Sequence record: NC_041869.1
Reading direction: 5' to 3' (one strand)
DNA: 64,000 nt
Source of the DNA: Escherichia phage APECc02
Shown here: piece by piece, positions 1 through 64,000 of the stretch
Numbering within the stretch: the first letter of the stretch is position 1
Layout: each line of letters begins with the position of its first letter
The notes under the pieces: model-generated
What the model was told of the DNA's origin: nothing
Database searches by the model: none
Seen by the model: only the letters and a program-made list of their open reading frames with translations
Position numbers and translations under genes: made by a program

Positions 1-404
1 TCAGTTTTCTTTATAAACTCCTGCATGTAGGACTCAATAGCCTCATGCTTGGTGCACTCTGGATTAATGACAAGATTGAGATCTGATTCTGCTCGTGCAA
101 TGATCGTAGCTTTAGAGCATCTCCTCAAGAACTTTGTCATATCATCTCTGTAGTTTTTGTGGAGCGGGAAGTCGCTGTAGTCTTTCTCCAAATAGTCAGC
201 CATCCGGCGCAACGCCTCTGATAAACTGCAATCTGTATACTCGTTACAGTATTTCATCCAGTATTTAAGCACATACCCCTCAAAGGTATTAGTGCATTGT
301 GACAAAACACCCCTGCAACGACCAGTCAGATGGTCATGATCCAAACAAGGCTTACGAAGTGGCTCGCACAAGATCGGATCAAGACCATCCTGCTCCTCTG
401 ACAA
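1..404 (-). CDS. HNH / endonuclease VII-like nuclease, partial (C-terminus beyond window start; start codon unresolved)
   Basis: Minus-strand frame is open from 552 to the window edge and is not in the ORF track (no in-frame ATG upstream of the motif). My translation contains CEPLRKPCLDHDHLTGRCRGVLSQCTN, matching the DHDHxTGxxRGxLCxxCN signature of the intron ORF at 15837-16427. Possible TTG start at 402-404 or 528-530. Confidence 0.4.
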   Translation of the reverse strand, partial: MSEEQDGLDPILCEPLRKPCLDHDHLTGRCRGVLSQCTNTFEGYVLKYWMKYCNEYTDCSLSEALRRMADYLEKDYSDFPLHKNYRDDMTKFLRRCSKATIIARAESDLNLVINPECTKHEAIESYMQEFIKKT

Positions 405-481
405 TTCTTTTCGAAAGTTGGCTATGTCCTTAGAATCTTTTAACCACCCGTTATGAACGGGGGCTTTGACAGCTTTCTTTC

Positions 482-1111
482 TTATTTTACGCTTTGCGAT
501 AATCCCTCCAGATGCGCCCTGCCTATCCAATAAGCATCTGCGAGATCGGCCTTACCTTGTACCAAATTGATCCCATCTAGGAACCCAGGTTCAGATACTT
601 CGCAGGCCTTAACCATCAACTTTTTATCCATCGTAACAGGTTTCTTCACAGTATGCTCTTTACCTGTCTTTTTGTCAAGCTTTTTCTTCTCCTCGAAAGC
701 AAGTTCCTCAGGAAGATGACTACGAGCAAACTTTTTGGCAGTTGTTGGTGTCACTGTGTGGACCTTAAACAGGCCGTCATTTTCACAATCGGCTAAGGCA
801 TCCCAAAGCATAACTTCAAGACCGTAAAACAACCCAGCCAGTTCACGTGTGGCATCCCCGCGTGATCCAAAGGAAAGCCCTTCCATAACTACGGTGTCAA
901 CGCCGTGCGTGTGGATATAATATCTGACCTGTTTGCAGATCCAGTCAATACGCTCAGCAGCTGTTGCAAAAGAAACCGTCCCTGGTTTCTTCTCTTTTGC
1001 AGATGAGCTTTGAGTTCGTAACACAACCTTATGAACAGGCTTTCCATCGTCCCATACAACGCAAGCTGTGTGCGTCAACGACTGGTCTATGGATAATAGA
1101 CGCTCTCTCAT
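482..1111 (-). CDS. putative RuvC-like Holliday junction resolvase
   Basis: 209 aa; N-terminal LLSIDQS...ACVVWDDG and later TVVMEGL resemble the RuvC/RNase H-like catalytic acidic motifs; basic C-terminus. Motif-level only. Confidence 0.4.
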   Translation of the reverse strand: MRERLLSIDQSLTHTACVVWDDGKPVHKVVLRTQSSSAKEKKPGTVSFATAAERIDWICKQVRYYIHTHGVDTVVMEGLSFGSRGDATRELAGLFYGLEVMLWDALADCENDGLFKVHTVTPTTAKKFARSHLPEELAFEEKKKLDKKTGKEHTVKKPVTMDKKLMVKACEVSEPGFLDGINLVQGKADLADAYWIGRAHLEGLSQSVK

Positions 1112-1443
1112 GCTTCTTCGTCCTCCTCTCCTTCATCAGGAGCGTAAGCCTTATCTTTGAACAAGACGAGAGAGCAAAGCTTAACATCTGTTTCCACACT
1201 GGTGAACATGCATAACCGCTCGCCCTCAATCAGCTCACAATCCTCTTTTAAAACAGCAGACCATACACGGTCATCTGCGTAATCATCCGTGTACAGGATG
1301 TATGAAATGGTGTCATCTTCATACAACCGCCACATACCTGTGGCAACAACGAATGTATTTTTTGTTTTAAGTGTCCCTGTTGTGTGATCATCCTCAAAAA
1401 CAGCTTCCATAATTGCGTTATCTACAGAATTTTTAGTCATCAA
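1108..1443 (-). CDS. hypothetical protein
   Basis: 111-aa ORF, stop overlaps the downstream gene start (operon-like packing); no recognisable motif. Confidence 0.45.
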   Translation of the reverse strand: MMTKNSVDNAIMEAVFEDDHTTGTLKTKNTFVVATGMWRLYEDDTISYILYTDDYADDRVWSAVLKEDCELIEGERLCMFTSVETDVKLCSLVLFKDKAYAPDEGEEDEEA

Positions 1444-2579
1444 ATTGCTCCAACATTTCTAAGAACGTTAACAAGTTTTGTTTGATCATTGAATGTTCGC
1501 TTCATATACAAACAGTCAAAAATTATACTCATCCATTGACCTACGGAAATTCTACGATCAATACCATTGAAGTCAGTATACTTAACAACACCTTTCGGGA
1601 ACCACTTCTTGTACTGATCAATAATAGCCATCCACATCTCCTTTGGAGTGCTGCACTGAGACAGTAGGTAGAATGCTGAGGCATCTCCGAACTTACCCTT
1701 ACCGATAAGTCCCTGATACGGCTTGATGTTGTCAGCAGAGTCACCACACAGCATTTGGTATCCGAAGAACAGCATTCCGTAACCACCAACCTCTCCATTA
1801 GGCTTCATGAAGATGTTCCCCATACCGTTATCGATCAGCATAGGGGTTTCCCTTACAAAATCTCCCTTATCGTTTCGCATGGGATCGAACACAAGCCCCG
1901 GTAGTGTTCTTTGGTCCTTATCAATAGAGATAATAAACTTGTTGAACTTACCTGTTTTTTGGTAGTGGTTCCAACCTTCAAATTGCTGGATAGCTAACCA
2001 GTCATCAGCCTCGATACCGTTGATCACTTGAGCATTATACTGCTTTTGGAGATACTGTCTTGCATCTCCAAGCAGCAGTGGTCGAAGAGTATTGTTACGG
2101 TTGGCTTTGTATCTTTCCGGCATTGGAAGATCTAGTCTGAAGTTACCTGTGCCTCCCAACACCCCGACACATCGCTCTTCCGGAATACCAAGATAGTTAA
2201 GAACTGCATTTGCCTTACATTTTATTGTGTGCAAGCAGTTCTCTACAGGGTCAGGTGTTTGGATATCCAAGACATCAAAATCTTCACGTGTCCACGGAAT
2301 AAACTCCTTACCAGACTTTTTACATGCGGCTTCACGGTTGGTATTCTCAGCTTTTAGCCAACCACCAACGGTGTTCTTCTGACGCCCCCAGAACTCTGTT
2401 CGTGTTTTAAACATCTTCTTACGTCCGGAGGCTTTGTGTGTTACCTCAATTGTCCTTTTTTCACAACTTGCTGCAGCTTGATATGCAACCTGATCGAAGT
2501 CATAATAAACTATAGCGTCAGGTTCAAGAAGATCAGCCAGACAATCTATGGACTCAATAAGTGGATATTCTCTACTCAA
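1440..2579 (-). CDS. 5'-3' exonuclease / flap endonuclease (FEN-like)
   Basis: 379 aa; YKANR and INGIEADDWLAI motifs match the conserved YKAxR and G-[YF]-EADD motifs of PolI-type 5' nucleases. Confidence 0.7.
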   Translation of the reverse strand: MSREYPLIESIDCLADLLEPDAIVYYDFDQVAYQAAASCEKRTIEVTHKASGRKKMFKTRTEFWGRQKNTVGGWLKAENTNREAACKKSGKEFIPWTREDFDVLDIQTPDPVENCLHTIKCKANAVLNYLGIPEERCVGVLGGTGNFRLDLPMPERYKANRNNTLRPLLLGDARQYLQKQYNAQVINGIEADDWLAIQQFEGWNHYQKTGKFNKFIISIDKDQRTLPGLVFDPMRNDKGDFVRETPMLIDNGMGNIFMKPNGEVGGYGMLFFGYQMLCGDSADNIKPYQGLIGKGKFGDASAFYLLSQCSTPKEMWMAIIDQYKKWFPKGVVKYTDFNGIDRRISVGQWMSIIFDCLYMKRTFNDQTKLVNVLRNVGAI

Positions 2580-2880
2580 AGACCCTCCTGTTAGTTATTC
2601 TGCAAGATGGTTGGATGCTGTAATGGAATGCATCATCACTCTCTGCAATAAGTGACTCAACATCCCAATACTTTTCAAAAAGGAACGGATTAGACCCCCA
2701 GTGGTGGGTTATTTTCATCAAGGAGTCTGGTATCATATAACCACAGATCTTAATTACATCGCCAGGTTGAATTGTGTTTTCATGAAGGTTGCTTGCCTTC
2801 TTCAGAATCATACCTTTATGATTCTCGTTTGCATACAACTGGACAATATCTTTATCTTCAACAATAAAAATTTTAAGCAT
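2572..2880 (-). CDS. hypothetical protein
   Basis: 102-aa ORF in the co-directional early block. Confidence 0.45.
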   Translation of the reverse strand: MLKIFIVEDKDIVQLYANENHKGMILKKASNLHENTIQPGDVIKICGYMIPDSLMKITHHWGSNPFLFEKYWDVESLIAESDDAFHYSIQPSCRITNRRVFE

Positions 2881-2939
2881 ACCTAGTTCTCCTAGTTTAT
2901 AGATATCTGACCGATAATATCAGATTAATAACACTTTTG

Positions 2940-3233
2940 TCAAGACTTTTTAGTCTTTCTTGGAGAGCTTTTTGTTGATCTTTTCCTTTTGTGGTAGATT
3001 CCAAGTGCAGCGTTTTCTTGGGCGCACGTTTTAACAGTTCTCAGACAAGAGCTTTCAGCTTTAGGCAGGTTTAACTCCCACCAACCAAGCCAGTAAAGTT
3101 CTGATTCAGACAACTGCTCAGATTCAGCCTTCCGATACAAGGCTTGCATACCTCTGATGATATCGTCCAGAGGTGTATCGAATACAAAAGCTGTCTTATC
3201 GAATTTCTCTTTTACAGATCTCTTAGCCATCAA
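2940..3233 (-). CDS. hypothetical protein
   Basis: 97-aa ORF with a basic Lys/Arg-rich C-terminus. Confidence 0.45.
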   Translation of the reverse strand: MMAKRSVKEKFDKTAFVFDTPLDDIIRGMQALYRKAESEQLSESELYWLGWWELNLPKAESSCLRTVKTCAQENAALGIYHKRKRSTKSSPRKTKKS

Positions 3234-3687
3234 GGTAACCCTCTATCCACGAAAAGTCAGTCTTCCATTCTGGAACTTTACTAAGCTCGCGCCACTCTGC
3301 AAAGCAGTCTCGGTAATACGCCTCTGCCATACCTCTGGTGATCTTATTCACCTTAGCCAACTGATTAACTGCCTGAGCATACTTTCCACGGATATTTGCT
3401 AATCCAGGATGTACCGATGTGTGACAATCTGGGCACAACGCTATCAGTCCGACAAGCCGGATCACTCCCTCTTCGAAAGTGTAAAGTTCATGACACTCCA
3501 CTGGATGTTTGCTGCCTTTACCGCCGCACACCTCGCAAGTGTAGTTTGCCTCTCTGTAGCACTTCTTACGGATCTTATCCCACTCACTCTTCTTCACAGC
3601 GTTTCGGAGGTTATTATACCAAGCTGTTTCTGGGATCAGTTGCACAATAAGCCTGCGTTCAGACCTCATTAAACGTCCGTCTTCCAC
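3223..3687 (-). CDS. Cys/His-rich zinc-binding protein (possible HNH-like)
   Basis: 154 aa; CEVCGG...ECHE...CPDCHTSVH arrangement (CxxC ... H ... CxxCH). Confidence 0.4.
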   Translation of the reverse strand: MEDGRLMRSERRLIVQLIPETAWYNNLRNAVKKSEWDKIRKKCYREANYTCEVCGGKGSKHPVECHELYTFEEGVIRLVGLIALCPDCHTSVHPGLANIRGKYAQAVNQLAKVNKITRGMAEAYYRDCFAEWRELSKVPEWKTDFSWIEGYLDG

Positions 3688-3696
3688 GTATCCCCC

Positions 3697-3918
3697 TTAT
3701 TCAAAGAAATGGGTGCGAGGGCAGGAACCTGCCTCGCCTTGTTTCACAAGCTCGTAGAGCTCACCTTGGCTTGTCTCATAAAGGCAAATACGTTTACCAT
3801 TGTCCCGATACACATCGACAAGATACGCTGTTTCACCTGCAAACACGACACCACAGGCCAGACATGCTGCCATGAACAAAATTGCCAACAGAAAATCTTT
3901 CATGGTTAAACACTCCAT
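3697..3918 (-). CDS. small membrane or secreted protein
   Basis: 73 aa; hydrophobic N-terminal segment (FLLAILFMAACLACGVVFAG), Cys-containing C-terminal part; immediately downstream of the endolysin on the same strand (holin-like position, unproven). Confidence 0.4.
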   Translation of the reverse strand: MECLTMKDFLLAILFMAACLACGVVFAGETAYLVDVYRDNGKRICLYETSQGELYELVKQGEAGSCPRTHFFE

Positions 3919-3966
3919 AACATTTTATGAGGTAACAATACCACGTCCGTGTGGTTATGTCAATGA

Positions 3967-4437
3967 TCAATCCAGGACAATGCCGCCTGCCTTTTTAAAC
4001 ACCTCGATCAACTTCTCGATCTTCTGTTCATGCTGACCATATCCCGCGCCGGGTAACGAAGCCCAGCGGGAACGGCATTTGCGGATAGCTTCGTGGATAC
4101 GCCCTTCGTCAATGTCGGCGAGAGCCTTGCACTCACGGATCAGTTGCAACGCAATCTTGTCCTGACTGGCAGGGCCAAAATCTGGTAATCCTAACTGTTT
4201 CATGTAGTGTTTAGCAAACTTCTCCAAAACCTGGTAACGACCAGCAGCGGAGGAGGTAAGTTTAGCATTTAGCTTAACGTAAACACCTGGATGCTTGCTG
4301 TAATCGCTGAACAGCTTGCCGCCGACTATGACATCGTACCCCCGATCCTTGGTAGGTTGTCTACCATTATCTGTTCCTTCCGAATATGCGATCATATCCA
4401 AGAAAGCTTTTCGTTGAACATTTTTATCAAGTTTCAT
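3967..4437 (-). CDS. endolysin, lambda R-like lytic transglycosylase
   Basis: 156 aa; QRKAFLDMIAYSEGTDNGRQ...GYDVIVGG...AGRYQ...WASLPGAGYGQ closely parallels phage lambda R along its whole length. Confidence 0.85.
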   Translation of the reverse strand: MKLDKNVQRKAFLDMIAYSEGTDNGRQPTKDRGYDVIVGGKLFSDYSKHPGVYVKLNAKLTSSAAGRYQVLEKFAKHYMKQLGLPDFGPASQDKIALQLIRECKALADIDEGRIHEAIRKCRSRWASLPGAGYGQHEQKIEKLIEVFKKAGGIVLD

Positions 4438-4561
4438 TTTTCATACTCTCCAGTTTGCTCATAACTAACCCGATCAACAACACTGCATAGTGTGGTTATG
4501 TAGGTGCCAATTGAAAAACCATCATTCAATTGGCTACCGTTACCTACTAAACCATCCTACA

Positions 4562-5845
4562 TCATTCCAGAACCTCCCAAGTATCTGGGTTAACATTTCG
4601 GACGCAGATACCGACAGGGAATTGGTAGTTGTTGTCTTCTGTCCTTGCTTGATATTTGAAGGTGACAAACTTGCCGATCATTTCCTGCATCCTGTCATAG
4701 CTACGCTCCTCGTGCGTGCCTTTCATCTTCATTTTAACAACAACACCTTCCTTGTCAACACAGATAAGAACACCTTCATCATTCTTATCTTTCTCAACGT
4801 CAATAACTTTCACCTCTGCGTCGTTGAACTTTTTCCATTTCAATGCTTCAGATGTTCGCTGACCATACTCATATTTACCACAGAAGTTACGCATAATGGT
4901 ACCTTCATATCCTTCAGACATAAATATACCAACAGACTCTTCGCACCGATCAACCGTATATGCAAGCTCTGCATCAACAACCTTAATATGATCAAGCATC
5001 AAAGAAGTAATAGCACCGTTTGCCTCCATAAGATCCTTACAGCGACCAGACTCTGTTTCAGGATCCCACCACACCTTATCGCTAGGAATATCGAAAATAT
5101 GATACTCTAAGTCGTAGCTGCAGTACCCTCCGTAACGCAAATCATCACGAACAGGCTCAACATCAACAGGAATGTCCACCTTGTTGAAGTTTTTGTATGT
5201 TGCTAAACCTGCTTTAATCGCAGCCTGACGGCGTTTTTTATCTGCCTTGTAGTCTTTATCGATCTCGGCCTGAATTTCTTCCTGTGTGCGCCACCGTTTA
5301 GCAAGAGACACTATTTTCTGCAGAGGCAGACCATGAATATAGAGCTCTCCGTCGAGCTGTTTAATCCCGGTGGTTAGGTGGAAAGAGCGAAGTTGCTCCA
5401 GAAGCTTTCCTTGAATAGGGTAGGACTTATTACCACGGGAAATAAATTTAGGCTCACCATTCTGGAAAACAACAAGTAGACGAAGGCCATCTAACTTACG
5501 CAAGATCCAGCAAGGTAATTTAAGTGCCTTGCCACGCTTCAGGTAGTCATGCACCAACATGGGTAAAAGATCAACACCTTGCTCACAATCTTCCATACTC
5601 TCCACGTACCCGAGTCGGACCTGTTTTTCCCACTTACTGATCGCTTCCAGCTCGGCCTGTTGCTCAGCTGTAGTTTCATTGGCGCGACCCACGTTCTTAG
5701 GTGTGCAGATCGTCTCTTTGTATTGCAGTTTACCATCAAGCTTGCCAAACTCTACGATAACCTTATCACCATCCGTGAATACTTTCCACTGTTGGTAGCT
5801 GCCATCTTTGTTCAGTGCGTACAGTGTTGTTTTGATTTGATGCAT
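4562..5845 (-). CDS. ATP-dependent DNA ligase
   Basis: 427 aa; nucleotidyltransferase motif I KLDGLR (adenylated Lys), motif IV EGTIMR, motif V LKWKK. Confidence 0.85.
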   Translation of the reverse strand: MHQIKTTLYALNKDGSYQQWKVFTDGDKVIVEFGKLDGKLQYKETICTPKNVGRANETTAEQQAELEAISKWEKQVRLGYVESMEDCEQGVDLLPMLVHDYLKRGKALKLPCWILRKLDGLRLLVVFQNGEPKFISRGNKSYPIQGKLLEQLRSFHLTTGIKQLDGELYIHGLPLQKIVSLAKRWRTQEEIQAEIDKDYKADKKRRQAAIKAGLATYKNFNKVDIPVDVEPVRDDLRYGGYCSYDLEYHIFDIPSDKVWWDPETESGRCKDLMEANGAITSLMLDHIKVVDAELAYTVDRCEESVGIFMSEGYEGTIMRNFCGKYEYGQRTSEALKWKKFNDAEVKVIDVEKDKNDEGVLICVDKEGVVVKMKMKGTHEERSYDRMQEMIGKFVTFKYQARTEDNNYQFPVGICVRNVNPDTWEVLE

Positions 5846-6114
5846 TACTCGGCCTCTTCCTTAAAAATTTTAAACATCTCTTCTTTACTCATTACCAACC
5901 AGTCCCCCATAAAATCAACAAGCCAATCACCCTGGTACAAGACTAGGTTACCAAACGGCTCTACAAGCTCACACATGCGACGAAGATCTCTGGTCCGAAC
6001 AGGTGACGATGTAAACACACCTGTATCAATCCACCGTTGCAGATCAGATACTGATGAAGAGCTTCCGTCAAACTGGTGTGCTTCTACAGGTTTAGCAAGA
6101 TTAAATAACGGCAT
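5845..6114 (-). CDS. hypothetical protein
   Basis: 89-aa ORF, abuts the ligase gene. Confidence 0.45.
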   Translation of the reverse strand: MPLFNLAKPVEAHQFDGSSSSVSDLQRWIDTGVFTSSPVRTRDLRRMCELVEPFGNLVLYQGDWLVDFMGDWLVMSKEEMFKIFKEEAE

Positions 6115-6439
6115 TGCAGTCCTCCTTATCTAATAGATCTTTTATTGGGTAAACAAGCAGGTGTGGATCGTAATAATTTATAGTTTTATTCTGCCACACT
6201 ATGAACTTAATTACAACTAAATTTACCACATCTTTATCTCCATGTAGTCCAACACACAGATTTGTCCATATTTTGTGGTTGAATACTTTGCTGTCGATGT
6301 AGATCTTAGTGTCAAACTTATCCTCTATCCTGCCTATAAGTTTAACCAACTCTTTCATCTGATCCCCAAACACAGCATCGTTTTCAAGATCTCTAGAGTG
6401 CTTGTACATAACTATCTGCCTCACTTGCATACTTTCCAC
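6101..6439 (-). CDS. hypothetical protein
   Basis: 112-aa ORF, overlaps its neighbour by 14 nt. Confidence 0.45.
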   Translation of the reverse strand: MESMQVRQIVMYKHSRDLENDAVFGDQMKELVKLIGRIEDKFDTKIYIDSKVFNHKIWTNLCVGLHGDKDVVNLVVIKFIVWQNKTINYYDPHLLVYPIKDLLDKEDCNAVI

Positions 6440-6472
6440 AACAAGTAAAGCCGGGTAATCCCGGCCATGTTG

Positions 6473-7186
6473 TTAAATATACTCTGCTACATCCTTGAAG
6501 CTCGAAGGCTTCATGATCTTACCTTTACTGTCAAGGAATATGATAACTTTATTACCGTTGTAGAATTCTTCCTTAGCAACAAAACCTTCATATCGACCAT
6601 CAAAGCGTCGCTCAAGATCTTTAATCTCCAACTCTATGAGTTGTTCAGCAGGCATATCTGCACTGGCACCGTGTGAATACCGTAGATGGTTGACCCGTGC
6701 AAACTTGCTGTCATTCGATTTGAGAACCTTACGCATCATCCCGCACACATCGCCGCGAAGCTGGAACAGCAAAGCTGTTGACAACTCCGCTAAACGGTAA
6801 GCTGACGCTCTTTGCTTGGATGTGTTTTTCGCAGCGATCAGTGTGTCATAGAACTCACCGATCTTGAACTTAAGACCTTGTGGATTATCAAACAGGTTTG
6901 ACCACTTTTCGTGATTGTCATTAACAAGATAAGCTGCATAACTTGTGACAACGTGAAGATCGCAGGCCTCCTTTAGCAGGTGATCTCCACCATCACCTTT
7001 CTCCAGCTCTTCCAAAACTTCATTGAACTCTTCCTCAATGAAGCTAAGCTGTAATTCGAATGGTGTGTATGATTTTTTCACTTTAGCTGCCACACGGTTC
7101 CAGTTTTCCACCCAGTTGGCAGACCAAAGGTAGTTTTCAGGTTGGGATAGTTTTTCCAGGTTGTCAATTAATTTAGTATTCAGCAT
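6473..7186 (-). CDS. hypothetical protein, possible MazG-like all-alpha NTP pyrophosphohydrolase
   Basis: 237 aa; EEEFNEVLEELEKGDGGDHLLKEACDLH resembles the EExxE...E..D metal-binding helix pattern of MazG/HisE-type enzymes. Weak. Confidence 0.4.
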   Translation of the reverse strand: MLNTKLIDNLEKLSQPENYLWSANWVENWNRVAAKVKKSYTPFELQLSFIEEEFNEVLEELEKGDGGDHLLKEACDLHVVTSYAAYLVNDNHEKWSNLFDNPQGLKFKIGEFYDTLIAAKNTSKQRASAYRLAELSTALLFQLRGDVCGMMRKVLKSNDSKFARVNHLRYSHGASADMPAEQLIELEIKDLERRFDGRYEGFVAKEEFYNGNKVIIFLDSKGKIMKPSSFKDVAEYI

Positions 7187-7199
7187 TAAAGGTCTCCTT

Positions 7200-7961
7200 T
7201 TAAAGTTCCATAAAGTTTTCTACAGTCTCAATGAATGTTTTATCAGAGAAGGCATCAACCGCACCGTTAAACCAAACTGGGATGCCGCGATCCTCATACT
7301 GGTAAATATCACTACGTGAAATGCCATTCTCCTCTAGATGCTGTGAGTCGTATTTATTAACGATCAGTAGTTTGGTTCCCTTATTGCAGGCAGGGAATAG
7401 CTCCCAGTTAAAATTGATAACTGTGTTGGAGCACCCTACAAGGATAACCATATCATTGCTCGTAAGAGAAGTCAACAGGTCATACATGTCTGTATACTTC
7501 GGAGCTACTTCTCCGAAGAACACCACATTAGGCTTAACCCAGGTATACTTTCCTGCGTCTACCTCAGAGTATCCAATGTCCTTAATGACGTCACTTCCTT
7601 CATCGTCCTCATAGACTATTTCTGGCAAATACCCGTGGACATGTAAAATATCTTCATGTTTTACACCAGCACGCTCCAGCAAATCATCTACATTGGTGGT
7701 AAGGTTGATCACACGACCAGACCAGCGGGAATACCACTCAGCGATCCGAAGATGTGCAAGGTTAGGCTCAACACTGCCTAAAGCTACACGACGTGCATTG
7801 TAAAAGTCATGCACCTTATAGTAGTTCTTGGCAAAGGTGTGGATGTTGCACACCTCATCGATGCTGAAATTCTCCCACATTGCAGTGCTACCAGATCGGA
7901 AAGTGGGAATACCAGATTCAGCGCTCAAACCAGCACCGGAGATAATAATCAGTCGTCGCAT
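7200..7961 (-). CDS. Sir2-family (sirtuin-like) NAD-dependent deacetylase / ADP-ribosyltransferase
   Basis: 253 aa; the three sirtuin hallmark motifs are present: ISGAGLSAESGIPTFRS (GAGxSxxSGIPxFR), TTNVDDL (TQNID-like) and HVHGY (catalytic His-Gly). Confidence 0.8.
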   Translation of the reverse strand: MRRLIIISGAGLSAESGIPTFRSGSTAMWENFSIDEVCNIHTFAKNYYKVHDFYNARRVALGSVEPNLAHLRIAEWYSRWSGRVINLTTNVDDLLERAGVKHEDILHVHGYLPEIVYEDDEGSDVIKDIGYSEVDAGKYTWVKPNVVFFGEVAPKYTDMYDLLTSLTSNDMVILVGCSNTVINFNWELFPACNKGTKLLIVNKYDSQHLEENGISRSDIYQYEDRGIPVWFNGAVDAFSDKTFIETVENFMEL

Positions 7962-7969
7962 AAGTGTCC

Positions 7970-8320
7970 TCAGTAGATGTTTTGTTTAATCTCTATTCCA
8001 AACTTTTTAAACGAGTCAGCTGCAAGCATGAATTTACGAGCCGCTGATGGGTTAGAAGTATGCACGAAAATCTTCACGTTGTCAACTACAGGAGGCTTAC
8101 CAAATACAAATTTTTCCTCTAGGATGCAGAAGCAATCGTATCCTTCAAAAATTTCTCCCAAGTCGCTGTCAAAATGCCACTCAGAAACTCGTCTATAAAG
8201 CTTTCTCTTGTCATTGATGAAATCCATAAACTCAGAAGAGTTCTTCAGCCAAAGAGCATCTTGGAGCCCGTAATTTGACGGATCTCTCAAGTCATCCAGC
8301 CACACAATCAACTTCTTCAT
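7970..8320 (-). CDS. hypothetical protein
   Basis: 116-aa ORF packed between the Sir2 gene and the RNA-ligase-like gene. Confidence 0.45.
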   Translation of the reverse strand: MKKLIVWLDDLRDPSNYGLQDALWLKNSSEFMDFINDKRKLYRRVSEWHFDSDLGEIFEGYDCFCILEEKFVFGKPPVVDNVKIFVHTSNPSAARKFMLAADSFKKFGIEIKQNIY

Positions 8321-9252
8321 TGCATATAGTCCTCGTTGTGGAAATAGTAGTCAAGTATCTCGCGGCGTTCCTGCTCAAGGAGACAGTTCCACACATCTTC
8401 TGTGTAATTGCTACGAATGAAGTTTACCATGCCGTAAAACTCTTCGTCAACACGTTTAAAGATATCCTCATCCCAAATCTTCCAAGCTTTACCTCTCATT
8501 ACGGCCTTCCGTGCCAAATAGTACGGAGACTTGATCTTCAGCTGCAGATCATAAGGGTAGTAAGGCTTACGAATCATATACCCTTCACCTCTTGTTTCTG
8601 CAGCTAATTCTTTTGCATAACTGAACGGAATTTCACGCACAGTGTGAGGACGTTTTGCACCAAGGTATTTGGCAATCCCATCTAAAGCTGCCTCTGGTAG
8701 CATTATTCCAGAATCATTATATCTGCAACCTATCAAATATGCGCCATGATCTTCCTGAACAATATGCGGATCTGAAGGGTGACAAATTTCAAACATGAAT
8801 GTCATGTTTTCATTGCCCATAACCTTCTTGATAAGATCTAAATTACCACATTGCTCCTGGATGGTTTCCTTTGCGAGGTTACAATATGGAGAATCAAGAG
8901 ATCCGGTTGTTGAGAACAATAGTTCACCTTTATGAGAGGATACCACACCAAGGAATCCGTTCTTTTTCTCTACCGCCGTCACAAGCTTATTGTCAGGCAG
9001 GTTGGTGGAGTTTTCTCCCAAGTTAAACACTTTTGTGAAGGGCCATGCCACAACATTTCCTTCATTACCGACAACAATGCCTCGGCACTCCAGTAAACGA
9101 GGGGACAAATGCCATAAATTGTTGTAAAATACTTTTCTGGCATATTTATAGATCTTTAACCCAAGATCCGGGTAATATCTACTGGTTACAAGACCTTTGT
9201 CAACTAGGTCGTCTGCATTAAAATACTTCATCATACGTTCCTCATTTGTCAT
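8317..9252 (-). CDS. putative RNA ligase (covalent nucleotidyltransferase)
   Basis: 311 aa; motif I KKNGF (Kx[DN]G), motif IV EGYMIRK, motif V LKIK; a separate DNA ligase already exists at 4562-5845 and a PNK-like kinase lies next door. Confidence 0.6.
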   Translation of the reverse strand: MTNEERMMKYFNADDLVDKGLVTSRYYPDLGLKIYKYARKVFYNNLWHLSPRLLECRGIVVGNEGNVVAWPFTKVFNLGENSTNLPDNKLVTAVEKKNGFLGVVSSHKGELLFSTTGSLDSPYCNLAKETIQEQCGNLDLIKKVMGNENMTFMFEICHPSDPHIVQEDHGAYLIGCRYNDSGIMLPEAALDGIAKYLGAKRPHTVREIPFSYAKELAAETRGEGYMIRKPYYPYDLQLKIKSPYYLARKAVMRGKAWKIWDEDIFKRVDEEFYGMVNFIRSNYTEDVWNCLLEQERREILDYYFHNEDYMQ

Positions 9253-9295
9253 TTTGTCAGTCTATCCTGCCACACAAATAACCTAGTGTCAACAC

Positions 9296-9324
9296 TTGAA
9301 ATTAACAAAACAGTTAGGTATACT
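9296..9324 (+). promoter_or_regulatory. sigma70-like promoter (TTGAAA-N17-TATACT)
   Basis: Hexamers with 17-nt spacing in the divergent intergenic region upstream of the kinase gene. Confidence 0.5.
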
Positions 9325-9352
9325 ATCGTTGAAATTAAAACGGAGTATTACT

Positions 9353-9763
9353 ATGTCTAAAATGCTATATATCGTGCGTGGTCTACCAGGGTCTGGCAAA
9401 TCAACACTGGCAAATGCGCTATCTTTAGAAGGTCTGTATCCACATTTTGAGAACGACATGTTCTGGTACGACGATGATGGAAATTACAACTGGGATGCAA
9501 GTAAAGTAACACTTGCAGCAAAATGGTGCAAAGATAACGTAGAAGATATGATGCGTATGGGATACGACCGTATCGTGGTAAGTAATACGTTTACAAAAGA
9601 AAAATATGTGCAAGAATATATTGACATGGCGATCAGTCATGGGTATAGTTATACCGTGATCGTGGTTGAAAACCGCCATGGTAATAAAAGCATTCATGAT
9701 GTTCCAGACAGGGTTGTGGATCGTATGGAACGCCAGCTTAAAAATTGCATTAAACTTAAATGA
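9353..9763 (+). CDS. polynucleotide 5'-kinase (P-loop, T4 Pnk kinase-domain-like)
   Basis: Start moved to the ATG at 9353 (GGAG RBS upstream). Walker A GLPGSGKST and IVVSNTFT resemble the T4 Pnk N-terminal kinase domain. Confidence 0.7.
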   Translation: MSKMLYIVRGLPGSGKSTLANALSLEGLYPHFENDMFWYDDDGNYNWDASKVTLAAKWCKDNVEDMMRMGYDRIVVSNTFTKEKYVQEYIDMAISHGYSYTVIVVENRHGNKSIHDVPDRVVDRMERQLKNCIKLK

Positions 9764-9770
9764 GGAATGT

Positions 9771-10325
9771 ATGAAATACTTTGTAACAAGCGACACACAC
9801 TTTCTCCACCAGCGGGTCATGGAGTTCGACTCATGTCAAAAACACAGATCTCAGTATGATCACAATCTTGACAGTATGAATGCGGGAATCATCACCGAGT
9901 GGAACTCTGTTGTGTCACCTGCAGACACTGTGTTCCACCTGGGAGATATTGCGTGCACTAATGATAAGAATATCAACAAATTGCTCCCAGATGTTCTAAA
10001 TATGTTGAACGGACATATTATTCTTGTTCGTGGTAACCATGACACAAGGACGACTGTCAGAATTATGAAAGAGTTCGGTCATGAGGTTGTAGATTATTAC
10101 GAGCTTCGCCACAACAAGAATTTGATCTGTATGAGCCATTACCAGTTTGCAAAGTGGAACAGAAAGCCTCACGGATCAGTCCAACTGTTCGGTCATGCTC
10201 ACGGAACCACACAGCAGTTGTTTGGCAGGCAGTTTGATGTCGGTTGGGATGTGTGGGGGAGACTCTTACCATTAGAAGAGGCATACCGTATTGCAATGAG
10301 TCTTGCTATTGACAGCGGGGAGTAA
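9771..10325 (+). CDS. calcineurin-like metallophosphoesterase
   Basis: Start at the ATG at 9771 (GAGGA RBS). Metallophosphatase motifs SDTHF, GDIA, GNHD and GHAHG. Confidence 0.75.
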   Translation: MKYFVTSDTHFLHQRVMEFDSCQKHRSQYDHNLDSMNAGIITEWNSVVSPADTVFHLGDIACTNDKNINKLLPDVLNMLNGHIILVRGNHDTRTTVRIMKEFGHEVVDYYELRHNKNLICMSHYQFAKWNRKPHGSVQLFGHAHGTTQQLFGRQFDVGWDVWGRLLPLEEAYRIAMSLAIDSGE

Positions 10326-10372
10326 TCCCTGCTATTTTAAAGAAAATTGCCACACAAGGAGAATCAGGAGAT

Positions 10373-10723
10373 ATGAAAGATGGGGATAAGCTGCTATATC
10401 TTAAAGTCCCCCTTGAAATACTGTCTATGTCAAAAGTTTTGAATGACACAACTGGGGAGGTTGTTGTTCTTGACTTGTATGACAAGATCGTATACTGCTA
10501 CCTGCACAACTGGTATAAGCTTGGAGGAAGTTCACGCTTCACACCCAGCACAAGGAAAATTGCAGCAGATGTTGGGATAAAGAAAACAAAAGCAGCAGCG
10601 TGCGTTAAAACTTTAGAATGTGCAGGAGTGGTTGAAATATCCACACAAGGGAGAGGTAAAAGATGCACATTTTCCAAAGTTTTGCCACCAGAAGAGGTTA
10701 TTCGAATGTCAACAACTGGTTAG
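10373..10723 (+). CDS. putative DNA-binding protein (helix-turn-helix-like)
   Basis: 116 aa; segment STRKIAADVGIKKTKAAACVKTLECAGVVEI looks like an HTH/winged helix; gene ends 75 bp upstream of the palindromic repeat array. Confidence 0.4.
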   Translation: MKDGDKLLYLKVPLEILSMSKVLNDTTGEVVVLDLYDKIVYCYLHNWYKLGGSSRFTPSTRKIAADVGIKKTKAAACVKTLECAGVVEISTQGRGKRCTFSKVLPPEEVIRMSTTG

Positions 10724-10798
10724 ACCAGTAAAAACTTAAATATCTGTACTATAAGGATTCGTATGTTTTATGTTCGCTCTGGAACAGAGGTTAGTAAC

Positions 10799-10879
10799 TG
10801 TCCGTGATACGGACACTACTGTCCGTCACGCGGACACATCTGCCCGTAATACGGACACTAACTGTCCGTGATACGGACA
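10799..10879. repeat. array of four 17-bp palindromes TGTCCG-N5-CGGACA at 21-22 bp spacing
   Basis: Copies at 10799, 10820, 10841 and 10863; copies 1 and 4 are identical (tgtccgtgatacggaca), copy 3 has one arm mismatch. Confidence 0.8.
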
Positions 10880-10921
10880 CATAAAGAATATAACTAAAAT
10901 AACTAAATAATAAAAAATAAA

Positions 10922-10981
10922 AGATCTAGTACTTATGGTACTAAGTACATATACTTAACTTATGTAGAATATACTAGATCC
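10922..10981. repeat. AT-rich region with nested inverted repeats
   Basis: agatctagta ... tactagatc flanking inverted repeat, plus internal palindromes agtacttatggtact and gtactaagtac; immediately downstream of the repeat array. Confidence 0.4.
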
Positions 10982-11383
10982 TAAGTACCATGTTTTAAAT
11001 TTATTACTTACTATGGGTAGTGTCGGCCCTTCATTGGCACTCGCCTACGAGGGGCGAGATGCCGGGCCTCCCTGGTGCACACAATAACAGAAGTGCATAC
11101 ATGCAGGTCTGTTAACATGTGTGGGAGCGAAGCGATAGCGCAGGCCAAAGGCCGAGCACTGATGTGGACCACCGACGAAAGCTTGCCAGCGCCGTAAGGA
11201 GTCGGTTGAGAGTCTCCCGCGCGAGCTTGGATGAAGTTTATGTGTGGAAACGGACAAGAAGGCCCCTAAATCGCTCCACAGCTATATAAACTATACCAGG
11301 TAAGGCAATCGCACCAGTTTGATAGAAAAGCTCGTTACAAAGCGATACAGTGAGTTTTTCTATAACTTGAAGAGGAGGTAGTT

Positions 11384-11962
11384 ATGAGTCCACGCAAAGA
11401 TGACCGTGAAAAGATTGCAAAACGTTATCAGAATGAAGAACAGATGGAGAAAACTTTCAAGTGGAAGCCAGGTTTCCAGCGTAATCATTCTAACGCTCGT
11501 GATCGTAAGCATCCGGATAAGTGGTTAACACCGCCAAATGATGGCATTCAGGTTGGTGATGAGAAGGAGCTGTCACCTGGAAAAGATGGCAACTACATTC
11601 GAACTAAGGAAGCAGGTCCAAAGGATGACAGCTATCTTGTAGATAAGGTTCTTGACGGTGTTGATGTAGGTGTTGACACTGTACGAAACCTTTTTCTTGG
11701 TTGGTATCGCACAGGGTTTTTCGACATCAAGGCTATTCGTCGTGTTTGTGATATTAAAAAGTCTGCCTACGATGATGATTCCCTACATCGCACTCTGAGA
11801 CAATACTCAGAGAGATACGGTCATCCAGTTATCACTCTTGACGATATTAACGAAGTTATGTATCATGTAGAGGTTGTTGCAGGTAGGTTCGGTGATGCAT
11901 ATCTCGGTATTCTCTCTGCAAAGGATGAGGTAATGTTAAATAAGATTTACTATGAACGCTGA
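11384..11962 (+). CDS. hypothetical protein
   Basis: 192-aa ORF with GAGGAGG RBS upstream; first gene after the noncoding block. Confidence 0.5.
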   Translation: MSPRKDDREKIAKRYQNEEQMEKTFKWKPGFQRNHSNARDRKHPDKWLTPPNDGIQVGDEKELSPGKDGNYIRTKEAGPKDDSYLVDKVLDGVDVGVDTVRNLFLGWYRTGFFDIKAIRRVCDIKKSAYDDDSLHRTLRQYSERYGHPVITLDDINEVMYHVEVVAGRFGDAYLGILSAKDEVMLNKIYYER

Positions 11963-11971
11963 GGGGCGATT

Positions 11972-12161
11972 AATGAACAATCCGGTAGCAAAGAACTGTA
12001 ATAAATTCAACAAGTCTGCGATTCACACTGACAGGAAAAAGAGTTGGTTTCCTGACATTGACGAGGAGCTTGAGAGTTACTTTGAAGATTTAGTCACCAA
12101 TGCAGAGGAGGTTGCGATTAAAGAATACGCAGACAGGAGGGATAAGGCCGGAATCTGTTGA
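11972..12161 (+). CDS. hypothetical small protein
   Basis: About 63 aa from the ATG at 11972 (GAGGGG RBS); ORF track starts 20 nt earlier. Confidence 0.35.
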
Positions 12162-12186
12162 CAAAAATAATGTTACCTGATAAGAT
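12158..12186 (+). promoter_or_regulatory. sigma70-like promoter (TTGACA-N17-TAAGAT)
   Basis: Perfect -35 hexamer, 17-nt spacer; upstream of ORF 12238-12480. Confidence 0.5.
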
Positions 12187-12237
12187 CTGCAATATGATGT
12201 GATACAATTTTAACTTACGAGGTCTACAGGTAATGCT

Positions 12238-12480
12238 ATGTTTAAGGTTAAGCTCGTTTTTCGTTCCATGAATGAGGATTATTTAGAAGATGAAGGTGAA
12301 TTTCGTGCACTGGATGATGCAATAGATTTTGCCAACGACTTAGCTTGTATGAATACGGGTTATGGGCTATGCTGTTGGGATGGTGGTGTTCAGATCGGTG
12401 ATAGCAAGATCTTCTACTTCTACCCTGAGCCCGATAACAAACAAATTAAGTATGTTTTATTTATTTGTGCTTTACAATGA
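12238..12480 (+). CDS. hypothetical protein
   Basis: 80-aa acidic ORF downstream of a consensus promoter. Confidence 0.5.
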   Translation: MFKVKLVFRSMNEDYLEDEGEFRALDDAIDFANDLACMNTGYGLCCWDGGVQIGDSKIFYFYPEPDNKQIKYVLFICALQ

Positions 12481-12767
12481 GGTTGTTTTCGTGTATCATG
12501 ATGAATATCCAATTTAAAGATGAATTTGATGGCTTTATCTCCGGATGCTTTGAAACAGGGTTCGGAGAAGGCTGAGTTACCCTTAGAGGGCTTGATAGTG
12601 CACCACACTTAAAATGGTAGGGGCAGCCAGCACATGACGATGTGACCCCAGCCAACCTGTAATAAGGTCGAGCCAAAGCGCGGTAATGGGCTCTGGTAAC
12701 CCACTTGTTGGGTCTTGCTGGTCCAGGACGCTGGACAAGTCGCAGGGAATACCACCCTGCGGCGAAC

Positions 12768-12796
12768 TTGACAATCAGTATTTGCTATGATAAAAT
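12768..12796 (+). promoter_or_regulatory. sigma70-like promoter (TTGACA-N17-TAAAAT)
   Basis: Perfect -35 and near-consensus -10 about 30 nt upstream of the ATG at 12826. Confidence 0.55.
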
Positions 12797-12825
12797 CCAC
12801 CTATCACGTGATAATGGAGGAAACA

Positions 12826-13163
12826 TGGCGGATACAACTAAAAAGCGTCGCCGTAGAGGCAGACCTCTGAAAGAGGAGTCCAACGCCATTCAGCTAGAGA
12901 AGAACATCCTTGATATGAAGGAATCTTTTATAGCGATGGTTCCAGAAGCTCACAAAGTTTTAAGAGAGCTGATGTTGGACCCGAAAACCAAACAAAATAT
13001 TCGTCAAAGCATTGCAGAGTATGTTCTTGATAAGGCAGACCGAATGCAGGAAGAATATGATGAGATGTTTGGTGAAGAGGAAGAGGTGGTAGTAGAAGAG
13101 GCTGAAAAACCAGCACCTTTTATGCCATTTACCACAGAAATACAGCCTGTTGGCAATAGTTAA
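12826..13163 (+). CDS. hypothetical protein with basic N-terminus and acidic C-terminus
   Basis: Start moved to the ATG at 12826 (GGAGG RBS); KKRRRRGRP N-terminus, EEEEVVVEE tail. The track's 12705 start would run through the promoter. Confidence 0.5.
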
Positions 13164-13172
13164 AATATTTTC

Positions 13173-13201
13173 TTGACAAACTTTGCTTAACAGTGTAATA
13201 T
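13173..13201 (+). promoter_or_regulatory. sigma70 promoter (TTGACA-N17-TAATAT) for the tRNA cluster
   Basis: Consensus hexamers about 60 nt upstream of the first tRNA. Confidence 0.6.
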
Positions 13202-13259
13202 TGTAAACATGGTCTCCCACCTTTTCTGGCGGCTAAGGTGTAAAAGAAAGCCACCCAGT

Positions 13260-13334
13260 GCCCTGTTAGCTTAGTGGATAAAGCAGCGGCCTTCTAAGCC
13301 GTTGACACTGGTTCGAGTCCAGTACGGGGTGCCA
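13260..13334 (+). tRNA. tRNA-Arg (anticodon TCT)
   Basis: Hand-folded cloverleaf: acceptor gccctgt/acggggt (two G-U pairs), D stem gctt/aagc, anticodon loop cttctaa, T arm actgg-ttcgagt-ccagt, encoded CCA. Confidence 0.75.
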
Positions 13335-13338
13335 AATT

Positions 13339-13425
13339 GGGGAGTTATCCCGTAGAGGTAGCGGTGTAGACTGTAAATCTATTGTCATTGCGACTCGGGT
13401 GGTTCGACTCCACCACTCCCCACCA
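13339..13425 (+). tRNA. tRNA-Tyr (anticodon GTA), long variable arm
   Basis: Acceptor ggggagt/actcccc, anticodon loop ctgtaaa, T arm ggtgg-ttcgact-ccacc, encoded CCA; 87 nt type II. Confidence 0.75.
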
Positions 13426-13539
13426 AATTTACATTTTTAAATGCATAAATCATACAGATAATGGCATTGATATTTATCGTCGTTTATACTAGTCACTAAC
13501 TGCTCGAAAATCAGTGTCATTATCAGTATTGTTTATAAA

Positions 13540-13630
13540 TGAGGGTAGGGAGCAATGGTGCTCAAGCGGTCTTGAAAACCGTCCCGTTGAGGATGACTCG
13601 ATGATGGTTCGATTCCATTACCCTCAGCCA
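13540..13630 (+). tRNA. tRNA-Ser (anticodon TGA), long variable arm
   Basis: Acceptor tgagggt/accctca, anticodon stem-loop gcggt-cttgaaa-accgt, T loop ttcgatt, encoded CCA; 91 nt. Confidence 0.7.
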
Positions 13631-13728
13631 TATTGTTGACCTTGTAATTAAGCGAAAGCCGGAAGCAGAACCGGATTATCAAATGTTACAGTCGTCATCG
13701 CCGACTAGCAACATGGTCAACATACTGA

Positions 13729-13825
13729 GCTAGGTAAGCCCTTTGGCAAGGGCGAGGATTTTTAATCCTGAAAATAGACGAGGTAGTCGTTGAATACATA
13801 GGTGGTTCGATTCCATCACCTAGCA
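13729..13825 (+). tRNA. tRNA-like gene, identity ambiguous (anticodon possibly TTT, Lys)
   Basis: Perfect acceptor gctaggt/acctagc, D stem gccc/gggc, T arm ggtgg-ttcgatt-ccatc, but about 30 nt between anticodon arm and T arm, no position-26 spacer, no encoded CCA. Confidence 0.4.
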
Positions 13826-13832
13826 CCTTTTT

Positions 13833-13908
13833 GCTGATGTAGCACAATTGGTAGTGCAATTGATTTGTAATCAATAGGTTGCAGGTTCGAGTCCTGCTAT
13901 CAGCACCA
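13833..13908 (+). tRNA. tRNA-Thr (anticodon TGT)
   Basis: Acceptor gctgatg/tatcagc, D stem gcac/gtgc, anticodon arm attga-tttgtaa-tcaat, T arm gcagg-ttcgagt-cctgc, CCA; 76 nt. Confidence 0.8.
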
Positions 13909-13909
13909 T

Positions 13910-13984
13910 GGCCCTGTAGCTGGAAGGTTCAAGCAAGCGACTCATAATCGCCAGACGGTGGTTCAATTCCACCCAGGGCCACCA
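13910..13984 (+). tRNA. tRNA with CAT anticodon (Met, or Ile2 read via lysidine)
   Basis: Acceptor ggccctg/cagggcc, anticodon loop ctcataa, T arm ggtgg-ttcaatt-ccacc, CCA. The anticodon arm gcgactcataatcgc resembles bacterial tRNA-Ile2 as I recall it. Confidence 0.7.
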
Positions 13985-13995
13985 AATAATAAATA

Positions 13996-14072
13996 CTCCG
14001 CGTAGCTCAGCTTGGTAGAGCGCCTGATTTGGGATCAGGAGGTCGAGTGTTCGAATCACTCCGTGGAGACCA
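13996..14072 (+). tRNA. tRNA-Pro (anticodon TGG)
   Basis: Acceptor ctccgcg/cgtggag with C1-G72, D arm gctc-agcttggta-gagc, anticodon arm cctga-tttggga-tcagg, T arm gagtg-ttcgaat-cactc, CCA. Confidence 0.8.
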
Positions 14073-14118
14073 CTTTCAGTTATACTTTAAACATATACAA
14101 ACAAAAGGAACCTTTAAA

Positions 14119-14388
14119 ATGTATACACTTAAAATTGTAGAGCGTGTAAATCCAACCCATACTGTAGATTTTCGTGACGATTTCAATCCTCTGGCTGTAA
14201 ATCTTCGAGAGTCATATCATGAACTCAGCTGCGATGCAGTGGTGGTCTTTTTTGAAGACAACTCTGAAGGGGCAGTAGCTTGTGTTGTTGATAGTGAGCA
14301 GAAGTTTTATATTTACAGAGATGTAGATGCATACTTGATGAATGAAAATGCAGTTACTGTTAGAATCATCCACCGAGTGCCTCGATAA
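14119..14388 (+). CDS. hypothetical protein
   Basis: Start moved to the ATG at 14119 (AAGGAA RBS); the track start at 14029 lies inside tRNA-Pro. 89 aa. Confidence 0.45.
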   Translation: MYTLKIVERVNPTHTVDFRDDFNPLAVNLRESYHELSCDAVVVFFEDNSEGAVACVVDSEQKFYIYRDVDAYLMNENAVTVRIIHRVPR

Positions 14389-14440
14389 GTATTAGTCTCC
14401 TTTTAGTTAGTTTCGATCTATTTAGGTTACTCAATTTTAA

Positions 14441-14485
14441 CCCGCCCCGTTAGCTGTATAGCTGTATAGCTGCGGGGTTTTTTCG
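14441..14485 (+). terminator. putative rho-independent terminator
   Basis: GC stem cccgc/gcggg with a large loop holding a gctgtatagctgtatagctg tandem, then a 7-T run. Confidence 0.5.
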
Positions 14486-14501
14486 TTTCTGGAGCCTTAA
14501 A

Positions 14502-14900
14502 ATGATTTCAGTTTTAACATGGCTGAGTAGGTATAGAGGGATCATAAAAGGTTTAGTTTTTGCAGCTGCGCTAGGTACAGCTTATCTTGGGGCCGTATAT
14601 TGGTTTAACTCTAAGCTTAATGAAGCCTACCAAGAGGGTGTGTCAGCAACAGAGTTAAAGTGGGAACGGATCCTTGATCAGCAACAAAAGCAGGCCGACA
14701 AAATTAAAATGGGCCACGCAGAGGAGGTTAAAAACCTTGAAAAATCCCTTTCTGATCTGCAGGATAAATTAAATATGGCTGAGAAGGCAGGTAAAGAAAA
14801 GCAGATTATCTACCTCCAGTCACCTGAAGGCAAGAAGTCAACACTTCCTGATCAGCTTATAGATATTTATAATGAGAGTATCAATCAGGAGGATCAATGA
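14502..14900 (+). CDS. putative i-spanin (Rz-like)
   Basis: 132 aa; single N-terminal transmembrane segment (GLVFAAALGTAYLGAVYWF) then charged coiled-coil-like sequence; overlaps the next gene by 4 nt. Confidence 0.55.
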   Translation: MISVLTWLSRYRGIIKGLVFAAALGTAYLGAVYWFNSKLNEAYQEGVSATELKWERILDQQQKQADKIKMGHAEEVKNLEKSLSDLQDKLNMAEKAGKEKQIIYLQSPEGKKSTLPDQLIDIYNESINQEDQ

Positions 14901-15184
14901 GAGTTGCTACACTGTTTATTGCGTGCTTGTTATTATGTGGGTGTGCAACCAGCGTTGAGAGAGAATACAAGATTGACCCTCCGGATGTAGGAAGGTTGAT
15001 TGTTAAACCCCCGGAAGGTGCCATGAAACCACCTGCTAAAGCTATGCCTTTGAAGAAAGGTGCTCCAGATGCAGTAAATTCTGGCATTATGAGGGATAAT
15101 AATTTGTCTTGTAGCAATGATAGAGCTAAATTGATCATTTTGCAAGACTATATTAGAACACTGTTTCCAAAGGAGAGAGGTTAA
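14897..15184 (+). CDS. putative o-spanin (Rz1-like lipoprotein)
   Basis: 95 aa; signal peptide ending in a lipobox-like LLCGC, proline-rich mature part; stop overlaps the terminase start codon. Confidence 0.55.
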   Translation: MRVATLFIACLLLCGCATSVEREYKIDPPDVGRLIVKPPEGAMKPPAKAMPLKKGAPDAVNSGIMRDNNLSCSNDRAKLIILQDYIRTLFPKERG

Positions 15185-15618
15185 TGTCTAAGATTTCTAA
15201 GATTTACGGACCGTGTTCTGAAAAGCAGAAGATGATCCTCGAAAACGATGCAGATATTTTGGTAATCGGCGGTGCCGCAGGGTCTGGCAAGTCGTTCCTC
15301 TTGCAGTTGATGCCGCTTAAAATTATTGATGACCCACACAGCTCTGTGGTTATGTTCCGAAGAACAACCCCGCAGTTGGAAGGTGAGGGTGGACTATGGC
15401 CTAAAGCAGTAGCTATTTATAGTGATCTGCCTGAAAACATTAAGCCAAAGTTTAGAGAGAAGGATCATAAGTTCATTTTTCCACGGTTTGATCCGAGCAC
15501 TGGCAAGTGGGATAGAAGCAAAAAGGGAGCTGTTGTAAAATACTGCCACATGGAGTATGTACAAGATAAGCTTAACCATCAGGGGCTTGAGTACACCATG
15601 GTTTGCTTCGATGAGGGT
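15184..15618 (+). CDS. terminase large subunit, exon 1 (ATPase N-terminal part)
   Basis: Walker A VIGGAAGSGKSF; ORF stops immediately after the Walker B-like MVCFDEG, with the rest of the protein in another frame about 0.9 kb downstream. Confidence 0.75.
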
Positions 15619-16501
15619 TAATTTGTAGCTCTCGTAAAACCTCCCTAATTGCGGGGAAATCTTTATTATTGACACCACCAACCTGTTATGGTAACATAAT
15701 AGAGGCTTCGAAGAGAGATCGAAGGTATGGTAACAGTGTGTTAATTTAGATAATCCGCAGCGAAGCATCCGAGAGGATGAACGTTCAACGACTAGTCGAA
15801 AGACGTAGAATCAAGCGATTCGAAACGGGAGGGTGAATGTGTAATACTAAAAAATGTATGGATTGCCAAAGAGTTCTGCCTATTGATGATTTCTTTTTAT
15901 CATCTAAGAGCAAGGATGGATACTCAGGTACATGCAAGGAATGCTATATGTACTACAGGAAGGGTGGATCTCGTAAAAACAAAAATATGGTTAAGAGAGA
16001 TGACGCAGCATTGTTTATTCAAGACTTGCTGAAGAAAGGTGAACTTTTTGAATGCAAATCTTGTCATGAAAGTATGCTCGCTGATAGTTTTTACACAAAA
16101 CGTGACTATGGTAAAGTATATCTGGTTACGAACAGGTGTAAGATGTGTGAAAAGTTTTATCAGATTGAGAAGAAATTTCACATAACAAAAGATGAATACT
16201 ATCGTCTACTCTCAGATCAAGATCATAAGTGTGCCATTTGTAGAATATCTCTTAATGAGTATAGGACGCAAGGGTACAGAGATTTCTTTTGTGTTGATCA
16301 TGACCATAAAACTGGTGCTGTAAGAGGGTTGCTTTGTGATAAATGCAACAGAGCTTTAGGTTTCTTCCAAGAAGATGAGGAAACTATTCTTAGAGCGGCA
16401 GAGTATTTACACATTCATAAGATATAGTCTGGTCTGCATGGAGACATGCAGCTGCCTGAAAATGGCGGGGCAAGACTAGCGACCTTGCCCGAACATAAAC
16501 G
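15619..16501 (+). mobile_element. putative group I intron carrying an HNH homing endonuclease
   Basis: Intervening 883 nt between the two terminase parts; proposed 5' exon ends in T (15618) and intervening sequence ends in G (16501); free-standing HNH ORF inside; boundaries approximate. Confidence 0.55.
15837..16427 (+). CDS. HNH homing endonuclease (endonuclease VII-like motif)
   Basis: 196 aa; Cys-rich N-terminal zinc-finger-like region and CVDHDHKTGAVRGLLCDKCNRALG motif. Confidence 0.8.
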   Translation: MCNTKKCMDCQRVLPIDDFFLSSKSKDGYSGTCKECYMYYRKGGSRKNKNMVKRDDAALFIQDLLKKGELFECKSCHESMLADSFYTKRDYGKVYLVTNRCKMCEKFYQIEKKFHITKDEYYRLLSDQDHKCAICRISLNEYRTQGYRDFFCVDHDHKTGAVRGLLCDKCNRALGFFQEDEETILRAAEYLHIHKI

Positions 16502-17623
16502 ACACAGTTCGAATGGGAGCAGATAGACTATCTGATGTCTCGTCTGCGATCTCAGTCAAAGTATCCATCAAGAATGGTTATCAGCTGTAACCCTGATTCA
16601 GAACACATGCTTGCCAAACTGGTTAGGTGGTGGTTGGACGATGAAGGGTATCCAGATCCGGAGAAATGTGGTAAGAAAAGGTATTTTATCAGGCGTGACG
16701 GTGAATTTATCTGGGGAGACTCTAAAGAGGAGTTGATAGAGAAATACACCACGGTTAACGGACTGGGTGTGGAGATCAAGCCAAGACCGTTGTCATTCTC
16801 GTTTATAGGCGCAACAATATTCGATAATCCTGTCTGCTTGAGAGACAACCCAGAATACCTTGCTTTCCTTGAAGGTCTGCCTGAGCTTGAAAAAGCCCAG
16901 CTTCTTCATGGTAACTGGTTTGCAAAGCCTGAGGGTGCAAACTATTTTCAAAGATCTTTCCTTCGTGATGCCGATAGAGTACCTCTTGGATCAGTGTCTT
17001 GCAGGGCATGGGATAAAGCAGGAACCGAGAGAACTTCCGGTAATAAATTTCCTGACTTTACCGCCAGTGTCAAGGTAAGTAAAGATAGCGACGGCTTTTA
17101 TTACCTGTCCGGGGATTATTGTCCTGAGAACGTGGATGACGGGAGGTATTCCACAGGTCTGGAAGGCAAGTTCTGTAAAAAGGCTGGTGAACGAGATGTG
17201 ATCATCAGGAAACAGGCGCAGTTTGATGGTGATGATTGTATAATCGTATTCTCTGTGGACCCCGGTCAGGCAGGTAAGAGTGAGTTCTTAACCTCCTCCA
17301 GATCCTTGCTTGCCGAAGGGTTTAGGGTTGAAGAAGACCCAATGCCTTCCAACAAATCTAAACTGACAAGGTTCTCACCTTTTGCCAATCTTGCCCAACA
17401 AGGAATGGTGAGGATTGTAAAATCCAGTTTCCATCCTGATACTCTGGAAGCATTTCTGACTGAACTTGAAAAATTCAACGGGGAAAGATCAACATTTAAC
17501 AGAAAAGACGACTGGGCCGACTGTGTAGCTTCTGCGATTAATTTCCTGGAGAAAGAGGAGGTAGCACTTCCTTGTGTGATTCCATCAATCTCATCACCTT
17601 CTATGTTCAAGCGTTTTATCTAA
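16502..17623 (+). CDS. terminase large subunit, exon 2 (rest of ATPase plus nuclease domain)
   Basis: Frame open from 16499; RMVISCNP motif right after the junction, C-terminal DDWADCVASAINFL typical of terminase nuclease domains; the first ATG is only at 16535. Confidence 0.75.
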   Translation, partial: TQFEWEQIDYLMSRLRSQSKYPSRMVISCNPDSEHMLAKLVRWWLDDEGYPDPEKCGKKRYFIRRDGEFIWGDSKEELIEKYTTVNGLGVEIKPRPLSFSFIGATIFDNPVCLRDNPEYLAFLEGLPELEKAQLLHGNWFAKPEGANYFQRSFLRDADRVPLGSVSCRAWDKAGTERTSGNKFPDFTASVKVSKDSDGFYYLSGDYCPENVDDGRYSTGLEGKFCKKAGERDVIIRKQAQFDGDDCIIVFSVDPGQAGKSEFLTSSRSLLAEGFRVEEDPMPSNKSKLTRFSPFANLAQQGMVRIVKSSFHPDTLEAFLTELEKFNGERSTFNRKDDWADCVASAINFLEKEEVALPCVIPSISSPSMFKRFI

Positions 17624-17672
17624 GTGTTGCCAATCTTAATTAGATGTGGTAGAATAGAGTAATCGGAGATAC

Positions 17673-17700
17673 TAGCCCTCTAACACGAGGGCTATTTTGT
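17673..17700 (+). terminator. possible terminator or attenuator hairpin
   Basis: Stem tagccctc/gagggcta with a 6-nt loop, then TTTTGTT; sits between terminase and portal. Confidence 0.4.
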
Positions 17701-17725
17701 TATACTGTTTTGAGGGGTAAAGCTT

Positions 17726-19282
17726 GTGTCCAAAAAGAACCGCAGGAAACACAACGCCACAGCCAAAACTGTGAATAAATCTGGGAACGCAGGCGCACCA
17801 ACTCATAATGTTCGTATGAGTGAGATCGGTTCTGGCGCACTTTCCCAAATTATGGCAGAATCGCAATCTATGATGGTTGAGGAATTGCGTTGGCCTCAGC
17901 TGATTGCCACCGTGGAGACTATGAAATGTGATTCCACAGTTGCTACTGCCTTAGATACAAAATATGTTTTCATCACGAAAGCATTCAATGATTTTAAGAT
18001 CCTCTATAATGTTAAAAGTGAAGACTCTAAGAAAGCTGCCGAGCTTATAGAGTATTCTTTGCGTAATTTGGCAAACCAACAAACTCTTCGAGATATTGCA
18101 AGAAGCGCAGCTACCTTTAACGAGTATGGTTTTTCACTGTTTGAGAAAGTATACCGCAGAGAGAAAGAAGGTAAATATGCCGGGATGCTTCTTATTGATA
18201 AAATTGCATTCCGACCTCAGGCCAGTTTGTCCAGATCAGAGCCGTTTGTCTTTGACAAGAATAGTAGAACACTGACAGGTATTTATCAATCACCTAATGC
18301 ATTTCTAAACACTCAGAATGCACGCTGGGCTGGACCTCTTGCTGCAATGCCTTCAAAAGGCTTTAATGAGCCTGAAATTTTCATCCCTGCTAAAAAGCTT
18401 ATGCTCATGACCCTGTCAGGAACAGAATCTAACCCTGCAGGTGTGTCACCGATGATAGGTTGCTACAGATCTTTCCGTGAGAAAGTTCTGATTGAAAACC
18501 TTGAGGTTGTTGGCTGTTCCAAAGACCTTGGTGGTGTGCTTGAGCTGAAAATTCCTTCCAATATTTTGAACAAGGCCAGCATTGACCCGAATTCAATGGA
18601 AGGGAGAATGGTTGCAGACCTTATGCTTGACGCAGCAAACGCCCATAGTGGTGAGCAAAGTTTCTTTATACTTCCGTCTGATAGAGATAAGTCTGGTAAA
18701 GAGCTTTACTCCATGACCCTGAAGGGGGTTGACGGTATGGGTAAGCAGTATTCCACTAAAGATTTGATTGATGCCCGTAAGAAGGCGATTCTTGACCGTT
18801 TCGGTGCTGGCTTTATTAACCTCGGTAACGATAACGTTGGATCCTTCTCTCTGTCTGAGTCAAAACAGTCTATCCATGGTCATTTTGTTCAGCGTGATAT
18901 AGATATTATCACTGAGGCCTTCAATAAAGATCTTATTCCACAGCTTCTGGCATTGAATGGTATCATCCTTGAAGATGATGATATGCCTAAACTGAAACCT
19001 GGTCTGATTGAAGAAGTGGATATGGAGAGCTTCTCCAAGTTTGTCCAGAGGATCGGTGCTGTAGGTTACTTGCCAAAAACTCCTGCAGTAATTAATAAGA
19101 TTCTTGAAGTTGGCGGGTTTGATGAAAGATTTGACGAGGACATGGATCAGGAAGAGCTGATGAAGCTCTTGGGCCAGGACATTAGTAGGGCTGGTGATGG
19201 AATGGCTGCAGGATCCACTGGCAACGGCACTTCTAAGATGTCATCAACCAGAGATAATTCCATATCCAACATGGAAAATTAA
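17726..19282 (+). CDS. putative portal protein
   Basis: 518 aa, GTG start with GAGGGG RBS; size and position directly after the terminase, acidic C-terminus. Positional call. Confidence 0.6.
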   Translation: MSKKNRRKHNATAKTVNKSGNAGAPTHNVRMSEIGSGALSQIMAESQSMMVEELRWPQLIATVETMKCDSTVATALDTKYVFITKAFNDFKILYNVKSEDSKKAAELIEYSLRNLANQQTLRDIARSAATFNEYGFSLFEKVYRREKEGKYAGMLLIDKIAFRPQASLSRSEPFVFDKNSRTLTGIYQSPNAFLNTQNARWAGPLAAMPSKGFNEPEIFIPAKKLMLMTLSGTESNPAGVSPMIGCYRSFREKVLIENLEVVGCSKDLGGVLELKIPSNILNKASIDPNSMEGRMVADLMLDAANAHSGEQSFFILPSDRDKSGKELYSMTLKGVDGMGKQYSTKDLIDARKKAILDRFGAGFINLGNDNVGSFSLSESKQSIHGHFVQRDIDIITEAFNKDLIPQLLALNGIILEDDDMPKLKPGLIEEVDMESFSKFVQRIGAVGYLPKTPAVINKILEVGGFDERFDEDMDQEELMKLLGQDISRAGDGMAAGSTGNGTSKMSSTRDNSISNMEN

Positions 19283-19349
19283 AAATTATCAACACAGGGG
19301 GTTGCAAAACCTCCTTTGGCGTGATAAAATAATCCACATGGGGAATAAG

Positions 19350-19769
19350 ATGCCACAGGAAGAAATGATTTCCTACGAAATCATCTACGAACCTGACACT
19401 AAAGATGCTCACGGTGAGTGGATGAGTAAAGACACCATCAAAAAGGCTAAAGATAACTGGGACGCAGCATACGCCGCAGGCCTAGTTTCTGAAAACCTTT
19501 TTCACTTGACCTCTACAGATGCTTTCACTATTGAAAAGACGTGGATTCAAGAAGAGTTTGATGTTGTAGTAATTGGCACTGAGCAGGTCATCAAGGCTGG
19601 CTCTTGGGTTGCTAAAGTTAAATACAATAATCCTGAATTATGGGAAGCTAAGAAGGCTGGCATTGTTGGTGGCCTAAGCATTCAGGCAACAGGTAATGTT
19701 GATGAAGAAACTGGTGAAATTACCAACGTAAACTTCGGGATCAGTGTTGTAGAAGAGGGCAATGAATAA
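19350..19769 (+). CDS. hypothetical head assembly protein (possible prohead protease)
   Basis: About 139 aa from the ATG at 19350 (GGGGA RBS); lies between portal and scaffold; no catalytic motif recognised. Confidence 0.35.
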   Translation: MPQEEMISYEIIYEPDTKDAHGEWMSKDTIKKAKDNWDAAYAAGLVSENLFHLTSTDAFTIEKTWIQEEFDVVVIGTEQVIKAGSWVAKVKYNNPELWEAKKAGIVGGLSIQATGNVDEETGEITNVNFGISVVEEGNE

Positions 19770-20746
19770 TGTCTGAAAAAACGATTACTATTAAAGAGAA
19801 GGGGATTGCCCTGTGCCATAAGGCGCAAGGCTATAGCGCTAACAACAGACCTGTATCTCTTTTGATGAAGAGTGATCTTAAGCCTGAGCAGTTAACAGAC
19901 GATATTGTTAAGGCACTTCGCCAAGTTACTGTGGAGCTTAGTTTTGAAGAATACCTGCGTCGTTTCTTCGATATGTGGTATGATGATGCTAAAGCACTTG
20001 CACACATGCTCGGTTTTGAGATTGAAGAGGAGGCTTGGGCTAAAGAGCATCCTGATTGGGAATGGGCGCAAGCTGACGCAGAGTCTTGTATTGCATGGCT
20101 GGAAGAGCGTTGTGATAACGTGACCATTCATAAAGCTGCAAAAGAAGGTAAGCAGCTTAGCGTGGTAGATCAGTACAGCCTGTTAAAAACACAACAGATT
20201 TTTGAACAAGTAACCGCTGATCTCTTCGATAAAGAAGGGAACCTGATCAAGGCGGTACAGGAACCCGCTGAGGTGGATAAAACTGCCGAGGTGGATGATG
20301 TTGCAAAATCCGCAAATACCGAGGAGAATCCGGTGGACGTAACCAAAACTAAAGAGTATCTGGATCTGCTGAAGCAAGTAGAAGAGCTGAAAGCAACCCA
20401 GAGTAAAGCTGAAGAAATCATCAAGGCCCAGGTTGAAGTTGAAAAAGCTAAAATGCTGACTAAGGCTCAAGCTTTAAGCTTTGTTGGTGAAGAAGATCAT
20501 GCAACCCTGGTTGACTTCATGCTGGAAAAAGCTAACGAACCTATCGTAGCTATGCTGGAGAAAGCTCAAGCAAAAATTGAAGAGCTGGAAGCAGAGGTGC
20601 ATAAAACCAAAGAAGAGTTTGCCACCACTGAACATGGTAATGATGGCGAACCTGTTGTGGATGATATTGCGAAATCCGCAGAAGAAATTCTTGCTGAAAA
20701 CGTTGCAAAAGCACTTGCTCGTGCACGTGCAGAATCTACCAAATAA
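19769..20746 (+). CDS. putative scaffolding protein
   Basis: 325 aa, highly acidic with long Glu/Lys/Ala-rich helical stretches, immediately upstream of decoration and capsid genes. Confidence 0.6.
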   Translation: MSEKTITIKEKGIALCHKAQGYSANNRPVSLLMKSDLKPEQLTDDIVKALRQVTVELSFEEYLRRFFDMWYDDAKALAHMLGFEIEEEAWAKEHPDWEWAQADAESCIAWLEERCDNVTIHKAAKEGKQLSVVDQYSLLKTQQIFEQVTADLFDKEGNLIKAVQEPAEVDKTAEVDDVAKSANTEENPVDVTKTKEYLDLLKQVEELKATQSKAEEIIKAQVEVEKAKMLTKAQALSFVGEEDHATLVDFMLEKANEPIVAMLEKAQAKIEELEAEVHKTKEEFATTEHGNDGEPVVDDIAKSAEEILAENVAKALARARAESTK

Positions 20747-20765
20747 GACATTAACGGGGAAATAA

Positions 20766-21155
20766 ATGATTACCGCTCAATATTCTGATATCGTGCTCGG
20801 CAAAGTTGATTCTAGCGATGCTGGCTACAATTTTAAAGAGATGGAAATTACACTGACAGAGCACCATCATGCTGGTACTGTTGTAACAGAAACTGGCACT
20901 ATCGCTAACGATGATGGCTCAGACGTTTATGGTGTTCTTGTAGACCGAGCTCTGGTAAAAGATGCAGGAAAAGTTCATCTCGCTGAGCCTCTGCAAACAG
21001 GTCAGAAATATAAACTGGTTGTTGCAGTTCACGGTGTTACCTTTGCAAAAGATAAGCTGCTAGGGTCTAACGGTGAAGCAGCTAAGCAGGCTGTTCTTGA
21101 AAAGCTGGAAGCTCTGGGTAACAAAGTTCACGTCCAGACTCTTGGTGAAGAGTAA
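20766..21155 (+). CDS. putative head decoration protein
   Basis: 129 aa, directly upstream of the major capsid gene (lambda D/E-like arrangement). Positional. Confidence 0.4.
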   Translation: MITAQYSDIVLGKVDSSDAGYNFKEMEITLTEHHHAGTVVTETGTIANDDGSDVYGVLVDRALVKDAGKVHLAEPLQTGQKYKLVVAVHGVTFAKDKLLGSNGEAAKQAVLEKLEALGNKVHVQTLGEE

Positions 21156-21203
21156 GCCCTAAATTGTTCGGGAAAATATTTAAGTTTTACTTTGGAGAAA
21201 TAA

Positions 21204-22211
21204 ATGATTACTCGTAAAGATGAATTTGGCATTGTTGATTTAGGTGCTACTCTGGACCTTGTTCCGCGTCAATTCCGACTGATTACTGGTATGGATCTGT
21301 TCGAAACCCGTCTCGGCACCTCAACAATTGCTCAGATTGAGCGTGTTGATGAAGTTGTAACCGACATTCCGGCACGCCGTCGTGGTGGTGAGCGTAACTA
21401 CGTTGGTAGTGAACGTGCTCAGGTTAAAAACCTGAACATCCCGTTCTTCCCTCTGGACAAAGGCATCACCGCAGCAGATGTTCAGAACTTCCGTCGTTAC
21501 TTCACCCCTGATGCTCCGAAAACTGTTCAGGACGTAGTAACCCGCGTTGTTCGCCGTATCCGTGTTTCTCATGAAGCACTGCGTGAGAAAGCGCTGTTCC
21601 AGGCTATTCTGGGTAAATCCTATGCACCTGGTGACACAACCTGTCAGTATGACTACTACACTCTGTGGGGTGTGTCTCAGAAGTCTGTTGAGATTGACCC
21701 TGCAAAAGCAGATCAGGATCCGATGGAGGTTCTGGAAGAAGCTCGTCTGCACATCGCGCTGCAAGCTGGCGATAACGCAGCTGGCTATCGTATTGTAGCC
21801 CTGTGCTCACCAGAGTTCTTCAGTGCTATTACCCATCACCCTCTGGTAGAACTGGCATACACCTATTACGGCTCTGCTCAGGAACCTCTGCGTCGCCGTC
21901 TGGGTGCTGGCGGTCAAGACAGCGTATACCGTGTGTTTGAGCATAAAGGTATCACCTTTATCGAAGATATCTCTGGCAATATTCCTAAGAAAGAAGCTCG
22001 CATTCTGCCGATGGGTATTGATCAGATGTTCCAGCTGCACTTTGCTCCGGCAGACGATGTTAACGAAGCAAACACTCCAGCACAGGAACTGTACATGTGG
22101 TATAAACACTCTGCATACCTGCGTGAAGAGAAGATTGAATCTGAAACTTCCATGCTGGCAGTTAACACCCGCCCAGAGCTGGTTGTTAAAGTAACTCTGA
22201 AAAGTGAATAA
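21204..22211 (+). CDS. major capsid protein
   Basis: 335 aa; strongly biased high-expression codon usage (ctg, cgt, ggt), follows the scaffold, ends at a strong terminator. Confidence 0.7.
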   Translation: MITRKDEFGIVDLGATLDLVPRQFRLITGMDLFETRLGTSTIAQIERVDEVVTDIPARRRGGERNYVGSERAQVKNLNIPFFPLDKGITAADVQNFRRYFTPDAPKTVQDVVTRVVRRIRVSHEALREKALFQAILGKSYAPGDTTCQYDYYTLWGVSQKSVEIDPAKADQDPMEVLEEARLHIALQAGDNAAGYRIVALCSPEFFSAITHHPLVELAYTYYGSAQEPLRRRLGAGGQDSVYRVFEHKGITFIEDISGNIPKKEARILPMGIDQMFQLHFAPADDVNEANTPAQELYMWYKHSAYLREEKIESETSMLAVNTRPELVVKVTLKSE

Positions 22212-22236
22212 TCACTAAGGTGATTCATCCCATATG

Positions 22237-22266
22237 GGGAGGGGGTTCTCCCCTCCCCTTTTTATT
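22237..22266 (+). terminator. rho-independent terminator
   Basis: ggggaggggg-ttct-cccctcccc stem-loop followed by a T run. Confidence 0.8.
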
Positions 22267-22290
22267 TATTAGGGTTTACCAGGAGTGTCC

Positions 22291-23137
22291 CGTGAAGAGA
22301 GCTGTATATCCAGTTGAGTATGATCCTCTATTAAGAGTTTTCAACAATCAGTTAAGTTTTTATCAATTTTTAGCACAATATAATCCAGAAATCAATGTTG
22401 GTTTATCAGCCCTGCTGCCACCAACAGAATTCGTTATCGGCAGTGTTCACTATCCATGTAGAACGATTGTAGACTTCTTCGAGAAGATTGCAAAACATAC
22501 AGGCCTGCCAATTGATACTGGTATTTCAACTATCCGTATGGGTGTTATTCTTCTGTTCTTCACAGAGAACCTTGATGAAAGCACTTTAACACTGCAAAGC
22601 GGGGATGTCAATATCACACTCACCCCGTCAGTGTTTAAAGAGGTAGATGCGGCTTTCCAAGTTTCCGTGGCAGAGGGCCATCTATGGGACCCTGTAGGGA
22701 TGCCTAAAAAAGTGACCATAAACGATGAGCAATGCAACATTGTTTATGAAGAAGATACCCAAACTTTCACCATTGAGTGGCCTAAGAAACGTTCTCAGGT
22801 TGTAAATCTTGGGCTGGTTTCTACGATAGCTCCACCGCCTGAACCAGAGCCTGAGCCGCCTGTAGGCCCTACTGAACCCAGTGGTGACGGTGAAGAATCT
22901 CCAGATCCGGCTGCACCGGAAGGCACTGAGCAGGATCCTGAACAGGCACAAGAATCAAGATCTTCTCGCAGTGATGTTGATGCCCTACTACAGCAGGCCG
23001 CAGCTCTTAACAACGAAGATGACAAAAGTGGTTCAAAAGATGCACTCCAAACCTTCGCCAAAGAGTACGGTGTTACCTTAAGTAAGGCAAAAACTTTCCA
23101 AAATATGATGAAAGATTTTGAGGCTGCACTGGCATAA
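22291..23137 (+). CDS. hypothetical structural protein with Pro/Glu-rich low-complexity segment
   Basis: GTG start at 22291 with AGGAG RBS; contains APPPEPEPEPPVGPTEPSGDGEESPDPAAPEG. Confidence 0.45.
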
Positions 23138-23147
23138 TTTTGTTAAG

Positions 23148-23180
23148 GCCCCTTCCAAATCAGGAATGGGGCTTTATTTT
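23148..23180 (+). terminator. putative terminator
   Basis: gcccc/ggggc stem followed by TTTATTTT. Confidence 0.5.
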
Positions 23181-23196
23181 TACGAGGTATTTTCAA

Positions 23197-23817
23197 ATGG
23201 CATGGTATGAAGATGAAGAGATTATCACGTCCCCGCCTAACCATGATGGTGTAGTTGATACCCCAGAAGAACCACCAAAAGAAGATCCTGTACCTCCGGA
23301 ACCTGATCCAGACCAACCTCTTATTAATATTATGAGGTTGTTGCTTGGCAATGTTGATGAGGAAACCCTCCCTGACGAGGTAATTAAAACATTCCTTGAC
23401 ATGGAGAAGCTGAAACTAAATTATCCGGCAGACCCTGATAAGCTACCTCTGCTTAAGTACAATGTGCTTGTGCAGCTTGTGCGGTGGCTGATGATGCAGG
23501 AAGTGTCCAGCGGTAATGCAAGTATAACTTCCCGTCTGGAAAAAATAGGTGATGAGACCATAGAGATTCGTGGTGGATCTTCCTACGCCCAATGGAAAGA
23601 CTTTCTTGATTGGCTGCTGGCACACCCTGACTATGTAGATTCTGAGCTGGATGCTTACAGCAGAATGATTATCATTGGTGGTGTTCGTGTAGACGAAGGA
23701 ATTCGGGTTAAATTTAATGAAAACAGCAACGGACCGTTCGATGTCCAGGGGATTACACCTATCAGTGGTCTAAATAACCAACCTCCTCGCCACCCAAGAC
23801 GCAAACGCAGTTTTTAA
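23197..23817 (+). CDS. hypothetical structural protein with Pro/Glu/Asp-rich N-terminal linker
   Basis: ATG at 23197 (GAGG RBS); PPNHDGVVDTPEEPPKEDPVPPEPDPDQP segment. Confidence 0.45.
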   Translation: MAWYEDEEIITSPPNHDGVVDTPEEPPKEDPVPPEPDPDQPLINIMRLLLGNVDEETLPDEVIKTFLDMEKLKLNYPADPDKLPLLKYNVLVQLVRWLMMQEVSSGNASITSRLEKIGDETIEIRGGSSYAQWKDFLDWLLAHPDYVDSELDAYSRMIIIGGVRVDEGIRVKFNENSNGPFDVQGITPISGLNNQPPRHPRRKRSF

Positions 23818-23823
23818 AAATTG

Positions 23824-23852
23824 TTGCTTTTGATGTATCTTTGTGGTAAAAT
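23824..23852 (+). promoter_or_regulatory. putative promoter (TTGCTT-N17-TAAAAT, TGG upstream of -10)
   Basis: Shares the tggtaaaata -10 context seen at several other intergenic sites. Confidence 0.45.
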
Positions 23853-23870
23853 ACATTAGTGAGGGATATA

Positions 23871-24329
23871 ATGCTAAAGGTTAAATGTCAAACAAGGTTC
23901 AACCTAAAGCGCTTAGATCGCTTCTACAAAGACCTTGTGAGACTTGAAAGTAAAACAATAACCTACGGCTTTTATGACGAACCTCACCCGTCAGGCTTAA
24001 ATATGGCAACATTGGCAGCCATTCACAACTTCGGTTGGAACGGGCTGCCTGTTCGCAATTTCATGGAGACAGCCTTTGCATTTCATAGTGCTCAACTGCA
24101 GACTTTGACAGAAAAATTGTTGAGAGCTATGGCTAGAGGATCAAGTGCAGAGGCTATTCTTAAGCAGATGGGGGACACAGGGGCCAAAGCTATCCAGTTT
24201 GTTATTGAGGCTGGGCAGTTTAGTAATCCTACTGTTAGTGAGCAGTGGGCACAAGAAAAGGGCTTCAACGAGGCTATGCGGCATTACGATGTGCTGCTTG
24301 AATCTGCAACCTTTAAAATCGGACAGTAA
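23871..24329 (+). CDS. hypothetical protein (head-tail region)
   Basis: ATG at 23871 with GAGGGA RBS; about 152 aa. Confidence 0.45.
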   Translation: MLKVKCQTRFNLKRLDRFYKDLVRLESKTITYGFYDEPHPSGLNMATLAAIHNFGWNGLPVRNFMETAFAFHSAQLQTLTEKLLRAMARGSSAEAILKQMGDTGAKAIQFVIEAGQFSNPTVSEQWAQEKGFNEAMRHYDVLLESATFKIGQ

Positions 24330-24344
24330 AAATAAGGGGGTTGA

Positions 24345-24770
24345 GTGGCAGCAGGTTATAAGCTGATAGGAAAGAACAGACTAATACCTCGTAAAACATT
24401 CAAAGGTCGCCACAGAGTGTATAACAAAACAGTTGGTGGCCCTTTTGCCAACGAGGGGTTAGAACTTGAGTATGAAGAGTTCGATGTCTTAGAGTGCGTT
24501 GTGCAGCCGTTGACAGGAAGGGCAGCTAAAGATTACTCCTCTCAAATAAACCCTGAAGGTGACAGACAGTACGAGGCTTTTACAGTTTACTCCTCAACCA
24601 AGTTGTATAGTCCGGATGAAGGAACATATGCAATGGCTGACCAAATTCAGCTGCCCGACATCCGTGGTGACTTGAAATGGTTTACTGTTTTAAAATGCGA
24701 TGCATATGTTACCTCTGGTGGTGGGAGATATAGATTTTTTGTGGTAGAAGAGCCTGAAGGAGAAAACTGA
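24345..24770 (+). CDS. hypothetical protein (head-tail region)
   Basis: 141-aa ORF; stop overlaps the next start. Confidence 0.45.
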   Translation: MAAGYKLIGKNRLIPRKTFKGRHRVYNKTVGGPFANEGLELEYEEFDVLECVVQPLTGRAAKDYSSQINPEGDRQYEAFTVYSSTKLYSPDEGTYAMADQIQLPDIRGDLKWFTVLKCDAYVTSGGGRYRFFVVEEPEGEN

Positions 24771-25321
24771 TGGAAGCTTTCGAAAAAGTTTTTTCTGATC
24801 TTGAAACAACCATTGCTAAGCTCGTCAAGGTTGCCACAGGAAGAACTGTAGTTCTGGCAGAAAGCTTTACCATACCTAAGCCGGAAGGTGAGTTTGTACT
24901 TTTACAAACCTTGGCGATCAATCCAACCACTTGGGAAGATAATGAGTTTCAAGACGCGGAGGGTAATGCCTACGTCACCCACAGTTACACTGTTACTTAT
25001 CTGTTAACAGCTTATCGTGGCAGGGCATATGCTGCACTTAGCAGAGTATTGCAAGCAATAAACCTTCCGATGTTTTATGACAAGTATTTCCCTCTGGGAT
25101 CGTGCTTTGCCTACTCTAACAATTCAACAATCTCACCTCAAAGAGTGCCGTTGAATAAGCAGACGTATGAAAATAGAGCCACTGTGATGCTGACATTTAA
25201 CGTAAGGTTTGTTGAAACAGACATTGGGGCTTTTGAGGATCTTCAGGGAATTAAGGCTGAAATAACCACACACTTCCCTTCACCCAATTCTGGTAAAGCG
25301 GTTACAGACAGTGGTCAGTAA
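24770..25321 (+). CDS. hypothetical protein (head-tail region)
   Basis: 183-aa ORF between capsid and tail genes. Confidence 0.45.
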   Translation: MEAFEKVFSDLETTIAKLVKVATGRTVVLAESFTIPKPEGEFVLLQTLAINPTTWEDNEFQDAEGNAYVTHSYTVTYLLTAYRGRAYAALSRVLQAINLPMFYDKYFPLGSCFAYSNNSTISPQRVPLNKQTYENRATVMLTFNVRFVETDIGAFEDLQGIKAEITTHFPSPNSGKAVTDSGQ

Positions 25322-25393
25322 TCGTTATAATTGTGTAGTGTAATGATTACACTGCGTGTTTGATATCCGTGCACAGATATTAAGAGGAAACAA

Positions 25394-26770
25394 ATGCCAT
25401 ATTTAGATAAAGTGGTAGATGTTACAGTTAACCTCGGAACCCAGCCTATTGACACTGTAGGTTTCGAAACTCCCCTGTTCATCGCTATCCACAACAACTT
25501 TACTGAGCGAGCTCGCGTATACGCTGAGCTGGATCAGATGGTGGAAGATGGTTTCGCACAAGGCTCTGCAGCGTATGAGTTTGCAGCAAAAGCTTTTGGT
25601 GGTGTATTCCCTCCACAATACGTTATGATCGGCAGACAGGCCAAAGAAAAGACCACTGTAGATTTTAAAGGTATTGCTGCCGCAGCTGATACCGATGTCG
25701 TAATGACTATTGCAAAAGGTAGCTACAATACTTCTTTGATAGTGCCTATCTCTGGTGGAACAGGTGCAACTCAGATTGCAGAGTCAATGAAGACTAAAAT
25801 TGAAGCAGATGATAGCTTGAACGATATCACTGTAGAGGCTGCTGAAGGTGTTCTCACCATCACGGGTGATTGTACTGTTGGTTATCATACTGGCAACTAT
25901 ACAATCAAAAATATCGCCAATGCTGAAAAACCTTCTACAGTAGTTGATAAGATCAATGCTGAGCGTGACAATTGGTACTTCCTGTGCCATGAAGACCACA
26001 CCGACATTGAAGCATGTGCTAAGTGGGCTCAGGCTAACTACAAGCTGCATGTCTACTCTACTGCAGAAGATGTGACTGGTAAAGATAATAACATCGCCAC
26101 CAAACTGATGGCTGCACAATATGACAGTGTTGGCATGTACGATCCTCGTGCTGATAAAGATTTTCCAGAGGGTGGTATCGTAGGCGCTATGGCATCCAAC
26201 GATCCGTCTTACGGTGACAGCTTGCACTTAAAACAGATGCCGGGTGTGATTGCACCATCTCTGACTTTAACTCAGCGTATGGCGATTTGGGAAAACCACG
26301 TTAACTTCTACAGGATGATTAACGGTGTCGGTGCTTTCTGGGAAGGCAAGTGTGCTTCAGGTCAGTATGCAGACGCTATTCGTTTTGCACACTGGATCAA
26401 GTTCAGATCTGAAGAATCCATGTTTGGGTACATGCATCGTCGCTCCAATATGGGTTTAAGCATGAAGATGTCTGATGATGATCTTCCGGTTATCAAGTCT
26501 GTCCTGATGAACAACCCAATCAACACTGGCATTAAGAATGGTGCGATCCTGACAGGTTTCGACGAAGACAATAATGTATTCTACGACCCGATCATCACAG
26601 TTCCTAAACGTGCAGAAATCCCAACCAATCAGTTGGCTGCTCGTGTTCTGGAAGGTGTGAAAGTAGAACTGGTGTATAACAACGCCCTGCACTTCGTTCG
26701 TATCCGGATCAATGTCCTTCTGGACAAAGTTGGTTCTAAATCCACCAATGCTGTTGCAATGACTGAATAA
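25394..26770 (+). CDS. putative tail sheath protein (alternative: large major tail protein)
   Basis: 458 aa, followed by a 157-aa tube-sized gene, a strong terminator, the chaperone pair and the tape measure gene. Order-based. Confidence 0.5.
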   Translation: MPYLDKVVDVTVNLGTQPIDTVGFETPLFIAIHNNFTERARVYAELDQMVEDGFAQGSAAYEFAAKAFGGVFPPQYVMIGRQAKEKTTVDFKGIAAAADTDVVMTIAKGSYNTSLIVPISGGTGATQIAESMKTKIEADDSLNDITVEAAEGVLTITGDCTVGYHTGNYTIKNIANAEKPSTVVDKINAERDNWYFLCHEDHTDIEACAKWAQANYKLHVYSTAEDVTGKDNNIATKLMAAQYDSVGMYDPRADKDFPEGGIVGAMASNDPSYGDSLHLKQMPGVIAPSLTLTQRMAIWENHVNFYRMINGVGAFWEGKCASGQYADAIRFAHWIKFRSEESMFGYMHRRSNMGLSMKMSDDDLPVIKSVLMNNPINTGIKNGAILTGFDEDNNVFYDPIITVPKRAEIPTNQLAARVLEGVKVELVYNNALHFVRIRINVLLDKVGSKSTNAVAMTE

Positions 26771-26780
26771 GGAAGCCTAG

Positions 26781-27254
26781 ATGGAAACTCAAATTTTAAC
26801 TCCTTATGCGTATGACCCTAAAAAGGTCAAACTGTATCTGATGCAGCAGCGTGTCACTGGCTTCGCTGCTGACACCAAGATTGTTGTTTCAAGAAACGAA
26901 GACAACATTTACCCTCACGTCGGTGTGGATGGTGAAATGTCTGCGGCTCTGTCTCGTAACCAATCTGGTGTTATGACCGTGTCTTTGCAGAACACTTCTG
27001 TATGGAACGCTTACCTTTCTGACTGGCAGAAACAGGCATCGATTACTGGTCTGGTATTCTTCCCAGTTCTGCTGGAAGGTAGCCAGGGTCCTGGTATTTC
27101 CACAATTGGTTGGATCCAGAAACAGCCTGACCTGACTTACGGAACCGAAGTAGGTCAACTGGACTGGGATATCGGTATTCTGGATGCATGGCTCAACCGT
27201 GATAACATCACTGGTGCTCTTACTGGCCTCGCAGGTCTTGCAGGTATTATCTAA
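26781..27254 (+). CDS. putative tail tube protein
   Basis: 157 aa immediately after the sheath-like gene, terminator downstream. Confidence 0.45.
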   Translation: METQILTPYAYDPKKVKLYLMQQRVTGFAADTKIVVSRNEDNIYPHVGVDGEMSAALSRNQSGVMTVSLQNTSVWNAYLSDWQKQASITGLVFFPVLLEGSQGPGISTIGWIQKQPDLTYGTEVGQLDWDIGILDAWLNRDNITGALTGLAGLAGII

Positions 27255-27272
27255 GGGCACACTTTAGCATAA

Positions 27273-27300
27273 GCCTCACCTTCGGGTGGGGCTTTTTGCT
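27273..27300 (+). terminator. rho-independent terminator
   Basis: gcctcacc-ttcg-ggtggggc hairpin plus TTTTT. Confidence 0.8.
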
Positions 27301-27344
27301 TTTATGGTTTTGACACACGTTCTTGAATTGCTTGGAAGGTTAAA

Positions 27345-27373
27345 TTGACAATGCACCATAATCATGGTAAAAT
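27345..27373 (+). promoter_or_regulatory. sigma70-like promoter (TTGACA-N17-TAAAAT)
   Basis: Perfect -35, 17-nt spacer, TGG immediately upstream of the -10. Confidence 0.6.
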
Positions 27374-27416
27374 ACACAAATATGGTGCACAACATGACTA
27401 ATAAGGATGCTATAAA

Positions 27417-27890
27417 ATGGCTATAAACTTTAGACCTACAACAGAGATTGATTTAGCAGGGCACAACTTTGTGATCACCCACTGGGGACCGATGAAAGCA
27501 ATGAAAAACATGCCTAAAATCGGTAAGATTGTGGCTGTCCCGCTAGGTGCTATCGGTGGATCTATTATCTCAGGCGGTCAGAACATGGCAGAGGTCCTTC
27601 CTACAGCTCTGGCTTACCTGTTCCAAGAACTTGATGATAACTCTATCGAAGAGTTATTTAAAATTTTGTTCGAAGATATTACCGTAGATGGTGTGGATAA
27701 GCTTAACCCGGATGTTGTGTTTGCAGGGCATCTGCTGGAGATGATTAAGCTGGCAGGTAAGGTTCTGGAGGTTAACTACGGCTGTTTTTTCACACAAGAC
27801 GGTTTAGGAAGCCTTCTGGAGATGTTACAGCAGATGGGTATGATTCAGCAGGTGAACAACCTGGATCAGACTCCGGAAGAGCAGGAATAA
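27417..27890 (+). CDS. tail assembly chaperone (G-like)
   Basis: 157 aa, acidic C-terminus, immediately upstream of the tape measure gene, with a slippery heptamer near its 3' end. Confidence 0.6.
   Translation: MAINFRPTTEIDLAGHNFVITHWGPMKAMKNMPKIGKIVAVPLGAIGGSIISGGQNMAEVLPTALAYLFQELDDNSIEELFKILFEDITVDGVDKLNPDVVFAGHLLEMIKLAGKVLEVNYGCFFTQDGLGSLLEMLQQMGMIQQVNNLDQTPEEQE
27785..27791 (+). promoter_or_regulatory. -1 programmed frameshift slippery heptamer T TTT TTC
   Basis: Canonical X XXY YYZ heptamer in the zero frame of the chaperone ORF; the -1 frame is open from 27776 to 28150. Confidence 0.6.
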
Positions 27891-28150
27891 GCAAGGTTGT
27901 TGTGAGGGCCAGTGAGTGGGCAGCCAAGAACAGTTCACTCAACTGGTTCGACTTTCTTTGGTGTAGGGTGCTCAAGAATTTCAAAGGGGAAAATTTTGAA
28001 TCGCTAAATCTTGCAGATATGGCGTATTTCCTGAAGCTCTGTGAGTATCTTGATATCGAAGAATTCCTAGATACCGTCCAAAACAGGGAAATGGAGCGGG
28101 AGCAGAAGGCTGCCGCAGCTGCTGCGAAAGCTAAGCGCAGGAGAGGATAA
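27788..28150 (+). CDS. frameshift extension of the tail assembly chaperone (GT-like fusion C-terminal part)
   Basis: -1 frame ORF overlapping the chaperone 3' end; Ala/Lys/Arg-rich basic C-terminus (AAAAAAKAKRRRG); the track lists only the 27902-28150 part. Confidence 0.5.
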   Translation, partial: FHTRRFRKPSGDVTADGYDSAGEQPGSDSGRAGISKVVVRASEWAAKNSSLNWFDFLWCRVLKNFKGENFESLNLADMAYFLKLCEYLDIEEFLDTVQNREMEREQKAAAAAAKAKRRRG

Positions 28151-28155
28151 TCTAA

Positions 28156-28190
28156 GGGCCGGATTCCTTTTCTGGGATCTGGCCCTTTTT
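28156..28190 (+). terminator. putative terminator
   Basis: gggcc...ggccc hairpin followed by TTTTT. Confidence 0.6.
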
Positions 28191-28204
28191 ATTATGAGGA
28201 AACC

Positions 28205-30541
28205 ATGGCTACAAACAAAATAGTTGCCACAACAGTCAACAAGATTGGCTTTGAGATAGAGAACTCCTCCTACAAAAAAGCTGTAGAGAAAATTCGCAGT
28301 ATTGGGAGGGAGTTCAGGAAACTGGGCGAGGATTTTAACTCAGCCAACCCCATGAGTAGATGGCAGGCGGTAGCTGTTAAAACCCAGCAGACAATGCAGC
28401 GGGTTGCCAGACAGCAATCTCAGGCAAATGCTAAACTGCACAGAGAGAGCGTAGCACAGGCCAAGAAAGAGGCTGCAGTAAGGGCTGCAATAGAACGTAG
28501 GGAGAATGCGAGACGTAAACAAGCTGTAGGTAATCTTACCGCTAAAAATCCAGAAATGGCTAGGATGCGTAAGTTCTACCAGCAGCAAGCTAAAGAGGCC
28601 AAAAAGGCTGCCAAATCTGCACCAGTGTCTTACGGTGGTTATAAGGCACCTAAGGCAAGAGTTTTGGCTAATGCCAAATCTTTCAAATATATCCCAGGTA
28701 ACCCTAATATGGGTGGTGTGGCTTCCGACCCTAACCTTGTGAAAGCTCAGACAGCCGCTATGAATCGTTATCATAGACAGCTAAGAAGAGACAGTAAAGC
28801 TGGTATGGATAATAGGCTTATGTCGGATCGTGAGGCAAGGAGAACCCACCTCTACAACTCCGCGATAAGACTTTCTGCCAAGTATGGGGCCGGATTCCGT
28901 GGAAGCTTGCCAGGATACTCAGAGTTAGAGTCCAGGTTTGCTCGCGGGGAGATGAAGAAGTCAACCTTTAACGCCCACCTGTCAGCGCTGCAGTCTGGGT
29001 TTAAAAGCGCCACCAGCCAAACGCTTACACTAGGCGATGCCATGAGAGACTTACGTAGATCTGTTATTAATGCAACAGCTGCGTATACAGCTTTTTCTGG
29101 ATTTGCTGCGGTTAACAGATCCGGTCACATGATGGAGGGGGCAAGTGCTGCTCTTACTGCTGTCACTGGAGATCCAAACAAAGCCAACAGTGAGGTTGCG
29201 TTTGTCCAGCAAGAGGCTATGCGTCTTGGTTTTGATCTCAAATCTGGTCTTCAAGGTTACGCCCAGATGTCGGTAAACGCCAAAAACCAGATGACAAATC
29301 AGGAAGTGCATGAGCTGTTTTCTGCATACTCCCAGTATGCTGCTGCTTATGGTGCCGATGAGGTAAAATACCAGCGCGGTATTATGGCTATCCAACAGAT
29401 GCTTGGCAAGGGACAAGTAATGTCCGAAGAACTGAAGCAACAACTTGCTGAAGCATTGCCTGGTGCATACGAACCTTTTATCAAGGCCACCAAAGAGGCT
29501 TTTGGTCTTTCTGAACTCTCCATGGATCAGTTCATGGACATGATGAAGAAAGGTGAGGTTAAAACAGCCAAGATCATGAAGTATGTGGCTAAGTACATGA
29601 ACGAGGCATCTGCAGCTGGTTATGAAAGAATGCAGAAGTCTAACGTGCTGGCAGAAAACAGACTGAAAACCTTCATCGAACTGACTCGTCAGAAACTGTT
29701 CACCCGTTGGTCTGACGAACTAACAGAGTTCTATTATACACTAATCCGCACTGGTGAGACTCTGCAATTTGTGTGGGATGCCTCTGGTGATTTTGTTAGC
29801 GGGTTTGTGAGAGGCCTTAACTGGGTAGTTGGTGAACTAAACAACACTATAGTCAAGATCCGCATGTTTTTCCTTGAATGGGGGATTAAATGGGGATTCA
29901 TAACAGCTAAGACGAAGGAATATTCTGAAGAGCTTCATGACACCTTTAGCTATGCTAAATGGGCAGGGTTTGCTGCTGCCATCATGCTGGTAGTCAACGC
30001 CCTAACAAAAGGTTTTGTCATGGCATCCATGCTTGTAAAAACCTTTAAATTCCTTAACTCTCTAAGGGGTGCAGCTGGAGCAGCGGGTGCCGCTACTACA
30101 GAAGGATCTGGTGGTGGAGCTCCGGCAGGAAAAGGTGGGGGTGGCCTCAAGACACCTGGTGGCAAAGTTGGTCTGCTCGGTAAGCTGGGCATTATCGGTA
30201 CAATACTAAGCGCCGGGGAATTATTTAATGACCGTTACAACCCACTAAGTGAAAGAAATCAGCAGCTAGATACTATCAGCGATATGATTCGCAAAGATAT
30301 CATATCGGGAGGTAACGGGTTTGTTAATCCTTTGGACACCTTACCTGGCGGGACTCTTCCGTTGCCGGGTGGCCCTGGTTTTGCTTCTCAATTAAGAACT
30401 ATGGAAATGCTACCTTTAGAGATCAGTGATGGGAAAATCACGATTTCAATAGATGAGGGTGAGTTTAACAAAATATTTGATGCAAAACTTGAGTGGGAGA
30501 ACAATAAAGATATCAACTTCATGTCTACCGACCTTTGGTAA
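28205..30541 (+). CDS. tape measure protein
   Basis: 778 aa, long Ala/Gln/Lys-rich helical regions, Gly-rich segment near the C-terminus, follows the chaperone pair. Confidence 0.7.
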   Translation: MATNKIVATTVNKIGFEIENSSYKKAVEKIRSIGREFRKLGEDFNSANPMSRWQAVAVKTQQTMQRVARQQSQANAKLHRESVAQAKKEAAVRAAIERRENARRKQAVGNLTAKNPEMARMRKFYQQQAKEAKKAAKSAPVSYGGYKAPKARVLANAKSFKYIPGNPNMGGVASDPNLVKAQTAAMNRYHRQLRRDSKAGMDNRLMSDREARRTHLYNSAIRLSAKYGAGFRGSLPGYSELESRFARGEMKKSTFNAHLSALQSGFKSATSQTLTLGDAMRDLRRSVINATAAYTAFSGFAAVNRSGHMMEGASAALTAVTGDPNKANSEVAFVQQEAMRLGFDLKSGLQGYAQMSVNAKNQMTNQEVHELFSAYSQYAAAYGADEVKYQRGIMAIQQMLGKGQVMSEELKQQLAEALPGAYEPFIKATKEAFGLSELSMDQFMDMMKKGEVKTAKIMKYVAKYMNEASAAGYERMQKSNVLAENRLKTFIELTRQKLFTRWSDELTEFYYTLIRTGETLQFVWDASGDFVSGFVRGLNWVVGELNNTIVKIRMFFLEWGIKWGFITAKTKEYSEELHDTFSYAKWAGFAAAIMLVVNALTKGFVMASMLVKTFKFLNSLRGAAGAAGAATTEGSGGGAPAGKGGGGLKTPGGKVGLLGKLGIIGTILSAGELFNDRYNPLSERNQQLDTISDMIRKDIISGGNGFVNPLDTLPGGTLPLPGGPGFASQLRTMEMLPLEISDGKITISIDEGEFNKIFDAKLEWENNKDINFMSTDLW

Positions 30542-30553
30542 TAAACTGTGCAA

Positions 30554-30578
30554 GGGGGCTCCGGCCCCCTTTATTTTA
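30554..30578 (+). terminator. rho-independent terminator
   Basis: gggggc-tccg-gccccc hairpin plus T run. Confidence 0.8.
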
Positions 30579-30584
30579 TCGGTG

Positions 30585-30613
30585 TTGTAAAAACGGCTAT
30601 TTTATGATACAAT
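30585..30613 (+). promoter_or_regulatory. putative promoter (TTGTAA-N17-TACAAT)
   Basis: Hexamers with 17-nt spacing right after the terminator. Confidence 0.45.
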
Positions 30614-30646
30614 ATCTAGATGGTATCGGAGTGTCCTGGAGAGGTT

Positions 30647-31531
30647 ATGCCAAGCAATATAGTTGATGAAAAAGACCTGTACAAGCCTCAAGAGGTTAAA
30701 TCTCCAAAGGCTGAAAAGGCAGAGCAGCAAACTGAAAGCGATGTAAAGTACACTATGTTTGTCAGCGGTCTTAACTATGGCGGTCGCAATACGGGGATGA
30801 AGGGTAAAAACTTTACTAACGATCTTGCCATTATCTTCGATCAGGTTGAGAATTACTCTTTCAAACATTCTGTTGATAAGACTGGGTTTGCGGTGGAAGA
30901 TAAATCTACCCTGTCAGACCACGCCGTAATTAAAGATGGTGTATTTTCTTTTACTGGTAGGGTAAATACATCCCCACACATAATCTATGAGCAAAACTAC
31001 ATTGATAGGAATACTGACTCTAAAAACCCTGCAGCATCTATGCGACCAGGCGCTGCATTGGAGGCTTTGACTGAGATTATCAATAAGCGACAGTTGGTTT
31101 CTTTGGTTACCGAGGAGAGACTTCTTGAGAACTACATCATAACCAGTCTTTCTGCCAACAAGTCTGTTGGTGAAGGCGCTGCAATGGTGTTTGATGTAGA
31201 ACTTACAGAGTTCCGCACATTCTACTTGAATAAGGTTGTTAATGCAACTGTATACAGCAATCCTAAGAAAGTAGGCAAGACCCAACAAAAAGGCGCTGTC
31301 AACGACTGTAAGAATGGTAGTAACGTAGGTAACAAGAGGGACACAGGAGCATTCGCAGACACTGCATCCACAAACGCTGCAGAGGAGTGGCAGCCATACA
31401 AATCTATGATGTGGACAGATGAAAACGGTGTTACCCAATCGGCTGCGGATTGGTATTATCAGGAATATGGAAGACCTTCTACCATAGTCCCATCTGAGCA
31501 GGGAAACTACAACAAAGTTAACGGGAAATAA
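30647..31531 (+). CDS. hypothetical baseplate or distal tail protein
   Basis: ATG at 30647 with GGAGAGG RBS; first gene after the tape measure. Confidence 0.45.
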   Translation: MPSNIVDEKDLYKPQEVKSPKAEKAEQQTESDVKYTMFVSGLNYGGRNTGMKGKNFTNDLAIIFDQVENYSFKHSVDKTGFAVEDKSTLSDHAVIKDGVFSFTGRVNTSPHIIYEQNYIDRNTDSKNPAASMRPGAALEALTEIINKRQLVSLVTEERLLENYIITSLSANKSVGEGAAMVFDVELTEFRTFYLNKVVNATVYSNPKKVGKTQQKGAVNDCKNGSNVGNKRDTGAFADTASTNAAEEWQPYKSMMWTDENGVTQSAADWYYQEYGRPSTIVPSEQGNYNKVNGK

Positions 31532-31543
31532 GGGGAGCGTATA

Positions 31544-31924
31544 ATGGAGCTTAAAGATTGGTGCATAATCACCTTTGTGTGGGACATTGACGGCTTTCCT
31601 GACCAAACCATGCGTGTTGTTTTAGACAATGAAACGTATGAAATGCGTATGCAATGGAATGAGAGGGATGAGTCCTGGTGGTTATCTCTTGGTCCAGTAG
31701 GTGATAGCCCTTTAGTAACCAGAAAAGTAACAGCTTGTCAAGATATTTTAGACGGGCTGCATTACAGAGATGATTTACCGAAAGGAAGACTGATGGTGCT
31801 GTCGTTTAAAGACGATCAATATTGGGGTAGAGTTGGAAGATATAACCTTGGGGCGAGATCTGAGCTACAACTTGTATACGGCACCCCGGTTGATCTTTAC
31901 AAGGAACAGCAAGGGTTAGAATAA
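31544..31924 (+). CDS. hypothetical tail protein
   Basis: 126-aa ORF; stop overlaps the next start. Confidence 0.45.
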   Translation: MELKDWCIITFVWDIDGFPDQTMRVVLDNETYEMRMQWNERDESWWLSLGPVGDSPLVTRKVTACQDILDGLHYRDDLPKGRLMVLSFKDDQYWGRVGRYNLGARSELQLVYGTPVDLYKEQQGLE

Positions 31925-32928
31925 TGGCAGAGTACAGACGTAGAACATGGCGATTATTGTTTGGTCGTCCTGTAGAACATGGCGGCAAATCAAAAACCAA
32001 TATCCCAAAATCTGTTGAAAAGAAAGGGGAGAGTGATTCCGGAGTTTATGAAGTTAGCTCGGACACTGGTGCTGCCAATATAGAGTTTGACATACAAAAG
32101 GACAATACCAAAGAGCCAAACAAAGGTTATGTGACAGTTTACAACCTGTCTGACGATACAGTTAACTATCTGGACATGCATCAGGCTGATGCCCTTGCAG
32201 TTATGTTTGAAGCTGGCTATGATGATGAGAACCAGTTAATATTCTCCGGAACTGTGGAGTTTGTTGAAGACAGATGGGAAGGTCCGACCAGAAAAACTAA
32301 GTTCATCTTCGGGGATGGCACTGAGAACATCATTAAGTGCCAAAGCACAAGATCTTATCAGAAAGGCACACCTCTGAACTCTGTGCTTAATGACCTGCTG
32401 AAGGATATGAACTTGCCAAAAGGTAGGGTTGTTGGTTTTGGAAACCAGACTTTGCAATACTCTATGGCTTTCTCTGGAAACACTGCAGAGAACCTCCGCA
32501 GGTTTGCAAGGCTGACCAACTCCACATTTAGCGTTCAGGATGGGGCTTTGTATTGGACCAAGGTTGGAAAAAGGTTCAAAGACTCTGTGTTTGAAATAAG
32601 TGCAGAGTCTGGGATGCACGGATCTCCTACCCCTAAAAACCCAGAACCTGCTAAAAAACGAAAAGCTAAAGCTGCTGCCAAAGGTGGTTCGACATCTAAA
32701 AAGAAAAAGAAAAACCCGAGAGAGGATGTTGGCCTTACTGTAACCACATGCCTTAACGGAGCTATCCTCCCAGAGTCCACTATTTATCTTAAAAGCAAGC
32801 AATATACAGGCTTCTATAAGGTGATCACGGTGCATCATAAGGGCACCATAGAAGGTGGTGATTACACTACAGAGCTTGGCCTTGGGGAAACAGTGGGTGG
32901 AGTTGTTGACAAAACTGAGGAGGTATAA
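31924..32928 (+). CDS. hypothetical baseplate protein
   Basis: 334 aa with an internal Lys-rich low-complexity stretch (KKRKAKAAAKGGSTSKKKKKNPRE). Confidence 0.45.
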   Translation: MAEYRRRTWRLLFGRPVEHGGKSKTNIPKSVEKKGESDSGVYEVSSDTGAANIEFDIQKDNTKEPNKGYVTVYNLSDDTVNYLDMHQADALAVMFEAGYDDENQLIFSGTVEFVEDRWEGPTRKTKFIFGDGTENIIKCQSTRSYQKGTPLNSVLNDLLKDMNLPKGRVVGFGNQTLQYSMAFSGNTAENLRRFARLTNSTFSVQDGALYWTKVGKRFKDSVFEISAESGMHGSPTPKNPEPAKKRKAKAAAKGGSTSKKKKKNPREDVGLTVTTCLNGAILPESTIYLKSKQYTGFYKVITVHHKGTIEGGDYTTELGLGETVGGVVDKTEEV

Positions 32929-33605
32929 TGGCAATAAATAGGAAAGATGCTGCTGTAAGATCCTTTATAGAAAAAATAATGAGGGACTACCACACCAGTA
33001 TCAGGGCCAGAGTTGTCAGTGTAGACTACAGTATCCCTTCTGCAGCCGTGCAGCCAATTGCTGAAACCACGTTTGATGACGGGGATGTAGAGAGATACCC
33101 TCTTATCTATGACGTTCCAATTCAGGTGATGTCTGCAAACAGCGGAAAGGCAAGGTTAACACTCCCTATTAAGGCTGGAGATGTTGTAGGATTGCAGTTT
33201 TCAGAGAGAAATGAAAACAATAACGACGATCAACAAACTCACGGTCTGTTTCCGGGGTGGGCAATAACCTCTGTTCATTCAGACTCAAACGCTTTACAGA
33301 TCGATCCTGATAACGTAGAGTTATGGAATGATAGGGTTTATTTTAAACTGACACCTTCTGGAGATTTTGAGCTTCAAACACCCGGTGGGACATTACGGTG
33401 CGACAGCAGCGGGGAGTTTTCTTTCACTAACGGGGCTGCCAATTTGCGAGCTGCTGTGGATGGGAATATCAGAATGAATGGTGCTACAATAGACCCATCT
33501 GGTAGAATTATAACTGCTGCTGGCGTGGATTTGGATTCATTCTATGCAGAATATAAAGGTCATACCCACTCTTGCCCTGATGGCGAGACAAGTGGACCAC
33601 ACTAA
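32928..33605 (+). CDS. hypothetical baseplate protein
   Basis: 225-aa ORF, start overlaps the previous stop. Confidence 0.45.
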   Translation: MAINRKDAAVRSFIEKIMRDYHTSIRARVVSVDYSIPSAAVQPIAETTFDDGDVERYPLIYDVPIQVMSANSGKARLTLPIKAGDVVGLQFSERNENNNDDQQTHGLFPGWAITSVHSDSNALQIDPDNVELWNDRVYFKLTPSGDFELQTPGGTLRCDSSGEFSFTNGAANLRAAVDGNIRMNGATIDPSGRIITAAGVDLDSFYAEYKGHTHSCPDGETSGPH

Positions 33606-33617
33606 TAGAGGGCTTTA

Positions 33618-34334
33618 ATGGCTACGCTTTATAGTGATATATTGATGGACCCACAGACAGGCGATTTGGCGATAGACAAAGGTCTTGAGTTGATAGATTC
33701 AAACCAGGTAAGTCTGCGCCAGCGCTTGTGGATGAGGTTTAATACGTGGAAGGGGAGCTGGTACTTTGACGAACTGTTTGGCTTCCCTTATATGGACTTT
33801 CTCAGTAAGAAGGTCATGAAGACTGTTCTTGATAACAAGATCATGGAAGTGGCAAGACAAGAGCCGGATGTGCTAAACATCATAAACTTCCAGTCTACCA
33901 TGGACCGAAGATCGAGAACATACCAAGCGTTCTTTGAGGTTGTTACCAAAGAGAACGAGATTGTAAGGCTGGCTTTCGTAGGTCTTGATCAGTTCACCTA
34001 CCCACAACCTGATTCTGGGACAACCTCTCTCTGTGATGATGAGGGTTGGATTAAGTGGGCTAATAAACTGTACTACCTGATCAACTTCAGATTACCTAGA
34101 ACCGGAGATGCCACATGGTGGAACCAGTATGCTGGTCCTGAGATGGAAAACCCGATCCCTGTAGGCTCTCTGTTGACTCAGGATAAAGATCTGCTGATGA
34201 CTGAGGCAGAACAAACCATTAACCGCAATACCTGGACGCTTGCTCCAGATGAGCGCGAATACTCTGGTGTTATTGCTACCTCCAATGATGAGGCTATTGC
34301 CAACCAGTCTGGTCGTGCTATTGATGTTAACTAA
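33618..34334 (+). CDS. hypothetical baseplate protein
   Basis: 238-aa ORF in the co-directional tail block. Confidence 0.45.
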   Translation: MATLYSDILMDPQTGDLAIDKGLELIDSNQVSLRQRLWMRFNTWKGSWYFDELFGFPYMDFLSKKVMKTVLDNKIMEVARQEPDVLNIINFQSTMDRRSRTYQAFFEVVTKENEIVRLAFVGLDQFTYPQPDSGTTSLCDDEGWIKWANKLYYLINFRLPRTGDATWWNQYAGPEMENPIPVGSLLTQDKDLLMTEAEQTINRNTWTLAPDEREYSGVIATSNDEAIANQSGRAIDVN

Positions 34335-34343
34335 GGAGAAATC

Positions 34344-35012
34344 ATGGCTGTAGCTTATCCTACAATACCAATTCCAGATCTTGAAGATGCAGAAACAGTC
34401 CTGAGTGATGACTTCTTGGTTGTCAACCAGACTGATGGGACAAGAAAGGCTAAGATTGACGATGTTGTCAACGATCTTAGCATTACTAAGATAGTCTATT
34501 TCACAGAAGGTGGTTATCTTAAGAGCAAGAAGGACTTTGCTTATGACCCAGAGACTAAGCGCTACTACACGTGGAACGGGGATTATCCTAAAATAATCCT
34601 ACCAGACTCCACTGTAGAGGGTGCTGGGGGCGTGTCTGCAAATGCCTGGTCTGTTTTTGGTGAGCTTGCTGCAACTTCTTCTGGCAGAATAGTTGATTAC
34701 GGATCTATCGGTGGTCAGCTTGATATGGATCTTGAAGTTGCGGATACCTTTAAGGTTCGACTAACTTCAAATACTACAATCTCTTTTGAAAATCAAACAG
34801 AAGGTCTTGAAGGGGTGGCGAGAACTATAACCGTATGCATTACTCAGACCTCTGGCGGCAACAAAGTCTATTGGCCTGGTAATGTTAAATGGTCCTACGG
34901 AAGAGATCCTATCCTAACATTTACAGCTGGTGCAACAGATATTTTCAAGTTGGAAACCTACGACAACGGGTTAACTTGGTACGGGGCACTGATTATCGCA
35001 GGAGCTATCTAA
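34344..35012 (+). CDS. short fibre or anchor-domain protein
   Basis: 222 aa; first ~110 aa parallel the N-terminus of the 1479-aa fibre (shared DDFLVV.Q.DGTR.AKI.DVV ... EGG ... AY ... W.G..P ... GG ... AW pattern). Confidence 0.5.
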   Translation: MAVAYPTIPIPDLEDAETVLSDDFLVVNQTDGTRKAKIDDVVNDLSITKIVYFTEGGYLKSKKDFAYDPETKRYYTWNGDYPKIILPDSTVEGAGGVSANAWSVFGELAATSSGRIVDYGSIGGQLDMDLEVADTFKVRLTSNTTISFENQTEGLEGVARTITVCITQTSGGNKVYWPGNVKWSYGRDPILTFTAGATDIFKLETYDNGLTWYGALIIAGAI

Positions 35013-35013
35013 G

Positions 35014-37611
35014 ATGCGTATTCAACATAACATTGATAACGTATTTCAGATGATTGAGGGGCACAGGAAGTGCCTCGATAACAACACAGGTATTACCAAC
35101 ACCCCTACACAAAATAAGCTAGTAAACCCTGATGGTCTTATAGCTGCAGGGTGGGCAGGTAATAAGATAAATAATGATTGGGCAATGCATGAGTCCCAAG
35201 CTGTGTTGATTCTGGGATACATTGAAGCATACAGGGCATCGAAAAGCGATTTCTATCTGGATAGGGCAAAAGATGCTTGGGAAGCTTACAATAGCCATCT
35301 TCTGGGTGCATATGCAGTAGAAAGTAAAATGCAAAGATTGTCCCACTACCCTCTATCCACAGATGGGGTTCCATCACATGGTGGGTTTAAAGATGTGGTG
35401 GTGTCTTTTACCAACGGTAGAGGAAAAATCCCAGCTGGATCTCCGACATGGGGGGAATACCTTGACAAGGCATTCCAAGCGTATAACGGTGTGTTAGGAA
35501 GAAACACTGTAGACTCTGATGTTTACGGTGGCACAGATGCTAACCCAGATTGGACAACATCCGGATTAAGTTGGTGGGTTGAGTGGTACATAGCATGGGA
35601 TGGTAACCGCTATTGGGCTAACGGTAGCATAGCCGACAGTGGTCATACGTCTGTAGAGTTCGGCACAATCCAATTACAAGATAAGGGTGTTACAGGAAGC
35701 CACAAGGTAACCTATTGTGTGAGATTACCTCAAGAGCAAGGTGGATCGGTGATACCTGCAGGATCCCCTGTAATTGTAAATCCCATAAACGTGGTTGCAG
35801 ATAATCAGGCCCCAGAGTTGGACGGGGAAGAAATGTGGTGTGACGCTTGTTATCAACTCTACACCTTGACAGGTGAGGAAAAGTATTACACCGCGTTTAA
35901 ACAGTCTTACAACAAATTGCTTAATTTCAGTGATATAAACGCCTACGACAAACTGTTTAGGAAGACCACGTTGATTAAGGCACCGTTTACAGATGGTACT
36001 TGTCTTGTTGCAGGAACAGTTCCTGTCATGAGCAGGGACAGTGACGGGTATATCAATTTTAGAATGAACGCACGCCAGCCTTGCGAAATAATTCAAAAAG
36101 GGACTACATACAAAATAGGCAGAGATGCTGAAATTGTTATGAATTTCGGAGGAGAAGGGGTTCTGTTCCAGCCACATTTCATCCTTAATGATGGCAACAA
36201 TAACAAAAAACAGTACAGGATAGGGGTTCCTTTTGGAGGGGCAGGGGTAACAGAAATAGTTGCCAAGGTTACTGATTTCGTAGAGGTAGTTGGTAAAGAC
36301 GGTAATCCGTATCTCTTACCTAAAGAGGAAAACATTGCCGTAAGCGGTGGTGCTGGTGTTAGTATGCAGTATGATACCGACATCTACAACCACTCTGACA
36401 ACTTCACCCGTTGTAATATAGCAAGAGGTAAAGTAACTTTCAATTTTGGAAGAGAGATTTCTTTAAACTCAGTAACTTATCGATCAGATGATGAGATGGT
36501 AAGGGTCAAATTTCTTGACAAAGATAGGTGGTTATGGTATGCTGATCTATATGCCACTAATGGACAATGGATAACAGAAACTCTTACTCTAGGAGACTTC
36601 AAACTAGATCCGACACAACCTCATCACACCGAAGAAGAGATTAAACCTTTCTTTGCTAATCCTAAGGGGCTCACCTCTGTAGATTTCAGCCTAAGCGACA
36701 GACAGATAGGTAATGGCTTGTTTGATCTATATTGCGTCAACACACTGCCGCAATTTTATATTGCAGATAGGGATGCTTATCTAATCTGGTTTAGCGTATG
36801 GATGGCAAGCAAGACAGAATCAACCGCTAAGGTTGGCGATTGCTATGTCAGAAACTACAAGCAAGGTGCATACAGGCACACACCAGGTGTGTTCCCTGCC
36901 GGAAAGGTGATAGATAAGGAAAACTATCTCTTAGAGGAAAAGCCAAATTGGCCCTACCCTGGCATGCAATACCCAGCAGTATACTGCATGGGTGCAGAAA
37001 ACATAGATCGCCATAGATTGTCAAATACAATAGGCTTTCTGTATGACGCTCAAGTCTGGTATAATAATACATTTAAGACAGAGGGTCCAGTTGCCTCGCG
37101 TTATGTATGGCAGAGAGGTAATGAAGGGCTGACTGGTTGGTGGGAGATGGTAGATAACTCTAAGCTCCAGTCAAGATCTTTTGTTGCTGCGTGCCGCACA
37201 ATCTATGAGCTCAAGAAACATAAAGAACCTGTTGATGAAAGATTATTCCTGTTCTGCCAGAAATGGGCATGGTTCCTCAACAGATTCCAGTCATCTCATT
37301 CAGGAAATCTACCTACAGACTTTAACACCTCTGGGGGATATTCTTATCAGGACAGAGGAGACAGGATGTGGGTGGTAGGTGAATGGCTTGCAGGTTGCTG
37401 CTGGCTAGGTCTGTGCGGGTATTCAGAGACAATACCTCAAATAGATATTGTTGTAGAGGCCTGTGTGAAGCTACTGCAAAAGCACCACTTCATTAATGGG
37501 GATAATGTTTTAAACGGCTGCTGGGCAGTTTCTGATCCGGTTGGCTATCACTCTGGCGAAATCCTTCGCGGTCTGGGCCTTTATGCTCAATACCGTGGAT
37601 TGTACCTTTAA
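35014..37611 (+). CDS. large hypothetical tail protein
   Basis: 865-aa ORF, Trp/Tyr/Gly-rich, followed by a GC hairpin. Confidence 0.45.
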   Translation: MRIQHNIDNVFQMIEGHRKCLDNNTGITNTPTQNKLVNPDGLIAAGWAGNKINNDWAMHESQAVLILGYIEAYRASKSDFYLDRAKDAWEAYNSHLLGAYAVESKMQRLSHYPLSTDGVPSHGGFKDVVVSFTNGRGKIPAGSPTWGEYLDKAFQAYNGVLGRNTVDSDVYGGTDANPDWTTSGLSWWVEWYIAWDGNRYWANGSIADSGHTSVEFGTIQLQDKGVTGSHKVTYCVRLPQEQGGSVIPAGSPVIVNPINVVADNQAPELDGEEMWCDACYQLYTLTGEEKYYTAFKQSYNKLLNFSDINAYDKLFRKTTLIKAPFTDGTCLVAGTVPVMSRDSDGYINFRMNARQPCEIIQKGTTYKIGRDAEIVMNFGGEGVLFQPHFILNDGNNNKKQYRIGVPFGGAGVTEIVAKVTDFVEVVGKDGNPYLLPKEENIAVSGGAGVSMQYDTDIYNHSDNFTRCNIARGKVTFNFGREISLNSVTYRSDDEMVRVKFLDKDRWLWYADLYATNGQWITETLTLGDFKLDPTQPHHTEEEIKPFFANPKGLTSVDFSLSDRQIGNGLFDLYCVNTLPQFYIADRDAYLIWFSVWMASKTESTAKVGDCYVRNYKQGAYRHTPGVFPAGKVIDKENYLLEEKPNWPYPGMQYPAVYCMGAENIDRHRLSNTIGFLYDAQVWYNNTFKTEGPVASRYVWQRGNEGLTGWWEMVDNSKLQSRSFVAACRTIYELKKHKEPVDERLFLFCQKWAWFLNRFQSSHSGNLPTDFNTSGGYSYQDRGDRMWVVGEWLAGCCWLGLCGYSETIPQIDIVVEACVKLLQKHHFINGDNVLNGCWAVSDPVGYHSGEILRGLGLYAQYRGLYL

Positions 37612-37646
37612 CATAGGGGGCTGTTTGCCCCCTTTCAGGAGAAAGA

Positions 37647-40600
37647 ATGGCTGATATTAAAGTTGTCAGAATCGAATCTCTTCCTGCCACTACCGCAGTG
37701 ACAGAGGATGATTACCTGGTTGTTCAACAACCAGACCTGACCCGTCGTGTAAAAATTGGCGATGTTGTCCATGTGGATGGGACTGTTTCTCATGTAATCT
37801 CCTTTAAGGAAGGTGGTAAGTTAAACGGCCCAATGGATTTTGCCTACTTCGAAGAGGAAGACCTCTACCTGCGTTGGAAAGGCGAATTTCCACACACTGT
37901 TCCTGCACTATCTTCACCGTACTCCGATGGTGGGATTACTGACGCTGCATGGATGGTATATACAGATCCGTCCTTAAGGGAGGAGCTGGAATCTACCATT
38001 GGCGCATCTATGATCATGACAGCCGAAGGGCAGTCTGTCCAGGATGTAATGGATGTTACTGTTCAAACAGCTAACGATGCTAAAGCACTTGCACAGCGTG
38101 TGGATTTTGGTACAGTGCACACTGTAGGTGATGTTATTCACCTTGATAACTTTGTAGGTCCTGCAGTTATTGAAGAGGGAAGAACCACCAACTACCCTTC
38201 TGTAGCAGCTGGTGAAAAATTTCTGAACGGTGTGGTATCTCGTCGTGATACTACAACTGTTGATGGTATTTTCCGTGGCGCTACCTCCGGGGCCATGTAT
38301 ACCATTGCAGTAACCAATGGTGTAGCAACAACAAAAAGAATAGCACTTCGTGATGAATTTAAACGCCTGGAGGCAAACAGCCCAACAAGAACAGTTATCC
38401 GTGCTGGAGATGATTTAAACACGGCAGGGTACTTGCAGCTTGATGCAACAGGCCGCTGGGGTATGTGGAACCAACAAACAGCCTCGTGGCAACCTCTTGC
38501 TATAGAGCAAGGCGGTACAGGAGCCAGGGATGCCGCAGGTGCACGTATTAACTTAGGGGCTTTCTATAAGCAACGTGCAGCCCTTGAGCCAAATTTCAAT
38601 ATCAATAACTTGACTGGTAATCAGGATGGTGTATACTACCAGCCGATGACTGCTTATGCAACCGAGGCAAATGGTTACCCTGCAGGTTCTGGTGCTGGTC
38701 ACTTGATTGTTTGGCAGAACAATGCTAACGGCGGTACAGGTTGTCGTCAGGAATACTATCCATTCTCTAACGTAGATGTTTGGTATTTGAGAACCTATCA
38801 AGCCAACACAAACCAGTGGACTGCATGGCAGCCGATGGTCAGACCTCGTAACGATGATACCTTTAGATCGCACATCGGTCTCGGGTCTAGAAATTCCCCT
38901 ACCTTCGGGCACCTTTACCTGTCTCAAAGTTCTGCTGATGTTAAGTCAGCATCAGGTATTGTTAACGGGGACAAATACAGCGCTGACGGTGTCCTTGAGC
39001 ATGGTTATAGGATCTACTCTGAGGTAAGAAACGACAATAAGGCTTGGTTGACAATCCACCTGCACAAAGGTGCAAAAGGATCTGAAACCCATAGATATTT
39101 AGGTTTCCGCGAAGACGGTGTATTAGACTGCCCTAAATACATGCAGGTTGGGGATCTTACTGGTCAGCTGACAAACTGGGGACTTGGAGAGTGGATACGT
39201 AGTTCAGGAGCAGAAAGAGGCTTCTGGGGATCTAAGAAAGCCGCCAAGATGGTTATCTGGGATGGCGGGATGGACGAATCCGGTAACGGCACTCTGGAAT
39301 GGGGTGTTTATAACAACCGGAAGGCCAAGTGGGAACCTCTACCTCAAGCCGCAGGTGGCACCGGGGCTACAACTCTAGTAGATGCTCAGAATCTGTTCAA
39401 AGTTCCTATAGCAGCAGGTGTGAAAGACTTCTTAACACTGCCAAGAACCGCAGGGATGGAAGATGGGAAATACTACCCGATCATCGTTAGAACAGATCCG
39501 TACTATGCTCCAGCAACTGGTACTGATATTACCATAGTTACCAGATCGTCATCTGGAAATGACCCTATGAACTGTGCTACCTTACAGTGTCACTATAGAA
39601 CTGGTGGTTGGACAGACAGAGGAGACTCTTTCTACGGGGTAGTAAATTTCTACCAGAATGAAAAAGCAATTCTTGGGATGGTTGCTCCAACAAGGGGTAA
39701 ACAAGAATATGTTGCTTTCTATGCAGAGGCGCGTGCTTTCCCTGTCAGCATATACGCAAGTAGAAATGTTGTCGAGGTGTTTACCAGGGAGCAAGATTAC
39801 CAGGTTGGCTCTGTAACAGACAATCAGGACGGTGTTAAGTTCGTTGCACCTCTCCAGTCAGCAGATTTGAATCTTGCTGTTCTTGGAGATAATAATACCA
39901 ACACCAGACCTATTGTTGACTTCAAAGGGACTTCAGGGTTCTACACTGGTGGCGGCACACAGTGGCACTATATAGGCACTGCTGAACGCTATGCTGTGAT
40001 GAGCAAAATGAATATGCCAAAAGTCGAGCTATGGGCAGACGGTCTTGACTATTTGTGCTACGGCAGTCCTAGAAAGGCGTTATTCTCTAATGCAGGCTTC
40101 CAGTGTGCATCAGATGGGACAGAGGATCTGACTAACGGTACGTTTACCTCTAAATGCGGTAATGGTGCTGGTCTCAAAGGTCAGGCAGAGTTCAGATCTA
40201 CTCCAGAGGCTGGTCAAGTTATTGTTCGTGATGTTGTAGGTTCTGCTCACAGATTCTACAACTTCAACAAAGATGGCACTTTCTCAGCTCCTGGTGGTTT
40301 TGTATGCCACACAGGTGCAGACTGGAACAACCAGTTCGGGAATAACAACCCTTCTAAAATAATGGCTGGTAACGTCAACGGACCTGAAGGTTCCATGGTT
40401 GTAGCAGGGTTGTCGGTTGGTTTTTCTGGAAACTACGCTTTCCAGATGGCAGGTCGTTTAGACCAGCTGTATACTCGTTCCATAGAGCAGGGAAACCACA
40501 GAGCGTGGAACAAAGTTATTCAGCACCGTGGTCAAGGGTTGGGAACTAATGACCTTAACGACTACAAGGCAGATCGTGAAGGGATTTACCATCAAGAGGC

Positions 40601-42086
40601 AAATGCCAACGCCACAGCGGAAAGAAATTACCCACCAGGACAGCAGATGGCTGGTACGCTGATCGTTCTTAGAAACTCCGCTAACGAAGGAACAGGTTGT
40701 ATCCAGATATATAAAATGTATCTTGGTGGAACATGGGAAAGGTATTACAATAACCTTGGCAGCGGAATGGCTTGGAGTCCTTGGAAGAGAACAAGCTTCC
40801 CAGAAAACACAACTGCTCCAGTTATGCCTGACTTGTGGTTGCCTTTAACCTCTAACCTAAAACCTGCATTGGGTGAAGGTGAGATGGTCTTCTCCAGACC
40901 TTCCACAGCAACCTATTTCACTAAGCGGGGTGTTATGGCTGTTGCACAAGCAAACCAACCACGTTTTGAAAGAGATGGGTTGCTTATCGAGGGGCAAAGG
41001 ACAAACCTCATGCTCAACAGTGAGGACCCAAGCAAGTGGGGTGCACAGCAAGCGATTACTGTCGGTAGCACTGTAACAAATACTAACGGCACAAAAGGCG
41101 CAAGATTTACAGTAAACACCACATCCGGTGTAGAAACAACAGCGTTAAACCTTGCCACTGTTCCAGCCACTAGGGGTGCCGATGTGACAGGTGCTGAGAA
41201 ATTCTGTACTGGGTCTATTATTGCAAGGGGAGGTAAAGCGAACCAGAGATTACGTGTAAGATTCGACATGTATGACGGATCCACCACAGTATTCCAAGGT
41301 GACGCTTATGTTAACCTGTCAACACTTGAAGTTAAAACAACAGGGGATGCAGCTGGGAGAATTAAAGTAAAAGCTGAGAGATGGCAAACAGCCGGACCTG
41401 CTTGGGTAAGGATTGCCGCTACGTTTGAGGCAGCGGCCTCTGACAAGAATATCGGTTGCCAGTTCCAGATTGCCCCGCCGGAGAGTTCTCAACATGCCGT
41501 AGGGGATTGGGTTGACGTTGCAATACCTCAGTTTGAGTTGGGATCTTGTGAGTCCTCGTTTATCCCTACAGGGTCTTCACCTGTAACCAGGGCGGCAGAT
41601 CTTTGTAAATTTCCAATGACGGATAACCTAGCGCCCAGACCGTTCACTATCGCCGCTACGGTTGATGCCAACTGGAGAGGCTGGGGCAAAGCTCCTAACG
41701 CAGCTCCTAGGGTTATTGATACAGAAGGTCATCAATCCGGTGCTGCATTTATCATGGGGTTTGGCTCTGCAACAAATATTGCAGATGATGGTTATCCATA
41801 CTGCGATATTGGTGGGTCAACCAGACGTGTCTATGAGATGGCTAAAGCGCGTAAATTGAAGATTGGGTTCAGGATAAAAGGGGACGGTAAAACATGCTCT
41901 TTTGCTAATGGATTGGTAAGTACGGAAACACAGTCTTCTTGGGAGTTCCTGGCAGGAGGCGCTTTCCTCCGCATTGGTGGTAAAACGGCGACAGGTGAAA
42001 GACACCTATTTGGTCATATTAAGGACATAAGAGTTTGGAACTCTGCGTTGACAGATACTCAACTCATGATGGGGAGTGTTGAATAA
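37647..42086 (+). CDS. large tail fibre protein
   Basis: 1479 aa; N-terminal anchor shared with 34344-35012; two copies of the fibre collar-like motif (WQPLAIEQGGTGARDAAGARINLG and WEPLPQAAGGTGATTLVDAQNLF); internal duplicated ~70-aa segment. Confidence 0.65.
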   Translation: MADIKVVRIESLPATTAVTEDDYLVVQQPDLTRRVKIGDVVHVDGTVSHVISFKEGGKLNGPMDFAYFEEEDLYLRWKGEFPHTVPALSSPYSDGGITDAAWMVYTDPSLREELESTIGASMIMTAEGQSVQDVMDVTVQTANDAKALAQRVDFGTVHTVGDVIHLDNFVGPAVIEEGRTTNYPSVAAGEKFLNGVVSRRDTTTVDGIFRGATSGAMYTIAVTNGVATTKRIALRDEFKRLEANSPTRTVIRAGDDLNTAGYLQLDATGRWGMWNQQTASWQPLAIEQGGTGARDAAGARINLGAFYKQRAALEPNFNINNLTGNQDGVYYQPMTAYATEANGYPAGSGAGHLIVWQNNANGGTGCRQEYYPFSNVDVWYLRTYQANTNQWTAWQPMVRPRNDDTFRSHIGLGSRNSPTFGHLYLSQSSADVKSASGIVNGDKYSADGVLEHGYRIYSEVRNDNKAWLTIHLHKGAKGSETHRYLGFREDGVLDCPKYMQVGDLTGQLTNWGLGEWIRSSGAERGFWGSKKAAKMVIWDGGMDESGNGTLEWGVYNNRKAKWEPLPQAAGGTGATTLVDAQNLFKVPIAAGVKDFLTLPRTAGMEDGKYYPIIVRTDPYYAPATGTDITIVTRSSSGNDPMNCATLQCHYRTGGWTDRGDSFYGVVNFYQNEKAILGMVAPTRGKQEYVAFYAEARAFPVSIYASRNVVEVFTREQDYQVGSVTDNQDGVKFVAPLQSADLNLAVLGDNNTNTRPIVDFKGTSGFYTGGGTQWHYIGTAERYAVMSKMNMPKVELWADGLDYLCYGSPRKALFSNAGFQCASDGTEDLTNGTFTSKCGNGAGLKGQAEFRSTPEAGQVIVRDVVGSAHRFYNFNKDGTFSAPGGFVCHTGADWNNQFGNNNPSKIMAGNVNGPEGSMVVAGLSVGFSGNYAFQMAGRLDQLYTRSIEQGNHRAWNKVIQHRGQGLGTNDLNDYKADREGIYHQEANANATAERNYPPGQQMAGTLIVLRNSANEGTGCIQIYKMYLGGTWERYYNNLGSGMAWSPWKRTSFPENTTAPVMPDLWLPLTSNLKPALGEGEMVFSRPSTATYFTKRGVMAVAQANQPRFERDGLLIEGQRTNLMLNSEDPSKWGAQQAITVGSTVTNTNGTKGARFTVNTTSGVETTALNLATVPATRGADVTGAEKFCTGSIIARGGKANQRLRVRFDMYDGSTTVFQGDAYVNLSTLEVKTTGDAAGRIKVKAERWQTAGPAWVRIAATFEAAASDKNIGCQFQIAPPESSQHAVGDWVDVAIPQFELGSCESSFIPTGSSPVTRAADLCKFPMTDNLAPRPFTIAATVDANWRGWGKAPNAAPRVIDTEGHQSGAAFIMGFGSATNIADDGYPYCDIGGSTRRVYEMAKARKLKIGFRIKGDGKTCSFANGLVSTETQSSWEFLAGGAFLRIGGKTATGERHLFGHIKDIRVWNSALTDTQLMMGSVE

Positions 42087-42418
42087 TGAATATTTTTACC
42101 CTTGGATTCACTGACAGGGAGGACTTTAACGGTTTCATGGATGAAATCGGCTTTTATGAGAATGAGGTGTTGCAAAACACCCTTCTTGTAGAGGTTGTCG
42201 GGTTCATTTACACAGAGACTGGAGACACTTATGAGGCCGAAGATGAATTTGGCAACATGGTTGTCTACCCGGTTTGCGAGAAAAGTGAATTGTTTTATGT
42301 TAACGTTCTGGCTCTGGACGAGGATGCAGAAAACATCGTCTCTAAAAGCGGAAAAGTTGTAGATCCGATAAGGTTGAACATGTTCGACCCATCAGTATCC
42401 ACCTTGGAAGCACTTTAA
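42086..42418 (+). CDS. hypothetical protein (possible fibre-associated)
   Basis: 110-aa acidic ORF overlapping the fibre stop, followed by a terminator. Confidence 0.4.
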   Translation: MNIFTLGFTDREDFNGFMDEIGFYENEVLQNTLLVEVVGFIYTETGDTYEAEDEFGNMVVYPVCEKSELFYVNVLALDEDAENIVSKSGKVVDPIRLNMFDPSVSTLEAL

Positions 42419-42425
42419 AGTATTG

Positions 42426-42450
42426 CCCTCGCTTCGGCGGGGGTTTTTTG
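42426..42450 (+). terminator. rho-independent terminator
   Basis: ccctcgc-ttcg-gcggggg hairpin plus TTTTTT. Confidence 0.8.
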
Positions 42451-42456
42451 TTTGTA

Positions 42457-42485
42457 TTGCGTATTAACTTAAAATCTGGTAAAAT
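42457..42485 (+). promoter_or_regulatory. putative promoter (TTGCGT-N17-TAAAAT, TGG upstream)
   Basis: Same tggtaaaata -10 context as the other late-region promoters. Confidence 0.45.
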
Positions 42486-42516
42486 AACTATCATAATTGT
42501 TTAACCTGGAGGCATA

Positions 42517-43107
42517 ATGTTTTTATGGGAAAGGCCTAGATACCTTCCAGATATTAGATTAGAGTTGCTGGCAGATATTGTCACGTTTAAAAGTCCGTTT
42601 ACAGGTAAAACGCAAAAAGTAACCTATGCCACGCCTAACTGGAAAGGCACTTTGACGGTCTCCAATATCAGCGAGTCACAGTTACTAGAGCTTAAGAGCT
42701 TTGTTGATCAGGTGTATAAAGATGGGAACATCTTTCTTATTAAAACTTACGGTCACTCGGTAACAGCTAACGAGCCAATCGCCCTTGGGCCTACTGGTAA
42801 CGACGATTTTTTGAAGACTGTTGGGTGGGAGCCAAACAGAGACATAGCCAGAGCCGGGGATAAAATATCTGTCAATGATGAATTGAAAGTGGTAACAGCT
42901 CCAGTGCGTAGCGATGGTGTTGGGTCTGCTGTTATAGGCATATCTCCAAGACTTAGAAAACCTATTGCCGCAGGGGACACCATGAAGATAATAACTCAAT
43001 CTCCGAAGGGTAGGTTTCATATCAGAGATATTTATAAAATTAAGCAAAAAGTCGATGCTATGCAAAAAGGTGATAATATAGTTATCAACTTCTTTGAGGA
43101 TTTCTAA
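42517..43107 (+). CDS. hypothetical distal tail protein
   Basis: 196-aa ORF, first of four tightly overlapping genes before the 1199-aa protein. Confidence 0.4.
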   Translation: MFLWERPRYLPDIRLELLADIVTFKSPFTGKTQKVTYATPNWKGTLTVSNISESQLLELKSFVDQVYKDGNIFLIKTYGHSVTANEPIALGPTGNDDFLKTVGWEPNRDIARAGDKISVNDELKVVTAPVRSDGVGSAVIGISPRLRKPIAAGDTMKIITQSPKGRFHIRDIYKIKQKVDAMQKGDNIVINFFEDF

Positions 43108-43660
43108 GATGATCAGAGCGCCATTAGATAATTTATTTCTTGAAAAGCTGGAGCTTGATGGTGTTGAGATCTTAATTGCTGCAAAGCTGGAGCTACCGAC
43201 AGGAACTGTCAGGGTGTGCTCAGGCACTGGTGTTGTAGTAATTGAGGGGCAACATTTTATAGGGATAGGTGGATCAGCAACATTAACCGCTGTGTCTGAG
43301 AAAGATGCCACCAACTTCGGATCTGTGGTAGCGACATTGAACGGGTTTGATCCTAAGTATGTGGGTGATCTGCTAAAGACTGAGTATTCTGGTTGTCGTG
43401 CCACGTTGTACATTACCGCTATGGAGAATGGTCTGCCTGTTACAACTAATGGCTTGTTTGACGGCCTTATAACAGATATGGCTATTCAGACAGGTGAGAA
43501 TAGCGCTTTGTCCATATCCATCTCTTCCATCTTTAACAGTTGGTTAAGAGGTTTTCCTTATCGGTACACGGAGGAAAGCCACAGCTCAAGAAACGATAAT
43601 GACAGATTTTTTAAATATGTGGATCAGGTGGCGAGCCGCCCGATCATTTGGGAGGTTTAA
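43094..43660 (+). CDS. hypothetical distal tail protein
   Basis: 188-aa ORF overlapping both neighbours. Confidence 0.4.
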   Translation: MRISKMIRAPLDNLFLEKLELDGVEILIAAKLELPTGTVRVCSGTGVVVIEGQHFIGIGGSATLTAVSEKDATNFGSVVATLNGFDPKYVGDLLKTEYSGCRATLYITAMENGLPVTTNGLFDGLITDMAIQTGENSALSISISSIFNSWLRGFPYRYTEESHSSRNDNDRFFKYVDQVASRPIIWEV

Positions 43661-44085
43661 TGAGCACACACCCTCGTTTAGTGGATTGGCAAGAAAGATT
43701 GTGGAAAGTGTTTGACGAAGAGGCCACCATACCTTTTGAATGGGGATTCCACGATTGTTGCACCTTTGCAGCTAAGTGTGTTGATGCCCAATACGGAACA
43801 GATTTTCTTTCTAACTTCGAAGGAACGTATAAAACAGAGTTGGAAAGCAAAAGATGGTGCATGCTTCGTTTCAAAACTACACACCTGCCTACTATTTTTG
43901 ATCTCTTTATGACTCGACTGGATACTCCTAAACAGGTTCAGCGTGGCGATATTGTTATTTTCGAAGGTCTGAACGGGCTCACCGCTGGTGTGTTCTGGAA
44001 CAACCAGATTTGGGCGAAAGGTGATAAAGGGGTCTTTATGTTCGACATGAAAGATTCTATCGTTGTTGATGTCTGGAGGTATTAA
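43660..44085 (+). CDS. hypothetical protein, possible NlpC/P60-like cysteine peptidase
   Basis: ATG at 43660 with GGGAGG RBS; FHDCCTFAAKC could carry a papain-like catalytic Cys. Weak. Confidence 0.35.
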   Translation: MSTHPRLVDWQERLWKVFDEEATIPFEWGFHDCCTFAAKCVDAQYGTDFLSNFEGTYKTELESKRWCMLRFKTTHLPTIFDLFMTRLDTPKQVQRGDIVIFEGLNGLTAGVFWNNQIWAKGDKGVFMFDMKDSIVVDVWRY

Positions 44086-47000
44086 TGCCAATTGCAATGA
44101 TTGATAACATCGTTGCTTCTGCAAGATCTTCAAGTTATGACTGGAACGCATCCAAGGCAGCTCTGGCTGACAGCCTGAACACTGTGACCACCAGAACTTT
44201 GGATAAGATTTTTGAGGGCAACAAATCTTACAGAAGTCAGCAAGATAGACAAAAGCTTCTCAGATCTTCTGCTGCACCTTGCTCTGTAGTGTATGGAAAG
44301 ACACGCACATCTGGATTGCTTGCGTTTTTGGAGCAGGATAGCGACAGAACCCTCCATTGTGCTATTGTTCTTGCCAATCACCCTCTGGAAGGTATAGAAG
44401 ATATACTTATCGACGGTAATCCTATTTCCTCGTATGGAGATCTGGTATCGTGGGAGCTACATAACGACAGAAAAACATCTGATCCTTTCATGGGTACACA
44501 CTGCCCATCATGGTCACCTGACATGATAGGTAGAGGGATCAGTTGGCTACGTGCCAGCTTCAGGTTTGACCCTAACAAGTTTCCTTTTGGGTTGCCAAAC
44601 GTTACACTCGTTAAGGTTGGTAAAAAATGCTATGATCCTCGCATCAGTAAAGAGGTGTATACCAATAACGCGGCCTTGGTGATTCTAGACTATTTAAGAA
44701 CGTACCTTAAATGTCCTGACGAAACCATCAACTGGGAGTCCTTCAAGGAGGCTGCTAACATATGCGACGAGGCGGTAAAAAACGCAGACGGAACCAGTGA
44801 GCGCCGATACACCATTAATGGCGAGTTTGACATGGACGAGGCTCCGGCAAGCATTATGGCAGAAATGCTGAAAGCTTGTGGCGCAGATCTCAGCTATGTA
44901 GCTGGTAAGTATGGTTTGCTGGTTGGTGCATACTATGGCCCGGCAACAATGACGCTGAGTGAGGATTGTGTCTGTGGTGAGGTCAAGATCTATCCGGAAG
45001 CCTCATTTGACAAAAGATCCAACACAATAACTGGCAGATTCACTAGTCCGACCAAAGGGTATTCTGAAACAGATTTTCCATCAGTGTTTGTCCCAGAGTG
45101 GATAGAGAAGGATGGAGAAAGAAAGATAATCGATATAGACTATCGCTTTGTTACCAGTCCTTATCAAGCTCAGCGTGTTTCTGCAATCTTCCTAAGACGT
45201 GCCAGAGCTGGCAGGATTATTGAAGTCACCTGCAATATGCGAGGTTTCAAATTTAAACCTGGTCGTTACGTTACAATGGACCTCCCAAGTATTGGTATAG
45301 TGGGCCAAGAAATGAGAGTTCTTGAATGGGAGTTTACCAAAAAGGGTGGTGTCAAGGTAAAACTTCGTCAAGATGCTAAAGAGTGGAATGATGCCACAGG
45401 ACAACTTCCGGATTCTGGCGATGTAGATATTCCAATATCTCCATCTGGTGTAGCTCAACCGCAAAACTTCAGATATTCCGTTCTCCAAGCTGGAGAAGTA
45501 ACTCACGGTGTTTTGGCTTGGGACAACGTTGGGACCTACGCTCAAAATATTGTGCAGGTAAGAAAGAACGGAGAGATTGTTTGGACAGCACAAACAGTTG
45601 AGCAGTTTGTCCGAGTAGAAGGCTTGACCAAAGGGTCATACACAGCAACCGTGGTTGCAACATCTTATAAAGGTGGCGTATCTCCGGAAGCATATTGTGA
45701 GTTCAACATTCAGGCACCTGAAGCTCCTGTTTCTGTGGAGGTTAAACAGGGATACTTTGCTATTACCCTGATCCCGCACAGCAGAGACTTGGCTAGTGTA
45801 AGCACCCAGTACGACTTTTGGACATCTGGGATGACAAGATTGCCAGATACCAGTGATGCAACCGTTACTTCAAAAGCCACTCGTATGGGTGTTGGTTCAA
45901 CTTGGACATCTGAAGGTCTGCAGAACGATAAGATTTATTACTGGTATATCAGGACAACAAATGCTTTTGGTTCATCTGCTTTTGTGGAGTGTGCAGCCCA
46001 CTGTTACACATCCATAGAAGATCTTATGCCACAGATTGATGCTGAGTTCAAAAAGACAGAGACTTATAAAGAGCTTACCGCCAATCTTGATAATGCAGTC
46101 AAGGAAATGGATAAAAATGTTGGTGCAGTCAATGACCGTGTTACTAGCATTTTTGAAGAGCTTGGGGATACAATAGAGGGTGTTGTCAGAGAGACGACAG
46201 AAAAATTTACAGGGGTTAATGGAGAAATTTCTGCCCTTAACAGTAAGCTGGTAGCAGCTCAGCAATCCTTTGACGATAAACTTGCAGCAGAGTCTGGTAG
46301 GCTTGGGTCACTAATCGAGACAACAAATAGATCAACCGTTGATCTTGTTAATCGTAAAACTCAAGCATTGAGTGAGCAAATAACTGCAACGCAAGGTACT
46401 CTGCGGGAAGAGTTGAAGAACACTGAGAGCAAACTTAACTCCTCTATTCAAGAAACCAACAAGGCAACAACCGATCTGCTAAATAAGACAACGGAAGCTA
46501 TTAAGCAGGATCTGGTGGCAGCTACAGGGAAGATCACCAAGCTGGAAGATGATGTGCAGAAAGAGGTTGCCAATCTGCAAGCATCTATTCAAGAAACTAA
46601 TAGTACAACAGTTGATCTTGTTAATAATACAGCCACAGCGATCCGTCAAGAACTTACCTCTGCAAAACAAGAAATTGTTGACGAAATGGGTAATATTGAT
46701 GAGCTCAGGGCTACAGTATCTAATACCTCTAAAGCTGTAACAACACTTGAGGGTAAAATAGATGCTCAGTGGGGAGCTAAGATTCAGGTAGACTCCGCAG
46801 GGAATAAATATGTTGCAGGTATCCAGCTGGGGATGGAAGGATCTGGGGGCCAAGTTCAATCCTACTTCATGGTTAGTGCAAACAATTTTGCGGTATACAA
46901 CCCCGGAAATGGAACAGCAACCCTTGCTTTCGCAATCAAGAACAACCAAGCGTTCTTGAAAGACGCTTTTATAGAGAATGGCACGATCTCCTCTGCCAAG

Positions 47001-47684
47001 ATCGCACAAGAAATTTCGTCAAACAACTACGACGGCAACGGGTACCATAAATACGGTTGGTATATTAACAAGAACGGGCACGCCCAATTCATGGATGTGT
47101 GGGTGAAAGGCAACATCAACGCCAGTTCTGGTAACTTCACAGGGGCAGTTAACGCCACTAGTGGTACCTTCCGTGGGGATGTTTATGCCAATAATGGTAG
47201 CTTTAGAGGCACCATAGATGCAACCGGAGGTACCTTCCGTGGTCGTGTAGAGGCTTCTGTTATCCGCGCTAACCAGTTCGAAGGTGCAATTGTTGCACAC
47301 AGGACTTACGGGGATTGTGCCCCAGTATATAACTCCCAGCAAAGGGTTTGCCGTTGGAGGTGGAGATACGTAGATAACGTTTCAGGTCAGGGTAAGAACG
47401 TAACATTCTTCTTTAAACTGAATGGTACTCTTGCCAGCTCCCAACTGAATGCATGGATAGCTGGTCATCAGATCCTTGCTGGCAAGAAGTATTTTAACGA
47501 CAACAACGGCATGTGTGCGGTAGGGATAACAGGTCTGGGTGAACAAACTATAGACATTGTTATCGAGATTTACACACCGTGGTCAACGTCGAGCGTGACA
47601 GGTGTCACAATCTCCTGTCCTACTGTGATAGTAAGTCGTTCAAACTCTAGCTTCCAGGGACCTTGGAACGAGTCTCACGACTAA
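44085..47684 (+). CDS. large tail tip / host-specificity-like protein
   Basis: 1199 aa; three tandem repeats (ETTNRSTVDLVNRKT, QETNKATTDLLNKTT, QETNSTTVDLVNNTA) in a coiled-coil-like region and C-terminal GNFTGAVNATSGTFRGDV...GGTFRGRV repeats. Confidence 0.55.
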   Translation: MPIAMIDNIVASARSSSYDWNASKAALADSLNTVTTRTLDKIFEGNKSYRSQQDRQKLLRSSAAPCSVVYGKTRTSGLLAFLEQDSDRTLHCAIVLANHPLEGIEDILIDGNPISSYGDLVSWELHNDRKTSDPFMGTHCPSWSPDMIGRGISWLRASFRFDPNKFPFGLPNVTLVKVGKKCYDPRISKEVYTNNAALVILDYLRTYLKCPDETINWESFKEAANICDEAVKNADGTSERRYTINGEFDMDEAPASIMAEMLKACGADLSYVAGKYGLLVGAYYGPATMTLSEDCVCGEVKIYPEASFDKRSNTITGRFTSPTKGYSETDFPSVFVPEWIEKDGERKIIDIDYRFVTSPYQAQRVSAIFLRRARAGRIIEVTCNMRGFKFKPGRYVTMDLPSIGIVGQEMRVLEWEFTKKGGVKVKLRQDAKEWNDATGQLPDSGDVDIPISPSGVAQPQNFRYSVLQAGEVTHGVLAWDNVGTYAQNIVQVRKNGEIVWTAQTVEQFVRVEGLTKGSYTATVVATSYKGGVSPEAYCEFNIQAPEAPVSVEVKQGYFAITLIPHSRDLASVSTQYDFWTSGMTRLPDTSDATVTSKATRMGVGSTWTSEGLQNDKIYYWYIRTTNAFGSSAFVECAAHCYTSIEDLMPQIDAEFKKTETYKELTANLDNAVKEMDKNVGAVNDRVTSIFEELGDTIEGVVRETTEKFTGVNGEISALNSKLVAAQQSFDDKLAAESGRLGSLIETTNRSTVDLVNRKTQALSEQITATQGTLREELKNTESKLNSSIQETNKATTDLLNKTTEAIKQDLVAATGKITKLEDDVQKEVANLQASIQETNSTTVDLVNNTATAIRQELTSAKQEIVDEMGNIDELRATVSNTSKAVTTLEGKIDAQWGAKIQVDSAGNKYVAGIQLGMEGSGGQVQSYFMVSANNFAVYNPGNGTATLAFAIKNNQAFLKDAFIENGTISSAKIAQEISSNNYDGNGYHKYGWYINKNGHAQFMDVWVKGNINASSGNFTGAVNATSGTFRGDVYANNGSFRGTIDATGGTFRGRVEASVIRANQFEGAIVAHRTYGDCAPVYNSQQRVCRWRWRYVDNVSGQGKNVTFFFKLNGTLASSQLNAWIAGHQILAGKKYFNDNNGMCAVGITGLGEQTIDIVIEIYTPWSTSSVTGVTISCPTVIVSRSNSSFQGPWNESHD

Positions 47685-47692
47685 CCTTTAAA

Positions 47693-47720
47693 GCCCCGCT
47701 TCGGCGGGGTTTATTTTTAT
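47693..47720 (+). terminator. rho-independent terminator
   Basis: gccccgc-ttcg-gcggggt hairpin plus T-rich run. Confidence 0.8.
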
Positions 47721-47727
47721 GCTCAGA

Positions 47728-47756
47728 TTGACTATTGTTACAAAATTTGGTAAAAT
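47728..47756 (+). promoter_or_regulatory. sigma70-like promoter (TTGACT-N17-TAAAAT)
   Basis: Near-consensus hexamers with TGG upstream of the -10. Confidence 0.55.
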
Positions 47757-47789
47757 ACCTTGTAGAGATTTTCATACCGGAGGAGTGAC

Positions 47790-49280
47790 GTGGCTAAGTA
47801 TGGATTGACAGAGGCTGGTTTCGTTATACCAACCCTAAATGACCTAATCGTTGAAACTAAGCAAAGCCTGATCCGTGCTTTTGGCGAAAACTTCAACGTA
47901 CAGAGTAACTCCGTTGCAGATAAGCTGACCACTATCTTCAACGAGCGAGAGTATCAACTTATTCTTATGGCAGCATCTGTATACGCATCACAGACGCTGT
48001 ATGGGGCAGAAGGTATTTATCTGGATGAGCTTCTTGGAAGACAGGGTATTTACCGAAGAGGCCGTTCTAAATCATCAGGTACCTGCCAGTTGACGATCAA
48101 CACAACTGTGCCGTACAATATGATTTATGATTCCAAAACTTATACGCTGGATAGTGGCAACTTTGTTCTTAGCAATGATGTGCAAGTGGCAGGGAATCTT
48201 ATTGCTCACAGAATAAATGCTCCAGACCTGAGGATTGGTAAATACAACTTTCAAATTACCAACCAGACAGATGGAAGTATCAAAACAAAAAGTTTGGTTT
48301 TAACAGATAAGGCTCTGGACTCTTCTGATCTGCCAAGCTTTTACGGAGAGATTAAGCAATTCATTGTCGATAATACAACCCTGTTGAACGACGATTTGAT
48401 TCAGATCGATATGTTGACAGGAACGTTGTGGATAGGGTACAATTCGAATCTTGATCAAGTTGGACTTAATAGTAGGGTAGATTTCAGAGTATCCCCGATT
48501 GTAGGGGAAAGAACTATCACCCTGGATGTTATCGCTAACGAGGCTGGTGAGCTGTCAAGAGAGGCAGAAACCGTGACAACAATGTCACCTACTCCCAGTG
48601 GATTTATCAAGCTTACCAACAGAGAAAGATTCAATGAGGGCAGGGATGTTGAGAAAGACTCAGAGTATCGCTTAAGAGCTTCCAGCACAAAACAGTTAAC
48701 ATCTAAGGCTACCCGTCCTGCAATCCTTAGCGCTGTAAGCGAGGTGAAAGGTGTTGAGAAAGTGAGAGTGTTCTCTAACAATACCGATAAAACTGATGCT
48801 AAAGGTATACCTCCTTACAAGTTCCAAGTGGTTGTGTTTGGTGGTGCAACGGAGGACATTTGCCAAGCACTTTACCAAACTATAGCCTGTACGAACAGGA
48901 CTTATGGTAATATTTTCTACGATGTCACTACATCTGACGGTCAAACTGAAAGAATTTATTACTCCAAGGCAAATACCTACCGCTTGGATGTAAGAATTAC
49001 CTACTCCGGTGCTGCGCTTTCCACAACCGAAAAAGATGCCATTGTAGAGGCTCTTTTGCAGGTTGTTAACGGACTGGATGTTGCAGATACGTTATACAAT
49101 ATCCAATTGGTCGGTGCTGCATCCGCTGCTGTGTCAATAGGCAGATTTAATAGACTGGTAATTCAAGTTAAATCCGTAGGAGCTTCTGATGAAGCTTACA
49201 CTACAAACGATATTGTTGCGAACATGACCGAGGTGTTTGACCTCGACGAAAGTAATATAACTTTCCAACAAACTATTTAA
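47790..49280 (+). CDS. hypothetical baseplate wedge protein (possibly J-like)
   Basis: 496 aa, GTG start with GGAGG RBS; assignment from size and position upstream of the fibre genes only. Confidence 0.4.
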   Translation: MAKYGLTEAGFVIPTLNDLIVETKQSLIRAFGENFNVQSNSVADKLTTIFNEREYQLILMAASVYASQTLYGAEGIYLDELLGRQGIYRRGRSKSSGTCQLTINTTVPYNMIYDSKTYTLDSGNFVLSNDVQVAGNLIAHRINAPDLRIGKYNFQITNQTDGSIKTKSLVLTDKALDSSDLPSFYGEIKQFIVDNTTLLNDDLIQIDMLTGTLWIGYNSNLDQVGLNSRVDFRVSPIVGERTITLDVIANEAGELSREAETVTTMSPTPSGFIKLTNRERFNEGRDVEKDSEYRLRASSTKQLTSKATRPAILSAVSEVKGVEKVRVFSNNTDKTDAKGIPPYKFQVVVFGGATEDICQALYQTIACTNRTYGNIFYDVTTSDGQTERIYYSKANTYRLDVRITYSGAALSTTEKDAIVEALLQVVNGLDVADTLYNIQLVGAASAAVSIGRFNRLVIQVKSVGASDEAYTTNDIVANMTEVFDLDESNITFQQTI

Positions 49281-49291
49281 GGCGGCGAGAT

Positions 49292-49978
49292 ATGGCAGAG
49301 ATTAAGTCGGATGTTAACCACATCCACACTCTGCCAGATTTTGTTCAGGGGGGTCTTGACTACCTGCCTGGAGATTTTCTGGCTGAGAAGGTTAATTTAG
49401 TCACATTCTTAACCGTATACCTTAAAAGGTTGGAGGATGTTGATAAGATGCTGGTAGGTTTGGCTGAAGGAAGATTGCTTAACAATGCCAGCGGAAGATA
49501 CCTTGACGAAGTTGGTAATCAACTTGGTATTCTTAGGAATGGACTTTCAGATGCTGATTTTCGTGCCACACTAATTATTCAGCAGGCCGCAGCATCAAGG
49601 GGCGGGACTCGCGAAGATGTCATCTCCACCTTGCGACAATTGTTCGGAAGAGACAATTTCGATACGTGGAAAGGAGACAACTTCAGGTTTGACATAAATA
49701 TTAGAAAAACTTGCTTTGACATATTGCAGTCTATAGATCAGATCTTAGATATGCTACCATTGCCTTGTCATTTGCGTCTTACAGAATCGCAAGGGCAAGC
49801 TTTTGGTTTTGAAGGGGACTCTACAGCTCTTGGCTTCGGATCAGTGTGGGAAGAAAACCAATTCGGAGTTGGTGGGCTGGCTACTTTGCTATATGTTCCT
49901 GACGTAAGACCTGATTGGGACACCACAACCATTTATTGTGAAAGTATTACAGTAAACGCAACTAGACAGGAGGGTTAA
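49292..49978 (+). CDS. hypothetical baseplate protein
   Basis: 228-aa ORF; stop overlaps the next start. Confidence 0.4.
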   Translation: MAEIKSDVNHIHTLPDFVQGGLDYLPGDFLAEKVNLVTFLTVYLKRLEDVDKMLVGLAEGRLLNNASGRYLDEVGNQLGILRNGLSDADFRATLIIQQAAASRGGTREDVISTLRQLFGRDNFDTWKGDNFRFDINIRKTCFDILQSIDQILDMLPLPCHLRLTESQGQAFGFEGDSTALGFGSVWEENQFGVGGLATLLYVPDVRPDWDTTTIYCESITVNATRQEG

Positions 49979-52050
49979 TGGCAACAGCTGTTTTTAAACC
50001 TTACCGTGATTACTCTACAATGGCTGCACAGTTTCACTACCGAACAGTTCAGGATACTGCCGTTCCTGGTAGGGATTATAATCATGTTGAGGGCGATGTA
50101 ACTATCCCAATTGGGGCAACCAGTATTGAGATCCCCGTGGAAATTGTTGACAAATTACCCAACAGGTTACCAAGAAGCTTCTTTATGGAGTTTTCATCAA
50201 AATCTCAAGGGGTGATGATTGGGACACAAAGGGCGAAATGTACAATAGTTTCAGATGAGAATCTTGACAGGATATCCTGGGATACTGTTGAGGAGAGAAT
50301 GTTTCACCCAAGATATTGGGTTACAACCACTCAGCAGACTGAAAGTACCTGTATTGTTGCAGATGACAACTGTTGTATTAACCGTTTAGTGTCAAGAACA
50401 TATGGAGGTATGGCTGGGTGCATTTGGGAAACAGTTGACAAGTATGACCATTTCGGTATTGGGTTTGATGATCACTATGAGATGAGAAACACCAAGCTTT
50501 GGTTCAGAATGTCAATAACCAATGCCAGCAACTTCTCCACTCCTGAAAAGATGATTATGACTGTAGACCTTGTTGATGGCACAATCATCTATGTTCCTTT
50601 AGCTCAATATGCTGTCAGCATCTCAGAGGATAAGAATGTTGCAGAGATTCATATTGATTTCGAGGACTGCGTCGGGATGGATCAGAACAACAACATGATG
50701 GGTGTTGATCCTCGGCAGGTGAGAAGGATTTTAATACCGCTTATGCCTAAAGACTGGGTAAGTAATAGCACAGACCCGAGAACGGAAAATGTAGAGTGTG
50801 AGTTGCGCCTAGATCTGCTTCAGCCAGACACGGGCTGGAAAATGATGCAACTTAACAATATTCAGGTTAAAGAGCACGACGTCGGGATCTGCACCGCATA
50901 TGACGATATGTGGAACGTATCTCCTTTAAGGGTGTTGAACAATATCAAGCGTCTGGGCTATACCGGAACCATAAACCACTATGTTGGTATGAGTCATTAT
51001 TATGACTACACATGGTCAGGAACCCAATGGTCTATAAACAGAACAGGGGCGCTAAACGCTGCAGCTTATAAATGGCATGATGATTTTATGTACAATGCCA
51101 AACGACACAACTTCGACGTTATGCAGTCTGTAAGTTTTGAGCTTTACAGCGATGCCTGTCCGTTGGAATGGACCCAAAGAGACTGGAACGATAACTACGC
51201 TAAAACAGGGTATACACCTTGTAGCTACCTCCTGTCTCCAACCATTGAAGAGGGTATGAATTTCCTTACGGCAGTATTTAAGAATTTTGCATCAGCCGCT
51301 ATGAGAAACAACCTGCCAGTGATTATGCAGGTTGGTGAACCGTGGTGGTGGTTCAATACCGATACTCGTAGACCTTGTATTTATGATTACCCTACAAAAC
51401 AGGCGTTTTATGATGAGACAGGTGAGTATGCATTAGATATTGGGACTATTGACGATCCTAAAACTGGCGGTGTTTACGACAAGTATGTAGCATTTTGTCG
51501 TGGTAAGCTTGGCGCTCGTATTGCGGCTATTTCAAAGGCAATAAAGGCACACGCTGCATCAGCTCAGATGACAGCTTTACTGTTTTTCCCAACTATTATG
51601 GAAACCGAGCTTACGCAAAAGCTGAACCTTGCCGACCAATATAAAAAAGAAGCAGGTGCTCTTGATTTCTTCTGCACCGAGTGCTACGATTGGGTGATGC
51701 AGGGAGGTATTGAAAAGGCAAAAGAGTCTGTAAACATACCTATCGTTAAGTTAGGTTGGCAACCGTCTGAAATACAATACCTTGCAGGGTTCGTTCCTAG
51801 TAAAGAGCTTGCTCCGGTATATGGCTACGACCCAACCAGGAATTACCAAGAATTTTTATGGAGATGTATTTGCGGAAACATGGCAACTATAGAGTATAGA
51901 TATCCTGAGGTAAAACAGTATGTGTGGGCATACCCGCAAGTAATGTCTGACAGCATCACTGTTACCGCTAGAGATTCTACCGTGCTTCATATGGGGCAGG
52001 TTGCTCTGAAAGGGTATGTAGAAGATGTTGTCCCGCCAGACTTCTCATAA
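49978..52050 (+). CDS. large tail protein, possible glycoside-hydrolase-like domain
   Basis: 690 aa; Trp-rich segment MQVGEPWWWFNTD reminiscent of TIM-barrel glycosidase active-site regions. Speculative. Confidence 0.4.
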   Translation: MATAVFKPYRDYSTMAAQFHYRTVQDTAVPGRDYNHVEGDVTIPIGATSIEIPVEIVDKLPNRLPRSFFMEFSSKSQGVMIGTQRAKCTIVSDENLDRISWDTVEERMFHPRYWVTTTQQTESTCIVADDNCCINRLVSRTYGGMAGCIWETVDKYDHFGIGFDDHYEMRNTKLWFRMSITNASNFSTPEKMIMTVDLVDGTIIYVPLAQYAVSISEDKNVAEIHIDFEDCVGMDQNNNMMGVDPRQVRRILIPLMPKDWVSNSTDPRTENVECELRLDLLQPDTGWKMMQLNNIQVKEHDVGICTAYDDMWNVSPLRVLNNIKRLGYTGTINHYVGMSHYYDYTWSGTQWSINRTGALNAAAYKWHDDFMYNAKRHNFDVMQSVSFELYSDACPLEWTQRDWNDNYAKTGYTPCSYLLSPTIEEGMNFLTAVFKNFASAAMRNNLPVIMQVGEPWWWFNTDTRRPCIYDYPTKQAFYDETGEYALDIGTIDDPKTGGVYDKYVAFCRGKLGARIAAISKAIKAHAASAQMTALLFFPTIMETELTQKLNLADQYKKEAGALDFFCTECYDWVMQGGIEKAKESVNIPIVKLGWQPSEIQYLAGFVPSKELAPVYGYDPTRNYQEFLWRCICGNMATIEYRYPEVKQYVWAYPQVMSDSITVTARDSTVLHMGQVALKGYVEDVVPPDFS

Positions 52051-52062
52051 TCAGGAGATAAA

Positions 52063-53103
52063 ATGTCAAAACCTAGTTTTCCATTAGAGATTTGGGCAGA
52101 GGAGGATCAGGTTCTGCCTAACACCCACAGACAGAACAGGCTACGCCCGATTGATGATTTGTGGAGAAAAGGTTGGGATCTTGGTCAAAAGCCCTCATGT
52201 GAAGAACTTAACTATATTTTCAATATGCTCGGGACTTGGGCAAAATACATTGCTGACGAGCAGATCCCCGCTCAAGAAGGCCGTTATCTGGTACGTGATA
52301 ATAACTTGAGCGATCTTTTGAACATCCCTGTTGCCCGTAGAAACCTTGGGATTATCACTAAGGAAGAGGCAGACGCCAGGTATGTAAAAGTTACAGGTGA
52401 TACAATGACAGGCCCCTTGGGGTTGCAACGTATCAACTTTAAAGCTGCCGAGACAGATAAGGCTTGGATAGAGACAACTATTGGCCCAGATAAGACAACT
52501 CTCGACTTTGGGTTAAGTGATAATACCGGGTCGTTTGATGATGGTGGTACATCTACAGTGGATGCGTTCCGTTGGAGATTCCAGCCAACTCAGCCGGATA
52601 TTAATCCAGAGTTCACTTTGATGTACCTTAACGCGATCACGGCTAACCGTGCGCTGTTGAAAGTGGTAGGCAATGTTGAAGTTGTCGATAACATGAGGTG
52701 CAATAACCTTACTATCAGCAATACAGCGACATTCACCAACTGTAATGTGGCTAGTCAGTTGACGGCTGGGTCAGTGTATGTTAATGGTGGTGCAAGTTGT
52801 GACAGTATGGTTGTAAGAAGCCAGCACTGTGTTGTCGGTAACAGAAATGTGGTTCGCTCTGTGAACGGAGTGACGGCTAACGGTAACGGTGATGTAACGA
52901 TCACTATCCCGCAGACAGGTGTGCAAGACATCAGAATCGGTGCAAGACTTGTGGACGGAGTTTCTGAATCTCCAATCCGCAACGGCTACGTTGTCACAGG
53001 CTGGCATTTCGGTGACAAAAAAGAGATGCGTGGTTCAACCTACTGGGCAGGACCTTTACAAAAACTTGTAAATGGTCAATGGATCACTGTTAATTATGCA
53101 TAG
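52063..53103 (+). CDS. tail fibre protein (paralogue 1)
   Basis: 346 aa; collar-like motif ARRNLGI...EADARYV...GDTMTGPL; C-terminus YWAGPLQKLVNGQWITVNYA; followed by a Tfa-type chaperone gene. Confidence 0.7.
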   Translation: MSKPSFPLEIWAEEDQVLPNTHRQNRLRPIDDLWRKGWDLGQKPSCEELNYIFNMLGTWAKYIADEQIPAQEGRYLVRDNNLSDLLNIPVARRNLGIITKEEADARYVKVTGDTMTGPLGLQRINFKAAETDKAWIETTIGPDKTTLDFGLSDNTGSFDDGGTSTVDAFRWRFQPTQPDINPEFTLMYLNAITANRALLKVVGNVEVVDNMRCNNLTISNTATFTNCNVASQLTAGSVYVNGGASCDSMVVRSQHCVVGNRNVVRSVNGVTANGNGDVTITIPQTGVQDIRIGARLVDGVSESPIRNGYVVTGWHFGDKKEMRGSTYWAGPLQKLVNGQWITVNYA

Positions 53104-53117
53104 ATCGGAGGACTAGC

Positions 53118-53702
53118 ATGAAAATACTTCAAGAGTTTAAACTTTACCAACCGGGATCTGGCGAATACCGCACCAACAAGGAAACCAAGGAGCTGACCCC
53201 TCAAGAGGTTGAGGATTACACAGCATACACTGGGTATTTTTTACGTAATGATGATGGCGATTGGTATGTGCAGTCACGAACATTGCGACAAGAAAATCCG
53301 GGTTGTATCTTCCTACTTGTTGACGAGAAGGGAATTCTTAAGACATCTACAGAAGAACCTGATGCCTTATGGCCTGCTCCAGGTCTTCGTGTGGTTATCG
53401 CCAAAAAAGAAGAGGTACCAGAAAACATTATGCTTCACCACGACGCTTTGCGTTTAGTTGGTGATGAATTTGTCACAGATAATGAATTCTTTGTTCAACA
53501 GGCAGAGGGTGTCATAGAGACAGAACTTGCTTGGGCTACTGCTAGAATTGGTGCCTATCAAGACGTGATTGACCTTGAATATGATCTTACTGATGACCAG
53601 AAACGTAACATCAGAGATTTGAAAATGTACAGGGTAAAACTTCTTGAAATAGATACATCTAAAGCCCCTGACATTTTCTTCCCGGAGCGACCTACCCTCT
53701 AA
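53118..53702 (+). CDS. tail fibre assembly chaperone (Tfa-like)
   Basis: 194 aa; C-terminal LAWATARIGAYQDVIDLEYDLTDDQKRNIRDLKMYRVKLLEIDTSKAPDIFFPERP matches the conserved Tfa C-terminal domain pattern. Confidence 0.7.
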   Translation: MKILQEFKLYQPGSGEYRTNKETKELTPQEVEDYTAYTGYFLRNDDGDWYVQSRTLRQENPGCIFLLVDEKGILKTSTEEPDALWPAPGLRVVIAKKEEVPENIMLHHDALRLVGDEFVTDNEFFVQQAEGVIETELAWATARIGAYQDVIDLEYDLTDDQKRNIRDLKMYRVKLLEIDTSKAPDIFFPERPTL

Positions 53703-53713
53703 GAGGAGGTGTT

Positions 53714-54028
53714 GTGGAGTTGGATTTGGCGGCATTGTACGGTATCTGCATGGGTACCGTTGTCCCGATCTGTGTATGGGCTTTCAACCAGTGGCACACC
53801 AAATGGAAAGGCATTTCCAAGAGGTTGGATGAACTGGAGAAAGACCTCATCTTAGTGAAAAACAGTATGGTTACAAAAGATAAACTTGATTCCGTTATCG
53901 AGACCCGGTTAAGCAAGCTAGAGGCCGATATTAACGACCTTAAGCAGGATGTCAGGACAGATGTCTCCGGTATCCGAGCTGATGTACAAAAGATTTTGCA
54001 CATGCTCGTAGAGCATAGTAAAAGGTAA
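53714..54028 (+). CDS. small membrane protein with coiled-coil
   Basis: 104 aa; N-terminal hydrophobic segment (LAALYGICMGTVVPICVWAF) then heptad-like charged sequence. Confidence 0.45.
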   Translation: MELDLAALYGICMGTVVPICVWAFNQWHTKWKGISKRLDELEKDLILVKNSMVTKDKLDSVIETRLSKLEADINDLKQDVRTDVSGIRADVQKILHMLVEHSKR

Positions 54029-54038
54029 ACAAAGGTCA

Positions 54039-54068
54039 GAACGGAAAGGACTCCGTTCTTGCATTTTG
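54039..54068 (+). terminator. putative terminator
   Basis: gaacgga/tccgttc hairpin followed by a T-rich stretch. Confidence 0.55.
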
Positions 54069-54087
54069 TTCTCTAAAGTGTTAAAAT
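54059..54087 (+). promoter_or_regulatory. putative promoter (TTGCAT-N17-TAAAAT)
   Basis: Overlaps the terminator tail; upstream of the second fibre paralogue. Confidence 0.45.
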
Positions 54088-54117
54088 AGTCCTAAGGAAT
54101 TTTCTCAGGAGAACGCG

Positions 54118-55161
54118 ATGACTAAACCAGTTATCCCTCTTGATATTTGGGCCAATCAGGATGTTGTGCTTGAAAATACGGGAGAGTTGAATAAGTCTCA
54201 ACCAAAAAAAGAAGAGAGATTGAAAGGTTGGGATATGGCACAAAGAGTGGCATGTGAAGTTGTTAACTTTGAACTTCACATGCTTTCTGCGTGGTTAAAG
54301 CATCTAACAGAAGATGTTGTCCCAGGATGGGATAATAGATTCTTAAGGGTCACTAATAATCTAGCAGACGTTCCAGACAAAGCTGCTGCACGTCAAGTTC
54401 TCAATGTATACTCGCCTGAAGAAATGGACGATTTGTATGTTGACAAGTCTGGAGACATAATGACTCAGACTCAAACTTTAGGTCTTCAAAGAATCGAGTT
54501 TGCATCTGCGTCAACAGACAATGCGGCAATATATACCACCATAACTCCAGACAAGACGACGATGGATTTCTGGATTATGGACAACATCGGTGGTGCTGAC
54601 GGCACAGACCTTGATGATCCTTCTCACCAAATAGACGGGTTCCGTTGGAGATTTCAACCTTCTGGTGGGCAGCCTGTGTTTTCGGCTATGAAGCTCAATG
54701 CTATAACTGCCAACCGTGCAAGACTGGCCATCCAAGGAAATCTTGAATGCAACGATGCAAAAAGTTCCTCTGCAAATGCCAATGCGGTCACGATACCAAG
54801 AGCCACTGTTAACGGACAACAATCCTGCGGAAGCGCTCAAATAGGTGGAAGAGTTGATTGTAACGATGAAACAGTCAGGGGTCAATATGCAACAGTTGGT
54901 GGAAGAAACGTGGTCCGCAGGGTAAATGGTAACGGCGCAGACAGTAGTGGTAACCTTACTATCCCTATGCCCAGCAGAGGGGTTGATGATGTAAGGATAG
55001 CAAACCGTTTCAAAACCACCTACAGAGAGTCAAGAGTCTACCCTGGACATGTGATGTGCTCTGGTAACTACGCTTATAAACACCCTTATCAAGGTGATTA
55101 CTGGACAGGTGCTATCCAAAAACTTGTAAATGGTCAATGGATCACTATATCTTATGCTTAA
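54118..55161 (+). CDS. tail fibre protein (paralogue 2)
   Basis: 347 aa; N-terminus and C-terminus (YWTGAIQKLVNGQWITISYA) parallel 52063-53103, central region diverged. Confidence 0.7.
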   Translation: MTKPVIPLDIWANQDVVLENTGELNKSQPKKEERLKGWDMAQRVACEVVNFELHMLSAWLKHLTEDVVPGWDNRFLRVTNNLADVPDKAAARQVLNVYSPEEMDDLYVDKSGDIMTQTQTLGLQRIEFASASTDNAAIYTTITPDKTTMDFWIMDNIGGADGTDLDDPSHQIDGFRWRFQPSGGQPVFSAMKLNAITANRARLAIQGNLECNDAKSSSANANAVTIPRATVNGQQSCGSAQIGGRVDCNDETVRGQYATVGGRNVVRRVNGNGADSSGNLTIPMPSRGVDDVRIANRFKTTYRESRVYPGHVMCSGNYAYKHPYQGDYWTGAIQKLVNGQWITISYA

Positions 55162-55172
55162 AAAGAGGGTAA

Positions 55173-55439
55173 ATGAAACTAACTCAGTTTTTATGGGGAC
55201 TGGTTGCGGCATCTGATGACCCTACGAAAGTGTCCCAAACTAAGCTATGGTCGAACATAGGCATGGCGGTGATGACTGGGGTGTTTATTCATATGGGGTA
55301 TAATGATACGCTTCCTGAATGGTATGCGTGGATATACGCGCCTTCAGTAGCTTGCCCCCAGCTTATTAGCAAATTCATCTCGCTCCGGTGGGGTTGCCAG
55401 CACCCTGACCACGTTAAAAACGAAGAGCAAAAAGCTTAA
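55173..55439 (+). CDS. small hydrophobic protein
   Basis: 88 aa with two hydrophobic stretches (FLWGLVAA; IGMAVMTGVFIHMG). Confidence 0.4.
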   Translation: MKLTQFLWGLVAASDDPTKVSQTKLWSNIGMAVMTGVFIHMGYNDTLPEWYAWIYAPSVACPQLISKFISLRWGCQHPDHVKNEEQKA

Positions 55440-55448
55440 GGAGAAATC

Positions 55449-57209
55449 ATGGCGCAAGACATGACAAGCTTTGAGCAGGCGGTAGATCAAGTAATTGTTG
55501 ATTCTGAACGTTTGCACTTGGTTGTCAACGGTAACGCTGTGGATGAAGTTGTCGTAGAGGATGGGACCACCATCCCTACGGTACGAAAAGCCATGCTTGA
55601 CAACCTTTATTTTAAAACGCCACCGATCCCTTGGGCGTATGGTGCATCCACAACAGTTTTTAACCAGCTGTACGAGTTTAAAGGGGACACAGGCCCTCAG
55701 TGGTGGTACGCTCCCGCAGCATCAAAATCTAACCCGGTTAGAATGCCAGCAGATCCTTCACAATCTCCAAACTGGAGATTATATACCGACTCTGCAGTAA
55801 TGGCAAAATACTACGCAAAACTTAACAGCCCGAGGTTCGAAGGTGACCCACGAGTACCTACACCTCCAATGGACGATAAGTCAGAGTCCATAGCAAACAC
55901 AGAGTTTGTTGTTGACTATGTTGATAGCATATTTAAAGCCATGGAGGGGATGAAAGTTACTGTAGGGTCTTTGGTGGTAAAAGGTCTTACAGAACTCGCT
56001 AACACTATAGTTGGTGGCACCCTTACCTTACATGGACCTGTTAATGGGGCAGATTCTACTGCACGCTTTAGGAATCTAATCCTCACGGCAAATACTTCTA
56101 CACTTACTTTTGCGTGGAGCGATCCTAAGCATGCAGACTGGAGAAGTACAGAGCTGCAACCTCATGAAGTGTCCACCCACAGGGTTATAGCTGACAGGGT
56201 TATAGCTGACACTATAACTTCTGGGAAACCAGTGGCTAATAATAACGATGTGCATTTTGATGGTCTGGGTAATAACTTTTTTGACTACGTGTACATTCGT
56301 GGTAATGCCATGAAGGCAGCAACCGAACCGACATTGCAGGTCGATGGGACCACCAGGGTTAAGAACCTTGAGGTGACAGGTACCGTTACAGGGATAACAT
56401 ACTCTGTCGATGGCACCATGATCTACCCTAGCTATATTGAAAGCACGGGTGATGCATTGATAAATGGCGATTTGGAGGTTGGCGGGTCTGTAGTTATTCG
56501 AGGTACAGCCTCTATCCAAAATATAGCTCTGAATACTCTAAGAGTCAATGAGCGTGCAACTTTTGAAGGAGAAGGGCTTACAGCCAATAAAGGTACAATT
56601 ACCGAGCTAACCACCACCACTTTAACTGCAACAACTGCAAACTCTGAAAACTGCAACATTACCAGAAACTTGCAGGTAAATGGAGATGTTAGTTTAAACG
56701 CCGCAGGGACTGGCACCACCCACCTTCACAACCTTGAAATATCCGGCACAGTGACCGGGTGGCTGCCAGACTTCTCTAATGTCAACTTTGTCTGTAATGG
56801 CATTAACTCCAGTGGTAAGATAACCACCTCTCAAGAAATTGAGGCGGGTAAAACCATTACTGCCCCTACTTTCCACGCAGGAAAGGTAGATTTTGACTTA
56901 GAGGAGGTTGACGCGTCCAGTGGGACATGGACACCTAACGGGCAGGCCAGCATGTATGTTGTCCACGCGAAAGGGGATTTTACAATAGGACAGTGGCCTG
57001 GGACATCAGCGGAAGATAAACCTTATCCATTCACTGCAGTTATCTATGTCATTCAGGATGCTGTAGGTCACAACGTGACTTTGCACGATAAGTATGCTAT
57101 CCTGTCGGCAACACCTGTTATTAACAACAAGGCTAACAGTGTTACCTTGCTGCAATTAACGTATTGTGGTGTTGGTGATATTGTAGACGTAGTAATTGCA
57201 CAACGTTAA
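55449..57209 (+). CDS. tail fibre / tailspike-like protein
   Basis: 586 aa; N-terminal motif SPRFEGDPRVPTPPMDDKSESIANTEFV, repetitive Thr/Gly/Asn-rich beta-type segments. Confidence 0.55.
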   Translation: MAQDMTSFEQAVDQVIVDSERLHLVVNGNAVDEVVVEDGTTIPTVRKAMLDNLYFKTPPIPWAYGASTTVFNQLYEFKGDTGPQWWYAPAASKSNPVRMPADPSQSPNWRLYTDSAVMAKYYAKLNSPRFEGDPRVPTPPMDDKSESIANTEFVVDYVDSIFKAMEGMKVTVGSLVVKGLTELANTIVGGTLTLHGPVNGADSTARFRNLILTANTSTLTFAWSDPKHADWRSTELQPHEVSTHRVIADRVIADTITSGKPVANNNDVHFDGLGNNFFDYVYIRGNAMKAATEPTLQVDGTTRVKNLEVTGTVTGITYSVDGTMIYPSYIESTGDALINGDLEVGGSVVIRGTASIQNIALNTLRVNERATFEGEGLTANKGTITELTTTTLTATTANSENCNITRNLQVNGDVSLNAAGTGTTHLHNLEISGTVTGWLPDFSNVNFVCNGINSSGKITTSQEIEAGKTITAPTFHAGKVDFDLEEVDASSGTWTPNGQASMYVVHAKGDFTIGQWPGTSAEDKPYPFTAVIYVIQDAVGHNVTLHDKYAILSATPVINNKANSVTLLQLTYCGVGDIVDVVIAQR

Positions 57210-57218
57210 TATATCTAA

Positions 57219-57243
57219 CCGCTCCTGACGGGGCGGTTTTCTT
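57219..57243 (+). terminator. rho-independent terminator
   Basis: ccgctcc-tgac-ggggcgg hairpin plus TTTT. Confidence 0.65.
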
Positions 57244-57257
57244 ATCTGGAGAACACA

Positions 57258-58623
57258 ATGCTTCCAATCCCTTTGCTAAAACTTGGTCGTCATTTCCTCG
57301 ATAAGAGGGGTGGAATTAAGGAACTTGCTGTTCTGTCATACCCAATAGACAACAGTGATGGTACAAGCAACACAGTATCCTATGTAAATAGCTTAGCTAT
57401 ACTTTTTGATGATGGTCAGCTTAATATTACTGGCTATAATAGGTTCGGAGAGTGTCGGACTGGAGATCTTGATACAATAAACTATCCTAATGAGGCAGCT
57501 TGGAACGTAGACCATGTTTGGAGAGCTGACCGTGCATTTGTAATCCGCACATTCGATAATAAATTTTTCTATATTGGTTGCACAGCTGGTCTTATCGGGA
57601 TCGGAGGCAGCAGGTGGAAACGATGTTTGTGTCAGAGAGTGGGCACCTTTGCCGGAACAGATCGTAACAGGGTTGCATTTGGACACCCATCCTGAGAGAC
57701 TTGTTGAAGTAATGGGTGGCGTAAACAATACAGTGTGGGTAATTGCTGCACCAGAGGCTGATGGTATGCTTCACCTGTACGGCTCTGGCAATAATACTTA
57801 CGGCTCTCTTCATGTTGACAAAAGTCAACACGCTACTCCAGTTAAGATCGGTGAAACATCTGAAAGTCCAGAGACAGGTCCTTGGAAAAATCCAAGAATT
57901 AATTGTGAAGTTCATGACAACTCGGTTATTTTTGGTGGTCCTAACGGATTCTGGATTGCAGGTTACGATTTCTTAAGAAATAACAGCAAAAACACACTAG
58001 TTTATCCAGCCGAGCATGTGACTCTTGACCAGTTTAAAGGCATCCCGGTGGGCGAGACATGGAAAGGGTTCATGTGTGGACCTAATGGTGCAATTATAGC
58101 CACAGAAAGGATGCACAAACCTGATGACCAACAGCTTGTTAATGTGTTTTATGGTCAGGATGTTTGGGGTGACGACACGTGGAGAAGCCTTAACATCACC
58201 TATACCCATGAAGTAATTATGGCTCGCGGGTACGGGACTAGTGGAATTTTCTTCAATAATGGTACAAAACAGTACCGTGGTTTCTCCAGAAACCTGTGTA
58301 ACGATATTGGTGCTCAATCTGCTAATAATAGTCCTAGGGCCAATTTTATTCATTACAGAGCGCTGGCAACAGCTAAGTTTGTTGAACAGACAGAGCCAGT
58401 AAGCTGGACAGAAAGCGTTTATTTTCAAGGGATCCACAGGGAAGGTTTCTTAGGCACATTCTGTGTGGTAAATGGAAAGCTTTGGTGGTCAGGAATACCA
58501 CGTGGTAGTTTTTCAGGATCTAATAACCTCTTTAGCGGCAGACTTAACAGCCAAGGGTTGCTAAAGTTTTCTCAGGTATTAAATGGAATCTACCTGTCCA
58601 AAGTATTTCATGGAAGCAAATAG
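57258..58623 (+). pseudogene. RCC1-like repeat protein gene, reading frame disrupted by a +1 change near 57606-57620
   Basis: ATG 57258 with GGAG RBS. Frame 0 carries repeat-like GYNRFGECRTGD and FFYIGCTAGLIGIGG then stops at 57695; frame +1 is open from 57562 and continues the same repeat type (LHLYGSGNNTYGSLHV) to 58623. Confidence 0.45.
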
Positions 58624-58739
58624 GTGATAACAAGCTGCTGGTTACCCCTGCCTGTCAGTTCAACGCAACTCTTAACGTTGATCCTGCTGTTGCGGCAAAC
58701 TCAGCTAAAGCTTCTGACTTCTCTGTGTCTAACACTGCT

Positions 58740-59930
58740 ATGGCAGATGTGAGGAAGATTGACACGCTGAACGCCAGAATTACCTGTAAAAACACTTATG
58801 GCACATTCCAAATCATCAACAACTTCACAGATGCTGATTCTAAGGTAGTGAGGACAGCAAGCCAGACTCTGAGTTTAGGGACTCTGGCCTATGCGGCCCT
58901 GATCACCGAACAGTCGGCAACACTCCAAGGAGGCGGTGTAGGCAAGTCCATTGCAACACCTGTGTGGAAGCCGAATGAGTGGGTTGTGTTTGATTTGACT
59001 GTGGACTTCTCCAGTGATAATAACTGGACATGGGTAAGGAATTGTTTGTCACAGTTGATGGGCGGTCCAAGCTCCGTTAGTGATAGTCACGACTCTACTG
59101 ACCCGAGTGTGTTCCAGGTAGGTAAAACTCACCCAGAGACTGGAGAAACGTTGCCTGACAGGAAGTATGCGTTGGTTTGCATCTCTTACGGGAAGGCAGA
59201 TGTCACCTTCTCAGGGACACACACTTATAACGGAACCTACAATTTCTCAAGGAAGTATAGTCTCAAAGCAGGGAACATTATAGACGAGGTTGGTGCACTG
59301 TATAATCCTGGCAACGGCATAGGGATTGTGGGTGGTCAACTGCAGATGCAGGAACCTTCTATTACCCCTTCCAACGTATCTGGGATTAGAAAGACTTGGG
59401 AAAGTAGCAATACCAACATTGCAACAGTGGATGCTACCACAGGACTGGTAACATTTAAAGCTACTGGGAATGTCACCATAAAGTTTGTAGTTACAGATGA
59501 TGCAGGCCGCAAAACGTCCTCAACATCATTCACTGTCAAACAGATGGCACCTCAGTGGTTTATTTGGGAAGGAAATCCTCTTGACGGGGCCTACCCTAGA
59601 CCTGCAGGAACGTCTAATATGAGGGTCTTTACCGGTCCGGTAATGAACAATCCGACCACAACCACCAACCCTACATTTTTTGGTGCTTACATACCTGAAA
59701 TTATTGGCCTACCAAGGAACCAGATACAACTGCTTTTCGGAGCAGGTGTTGATGGTCTAGCCACTTTTGGGTACAGTGACAACATTGATGCAGCCAGAAG
59801 CTCGGGTTGGATTGGATTTAAGTTTCAGTGGAACCCTGGTGGTAGAACATTAGGTCTTGCAAGCATAGGTGTTATGCTACCTGGTAACCAGCAATACCAT
59901 CTCGAAGCTTATACAAACTTCCCTAGTTAA
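58740..59930 (+). CDS. Ig-like domain-containing protein (possible fibre or decoration protein)
   Basis: ATG at 58740 (GTG at 58725 is an alternative); ATGNVTIKFVVTDDAGRKTSSTSFTV resembles a bacterial Ig-like (BIG2-type) strand pattern; frame is open upstream into the previous gene. Confidence 0.5.
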   Translation: MADVRKIDTLNARITCKNTYGTFQIINNFTDADSKVVRTASQTLSLGTLAYAALITEQSATLQGGGVGKSIATPVWKPNEWVVFDLTVDFSSDNNWTWVRNCLSQLMGGPSSVSDSHDSTDPSVFQVGKTHPETGETLPDRKYALVCISYGKADVTFSGTHTYNGTYNFSRKYSLKAGNIIDEVGALYNPGNGIGIVGGQLQMQEPSITPSNVSGIRKTWESSNTNIATVDATTGLVTFKATGNVTIKFVVTDDAGRKTSSTSFTVKQMAPQWFIWEGNPLDGAYPRPAGTSNMRVFTGPVMNNPTTTTNPTFFGAYIPEIIGLPRNQIQLLFGAGVDGLATFGYSDNIDAARSSGWIGFKFQWNPGGRTLGLASIGVMLPGNQQYHLEAYTNFPS

Positions 59931-59946
59931 CAGGAGGAAAATAAAA

Positions 59947-59972
59947 AGGGGCCAAACGGCCCCTTTCTTTTT
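59947..59972. terminator. bidirectional rho-independent terminator
   Basis: ggggcc-aaac-ggcccc hairpin flanked by an A run upstream and a T run downstream; separates convergent gene blocks. Confidence 0.8.
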
Positions 59973-59976
59973 ATAA

Positions 59977-60177
59977 TTAGTAATATTCCCAACACGACCC
60001 ATCTTCAGACGGCTGGACACGCTTACCTTCATGATCGACATAGGTGTAACCACAGCCTTCACAGATAACAGGTGCCGCATAACCTTCCTTCCACTGCTTC
60101 TCCGTGATCAATCCTTTCAGATCTCCGCAGTCACGACCAAACAACTCTTCAGAACAGTCTTTACAAAAATCAGCCAT
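59977..60177 (-). CDS. small zinc-ribbon-like protein
   Basis: 66 aa with CKDC ... CEGC pairs. Confidence 0.45.
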   Translation of the reverse strand: MADFCKDCSEELFGRDCGDLKGLITEKQWKEGYAAPVICEGCGYTYVDHEGKRVQPSEDGSCWEYY

Positions 60178-60243
60178 CTCTATCAGTCTCCATATTTAAC
60201 CAATCTATATTACATATTGCCGAAGAAACAGTATTTCATTTCA

Positions 60244-60462
60244 TCACAGATCTCCAACAACTTCCCAAATACCCCAGTGAGCATCTATATCCTTGATAAA
60301 GTATCTTTCTCCACGGTTTGTCCACACACCTATCCCAACTTTACCATCTATCCCATTGTATACATCTGCCTCATACTCTTTGCCCGGTGTAAAGTGTACA
60401 CCCATCATAAGGGCTGTTATTCCGTTAGGATTTTTAAATTTAACAAATTTTACTTTGCTCAT
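60244..60462 (-). CDS. hypothetical protein
   Basis: 72-aa ORF; stop adjacent to the next gene. Confidence 0.4.
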   Translation of the reverse strand: MSKVKFVKFKNPNGITALMMGVHFTPGKEYEADVYNGIDGKVGIGVWTNRGERYFIKDIDAHWGIWEVVGDL

Positions 60463-60463
60463 A

Positions 60464-60793
60464 TTACTTAATCCTTGCAGTTACAGTAGCGCTATACCCC
60501 ATGTAGTTATGAGACATAAAGAATGTAAGCCCTTTAAGTTCAGGATTCTTTCTAAGAAATCGTTTCAATTTTCGAATGCAATTAACACCATGATCATAGT
60601 TTGAGAAATTAAATTTAATACCCTGCTCCATCATAGTGCACACTTCTTCATGGGTATGCCATTGTCTATCGTGGTCACAAAACCAGTAACCAATACCTTC
60701 TTTTTCTTGGATATGCAATCCCCAAAATACTTTATGCATTGGATATTTTGGTTTTCTACCATGATAATGTAGTTTAATATTCACATGTGCCAT
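60464..60793 (-). CDS. hypothetical protein
   Basis: 109-aa His/Trp-rich ORF. Confidence 0.4.
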   Translation of the reverse strand: MAHVNIKLHYHGRKPKYPMHKVFWGLHIQEKEGIGYWFCDHDRQWHTHEEVCTMMEQGIKFNFSNYDHGVNCIRKLKRFLRKNPELKGLTFFMSHNYMGYSATVTARIK

Positions 60794-60962
60794 TTTTTGT
60801 TACTCCGTTCTGTATCTGTGATAATGAGAATAGCAAACTGGGGTGTGTGCTGTCAACAACATTTTTTAAGCGTTTTGGGGAAGTTTTTTGAAAGGTGGGT
60901 GTAATCACAAGAGAGGGTGGAGTTATTGAAGGCACAGGCCTCTTTTGAGGCCTTAAAATCGA

Positions 60963-61343
60963 TTATGACACTTTGACGTAGCGCTCTGACAGAGCTGGAA
61001 AGCCAAAAGCAGTACCTACACTGCCGTACGCTATCCACCATTGAAGTTCATCGTGACACCATTTTCCGATCAGAAAGGTGCTTGGGTAGCGGGTCAGTAT
61101 TTTGGCATAAGCTTTAGGGTCTGCATCCTCTGGGATAATGATGCTTGGAACATCTTTGTTATGACCACAGCAGCAGTTTAGAGTTTTCAATCCTGCCGCC
61201 CATAGACTCATGATAGGCTTAGCCATGCACTTATCAAGGCACACACGTTTTTTGCCGTCTCGAAGTTTTTTAGGCACATCGACGATAACATTTGGATGCT
61301 TGGCACCTTTCACTTTCCAATTATAGGATTTACACTTGCACAT
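60963..61343 (-). CDS. hypothetical Cys-rich protein
   Basis: 126 aa with clustered cysteines (MCKCK, NCCCGH). Confidence 0.4.
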   Translation of the reverse strand: MCKCKSYNWKVKGAKHPNVIVDVPKKLRDGKKRVCLDKCMAKPIMSLWAAGLKTLNCCCGHNKDVPSIIIPEDADPKAYAKILTRYPSTFLIGKWCHDELQWWIAYGSVGTAFGFPALSERYVKVS

Positions 61344-61550
61344 TTAATCAGTCTCCGTCTAGAAAGCAATACTTTACTTAAAATCTTTGTCACCTATTAC
61401 GATTGCACGAATCCACTCATTGTGATGTTCAATGGCGGTAAGGTGTAACATAATGCAGTGATTGTCATTACTAAACACGGTGCGGTAAGCTTTGGCAGCA
61501 CCATGATATAACTTCCACATCAGGTAATGATATCTTCGCCTCATGACTCT

Positions 61551-62021
61551 TTACTCCGGTTCAGGGTCTGGGTAATCTTCAATAATAAAGGGCCATCCGT
61601 TCCGCTTAGCCTCAGACTTATACTCAATCTCCTTCATTGCAAACTCTAACTGATTCTTAGCCGGAATACATGCCGGAGAATCATCAATCCAGATATCTGG
61701 GTAGATATCAAACTGCGCCAGATAGGCTGCCTTCTGAACACCACCAGTATAAAACACACCAACATCAAGCTCCTTGCGCCAATACTCAATGTCTACATTG
61801 TCTTGAGTAATGAATCGGAAAGTCACAAGGTAGACTGTCCACCCCTCCTTCTTCAGATCCCTGGTCAGGCGGGAGAAGATGAAAGGGCTCGCATTAAACG
61901 TTCCATCAAAGTCAATGGCAATGATGTGCGTGCCGTGGCGAGTCTCATATGGATTGCTCGTGGTAAGATTGCTGTAATTAAAAGGGACTTCTTCCCCGCA
62001 GTAGCTGTAGTCCATATTCAC
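61551..62021 (-). CDS. hypothetical protein, possible HAD-like phosphatase
   Basis: 156 aa; IIAIDFDGTF resembles HAD motif I (DxDGT). Weak. Confidence 0.35.
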   Translation of the reverse strand: MNMDYSYCGEEVPFNYSNLTTSNPYETRHGTHIIAIDFDGTFNASPFIFSRLTRDLKKEGWTVYLVTFRFITQDNVDIEYWRKELDVGVFYTGGVQKAAYLAQFDIYPDIWIDDSPACIPAKNQLEFAMKEIEYKSEAKRNGWPFIIEDYPDPEPE

Positions 62022-62293
62022 ACCTTCTCGTTGATAAATTTACGGGCGGTTTGGTGAGTTGTTTCTGCTGTCTTCAGAATGATATTAATTTTATTGTCAA
62101 GATCATTCATCTCTGCAGTTAATTCAGGAATCTCTCCGGCATGCATGGTAAAATCATACATAGACATGCCCAGAATCTCATTGATGCGGCGGTTGCATTC
62201 TGCAGCACGCTGGTTCATTTTCCAAGCTAACACCAAAGCCTCCTGCGTAGCCTCTAGTGCAAAATCTAATACGTCGGCCTCTTCTTTCGTCAT
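62018..62293 (-). CDS. hypothetical protein
   Basis: 91-aa helical ORF overlapping its neighbour by 4 nt. Confidence 0.4.
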   Translation of the reverse strand: MTKEEADVLDFALEATQEALVLAWKMNQRAAECNRRINEILGMSMYDFTMHAGEIPELTAEMNDLDNKINIILKTAETTHQTARKFINEKV

Positions 62294-62352
62294 CTCAGTC
62301 TCTCCTGTTGTATTGTTGTTGGTAGGTGCATGAATACCTTATAACTCACCTT

Positions 62353-62919
62353 TTATTCAAACTGTAATAGCAAGTCCACTACCGCGCTAGGTCTGTCAAC
62401 AAATTCCCCAGGTCCACATGCCCACAGAGGGTATCCGTCTACATACCGCCAAATCCAACCTGCGGTGTGGAGTTCGAGCAGGGCAGTGCCGTCCTTACTG
62501 TCAACCACTCTTTCCCACAGTGTTGGGCAGCGAAGCTTGAGAATCGGATCACCCCCCTTATACCCGTCCATGTAGATACCCATTGCAAAGTTCAGCATCA
62601 TCTTTTTGTGCACTGATCTCTTACTGAGGGTGCTCATCACTTCCTCTTTGTGAATGTTTGTAAGCTTCTCTTTGGCTACCCGCAGATCGTTGCAACCATT
62701 GTTCAGCAGATCTTCCAAACACTTAATCCGAAGGTCGTGAATGTCTTTGTCGTGTACCGTTGGCACAGGGTCGTAGCGGTATAGCACTGTTGATACGAGG
62801 TTGCTCGGGTGTGGGTCTGACAGCAACCCATAGCCCCAATACTCTTCTGTATCTGAAAGGACAAGACACCCAATGTCTCTGTCAAGCTTTCCTGTGTTGT
62901 AAGCCACATTGACCGCCAT
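62353..62919 (-). CDS. hypothetical protein
   Basis: 188-aa ORF. Confidence 0.45.
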   Translation of the reverse strand: MAVNVAYNTGKLDRDIGCLVLSDTEEYWGYGLLSDPHPSNLVSTVLYRYDPVPTVHDKDIHDLRIKCLEDLLNNGCNDLRVAKEKLTNIHKEEVMSTLSKRSVHKKMMLNFAMGIYMDGYKGGDPILKLRCPTLWERVVDSKDGTALLELHTAGWIWRYVDGYPLWACGPGEFVDRPSAVVDLLLQFE

Positions 62920-62921
62920 GA

Positions 62922-63167
62922 CTATAGCTCCACTAGCAAAGTGCTTTCAAAGTGACGTTCATGCAGACCGTTGTAAGGGACCACTTCCACAACGCCATCA
63001 CGGACATATGGGGCCATCATGGTGGTATAATCTCCAAACGGGTTGGTATTGTCACTAACCACAACCACCTTCTGCCCTTCCTTGGCAGAGTGCCAAATAG
63101 ATCTGCACTTCATCAGGTGTTCGAGAGCCCCAGGTAAAATTTTGTTACGTTCTTTACGGGTCTTCAT
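62922..63167 (-). CDS. hypothetical protein
   Basis: 81-aa ORF tightly packed with neighbours. Confidence 0.4.
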   Translation of the reverse strand: MKTRKERNKILPGALEHLMKCRSIWHSAKEGQKVVVVSDNTNPFGDYTTMMAPYVRDGVVEVVPYNGLHERHFESTLLVEL

Positions 63168-63613
63168 AACAGGTATAGCTCCTTATGAAAGTGATCTTTT
63201 AATTTCTCACTGAGAAACTTCTTGATACCTTCCTCTAAAGTGTTTTCGATGTAGTCCAGCTTAACTGCTTCGATGGACATATCATAGATCGCCAGCTCTA
63301 AGCTGTCAAGTCCCATCATAGCATGAACCATAAGATTTTCATCTTCAGATACATTCAGGGGACTTCCTATGACATCTGGAGGCAGAATAGTTTCCCAATT
63401 ATTCTGGGTGGTAGTTCTCCCTCCCTCTGCTTTACGGCGCAGTTCGAATGTGTTCTTAGTGTAGAACACTTCATAAGAAACGATACGACTGTCGCTCTCA
63501 TAATAAACGAAGTTCAGGTAGGAGCCTAGCCGCAGTCGGCAAACTTCCACCCCAAACCATTGTTTCTTATAAGAATTTAGGCTAATGCTGTCGCATTCAC
63601 GTTTGCTCAACAC
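63164..63613 (-). CDS. hypothetical protein
   Basis: 149-aa ORF overlapping the previous gene by 4 nt. Confidence 0.45.
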   Translation of the reverse strand: MLSKRECDSISLNSYKKQWFGVEVCRLRLGSYLNFVYYESDSRIVSYEVFYTKNTFELRRKAEGGRTTTQNNWETILPPDVIGSPLNVSEDENLMVHAMMGLDSLELAIYDMSIEAVKLDYIENTLEEGIKKFLSEKLKDHFHKELYLL

Positions 63614-63629
63614 GGCTCTCTCCTTTTTG

Positions 63630-63863
63630 TTAATCTTCGTAAATCAAGATTTCTGCTTTAGGTTTTCGTGCTTTCAGGTCCAGCTCTATCCAGTGCACCA
63701 TAGCTGTTTCAAGAAAAACAGCTTGGATGCATCCGTCCTCAGCGTGCCCTACCAACATAACAAGATCTTCACCTTCGTCATCTGCATCACGAACATAAAG
63801 AATCTCTCCAGATTCAAAGTCTTTCACAACCTGATTGTTGGATAATTTACGAATTTTTGCCAT
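63630..63863 (-). CDS. hypothetical protein
   Basis: 77-aa acidic ORF. Confidence 0.4.
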   Translation of the reverse strand: MAKIRKLSNNQVVKDFESGEILYVRDADDEGEDLVMLVGHAEDGCIQAVFLETAMVHWIELDLKARKPKAEILIYED

Positions 63864-63864
63864 A

Positions 63865-64000
63865 TCAGAAACCCTCTAAAAAGCTCTTGTAGAAAACAAT
63901 CTCAGTATCCACACCAGTCACGATCTTGTCGTTCCTGATTTCATCGGTAAGATAGGTGTCAAAACGCAGAACCTGTGTGGTGTTGTCACACATCCACTCT
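63865..64000 (-). CDS. hypothetical protein, partial (N-terminus beyond window end)
   Basis: Minus-strand frame open from the window end to a stop at 63865-63867; protein-like translation (...VTGVDTEIVFYKSFLEGF). Confidence 0.35.
   Translation of the reverse strand, partial: EWMCDNTTQVLRFDTYLTDEIRNDKIVTGVDTEIVFYKSFLEGF

Follow-up and report, generated by a model that had tools for sequence, protein, structure and literature searches.

Comparative sequence analysis indicates that rV5-related phages carry a conserved and previously undescribed family of five-armed tRNA look-alikes. The copy analyzed here sits in the tRNA cluster of Escherichia phage APECc02, within a 64-kb stretch of its genome (64,000 nucleotides of NC_041869.1, hereafter the window), and it probably imitates a host tRNA, in this case lysine tRNA, rather than serving as a normal decoder. 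We tentatively favor a model in which a tRNA-binding protein takes this element, the Vequintavirus copy of the family, for a tRNA, with counter-defense as our best guess at the benefit to the phage. The evidence against a decoding role comes mainly from other genera, and the window copy can itself be drawn with a canonical 7-nt loop and A73.

A sequence-only reading of this DNA had described a seven-gene tRNA cluster with one aberrant member. ARAGORN returns exactly seven tRNA genes, all on the + strand between 13260 and 14072, and none elsewhere in the 64-kb window. Six are canonical (Arg-UCU, Tyr-GUA, Ser-UGA, Thr-UGU, CAU and Pro-UGG) and each has an encoded CCA terminus, so that the identities and 3' ends first assigned by hand folding are now backed by ARAGORN, Rfam and the sequence itself. 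The possibility that tRNA-prediction programs might reject these folds was not realized: ARAGORN accepts all seven, and the Rfam tRNA model scores above its gathering score (29) in six of the seven genes, the aberrant element included. The sole Rfam match to tRNA-Ser is the tRNA-Sec model at 40.2 bits, below that model's gathering score of 47; a sub-threshold tRNA-Sec match in place of the tRNA model is usual for a long-arm tRNA. The region contains the following features:

13173-13201, + strand: sigma-70-type promoter-like site, TTGACA-17 nt-TAATAT, 5' of the cluster (10/12 match)
13260-13334, + strand: tRNA-Arg(UCU) (ARAGORN tct; Rfam tRNA 67.8 bits; discriminator G; encoded CCA)
13339-13425, + strand: tRNA-Tyr(GUA) with a long variable arm (ARAGORN gta; Rfam tRNA 29.9 bits, gathering score 29; encoded CCA)
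13445-13536, + strand: spacer-1, a long AT-rich hairpin, non-tRNA (fold z = -4.03; 0/200 shuffles as good)
13540-13630, + strand: tRNA-Ser(UGA) with a long variable arm (ARAGORN tga; U1-A72, G73; encoded CCA)
13634-13722, + strand: spacer-2 structured RNA, an 8-bp closing helix round a 64-nt invariant core
13729-13827, + strand: the aberrant element, a five-armed tRNA-like RNA (ARAGORN '???(atcc)')
13828-13832, + strand: UUUUU linker between the element and tRNA-Thr, seen in the sequence; with the T arm it draws a terminator-like call
13833-13908, + strand: tRNA-Thr(UGU) (ARAGORN tgt; Rfam 76.2 bits; encoded CCA)
13910-13984, + strand: CAU-anticodon tRNA, Ile2 type (ARAGORN Met(cat); encoded CCA)
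13996-14072, + strand: tRNA-Pro(UGG) (ARAGORN tgg; Rfam; encoded CCA; 85.7% identical to T4 tRNA-Pro)

A promoter-like site does lie upstream at 13173-13201, but the earlier term 'consensus' overstates it, because only 10 of the 12 hexamer positions match (a perfect -35 and four of six at the -10). Four promoter-like sites were found in the region against 3.2 expected, no excess over chance; both hexamers of this one are unchanged in the diverged relatives L008 and L009. The leader at 13203-13259 shows no significant fold (z = +0.71). Downstream, no terminator was found 3' of tRNA-Pro, and the operon therefore probably continues into the next ORF at 14119. Within the cluster, an intrinsic terminator formed by the element's T arm and the UUUUU linker was judged unlikely on geometry; the U run has four U in L008 and L009 and six in slur16, and is missing from the other genera. 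Searching 13100-14150 with Rfam at E-values up to 1 gave tRNA-clan matches only, besides weak sub-threshold ones (Plastid-ycf2, YrlA, mascRNA and permuted tmRNA), all of which fall on ordinary tRNAs. In a carefully annotated relative, no tRNA-related enzymes are encoded near the cluster, which is followed by spanin, terminase and structural genes and preceded by small hypothetical genes.

The window matches Shigella phage CM1 at 100% identity and FV3 and rV5 variants at 99%, and its relative MaxTheCat in the BASEL collection is classified as Vequintavirinae; Vequintavirus. By sequence, then, the phage is rV5-like (Vequintavirus) and outside the T4-like phages (Straboviridae). The resemblance to a T4-like tRNA repertoire noted earlier nevertheless stands for the anticodons, five of six being common to T4 (Arg tct, cat, Thr tgt, Ser tga and Pro tgg). 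An alignment of the Thr-CAU pair to the T4 Thr-Ile pair gives 76% identity. The CAU tRNA, previously left as either Met or lysidine-read Ile2, is on sequence grounds of the Ile2 type and predicted to read AUA after lysidine modification: all listed E. coli matches (~80% identity, 4,498 genomes) are annotated tRNA-Ile, its BASEL label is tRNA-Ile/ATA, the T4 homologue is annotated tRNA-Ile, and its G1-C72 is paired, so it is no initiator. Codon supplementation, as suggested before, is a plausible role for the cluster given codon shares in the window's long ORFs (AGA 36% of Arg, AUA 22% of Ile and ACA 37% of Thr), and the rV5 paper argues for it too (PMC3606486). Lys supplementation is an unconvincing motive, since AAA accounts for just 56% of Lys codons.

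Structured RNAs also occupy two spacers of the cluster. The spacer-1 hairpin changes by paired substitution among relatives: a G.U plus a C-G pair in the window become G-C plus U-A in L009, and a G.U becomes A-U in L008. Spacer-2 is a second structured RNA, common to phage lambda; its closing helix (13634-13641 with 13715-13722) has a different, unrelated sequence in each of five sources (rV5-type phages, L009, lambda, D6/P7 and ST1UNAM), while its invariant core (13646-13709) holds two hairpins. It has no Rfam match.

The aberrant element itself is built from these parts:

13729-13735 with 13818-13824, + strand: acceptor stem
13736-13737, + strand: A8 A9
13738-13753, + strand: D arm
13754, + strand: G
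13755-13769, + strand: 'anticodon' hairpin AGGAU-UUUUA-AUCCU, with two possible registers
13770-13776, + strand: single-stranded 5' joiner GAAAAUA, near-invariant in the family
13777-13791, + strand: extra hairpin GACGA-GGUAG-UCGUU, structure kept and sequence free
13792-13800, + strand: single-stranded 3' joiner GAAUACAU plus A48, near-invariant in the family
13801-13817, + strand: T arm GGUGG-UUCGAUU-CCAUC, whose C56 pairs with D-loop G19
13825-13827, + strand: A73 (13825) and CC (13826-13827), then U; A76 is absent and UUUUU comes next

The minimum-free-energy fold is this five-arm shape (-34.2 kcal/mol, z = -3.66, 0/200 shuffles as good). Its acceptor stem and T arm are perfect, as had been noted, and all their pairs hold in 16/16 copies; the stretch of about 30 nt described between the anticodon and T arms is 31 nt (13770-13800) and contains a 5-bp hairpin. 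The 'anticodon' hairpin can be read as 5 bp with a 5-nt loop or as 4 bp with the 7-nt loop UUUUUAA (anticodon UUU), and the latter, with U33 and A37, requires the U-A pair 13759/13765 to be left open. ARAGORN's fold with the 4-base anticodon 'atcc' was rejected, since its all-A-U stem (UUUU/AAAA) is impossible in Seunavirus and Mydovirus; the AGGAU/AUCCU stem, unlike that alternative, covaries.

Copies of the element form a family of 27 distinct sequences from about six lineages of Vequintavirinae, found in Vequintavirus, Avunavirus, Seunavirus, Mydovirus, 4MG-like phages and unclassified contigs. A scan of 185,579 bacterial and archaeal genomes turned up no copy; five pattern matches there, considered as host or prophage copies, fall in unrelated coding sequence and were dismissed as chance. 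In a 16-copy alignment, stem positions are paired in 352/352 cells, with 9/22 pairs changed on both sides, and the tertiary elbow pair 19:56 is G-C in eight copies and U-A in the other eight. Covariation scores 0.421, compared with 0.148 in shuffles (0/500 reach it; slid controls pair at 33-44%), although alignment diversity is low (effective sequence number 1.34, perhaps six independent lineages) and the covariation counts thus reflect few events. The extra hairpin, analyzed per sequence outside the MAFFT alignment, is present in 16/16 copies and drawn from at least six unrelated stem sequences. A covariance model of the family (R1) scores 87.8-123 bits at 25 loci, seven of these copies lying outside the alignment rows; it gives the window element 104.1 bits and ordinary tRNAs no more than 28. 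A comparison of the window with L009 gives 97.9% identity for the element, 88-100% for the tRNAs and 32-64% for the linkers; by this measure the element evolves as slowly as the neighboring genuine tRNAs.

The loop and the 3' end vary across the family. Family loops are UUUUA, UUAUA, AUCAA, CAUCCA, CAGCCA, CCGCCA, CCUCCA, CUUCCA and CCUCAA, and the loop closing pair is Watson-Crick in 25/27 distinct copies, with a C.A mismatch in L069 and L070. Most lineages encode U73-CCA; the window has A73-CC-U, and the encoded CCA has been lost variously in Vequintavirus and Avunavirus (ACC-U, ACA-U, UAC-A or CAC-A). In most relatives the 5' end lies 2 nt past the CCA of the preceding tRNA; the L061 copy stands alone with an ORF on either side. 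Relatives that have the element also possess genuine tRNA-Lys, tRNA-Gly(UCC) and tRNA-Ile genes. With the insert taken out, the rest of the element shows 65-72% identity to a wide range of isoacceptors (Thr, Arg, Gln, Cys and Gly), and no parent can therefore be assigned. The element is dispensable in at least one phage, V18, as shown by its deletion there.

Set against the known classes of tRNA, the element reaches 35.5 bits with the Rfam tRNA model (RF00005; gathering score 29) in a full-length alignment that spans model positions 1-71, places 26 inserted nt in the variable region and reads the 7-nt loop as UUUUUAA, and it has a 7-bp acceptor, a 5-bp T stem, a T loop of the GTTCRANYC type and a G18-G19 elbow (55-56). 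It departs from the canonical form in carrying A8/U14 in place of U8/A14, an exchange invariant in 20/20 aligned copies, and in a variable region that matches neither the 4-5 nt of class I nor the short-connector form of class II, being 31 nt in the window and up to ~40 nt in relatives, with 7-8 nt connectors. A 7-nt loop with U33 and purine 37 is available to the window copy only with the 13759/13765 pair open; that closing pair shows covariation, being C-G in 12 copies and U-A in the other 4, loops in the family measure 5-6 nt and have A, C or U as base '33', and U33 is absent in most lineages. LysRS recognizes the anticodon UUU and the discriminator A73. The window copy has both, its A lying at 13825 and its UUU, when read in the 7-nt register, at 13762-13764, but orthologues do not keep this identity, showing UUAUA with U73 or C73, or 6-nt loops and AUCAA with U73. 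The earlier query of 'Lys-TTT?' for this element is therefore defensible in the window lineage (UUU, A73, 7-nt register) and not as a family identity, given the UAU, UCC, GCC and UCA-like loops with U73. A73 is found only in the UUU-bearing lineage. It is also the commonest tRNA discriminator, and for this reason the agreement of anticodon and discriminator is weak evidence. SerRS looks for G73 plus a long arm; the arm is long here, but the discriminator is mostly U, A in the window and U or C in the Avunavirus type. All copies are 7/5 in acceptor and T stems, unlike the 13-bp (8/5 or 9/4) or 12-bp (8/4 or 9/3) domain of tRNA-Sec and allo-tRNAs, and no tRNA-Sec model matches the element.

The nearest architectural parallels are class II tRNAs (Ser, Leu and Tyr), which share with the element a fifth arm placed after the anticodon arm and before the T arm, 7/5 acceptor and T stems, the G18-G19/T-loop elbow and a location in a tRNA operon. 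Unlike those tRNAs, which have few connector bases, the element has invariant single strands of 7-8 nt on both sides of its arm, in a region of 31-40 nt, and the family has A8/U14, a 5-6 nt loop mostly lacking U33, and a discriminator and 'anticodon' that shift between genera. It resembles tRNA-Sec, selC* tRNA-Cys and allo-tRNAs in its long variable arm and possible 6-bp D stem with 4-nt D loop, and some non-canonical tRNAs of the tRNA-Sec/allo-tRNA type have variable anticodons while some five-stem allo-tRNA-like forms are reported to be inactive in translation (PMC5389517; PMC7609411); those RNAs, however, are 8/5, 9/4, 8/4 or 9/3 with G73 for SerRS, whereas the element is 7/5 with U73 (A73 here) and invariant joiners. 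Like the stable RNAs C and D of T4 (species 1 and 2), it would be a stable non-tRNA RNA inside a phage tRNA operon, and T4 rnaC likewise folds with a T arm (CCGGG-UUCGAAU-CCCGG) beside an acceptor-like stem; the T4 RNAs differ in their length (119-139 nt), architecture and lack of CCA. Homology to either was rejected, as blastn-short recovers 7-9-nt words only and R1 finds no match in the T4 locus beyond ordinary tRNAs. Bacillus cereus tRNA-Other (PMC3399842) and YrlA (PMC4201824) are similarly tRNA-shaped and are reported to act outside decoding, but they are chromosomal, unrelated in sequence and built differently; the Rfam YrlA model does not match the element, and its weak match elsewhere in the cluster, at 25 bits, falls short of that model's gathering score of 69.

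A function opposing anticodon nucleases, proposed earlier for the cluster, receives some circumstantial support from the sequence of the loop. Comparing the E. coli tRNA-Lys anticodon stem-loop (GUUGA-CUUUUAA-UCAAU) with the element (GAGGA-UUUUUAA-UCCUG), positions 30-40 match at 10/11, and the element's site U36AAUC|C41 keeps the UAAU motif and carries A41C relative to the host. PARIS AriB needs the UAAU motif, and A41C 'substantially inhibits' cleavage (PMC12409363); the resistant tRNA-Lys of phage T5 likewise has the A41C change (PMC12409363; PMC11464382). The element thus resembles the T5 tRNA-Lys(UUU) that neutralizes PARIS in being of Lys(UUU) type, in an E. coli phage, with C41 at the AriB site (PMC11464382; PMC12409363). 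The T5 molecule is by contrast a canonical 76-nt tRNA, shown to be of the charged type and cleavage-resistant, and also carries U39A, while the element keeps U39 on a non-canonical body and has orthologues in other genera that are not Lys-like. The element adjoins tRNA-Thr(UGU), and tRNA-Thr is AriB's second-best target. The anticodon stem-loop of the phage tRNA-Thr retains a host-type AriB site (U36AAUC|A41, as defined in PMC12409363), which weakens a PARIS-specific account.

We propose that the element would be transcribed from the cluster promoter and excised by tRNA-processing enzymes, with RNase P acting at its 5' end and trimming followed by CCA repair at its 3' end; the tRNA-type ends of the family (2-nt spacing after CCA and encoded U73-CCA) suggest processing of this kind. 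The product would adopt an L shape with the extra domain at its inner corner and would pass as a tRNA with some tRNA-binding protein instead of serving as a standard elongator. In the rV5 lineage, which infects E. coli, the loop and discriminator may have been remodeled into a tRNA-Lys(UUU) look-alike (UUUUUAA and A73), acting as a decoy or cleavage-resistant stand-in against tRNA-Lys nucleases of the PrrC, RloC or PARIS type. It is this look-alike loop, together with A73 and the 10/11 match to host tRNA-Lys, that makes counter-defense against tRNA-Lys-directed nucleases our best guess. An extension of the model, which we offer as an unlikely speculation, is that the family represents a new class of phage RNA counter-defense, a tRNA mimic with an extra RNA domain whose 'disguise' (loop and discriminator) tracks the attacked host tRNA, Gly-like in Salmonella, Klebsiella and Cronobacter phages and Lys-like in the rV5 lineage, and that traps or blunts PARIS AriB, PrrC or RloC; an adjacent non-canonical tRNA of relatives would be a second player in that strategy.

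The main competitor, which we consider rather unlikely, treats the element as a true elongator tRNA-Lys(UUU) whose variable arm is oversized; LysRS would charge it through UUU and A73, it would decode AAA/AAG, and its divergent body would sustain lysine decoding once PrrC, RloC or PARIS has cleaved the host tRNA-Lys. Ribosomes do accommodate the long variable arms of class II tRNAs. This account draws on the end-to-end Rfam alignment with its 7-nt loop and UUU, the tRNA-Lys/AAA label given by tRNAscan-based annotations, the confinement of A73 to the UUU lineage, the 10/11 match to host tRNA-Lys positions 30-40 with the A41C change, the loss from the rV5 lineage of canonical tRNA-Lys genes that Seunavirus and Mydovirus retain, and the T5 precedent (PMC11464382). 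The Lys register, however, lacks nucleotide 26 and leaves 27:43 as a G.G mismatch, U32-A38 covaries as a Watson-Crick pair across the family, A8/U14 replaces U8/A14, and no decoding tRNA covered in one review (PMC7609411) has a variable region of 31 nt that includes single-stranded joiners of 7-8 nt. The closest relatives, Av-05 and TH18, carry UAU with U73 or C73, fitting no synthetase rule; A76 is not encoded; AAA, at 56% of Lys codons, is below what is expected if supply were limiting; and ARAGORN and several pipelines give the element no name.

Three further explanations appear improbable to differing degrees. An aminoacylated tRNA-like RNA put to non-triplet use, in a recoding event or as amino-acid donor to a non-ribosomal transferase, has a low probability in our view. 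It would account for U73-CCA being conserved in most lineages, for 8-nt or 6-nt loop registers that recall frameshift-suppressor tRNAs, for the appearance in three lineages (NINP13076, L061 and L069/L070) of UCA-type loops that recall UGA readers, and for the 6-, 7- or 8-nt loops of a neighboring gene in the same phages. In Seunavirus and Mydovirus the loop N-N-[U/G]-C-C-A occurs with U73, G1-C72 and C2-G71, a set that presumably covers all but one of six identity elements for E. coli GlyRS and offers a lead, yet 3:70 is not G-C, the CCA and Gly-like features are lost in the window's lineage, U33 is missing in most members, and no transferase or recoding site was identified, the downstream genes being lysis and structural ones. 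Comparably improbable is an operon processing or architectural element that recruits RNase P or RNase E for neighboring tRNAs or late mRNA and, with the U run, acts as a partial terminator in the rV5 lineage. Tight packing against other tRNAs, the terminator-like call spanning the T arm and UUUUU, probable read-through past tRNA-Pro to the ORF at 14119 and the solitary ORF-flanked copy in L061 fit this idea, but a mere cleavage signal has no need of invariant joiners, an elbow pair and encoded U73-CCA, the U run is specific to the genus Vequintavirus, and an acceptor helix that encloses 83 nt (element positions 8-89) and ends three bases before the U run makes poor terminator geometry. Least probable is a decaying tRNA pseudogene without function: the several ways in which encoded CCA was lost in Vequintavirus and Avunavirus, the V18 deletion and the inconsistent software calls point that way, but all copies keep every stem paired, with compensatory changes, the genera have near-invariant joiners, D loops and T loops, identity with L009 far exceeds that of the linkers, and 107/127 phage records are ≥99% identical. 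Conservation has thus largely refuted decay.

Returning to the family as a likely set of tRNA mimics, public records label the element tRNA-Lys, tRNA-OTHER or tRNA-???, or leave it unlabelled, and the rV5 paper counts six tRNAs (PMC3606486). Literature searches and papers on rV5, Vequintavirinae, phage tRNAs and non-canonical tRNAs yielded no description of it. Because the element is misnamed or missed in most sampled public genomes, tRNA counts and codon-usage analyses of the subfamily, which includes therapeutic-candidate phages, are inconsistent. Debate over why phages carry tRNA genes goes back fifty years, and some of these genes have recently been shown to counter tRNA-cleaving immunity. 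The family is conserved, discrete and easy to manipulate, and rV5-like phages in the BASEL collection infect E. coli K-12. Since it keeps the shape of a tRNA but not the decoding loop, and adds a conserved module, it offers a clean test of whether selection can act on tRNA mimicry in place of decoding.

The tRNA cluster of APECc02 is in itself ordinary and has been annotated before, and its aberrant member is real, conserved and, as a family, undescribed. As a sequence-only reading had claimed, ARAGORN returns exactly seven tRNA genes in the 64-kb window, all on the plus strand at 13260-14072, with none elsewhere in the window; its calls agree with that reading on the six ordinary identities, and the sequence shows a CCA encoded at the 3' end of each (6/6). 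The seventh gene is reported without a name, as ???(atcc), and is among the six of seven that pass the Rfam tRNA model (35.5 bits against a threshold of 29); the sole Rfam match of the long-armed tRNA-Ser is the tRNA-Sec model, below threshold.

Features of the cluster region
Upstream: small hypothetical genes
13173-13201: promoter-like site, TTGACA-17-TAATAT, 10/12 match
13260-14072, plus strand: Arg(UCU), Tyr(GUA), Ser(UGA), the element, Thr(UGU), the CAU tRNA and Pro(UGG)
13445-13536: spacer 1, tRNA-Tyr to tRNA-Ser
13634-13722: spacer-2 RNA, between tRNA-Ser and the element
13729-13827, plus strand: the element, a five-armed tRNA-like RNA
13910-13984, plus strand: the CAU tRNA
14119-14388: 270-nt ORF
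Further downstream: spanins, terminase, structural module

The site first described as a consensus promoter is present, with both hexamers identical in two diverged relatives (L008 and L009), but it falls short of consensus, and promoter-like sites in the cluster region are no more numerous than expected by chance. No terminator-like site lies on the 3' side of tRNA-Pro (14073-14119), where the 47-nt gap is unstructured (z = +1.19), so transcription from the tRNA promoter may read through to the 270-nt ORF and, beyond it, to the genes for lysis and structure. This ORF is preceded by an AAAGGAA ribosome-binding site, and the nearest terminator-like site (14228-14240) lies within it. The window cluster is identical (100%) to that of Shigella phage CM1 and ~99% identical to those of FV3, rV5 variants and several BASEL phages (Vequintavirinae, genus Vequintavirus). 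The rV5 type paper gives six tRNAs, the seventh element being absent (PMC3606486), and public records name the element tRNA-Lys, tRNA-OTHER, tRNA-TERM or tRNA-???(atcc), or omit it. Some 18 'Campylobacter phage' records (MG0656xx; C12, C14, A147 and others), which carry no annotation, match E. coli rV5-like phages at 99-100% identity over the cluster, and are probably mislabelled or contaminants.

Codon supplementation, as had been suggested, is reasonable for the six ordinary tRNAs: in window ORFs of at least 150 codons, AGA makes up 36% of Arg codons, AUA 22% of Ile and ACA 37% of Thr, and the rV5 paper reports the same phage-host contrast for AGA, ACA and CCA (PMC3606486). The CAU tRNA, initially left between Met and Ile2, is by sequence of the Ile2 type, which would read AUA after lysidine modification, and not Met: its BASEL annotation is tRNA-Ile/ATA, its E. 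coli matches, among those listed, are all annotated tRNA-Ile (~80% identity; 4,498 genomes), its T4 positional counterpart is tRNA-Ile, and it is not an initiator because its 1:72 pair is G-C. A likeness to T4 holds for the tRNA set, in which five of the six ordinary anticodons also occur in T4 (the Pro gene at 85.7% identity, and the Thr-CAU pair at 76% to the T4 Thr-Ile pair), but not for the phage, which is a Vequintavirus.

The 98 nt that separate tRNA-Ser from the element form a conserved structured RNA, whose 64-nt invariant core (13646-13709) contains two hairpins, CCGG-AAGCAGAA-CCGG and AGUCG-UCAUCGC-CGACU. A helix of 8-15 bp closes this core, and its sequence is unrelated among the five groups that carry it: rV5-type phages, L009, lambda, D6/P7 and a Salmonella siphovirus. 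The lambda copy sits in the leader of the late operon, between orf-64 and S (NC_001416 44853-44937; locus L042 688-772); in D6 and P7, both P1-like, the RNA again directly follows tRNA-Ser(UGA) (D6 locus L043 ~1187-1282); and in the siphovirus, ST1UNAM, it lies at ~1188-1281 of locus L044. A search of Rfam gave no match. Of 5,426 complete E. coli genomes, 426 carry this RNA, and none annotates it. Immediately 3' of the D6 copy, L043 1287-1407 matches the Salmonella sRNA STnc100 at 39.6 bits, below the gathering score of 47. Spacer 1 forms a long AT-rich hairpin (z = -4.03) with compensatory or wobble-to-Watson-Crick substitutions: in L009 a G.U and a C-G pair are replaced by G-C and U-A, and L008 has A-U in place of a G.U pair. 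The hairpin, within which lies a weak promoter-like site (13461-13490), might serve as an RNase III-type processing site or be a small RNA.

The predicted fold of the element is a five-arm cloverleaf of clearly lower energy than its shuffled controls (z = -3.66), and the roughly 30 nt noticed between its anticodon-type hairpin and T arm measures 31 nt (13770-13800) and contains a small hairpin. We tested 22 pairs in an alignment of 16 sequences, comprising the acceptor (7), D (4), anticodon-type (5) and T (5) stems and the tertiary pair 19:56. Standard pairing is found in 352 of 352 cells, and falls to 33-44% when partners are slid by 1-3 columns. Nine of the 22 pairs show two-sided changes, and the covariation score is 0.421 versus 0.148 for shuffles (0/500 reach 0.421), although at an effective sequence number of 1.34, a modest diversity, these counts represent few independent events. 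At the elbow contact, D loop UUUGGCAA goes with T loop UUCGAUU and D loop UUUGUCAA with UUAGAUU; the 19:56 pair is G19:C56 in half of the 16 sequences and U19:A56 in the other half, a co-change that argues for selection on the L-shaped tRNA fold.

Since the extra arm resisted alignment, it was folded sequence by sequence. Every copy has a hairpin there, with no fewer than six unrelated stems in the set (GACGA/UCGUU, GACGG/CCGUU, CCCUCC/GGGAGG, UCCCCC/GGGGGA, GCUCUC/GAGAGU, GCC/GGC and others), and its flanking strands are near-constant: CUG-AAAA(A)UA and (G/A)AAUACAU-AGG, or, in the outlying uncultured contigs L061 and L069/L070, GAAAAC and UAAUACAU or AAAUACAU. A8 and U14 are invariant in the aligned copies, an inversion of the canonical U8:A14. 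Built on these 16 sequences, a covariance model finds 25 loci at 87.8-123 bits, one family copy per locus and including seven copies outside the alignment rows, and scores all ordinary tRNAs in 309 kb of phage sequence at 28 bits or less; by these scores the family is discrete.

Sensitive BLAST, four pattern scans of viral contigs and one metagenome scan bring the family to 27 distinct sequences:
Vequintavirus
Avunavirus (Av-05) and TH18
4MG and LNA4
Seunavirus: SalP219, NINP13076, EspYZU15
Mydovirus: Mydo, KB57, KPP-1, Ro1, K45 and K54 phages, AV124
Uncultured contigs: L061, L069, L070

A scan of bacteria and archaea (one genome per species, 185,579 species) gave chance matches only, which suggests a family confined to phages. 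The element has no annotation in most records, and ARAGORN misses it in Av-05, TH18 and the Seunavirus locus. The most divergent member, on the minus strand of L061 (JACCDQ011973359.1, 1071-1177), stands alone between two protein-coding genes with no tRNA array; this 2-kb contig also carries a CAU tRNA after TTGACA-type promoter sequences and an HNH-like ORF. In some Mydovirus phages an HNH homing-endonuclease gene lies between tRNA-Thr and the element (Ro1, locus L030 1108-1500; Klebsiella phage K18PH07C1, H97), much as segB lies within the T4 tRNA cluster. In Escherichia phage V18 (locus L006, 1451-1547) a deletion has removed tRNA-Ser, the spacer-2 RNA and the bulk of the element, leaving the final ~47 nt of the element fused to the 5' part of tRNA-Tyr; the covariance model scores this remnant at 34 bits, and the lost genes are thus dispensable in at least one isolate. 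The V18 record also leaves tRNA-Pro unannotated.

The anticodon loop is among the most constrained parts of real tRNAs, whereas the corresponding loop of the element is second only to the extra arm in variability. Its stem is 5 bp throughout the family, closed by U-A in Vequintavirus, the Avunavirus type and L061, by C-G in Seunavirus and Mydovirus, and by a C.A mismatch in L069/L070. The loops have 5 nt (UUUUA, UUAUA, AUCAA) or 6 nt (CAUCCA, CAGCCA, CCGCCA, CCUCCA, CUUCCA, CCUCAA); opening the closing pair gives 7 or 8 nt, respectively, with U33 only in the rV5 and Av-05 lineages. ARAGORN's four-base-anticodon fold was rejected, since other genera cannot form it. Phages with the 6-nt form also encode genuine tRNA-Lys (two copies), tRNA-Gly(UCC) and tRNA-Ile, so the element is not their source of any of these. 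Seunavirus and Mydovirus have a second non-canonical gene: the tRNA that immediately precedes the element there has C33 and a fast-evolving anticodon loop. Arg(GCG), a different tRNA, occupies that position in LNA4, 4MG and L050.

Upstream non-canonical tRNA
Loci: L032 2929-3003; L033 1428-1500; L031 ~1427-1503; L024 2929-3003; L027 ~1429-1503
7-nt loops: ACGAUUA or ACGAUUC, called Ile-GAU
8-nt loop: ACAGAUCC, ARAGORN ???(agat)
6-nt loop: ACGAUA, ???(ga); tRNA-Ser in the Mydo record

Two bases ('AT') separate the element from the CCA of the preceding tRNA in most relatives, a spacing that would fit the packing of an RNase P substrate. Copies from Seunavirus, Mydovirus, 4MG, L061 and L069/L070 end in U73-CCA; the smaller-genome lineages have A-CC-U (window, followed by a five-U run), A-CA-U (L009), U-AC-A (Av-05) and C-AC-A (TH18). 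Host 3' trimming and the CCA-adding enzyme complete the ends of some T4 tRNAs, and could possibly finish these incomplete ends as well.

As far as we searched, the literature on rV5, Vequintavirinae, phage tRNAs and non-canonical tRNAs holds no description of this family. In outline the element resembles a class II tRNA, but it departs from canonical elongators in lacking U8:A14 and in variable-region architecture, and the family lacks their 7-nt U33 loop. A tRNA-Sec or allo-tRNA identity was rejected: the element is 7/5, not 8/5, 9/4, 8/4 or 9/3, is without G73, and gives no match to the Sec model (PMC7609411). The nearest analogue in concept is T4 stable RNA C (rnaC, species 1 RNA; minus strand of locus L071, 2909-3047), also tRNA-like and in a phage tRNA operon. 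It folds with a T arm, CCGGG-UUCGAAU-CCCGG, then a 3' strand that pairs with the 5' end as an acceptor-like stem, and is likewise predicted to be a tRNA-like RNA with a large insert; it shares no sequence or covariance-model similarity with the element.

The element is very probably a conserved functional member of a tRNA-like family, not a broken tRNA or a plain tRNA-Lys. It is 97.9% identical between the window and L009, across which the six tRNAs are 87.9-100% and unconstrained linkers 32-64% identical, and 107 of 127 phage records match it at 99% or more; judged by this conservation it is not a decaying pseudogene, a reading to which we give very little credence. A true tRNA-Lys decoder with a giant variable arm is unlikely. 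In the window lineage the loop and discriminator look like those of tRNA-Lys(UUU): against the E. coli tRNA-Lys anticodon stem-loop (GUUGA-CUUUUAA-UCAAU, sequence verified) the element reads GAGGA-UUUUUAA-UCCUG in the same register, with 10 of 11 bases identical at positions 30-40, and its discriminator is A73, which LysRS requires. The queried 'Lys-TTT' identity is defensible for this lineage, but orthologue loops differ. The fast-changing loop without U33 or 7 nt, and the full real tRNA sets alongside, argue against a standard decoder, and the tRNA shape, processing context and CCA in most lineages argue for tRNA-like recognition. An aminoacylated RNA for recoding or non-ribosomal transfer seems improbable; Seunavirus and Mydovirus loops ending [U/G]CC-A, together with U73, G1-C72 and C2-G71, offer a lead, which we take to resemble GlyRS identity. 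We hold a processing or termination module to be just as improbable.

The nearest functional precedent for the element is a variant tRNA-Lys of T5, which is, unlike the element, a canonical tRNA. The PARIS nuclease AriB cuts E. coli tRNA-Lys at U36AAUC|A41; U39A abolishes cleavage, A41C 'substantially inhibits' it, and the resistant T5 tRNA-Lys carries both (PMC12409363; PMC11464382). The element has U36AAUC followed by C41. The second-best AriB substrate is tRNA-Thr(UGU). In the window the element directly adjoins the phage's tRNA-Thr(UGU), and the two are neighbours or one gene apart in most relatives examined. Against a counter-defence role, the phage's own tRNA-Thr retains the host-type AriB site, the anticodon-discriminator match is weak evidence, and the Av-05 type (UAU with U73 or C73) matches no synthetase rule. 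The Lys-like loop with A73, the C41 substitution and the tRNA-Thr(UGU) neighbour nevertheless make a tRNA mimic for counter-defence our best, if tentative, explanation. We propose that tRNA-binding proteins would take the element for a tRNA, with standard decoding not its role, and that it may thereby serve these phages as a decoy or as a cleavage-resistant stand-in for tRNA-Lys.

Follow-up and report, generated by a model that had tools for sequence, protein, structure and literature searches.

The window analysed here is a stretch of 64,000 nucleotides of Escherichia phage APECc02 (NC_041869.1), a Vequintavirus (rV5-like) genome, in which the terminase large subunit gene terL consists of two exons (15184-15618 and 16502-17623) separated by an insert of 883 nt (15619-16501). 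The features of this region are collected in Table 1. The reading frame of the first part (15184-15621, frame 1) ends with the residues EYTMVCFDEG followed by TAA at 15619-15621, which is the stop codon for the exon 1 reading in the unspliced RNA. The second open reading frame (16535-17623, frame 2) includes the residues SRMVISCNP, and its frame is open upstream to position 16499, directly 3' of a TAA at 16496-16498. A preliminary description had placed the break after MVCFDEG and the resumption at RMVISCNP in another frame, and both the frames and the ends of the reading frames agree with it. In the protein, the insertion point lies between G145 and T146, one codon past the Walker B glutamate. 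When 15618 is joined to 16502, giving the predicted spliced junction ...GATGAGGGT|ACACAGTTC..., the frame is restored, the sequence of the intron-less gene and its protein is regenerated, and a protein of 518 residues is obtained. With Pfam, the joined protein showed a single Terminase_6N match (PF03237, residues 28-297, E 4.7e-20) that extends across the junction and a Terminase_6C match (PF17289, residues 397-492, E 2.7e-6); that is, an RNase H-like nuclease domain comes after a contiguous ATPase domain with Walker A and Walker B, the order of a TerL protein. A sequence search of the PDB with the spliced TerL returned only noise and no homologue. The start of terL carries a 9-nt duplication that is private to the window and in frame.

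Table 1. Coordinates of the terL exons, the intron, its RNA helices and the endonuclease gene in the window
Feature	Position	Strand	Description
terL exon 1	15184..15618	+	145 codons: Walker A GGAAGSGKS, Walker B MVCFDE, then G145
P1 hairpin	15611..15635	+	exon 15611-15618 and intron 15619-15620 pair with internal guide sequence 15626-15635
Group I intron	15619..16501	+	883 nt, subgroup-IA-like, P7.1 and P7.2 present, 3' domain like T4 td intron
P3 5' strand CCUCCC	15640..15645	+	pairs with 15827-15832
P4, P5, P5a/b/c	15650..15759	+	P4 15650-15655/15754-15759; P5 15659-15662/15748-15751; P5a/b/c extension 15668-15745
P6/P6a hairpin, GAGA loop	15760..15784	+	from Rfam alignment and fold
P7 5' strand GACUA (guanosine-binding helix)	15790..15794	+	pseudoknot with 16425-16429
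P7.1 and P7.2 hairpins	15795..15821	+	P7.1 15795-15804, P7.2 15808-15821, between P7 and P3 3' strand
P3 3' strand GGGAGG	15827..15832	+	doubles as Shine-Dalgarno of the endonuclease ORF
P8 5' strand	15834..15847	+	includes ORF ATG at 15837
Predicted homing endonuclease gene	15837..16427	+	196 aa, Endo VII-motif (DHHRN / F-CphI family), CxxC-rich N-terminal modules; stop TAG 16425-16427
P8 3' strand	16404..16417	+	within last ORF codons
J8/7 (UAAGAUA) and P7 3' strand (UAGUC)	16418..16429	+	
P9, P9.1, P9.2, 3' tail, G16501	16435..16501	+	P9 16435-16450; P9.1 16453-16467; P9.2 16468-16490
terL exon 2	16502..17623	+	TQFEWEQ...SCNP...; remaining ATPase domain and nuclease domain

Sequence and predicted fold identify the insert as a group I intron. 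In a local search the Rfam model Intron_gpI (RF00028) matched positions 15609-16451 over its full length (1-253) with 46.3 bits and an E-value of 2.3e-10, or 1.3e-8 when the whole 64-kb window is considered, values that place the similarity to group I introns beyond chance. The gathering score of this model is 50 bits, and the window copy falls below it because an ORF insert of 582 nt is present within the P8 loop; the ORF-less introns of rV5 and JohannBauhin, which have the same core, score 84.9 and 84.3 bits. For this reason, a default scan of the whole window at the Rfam gathering threshold reported only tRNAs, and the intron surfaces when an E-value threshold is used. The intron RNA would begin after T15618 and its final base is G16501, in agreement with the exon-terminal T and intron-terminal G noted before. 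An intein was ruled out by the TAA stop at 15619-15621 and the change of frame between the exons.

A full set of helices, from P1 to P9.2, could be assigned to the intron RNA. P1 has 10 bp, all of which are standard in the nine sequences compared, it is also present in the unconstrained minimum free energy (MFE) fold, and it contains the wobble pair U15618·G15628 at the splice site. The core from P3 to P7, on which the preliminary description had made the group I assignment depend, can be folded, with P7 as a pseudoknot; all five pairs of P7 are standard, and Rfam aligns the conserved core blocks GUUCAACGACUA and AAGAUAUAGUC. Rfam handles the region between P7 and the P3 3' strand as an insertion of 29 nt, which contains P7.1 (GUCGAAAGAC, 15795-15804) and P7.2 (GAAUCAAGCGAUUC, 15808-15821), both fully paired in 9/9 sequences. 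The presence of these two hairpins in this position is a signature of subgroup IA. No P2 helix was found, only GUAAAA (15634-15639) lying between P1 and P3, where Rfam aligns P2 as deleted, and the intron is therefore classed as subgroup-IA-like. When the ORF-less form was folded without constraints, the MFE structure contained P1, P3, P4, P5, P6, P7.2, P8, P9, P9.1 and P9.2. A model of 96 pairs, those of the P7 pseudoknot among them, is 99.7% paired in nine sequences, versus 33-40% when the partners are slid, and it contains four compensatory pairs, in sequences that are 97-99% identical and from which the structure itself was derived. One of the compensatory changes is located in P5b (U-A to C-G) and three are in P8, relative to the ORF-less form; in P5a, two one-sided changes preserve the pairing. 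Covariation within this intron family is thin, given the 97-99% identity among its sequences. A P10 of 3 bp, written by eye, may form between ACA (16502-16504) and UGU (15624-15626).

The gene is found in three states among the relatives of the phage. In a phage collection, terL was present in approximately 118 relatives, from which 28 carry the intron with the ORF, 23 an intron of 319 nt without it, and approximately 67 neither of them. The intron-less genes are contiguous over the junction (600/600 nt in a single piece, 94-98.5% identity), a result that fixes the length of the insert and its boundaries exactly where they had been proposed and answers the comparison that had been suggested. 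The annotated CDS lengths are concordant, with 1548 nt for the intron-less gene and 2431 - 883 and 1867 - 319 nt for the joined CDSs. The insertion site in the intron-less terL is GGC|ACG, as in phage AlexBoehm (...GATGAGGGC|ACGCAG...). Of the alleles sampled, 10/10 with the intron have U at position -1 of the splice site and 10/10 without it have C, an association that could reflect plain linkage or co-conversion instead of selection for the pairing of P1. The introns with and without the ORF are 98-99% identical outside P8, and the ORF-less form holds no remnant of the ORF; within P8, 3/6 basal pairs differ between the two forms, by compensatory double changes.

The first alternative to splicing, also contemplated in the preliminary description, is that terL is translated as two fragments, one of 145 residues with Walker A and B and another of approximately 362 residues starting at ATG 16535, that would assemble after translation in the manner of NrdA in Aeromonas phage Aeh1, whose gene is divided by the endonuclease gene mobE. 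Both fragments are indeed open reading frames, and PMC7344957 discusses documented HNH-containing insertions that do not splice (Aeh1 NrdA, CB7_245). However, the insert has a complete and conserved ribozyme core, for which a mere endonuclease insertion would have no use, and the ORF-less 319-nt form is kept in 23 phage records, where it would split TerL to no purpose unless spliced. Likewise, no Shine-Dalgarno sequence was detected at a usable distance from ATG 16535, nor any convincing ribosome-binding site for exon 2; a start at this codon would lose 11 conserved residues (TQFEWEQIDYL) that the intron-less homologues encode, and the break would interrupt the ATPase fold one codon past Walker B. 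An unspliced split gene of the Aeh1 type was rejected on the presence of the ribozyme core and the lack of a Shine-Dalgarno sequence, and we regard this possibility as very unlikely. Even less probable is that the gene is defective, i.e., a decaying intron and endonuclease insertion in a genome that is non-viable or misassembled. The window is at most about 98% identical to the deposited phages compared and has the private duplication at the start of terL, which would be in line with such a defect; in contrast, the duplication keeps the frame, the ORF and all the helices are intact, and the same 883-nt insert is present at 97-99.9% identity in 28 records. These records include plaque-purified isolates such as HeinrichReichert, DrSchubert, WalterGehring and MaxBurger from the BASEL collection, and also JES2013.

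The 196-residue ORF of the intron, unbroken in 5/5 copies read, showed a match to Endonuclease_7 (PF02945, E 1.3e-21) and to PHROG families of endonuclease VII. In a comparison with the PDB, T4 Endo VII (residues 8-68) and Hpy99I could be aligned to it at C132-x2-C135, D154-H-D-H157, R163 and C168-x2-C171-N172. The predicted product is therefore of the Endo VII-motif type (DHHRN) within the His-Me finger superfamily and not of the classical HNH family, so that the earlier designation as HNH is correct at the level of the superfamily and has to be replaced at that of the family. The protein of JES-2013, whose gene is 99% identical to the window copy at the DNA level, has been catalogued as an intron-encoded Endo VII-motif protein (Fang et al. 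2018, Mob DNA 9:27, PMC6083498). The window ORF shares the catalytic motif (CxxC, DHDH, R, CxxC-N) with the F-CphI / DHHRN family and has about 30% identity with the S-PM2 protein; F-CphI, an example of collaborative homing, is free-standing and adjacent to the psbA intron, whereas the window endonuclease is encoded inside its own intron. The closest DNA match outside Vequintavirus was found in the Felix O1-like phage BPS15Q2, in which a DNA polymerase intron contains an ORF with the Endo VII motif. This phage was rejected as the donor of the endonuclease and P8 cassette because the identity in the catalytic domain is only 39% and the ORF has a different position in the intron. A sigma-70-like site at 15669-15697 (10/12 matches) was discarded as a promoter for the ORF, given its location inside P5a and its presence also in the rV5 allele without the ORF. 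The proposal that the endonuclease, instead of or besides selfish homing, acts as a packaging accessory that stimulates the terminase, as HNH proteins of the HK97 gp74 type do, would accord with its location within terL and with the packaging role that HNH proteins encoded beside terminase genes can have (Kala et al. 2014, as cited in PMC7344957), but it is extremely improbable and was rejected because the ORF is optional, being absent from approximately 90 of the 118 close relatives (23 with the intron only and approximately 67 with neither), and because it belongs to an Endo VII-motif clade whose companions are enzymes of homing and restriction (PMC6083498) and is not gp74-like.

The terL intron of rV5-like phages and its endonuclease ORF are already known, both having been published and annotated in close relatives. 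The introns of rV5 terL were reported in 2013 (Kropinski et al., Virol J 10:76, PMC3606486; GenBank DQ832317, ORF64ABC), and in the BASEL Vequintavirus isolates (e.g. MZ501073) terL is annotated as a joined CDS together with a putative homing endonuclease. In rV5 and these isolates the gene and the insertion site are the same as in the window, and the intron core is 98-99% identical. HeinrichReichert, JES2013 and 26 further records have the 883-nt form with the ORF, whereas intron 1 of rV5 is the ORF-less form of 319 nt; rV5 has in addition a second intron of approximately 979 nt, HNH-containing, at a site that corresponds to positions ~16815-16819 and is empty in the window. The first terL group I intron to be described, which the rV5 paper names as the precedent (PMC3606486), belongs to an unrelated siphovirus. 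In a different genus of Vequintavirinae, the terL intron of the Pectobacterium phage CB7 (Certrevirus) was shown to splice by RT-PCR (PMC7344957). CB7 has a homologous TerL, and its group I intron (35 bits against Rfam) contains an HNH-type ORF and interrupts the same Walker B motif. Nevertheless, it was rejected as proof of splicing in the window, since it is a different intron located 6 nt upstream (VD|EG versus DEG|T), with intron and ORF sequences that differ, and the evidence is not directly transferable.

Another point of comparison is the td intron of phage T4 (subgroup IA2, encoding I-TevI), likewise of group I and located in an essential coliphage gene. Both introns follow an exon that ends in GGGU, start with UAAUU so that an in-frame UAA is the first intron codon, and have P7.1 and P7.2. 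The 3' 80 nt (P7', P9, P9.1, P9.2 and tail) are 82% identical, with differences in P9.1 and P9.2 that appear compensatory; in contrast, the 5' two-thirds show no alignable similarity except for the core motifs, and no P2 was found in the window intron. In the td intron the ORF is located in the P6 loop. It thus differs in position from the ORF of the window intron, which is in P8, and also in type, the td enzyme being of the GIY-YIG type and the window product of the Endo VII-motif type. A 3' domain like that of td next to a 5' domain that is not would fit a modular exchange among coliphage introns.

Taken together, it is very probable that terL is interrupted by a mobile group I intron with a homing endonuclease gene in its P8 loop, and that splicing yields the TerL of 518 residues. 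The RF00028 match, the helices from P1 to P9.2, the U·G wobble, the sister alleles without the intron or without the ORF and the published annotation all bear out the earlier identification of the insert as a group I intron that contains an endonuclease gene; the fallback to two separately translated fragments is not sustained. In the mechanism proposed, the primary transcript would fold as a group I ribozyme (P1, P3-P9.2, with P7.1 and P7.2 in the manner of subgroup IA). The first attack, by an exogenous guanosine, would take place after U15618, base paired with G15628 in P1, the freed exon 1 would then attack after the terminal G16501, and ligation of 15184-15618 to 16502-17623 would produce the mRNA for TerL. 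In mixed infections, the predicted endonuclease presumably cuts the intron-less alleles (GGC|ACG), and the repair that follows would copy the intron into them.

The compensatory differences in P8 and the absence of an ORF remnant suggest that recombination with another intron brought in, or removed, the endonuclease gene as a P8 cassette. The expression signals of the ORF are strands of the ribozyme, with its Shine-Dalgarno sequence in P3', its AUG in the 5' strand of P8 and its TAG in the 3' strand of P7; folding and translation of the endonuclease would therefore be mutually exclusive, and a switch between splicing and homing could in this way be built into the intron. Both proposals combined, i.e., an exchange of P8 cassettes between introns together with a switch between folding and translation, in place of a simple deletion of the ORF, form a possible but tentative reading, to which we give somewhat less than even credence.

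From a practical point of view, gene callers break terL genes of this kind into two or three "terminase" fragments and a "recombination endonuclease VII", and in fact many deposited relatives have terL annotated as fragments, although others in GenBank show a joined CDS. The annotation that fits the window is a joined CDS (15184..15618 and 16502..17623) together with an intron feature and a gene for the homing endonuclease. This locus is a further case of a selfish intron and endonuclease placed where an essential phage gene encodes a highly conserved catalytic motif. It introduces no new principle, and the genus is a convenient natural system, since the stages of the homing cycle, namely the empty site, the intron with the ORF and the intron without it, all co-circulate in it.

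The large terminase gene, terL, is split at 15184-17623 by an 883-nt insert that contains an HNH endonuclease gene; this claim of the preliminary description proved correct to the base when the ORF list, the raw sequence, the joined protein and Pfam were consulted. The upstream ORF (15184-15621, plus strand) terminates in EYTMVCFDEG followed by TAA, and the downstream ORF, which contains SKYPSRMVISCNP and ends at 17623, lies in a different frame, free of stop codons as far back as 16499. With T15618 joined to A16502, exactly 883 nt are lost and the product has 518 aa; Pfam reports in it a single Terminase_6N match that spans the joint (residues 28-297, E 4.7e-20), together with one to Terminase_6C.

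Several features of the neighbourhood were also noted. The start of terL carries a 9-nt in-frame tandem duplication (TCTAAGATT twice, 15187-15204) that gives MSKISKIYGP, and a single copy of this unit (MSKIYGP) is present in all eight relatives compared. The two ORFs located 5' of terL (14502-15184) are counterparts of the i-spanin and o-spanin genes annotated in relatives, and o-spanin and terL overlap at the stop codon of the former and the start codon of the latter (TAATG, 15181-15186). Seven tRNA genes are clustered at 13260-14072; a 99-nt 'tRNA-???' called by ARAGORN at 13729-13827, with a four-base anticodon (atcc) and only 35.5 bits in Rfam, could be a badly modelled tRNA with a long variable arm, or an unusual tRNA.

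The splice sites are those expected of a group I intron, i.e., the insert follows an exon-terminal T (T15618) and closes with G (G16501), as had been proposed. P1 is formed by exon residues 15611-15618 and intron residues 15619-15620 paired with 15626-15635, and includes the canonical U·G wobble (U15618·G15628). Shifting the boundaries by -1 leaves the protein unchanged, but the exon would end in G and the intron in C, breaking both group I rules. Comparison with intron-less relatives confirmed the 15618/16502 junction, since the uninterrupted terL of many Vequintavirus genomes, e.g., CM1 and AlexBoehm, aligns over it in one piece (600/600 nt in CM1, with 98.5% identity). The intron-less CDS has 1548 nt, and the joined CDS spans 2431 nt (1548 + 883) in HeinrichReichert and 1867 nt (1548 + 319) in JohannBauhin; these comparative data establish the junction independently. 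Twenty alleles, ten with and ten without the intron, were read base by base: the exon-end codon is GGT in 10/10 intron-bearing and GGC in 10/10 intron-less alleles, and positions +1 to +3 are ACA in 8/10 of the former and ACG in 10/10 of the latter. Both changes are synonymous and compatible with a need for U at -1, with co-conversion in the course of homing, or with the two combined.

The main evidence for group I identity is the covariance-model score. A default Rfam scan of the whole window at gathering thresholds returned tRNAs only and no intron match; in an E-value scan, the whole RF00028 model (Intron_gpI) was matched at 15609-16451 with 46.3 bits (E 2.3e-10 in a local search, 1.3e-8 for the whole window). 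This value falls below the gathering score of 50 bits because the 582 nt inserted into the P8 loop are penalized; the 319-nt ORF-less form of the intron reaches 84.9 bits in rV5 and 84.3 in JohannBauhin. MFE folding of the ORF-less form without constraints recovered P1, P3, P4, P5 with its three-way extension, P6, P7.2, P8, P9, P9.1 and P9.2; the P7 pseudoknot (GACUA 15790-15794 with UAGUC 16425-16429) and P7.1 were then added, and a P2 helix was not found. The model match together with this foldable core, P3-P7 included, upheld the group I assignment. The resulting model has 96 pairs, none of them non-standard in the window copy, and is 99.7% paired across nine sequences, versus 33-40% with the partners displaced by 1-3 columns. 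Four pairs show compensatory double changes (one in P5b, three in P8), and a further three changes affect one side only and preserve pairing. This covariation is supportive but thin, because the model was built from these nine sequences, which share 97-99% identity.

The presence of P7.1 and P7.2 assigns the intron to subgroup IA. Over its last 80 nt (P7', P9, P9.1, P9.2 and tail) it shares 82% identity with the 3' end of the T4 td intron, and the differences in P9.1 and P9.2 are apparently compensatory; the 5' two-thirds cannot be aligned except for core motifs. In both cases the exon ends in GGGU and the intron begins with UAAUU, so that an in-frame UAA halts translation of the unspliced RNA at once.

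The predicted endonuclease gene was likewise found within the insert, in the P8 loop, as an ORF of 196 aa (15837-16427) that matches Pfam Endonuclease_7 (PF02945, E 1.3e-21), PHROG "endonuclease VII" families and, through a CxxC...DHDH...R...CxxCN core, Hpy99I and T4 Endo VII in PDB. It is intact in 5/5 copies read. Strands of the ribozyme core serve as its expression signals, and therefore the folded ribozyme should hide its start site. Delayed or occluded translation is known for the intron ORFs of T4.

Expression signals of the endonuclease ORF and their place in the ribozyme
Feature	Position	Ribozyme element
Shine-Dalgarno GGGAGG	15827-15832	doubles as P3 3' strand
Start codon ATG	15837	within P8 5' strand
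Final codons		pass through P8 3' strand and J8/7
Stop codon TAG	16425-16427	start of P7 3' strand

A sigma-70-like promoter match (TTGACA-17-TAACAT plus TG extension, 10/12) is found 5' of this ORF inside P5a (15669-15697); the ORF-less rV5 allele has the same match.

The window is a Vequintavirus genome, and its closest deposited relatives show at most ~98% identity. Some 18 GenBank records (MG0656xx, e.g., MG065662), named 'Campylobacter phage' with C. jejuni as host and in part UNVERIFIED, are 97-99.9% identical to it and classified as Vequintavirus; these names are probably due to contamination or mislabelling. This terL is found, at >=90% identity, in ~118 records, of which 28 contain the 883-nt intron and its ORF, 23 the 319/320-nt ORF-less intron, and ~67 no intron at this site. 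The two intron forms diverge sharply in P8 alone, where three pairs are compensatory and nothing is left of the ORF; simple deletion therefore does not account for their relationship. A second site (~16815-16819), occupied in rV5 and HdK5 by a group I intron of ~979 nt that contains another HNH ORF (35 bits in Rfam for the 3' part of the intron), is empty in the window, where the whole-window E-value scan detected no second intron. Other ~137-kb coliphage genomes (MW883061, 40261-40311; OK272482, 56541-56591) contain, at an unannotated locus, a segment with 94% identity to the P4'/P6 core (intron nt 133-184), which suggests that some relatives have a related intron at another place.

These data bear on other readings of the locus. 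It is unlikely that TerL is made as two polypeptides, given that the group I core is complete and that 23 records retain the intron in its ORF-less form; moreover, ATG 16535 lacks a ribosome-binding site, and a start there would lose 11 conserved residues. A defective terL is also unlikely because the same allele is found in plaque-purified isolates. That the nuclease is a packaging accessory is argued against by its being optional among relatives.

The rV5 terL intron was treated by Kropinski et al. (PMC3606486), who name Shub for locating it, and GenBank DQ832317 annotates the rV5 terL as a three-piece joined CDS. The BASEL phage records show the exact configuration of the window, a two-piece joined terL plus a "putative homing endonuclease", from comparative intron-boundary calling. 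In the related Pectobacterium phage CB7, splicing of a terL intron was demonstrated by RT-PCR and sequencing (PMC7344957); however, that is a different intron, inserted 6 nt upstream. The Endo VII-motif "DHHRN" homing endonuclease family was defined around F-CphI (Fang et al. 2018, PMC6083498), where a protein of Escherichia phage JES-2013, whose insert is 99.1% identical to that of the window, is listed as intron-encoded. A terL intron with an Endo VII-motif homing endonuclease is thus already described for this phage group; the evidence supports a canonical mobile group I intron of this kind in the window, and we infer that in this genome it splices and homes.

What the first reader, a model, noticed from the sequence alone, without database searches (positions are those of the whole stretch)
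27417..28150. Canonical -1 programmed frameshift in the tail assembly chaperone
A perfect X XXY YYZ heptamer (T TTT TTC, 27785-27791) lies in frame in the chaperone ORF, and the -1 frame is open from 27776 to 28150, giving a longer fusion product. This is the conserved G/GT arrangement upstream of a tape measure gene and supports the gene calls around it.
Basis: partly seen in the sequence, partly recalled or inferred. Interest (0 to 1): 0.4.

Follow-up and report, generated by a model that had tools for sequence, protein, structure and literature searches.

The report
Tail chaperone frameshift in rV5-like phage
This is the ordinary two-proteins-from-one-gene trick that long-tailed phages use to build their tails, here in an rV5-like E. 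coli phage, where it is very well conserved but was not annotated in the public records inspected.

Summary
T_TTT_TTC (27785-27791) lies in frame in the tail assembly chaperone ORF (27417-27890), and the -1 frame is open from 27776 to 28150.

The window is an rV5-like coliphage (Vequintavirus). Gene order is sheath, tube, chaperone, -1 ORF, tape measure.

- The in-frame heptamer and a -1 frame reaching 206-296 nt past the chaperone stop occur in 48/48 related loci fetched without reference to the site (27 distinct sequence contexts; further genera of Vequintavirinae, plus Stephanstirmvirinae and Plateaulakevirus).
- The residue before Phe-Phe varies (Cys, Pro, Ser), yet its third base is always T.
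- Rheinheimera Barba phages have lost the T-run. They carry lambda's G_GGA_AAG three codons downstream, feeding a homologous -1 domain.
- No independent start codon for the downstream ORF is conserved.

No conserved downstream RNA structure exists. In this phage a strong Shine-Dalgarno-like GGAGG sits 11 nt upstream.

The predicted 244-aa fusion adds a disordered linker and a small helical domain.

This is a new member of a well-known kind: lambda G/GT and P2 E/E+E'. The same T-run site was proposed in 2025 for sister phage families. Interest is low to moderate, and its main value is correcting annotation.

The parts
25394..26770 (+). tail sheath gene (context)
   Evidence: phrog_205 tail sheath E=7e-118; Pfam DUF3383
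26781..27254 (+). tail tube gene (context; rV5 gp52 equivalent)
   Evidence: Pfam KPP10_Orf10 / phrog_280. Public records call it tail tube. rV5 gp52 is identified as tube in PMC3606486.
27271..27294 (+). terminator-like hairpin plus T-tract after the tube gene
   Evidence: annotated as terminator in phage Murica
27345..27373 (+). sigma-70-like promoter TTGACA-17-TAAAAT with TG extension, upstream of the chaperone gene
   Evidence: 11 of 12 consensus matches. Consensus match only, function not shown.
27417..27890 (+). tail assembly chaperone ORF, short product (157 aa; gpG / TAC-N analogue; rV5 gp51 equivalent)
   Evidence: Pfam PF21822 Phage_TAC_15 E=2.3e-23; phrog_3840 E=5.4e-69. AAGGA lies 9 nt before the ATG.
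27766..27773 (+). Shine-Dalgarno-like UGGAGGUU, 11 nt upstream of the heptamer; candidate dnaX-type stimulator (inferred)
   Evidence: Anti-SD duplex -10.0 kcal/mol. Only 3.7% of in-frame positions in the window reach -8 or lower. Present in several genera, absent in Mydovirus, Certrevirus and Aeromonas phage. Also encodes conserved Leu-Glu-Val.
27773..27775 (+). TAA in the -1 frame, which bounds the possible shift window on the 5' side
27785..27791 (+). slippery heptamer T_TTT_TTC in X_XXY_YYZ phase (Cys-Phe-Phe)
   Evidence: Invariant in 48 unbiased related loci and 27 contexts; all three third-codon positions are fixed while neighbouring ones vary.
27791..28150 (+). -1 frame extension (119 codons plus stop). 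With 27417-27791 it gives the 244-aa long product (gpGT / TAC-NC analogue).
   Evidence: phrog_10409 E=3.6e-50
27791..27892 (+). Gly/Ser/Asp/Pro-rich linker of the extension, starting with the conserved R-F-R-x-P-S-G motif
   Evidence: pLDDT below 50 for residues 1-30. Length varies among relatives but the frame is always preserved.
27893..28144 (+). helical C-terminal ('T') domain with a basic tail
   Evidence: AlphaFold2 model: helices 35-47, 52-63, 69-74, 77-118, pLDDT 74-93. Conserved KNSSLxWF ... EYLDI motifs.
27902..27904 (+). GTG used as the start of a separate 82-aa 'hypothetical protein' in the public records that annotate this ORF separately; probably not a real start
   Evidence: Weak SD (-4.2 against about -6 for most neighbouring genes). 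No equivalent start in relatives.
28154..28187 (+). terminator-like hairpin (14 pairs) plus T-tract, immediately after the -1 frame stop and before the tape measure start
   Evidence: annotated as terminator in Murica
28205..30541 (+). tape measure protein gene (context; rV5 gp49 equivalent)
   Evidence: Pfam TMP_3 E=1.5e-18; phrog_5255 E=0

Best explanation
This is a programmed -1 ribosomal frameshift in the tail assembly chaperone gene of an rV5-like myophage.

Most ribosomes translate 27417-27890 and release the 157-aa chaperone. A minority shift while tRNA-Phe occupies UUU (P site) and UUC (A site) of U_UUU_UUC at 27785-27791. Both tRNAs slip back one base to UUU_UUU. Translation then continues from C27791 in the -1 frame to the TAA at 28148-28150. 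The result is a 244-aa protein with three parts: the chaperone's first 125 residues, a flexible linker of about 33 residues, and a helical domain of about 85 residues.

By analogy with lambda gpG/gpGT and P2 E/E+E', the shared N-terminal part would coat the tape measure protein (28205-30541). The rare C-terminal domain would recruit the tube protein so that it polymerises around the tape measure. Neither product would stay in the virion.

Shown here: the site, its phase, the open frame, their deep conservation, and the lack of a conserved independent start.

Inferred: the slip itself, its efficiency, the binding partners, and a stimulatory role for the upstream GGAGG (27767-27771).
For: (1) Site and frames are verified.

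(2) Gene identities and order are sheath, tube, chaperone, -1 ORF, tape measure.

(3) In 15 GenBank phages of 8 genera, with fusion identity down to about 29%, T_TTT_TTC is in frame at the homologous codons. The -1 frame opens 9-36 nt upstream and runs 260-278 nt past the chaperone stop. The fusions are 244-252 aa and align end to end.

(4) 28 IMG/VR loci were fetched using N-terminal motifs only; 28/28 show the same arrangement. Four metagenome loci from other clades also do, as does Aeromonas phage 4L372D.

(5) Across 27 unbiased sequence contexts, the third bases of the three heptamer codons are invariant (T, T, C). Flanking synonymous sites vary (TAC 17 / TAT 10 among the 30 contexts tabulated, etc.). 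The preceding codon is TGT, CCT, AGT or TCT, so the amino acid changes while the T is kept.

(6) Rheinheimera phage Barba30A has CTA ACT in place of TTT TTC. It has in-frame G_GGA_AAG three codons downstream, and its -1 product is homologous from 'FR.PSGD' onward (E=7e-16).

(7) No conserved independent start exists. KNP2 has no ATG/GTG/TTG before the conserved domain. In Certrevirus and pEp_SNUABM_01 the first start lies after the conserved KNSSLxWF motif. Database ORF calls begin at 12 different places and range from 43 to 102 aa.

(8) U_UU.U_UU.C belongs to the H_HH.U_UU.Y class, listed among the most efficient -1 motifs in E. coli (PMC4066793).

(9) P2 shifts at TTTTTTG without downstream structure (PMC3091744). 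The lambda mechanism and its 30:1 ratio are described in PMC5009743.
Against: There is no direct evidence for the 244-aa protein, from proteomics, ribosome profiling or reporter assays.

No conserved downstream stem-loop or pseudoknot was found. RNAalifold gave 0 pairs on 13 sequences. The 59 nt after the site fold no better than shuffles (z=+1.09). Rfam gave nothing. Efficiency may therefore be low, as in lambda.

In this phage a GTG at 27902 with a weak SD could in principle start the downstream ORF independently.

The Phe-Phe dipeptide is itself conserved, so part of the nucleotide conservation reflects protein constraint.

A one-base insertion by RNA polymerase on the T6 run would give the identical protein. 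Sequence analysis alone cannot exclude this.
Confidence: 0.9

Rival explanations
1. The downstream ORF is a separate gene. Ribosomes would initiate at GTG 27902 and make a free 82-aa protein, as several GenBank records annotate it, with no frameshift.
For: GTG 27902 lies 12 nt after the chaperone stop and is preceded by AAGG (anti-SD duplex -4.2 kcal/mol). Murica and other records annotate it this way, with an RBS. phrog_10409 is an 82-aa family.
Against: The start is not conserved. KNP2 has no start codon at all before the conserved domain. In Certrevirus, A5-4-like phages and pEp_SNUABM_01 the first start truncates the conserved KNSSLxWF motif. Called ORFs in databases start at 12 different positions.

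The -1 frame stays open back to the heptamer in all 48 loci, despite indels in the linker. The -1 peptide R-F-R-x-P-S-G just after the site, upstream of any start, is conserved as far as Barba phages. The SD is weaker than those of most neighbouring genes (about -6).
Confidence: 0.05
2. Transcriptional slippage. RNA polymerase would insert an extra U on the T6 run in a fraction of transcripts, putting the two ORFs in one frame. The protein product is identical to the frameshift product.
For: The site is a homopolymer run. The product ...CFFHT... would be the same either way (direct reading of the sequence). Vladimirov et al. 2022, as cited in PMC12846349, argue for a non-translational route in T4-like phages.
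Against: The run is exactly 6 in all 48 unbiased loci and never longer. From my own knowledge, efficient slippage by bacterial RNA polymerase generally needs runs of about 8-9 or more.

Barba phages replace the run with G_GGA_AAG, which has no homopolymer able to support polymerase slippage but is a classic ribosomal shift site. The phase of the run and the C at position 7 are invariant. That matters for tRNA re-pairing but not for polymerase slippage.
Confidence: 0.04
3. Coincidence. The heptamer and the open -1 frame would be chance features with no expression consequence.
For: In-frame XXXYYYZ heptamers are not rare: 33 in 14,884 codons, or 0.35 expected per ORF of this size.
Against: It is the only one of the 33 with a long -1 frame, 119 codons against at most 19 for the others. 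The -1 frame matches a conserved protein family. The arrangement is invariant across subfamilies.
Confidence: 0.01

Closest known systems
Bacteriophage lambda gpG / gpGT -1 frameshift (Levin, Hendrix & Casjens 1993; Xu, Hendrix & Duda 2004, 2013, 2014; summarised in PMC5009743)
   Same: Two overlapping ORFs lie between the major tail/tube gene and the tape measure gene. [quoted passage not shown] A -1 shift adds a C-terminal domain. No downstream RNA structure is required. The Barba relative of this locus uses lambda's exact heptamer G_GGA_AAG.
   Different: This phage is a contractile-tailed myophage of about 137 kb, not a siphophage. The heptamer is U_UUU_UUC. The chaperone belongs to Pfam Phage_TAC_15, and the T domain has no detectable similarity to any solved structure. 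A strong SD-like element lies 11 nt upstream. Ratio and binding partners are untested here.
Phage P2 E / E+E' frameshift (Christie et al. 2002; as described in PMC3091744)
   Same: Myophage. The -1 shift occurs on a T6-type heptamer (TTTTTTG in P2, TTTTTTC here). No downstream hairpin. Located between tube and tape measure genes.
   Different: The proteins are unrelated in sequence: Pfam matched only Phage_TAC_15, and similarity to P2 E was not tested directly. The products are longer (157/244 aa against 91/142 aa in P2). The last base of the heptamer is C, not G.
TAC-N / TAC-NC -1 frameshift proposed for Vandenendeviridae (Pakpunavirus Adele) and Andersonviridae, with an invariant GTTTTT motif (PMC12846349, Dec 2025)
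   Same: These are sister clades with the same tail module (DUF3383 sheath, KPP10-type tube). They share a T-run near the 3' end of TAC-N, a downstream ORF routinely mis-annotated as a hypothetical protein, and an argument based on an uninterrupted -1 frame. I confirmed AGT_TTT_TTC in 23 Felixounavirus-like contigs.
   Different: In the passages I read, that paper does not report the site for Vequintavirinae or Stephanstirmvirinae. Added here: the full canonical heptamer phase, the synonymous-site argument, the Barba heptamer swap and the start-codon test.
E. coli dnaX -1 frameshift (A_AAA_AAG with upstream SD-like element and downstream hairpin; Larsen et al. 1994, from my own knowledge)
   Same: An internal Shine-Dalgarno-like sequence sits about 10-14 nt 5' of a canonical heptamer (GGAGG, 11-13 nt upstream here).
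   Different: No downstream hairpin. The SD-like element is not conserved in all relatives and overlaps conserved Leu-Glu-Val codons. The gene and its purpose are different.

Membership tests
Phage tail assembly chaperone G/GT-type programmed -1 frameshift (Xu, Hendrix & Duda 2004) | Two overlapping ORFs located between the major tail (tube) gene and the tape measure gene | tested here: met
   Tube 26781-27254, chaperone 27417-27890, -1 ORF to 28150, tape measure 28205-30541
Phage tail assembly chaperone G/GT-type programmed -1 frameshift (Xu, Hendrix & Duda 2004) | The upstream ORF is a tail assembly chaperone | tested here: met
   Pfam PF21822 Phage_TAC_15 E=2.3e-23 (83.6 bits against a cut-off of 22); phrog_3840 and phrog_1613 'tail assembly chaperone'
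Phage tail assembly chaperone G/GT-type programmed -1 frameshift (Xu, Hendrix & Duda 2004) | Canonical slippery heptamer X_XXY_YYZ, in phase, inside the overlap of the two frames | tested here: met
   T_TTT_TTC at 27785-27791; overlap 27776-27890; it is the only such heptamer in the ORF
Phage tail assembly chaperone G/GT-type programmed -1 frameshift (Xu, Hendrix & Duda 2004) | The arrangement (shift site plus extended frame) is conserved in relatives whose protein sequences have diverged, including with a different heptamer | tested here: met
   48/48 unbiased loci have T_TTT_TTC. The Barba phage has G_GGA_AAG. 23 Felix-like contigs also carry T_TTT_TTC, though these were selected by a pattern containing it.
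Phage tail assembly chaperone G/GT-type programmed -1 frameshift (Xu, Hendrix & Duda 2004) | The downstream frame has no translation start of its own | tested here: inconclusive
   Met across the family: no conserved start, and none at all in KNP2. In this window, though, a GTG at 27902 with a weak SD (-4.2 kcal/mol) cannot be excluded as an extra start.
Phage tail assembly chaperone G/GT-type programmed -1 frameshift (Xu, Hendrix & Duda 2004) | Both the short and the long product are made from one start at a fixed low ratio, and both are needed for tail assembly | not testable with these tools
   Needs proteomics or western blots and genetics. The 5.8-billion-protein collection returned only 149-159-aa short forms and no fused entry.
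Phage tail assembly chaperone G/GT-type programmed -1 frameshift (Xu, Hendrix & Duda 2004) | The products are absent from mature virions | tested here: inconclusive
   The main text of the rV5 virion proteomics lists gp49, gp52, gp53, gp60 and others, but not gp50 or gp51 (PMC3606486). The full supplementary table was not read.
dnaX-type stimulated -1 frameshift | SD-like element about 10-14 nt 5' of the heptamer | tested here: met
   UGGAGGUU at 27766-27773, dG -10.0 kcal/mol, 11-nt spacer. Not conserved in Mydovirus, Certrevirus or Aeromonas phage. Function is inferred only.
dnaX-type stimulated -1 frameshift | Stable stem-loop or pseudoknot 5-9 nt 3' of the heptamer | tested here: not met
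   RNAalifold found 0 pairs. Local fold -7.8 kcal/mol, z=+1.09. No consistent hairpin across relatives. No Rfam hit.
Programmed transcriptional slippage | Long homopolymer run (about 8-9 or more A/T, from my own knowledge), with run length rather than codon phase under selection | tested here: not met
   The run is exactly T6 in all unbiased loci, in fixed phase, followed by an invariant C. The Barba relative has no run.

The most novel reading that the evidence does not exclude
The long chaperone form may not be made purely by ribosomal slippage. One possibility is that RNA polymerase stuttering on the T6 run contributes; a non-translational route has been argued for T4-like phages. Another is that expression in rV5-type phages is tuned by a dnaX-like internal Shine-Dalgarno element (GGAGG, 11 nt upstream) that some sister genera lack. 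In that case the short-to-long ratio would be set lineage by lineage rather than being a fixed property of the module. A free T domain started at GTG 27902 could be a third product specific to Vequintavirus.
Probability: 0.12. Interest if true: 0.4.

Novelty: new member of a known kind. Interest (0 to 1): 0.22.

Why it matters
The main value is annotation and method. None of the 15 annotated GenBank records opened here joins the two ORFs. In the listings of 187 DNA-matched and 489 protein-matched records, the downstream part appears as a 'hypothetical protein' with arbitrary starts or is left unannotated. A 5.8-billion-protein collection holds no fused product.

Recognising the frameshift gives a correct gene model for a group used in phage therapy and biocontrol (rV5, phi92, PVP-SE1, CR3 and Felix O1 relatives). 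It removes a spurious ORFan family (phrog_10409 and others). It also supplies a clean natural experiment: a heptamer kept over very deep divergence, then swapped for lambda's heptamer in Barba phages. That experiment supports ribosomal rather than polymerase slippage.

It does not change understanding of tail assembly.

Tried and rejected
- **Downstream stimulatory RNA structure.** Per-sequence hairpin scans 3-10 nt after the site gave no consistent element. RNAalifold on 13 diverse sequences gave zero pairs. The longer 121-nt fold (z=-2.16) rests on long-range pairs that relatives do not share. The local 59-nt fold is no better than shuffles.
- **Rfam.** At E<=1 over 27250-28250: nothing.
- **Sequence and fold libraries.** PDB sequence search with the fusion: nothing at E<=1. 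NCBIfam: nothing meaningful. Foldseek of the T-domain model against PDB: nothing below E=2.7. Against BFVD: only the same family, plus a weak hit to the Moogle 'tape measure chaperone' (E=0.76).
- **Natural in-frame G-T fusions.** The exhaustive search of 1.84 billion representatives with the T part found none. The long hits (737-1311 aa) are LRR/DUF285 repeat proteins and were rejected as spurious. The one fused record, Felixounavirus CL1 with T7, is contradicted by 23 contigs with T6 and none with T7, so it is probably a homopolymer error.
- **Literature on this frameshift in rV5, phi92 or Vequintavirinae.** Nothing specific was found.
- **A -2 shift on U6.** The +1 frame hits TAG five codons after the site (read), so this would only truncate the protein.

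Full report
**Observation**

The sequence shows a T6 run at 27785-27790 followed by C27791. The ORF that starts at ATG 27417 and ends at TAA 27888-27890 translates to 157 aa. Its codons around the run are TGT (27783-85), TTT (27786-88) and TTC (27789-91). T_TTT_TTC is therefore exactly in X_XXY_YYZ phase.

The -1 frame has a TAA at 27773-27775. It is then open for 124 sense codons, to a TAA at 28148-28150. A slip at the heptamer gives a 244-aa protein: 125 codons in frame 0 plus 119 in frame -1. Every coordinate in the finding is correct.

**Chance**

In 45 plus-strand ORFs of the window (14,884 codons) there are 33 in-frame XXXYYYZ heptamers. About 0.35 are expected in an ORF of this size, and 0.08 in the 38-codon overlap. 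The heptamer alone is therefore weak evidence. It is, however, the only one of the 33 followed by a -1 frame longer than 19 codons (it has 119). It is also the only one whose -1 frame passes the ORF's stop.

**What the locus is**

The window is 99.5% identical over this kilobase to rV5-like coliphages of the genus Vequintavirus. The gene order, from Pfam and PHROGs, is:
- tail sheath, 25394-26770 (phrog_205, E=7e-118);
- tube, 26781-27254 (KPP10_Orf10);
- tail assembly chaperone, 27417-27890 (Pfam Phage_TAC_15 E=2.3e-23; phrog_3840 E=5e-69);
- the -1 ORF;
- tape measure protein, 28205-30541 (TMP_3; phrog_5255).

The -1 extension matches phrog_10409, an 82-aa family of 'unknown function', at E=3.6e-50. 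So it encodes a conserved polypeptide.

None of the 15 annotated public records I opened joins the two ORFs. The downstream part is either called as a separate hypothetical protein or omitted.

**Comparative test**

A tblastn search with the hypothetical fusion found two-piece matches, in two frames, in 353 phage records down to about 29% identity. I fetched 14 loci from 8 genera:
- Vequintavirinae: Vequinta-, Avuna-, Seuna-, Henuna-, Mydo- and Certrevirus;
- Stephanstirmvirinae: Justusliebig- and Phapecoctavirus.

In all of them T_TTT_TTC is in frame at the homologous codons. The -1 frame opens 9-36 nt upstream of the heptamer and runs 260-278 nt beyond the chaperone stop. The deduced fusions are 244-252 aa and align end to end.

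To avoid selecting on the site, I fetched IMG/VR loci using only N-terminal chaperone motifs. All 28 have the same arrangement. So do four metagenome loci from clades at 74%, 45% and 41% identity, and Aeromonas phage 4L372D of Plateaulakevirus.

These 48 loci give 27 distinct 45-nt contexts. Some are the same phage drawn from two collections. In every context the three third-codon positions inside the heptamer are invariant (T, T, C), while flanking synonymous positions vary. For example, Tyr is TAC 17 times and TAT 10 times among the 30 contexts tabulated, which include 3 Felix-like ones. The codon before Phe-Phe is TGT (Cys), CCT (Pro), AGT or TCT (Ser), so the amino acid changes while the final T is kept. 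The first base of the -1 codon after the site, which is position 7 of the heptamer, is always C. The residue it encodes varies (His, Arg, Gln, Leu). This is nucleotide-level constraint that neither reading frame's protein explains.

**Heptamer swap**

Rheinheimera phage Barba30A is a more distant relative (32% identity over the chaperone region). It has CTA ACT where the others have TTT TTC, so the T-run is gone. Three codons downstream it has an in-frame G_GGA_AAG, which is lambda's slippery heptamer. This lies inside an open -1 frame. The Barba -1 product aligns with the rV5 -1 product from the motif F-R-x-P-S-G-D, immediately after the site, through the C-terminal domain (E=7e-16).

This supports ribosomal slippage over slippage by RNA polymerase on a homopolymer. 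It also argues against conservation being driven only by the Phe-Phe dipeptide.

Felixounavirus-like contigs carry AGT_TTT_TTC with a 278-nt -1 frame in 23 of 23 cases. These were selected by a pattern that contains the site, so they are not an independent test.

**Rival 1: independent start**

In this window GTG 27902, the annotated start, is preceded by AAGG. The anti-SD duplex is -4.2 kcal/mol, against about -6 for the sheath, tube, chaperone and tape measure starts.

Across relatives there is no conserved start:
- KNP2 has no ATG, GTG or TTG before the conserved domain.
- In Certrevirus phages and in pEp_SNUABM_01 the first candidate lies 15 or more residues after the conserved KNSSLxWF motif.
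- In a library of 1.84 billion representative proteins, relatives of the T part are ORFs of 43-102 aa starting at 12 different positions of the query. One begins 'MFF' exactly at the slip site.

The linker between site and domain varies in length, but the domain is always in the -1 frame with no intervening stop. Independent initiation as the general mechanism is therefore rejected. An extra start in Vequintavirus cannot be excluded.

**Rival 2: transcriptional slippage**

A one-U insertion would give the same protein, so sequence alone cannot fully exclude this. Three observations argue against it: the run is never longer than six, its phase and the following C are invariant, and Barba phages use a non-homopolymeric heptamer.

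**Stimulators**

No conserved downstream structure exists:
- RNAalifold finds no pairs.
- The 59 nt after the site fold at -7.8 kcal/mol with z=+1.09.
- Hairpin scans are inconsistent among relatives.
- Rfam gives no hit.

This matches P2 and lambda, where no structure is needed (PMC3091744).

Upstream, UGGAGGUU at 27766-27773 pairs with the anti-SD at -10.0 kcal/mol and lies 11 nt before the heptamer. Only 3.7% of in-frame positions in the window reach -8 or lower. From my own knowledge of dnaX (Larsen et al. 1994), this spacing is right for stimulating -1 shifts. However, the element also encodes the conserved Leu-Glu-Val, and it is missing in Mydovirus, Certrevirus and the Aeromonas phage. 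I list it as a candidate only.

U_UU.U_UU.C belongs to the H_HH.U_UU.Y class, named among the most efficient motifs in E. coli (PMC4066793).

**The extension**

An AlphaFold2 model of the 119-aa -1 part, built from an 11-sequence alignment, has mean pLDDT 73.6. Residues 1-30 are disordered. Residues 35-118 form four helices at pLDDT 74-93. There is no significant match among solved structures.

By analogy with lambda, gpG and the G part of gpGT bind the tape measure, and the T domain binds the tail tube subunit. The ratio there is about 30:1 and neither protein stays in the virion (PMC5009743). I infer the same division of labour here, with the tube protein as the likely T-domain partner.

The main text of the rV5 virion proteomics lists the tube, sheath and tape measure proteins. 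It does not list gp50 or gp51, which is consistent but not conclusive.

**Novelty**

The kind is textbook: lambda G/GT, and P2 E/E+E' at TTTTTTG. A December 2025 paper proposes the same -1 frameshift, with an invariant GTTTTT motif, for the sister groups Vandenendeviridae and Andersonviridae. It notes the same mis-annotation (PMC12846349).

I found no statement of it for rV5, phi92 or Vequintavirinae. The rV5 genome paper does not mention a frameshift. A search with the fusion protein of the 5.8-billion-protein collection returned only short forms of 149-159 aa.

I rate it a new member of a known kind. Its practical value is for annotation, and specialists would find it of low interest.

Noticed in passing
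window 27271-27294, 27345-27373, 28154-28187: The chaperone unit looks like its own small transcription unit. A terminator-like hairpin follows the tube gene. A near-consensus promoter follows (TTGACA-17-TAAAAT, 11/12, with TG). A 14-pair terminator-like hairpin sits directly after the -1 frame stop and before the tape measure RBS. Tape measure expression would then depend on terminator read-through or on another promoter (Murica annotates both terminators).
   Followed up: partly
window 13260-14072, especially 13729-13827: There is a cluster of seven tRNA-like genes. One is unusually long (97-99 nt). ARAGORN reports it with a four-base anticodon 'atcc' and no amino-acid assignment. It still passes the Rfam tRNA threshold (35.5 bits). 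The rV5 paper counts six tRNAs.
   Followed up: partly
L047 (Escherichia phage CL1, OK040806) 1330-1336: This Felixounavirus record has T7 instead of T6 at the homologous site. The two chaperone frames are therefore fused into one 213-aa 'tape measure chaperone' ORF. 23 IMG/VR Felix-like contigs have T6 and none has T7, so this is probably a homopolymer sequencing or assembly error rather than a natural fusion.
   Followed up: yes
L046 (Rheinheimera phage Barba30A) 1324-1330: Barba phages (115 records) have replaced the T-run by an in-frame G_GGA_AAG three codons downstream. This is identical to lambda's G/GT heptamer. Their downstream ORF is also annotated as a separate hypothetical protein.
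   Followed up: yes
GenBank MG0656xx records (table): About 18-23 records named 'Campylobacter phage' (host C. jejuni) are 99% identical to rV5-like E. coli phages over this region. Most have no annotation. This may be mislabelling or contamination of the source material.
   Followed up: no
L048 / L049 (human-gut metagenome relatives) 1-1144: In this clade, 74% identical in the chaperone, a 512-621-aa gene with DUF723 domains lies directly upstream of the chaperone gene, where the tube gene is found in other relatives. It may be an inserted mobile or homing-endonuclease-like gene.
   Followed up: no
window 27926-28054 (T-part residues 46-88): The helical T domain gives weak sequence hits (E 1e-6 to 1e-3) to repeated units of bacterial LRR/DUF285 proteins. 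This is probably a leucine-pattern artefact. Solved structures gave no support: Foldseek against the PDB found nothing below E=2.7.
   Followed up: partly
window 42807-42813, 54204-54210: Two other homopolymer heptamers lie in frame in long ORFs: TTTTTTG in 42517-43107 and AAAAAAA in 54118-55161. Their -1 frames close after 16 and 15 codons, so there is no sign of programmed shifting.
   Followed up: yes
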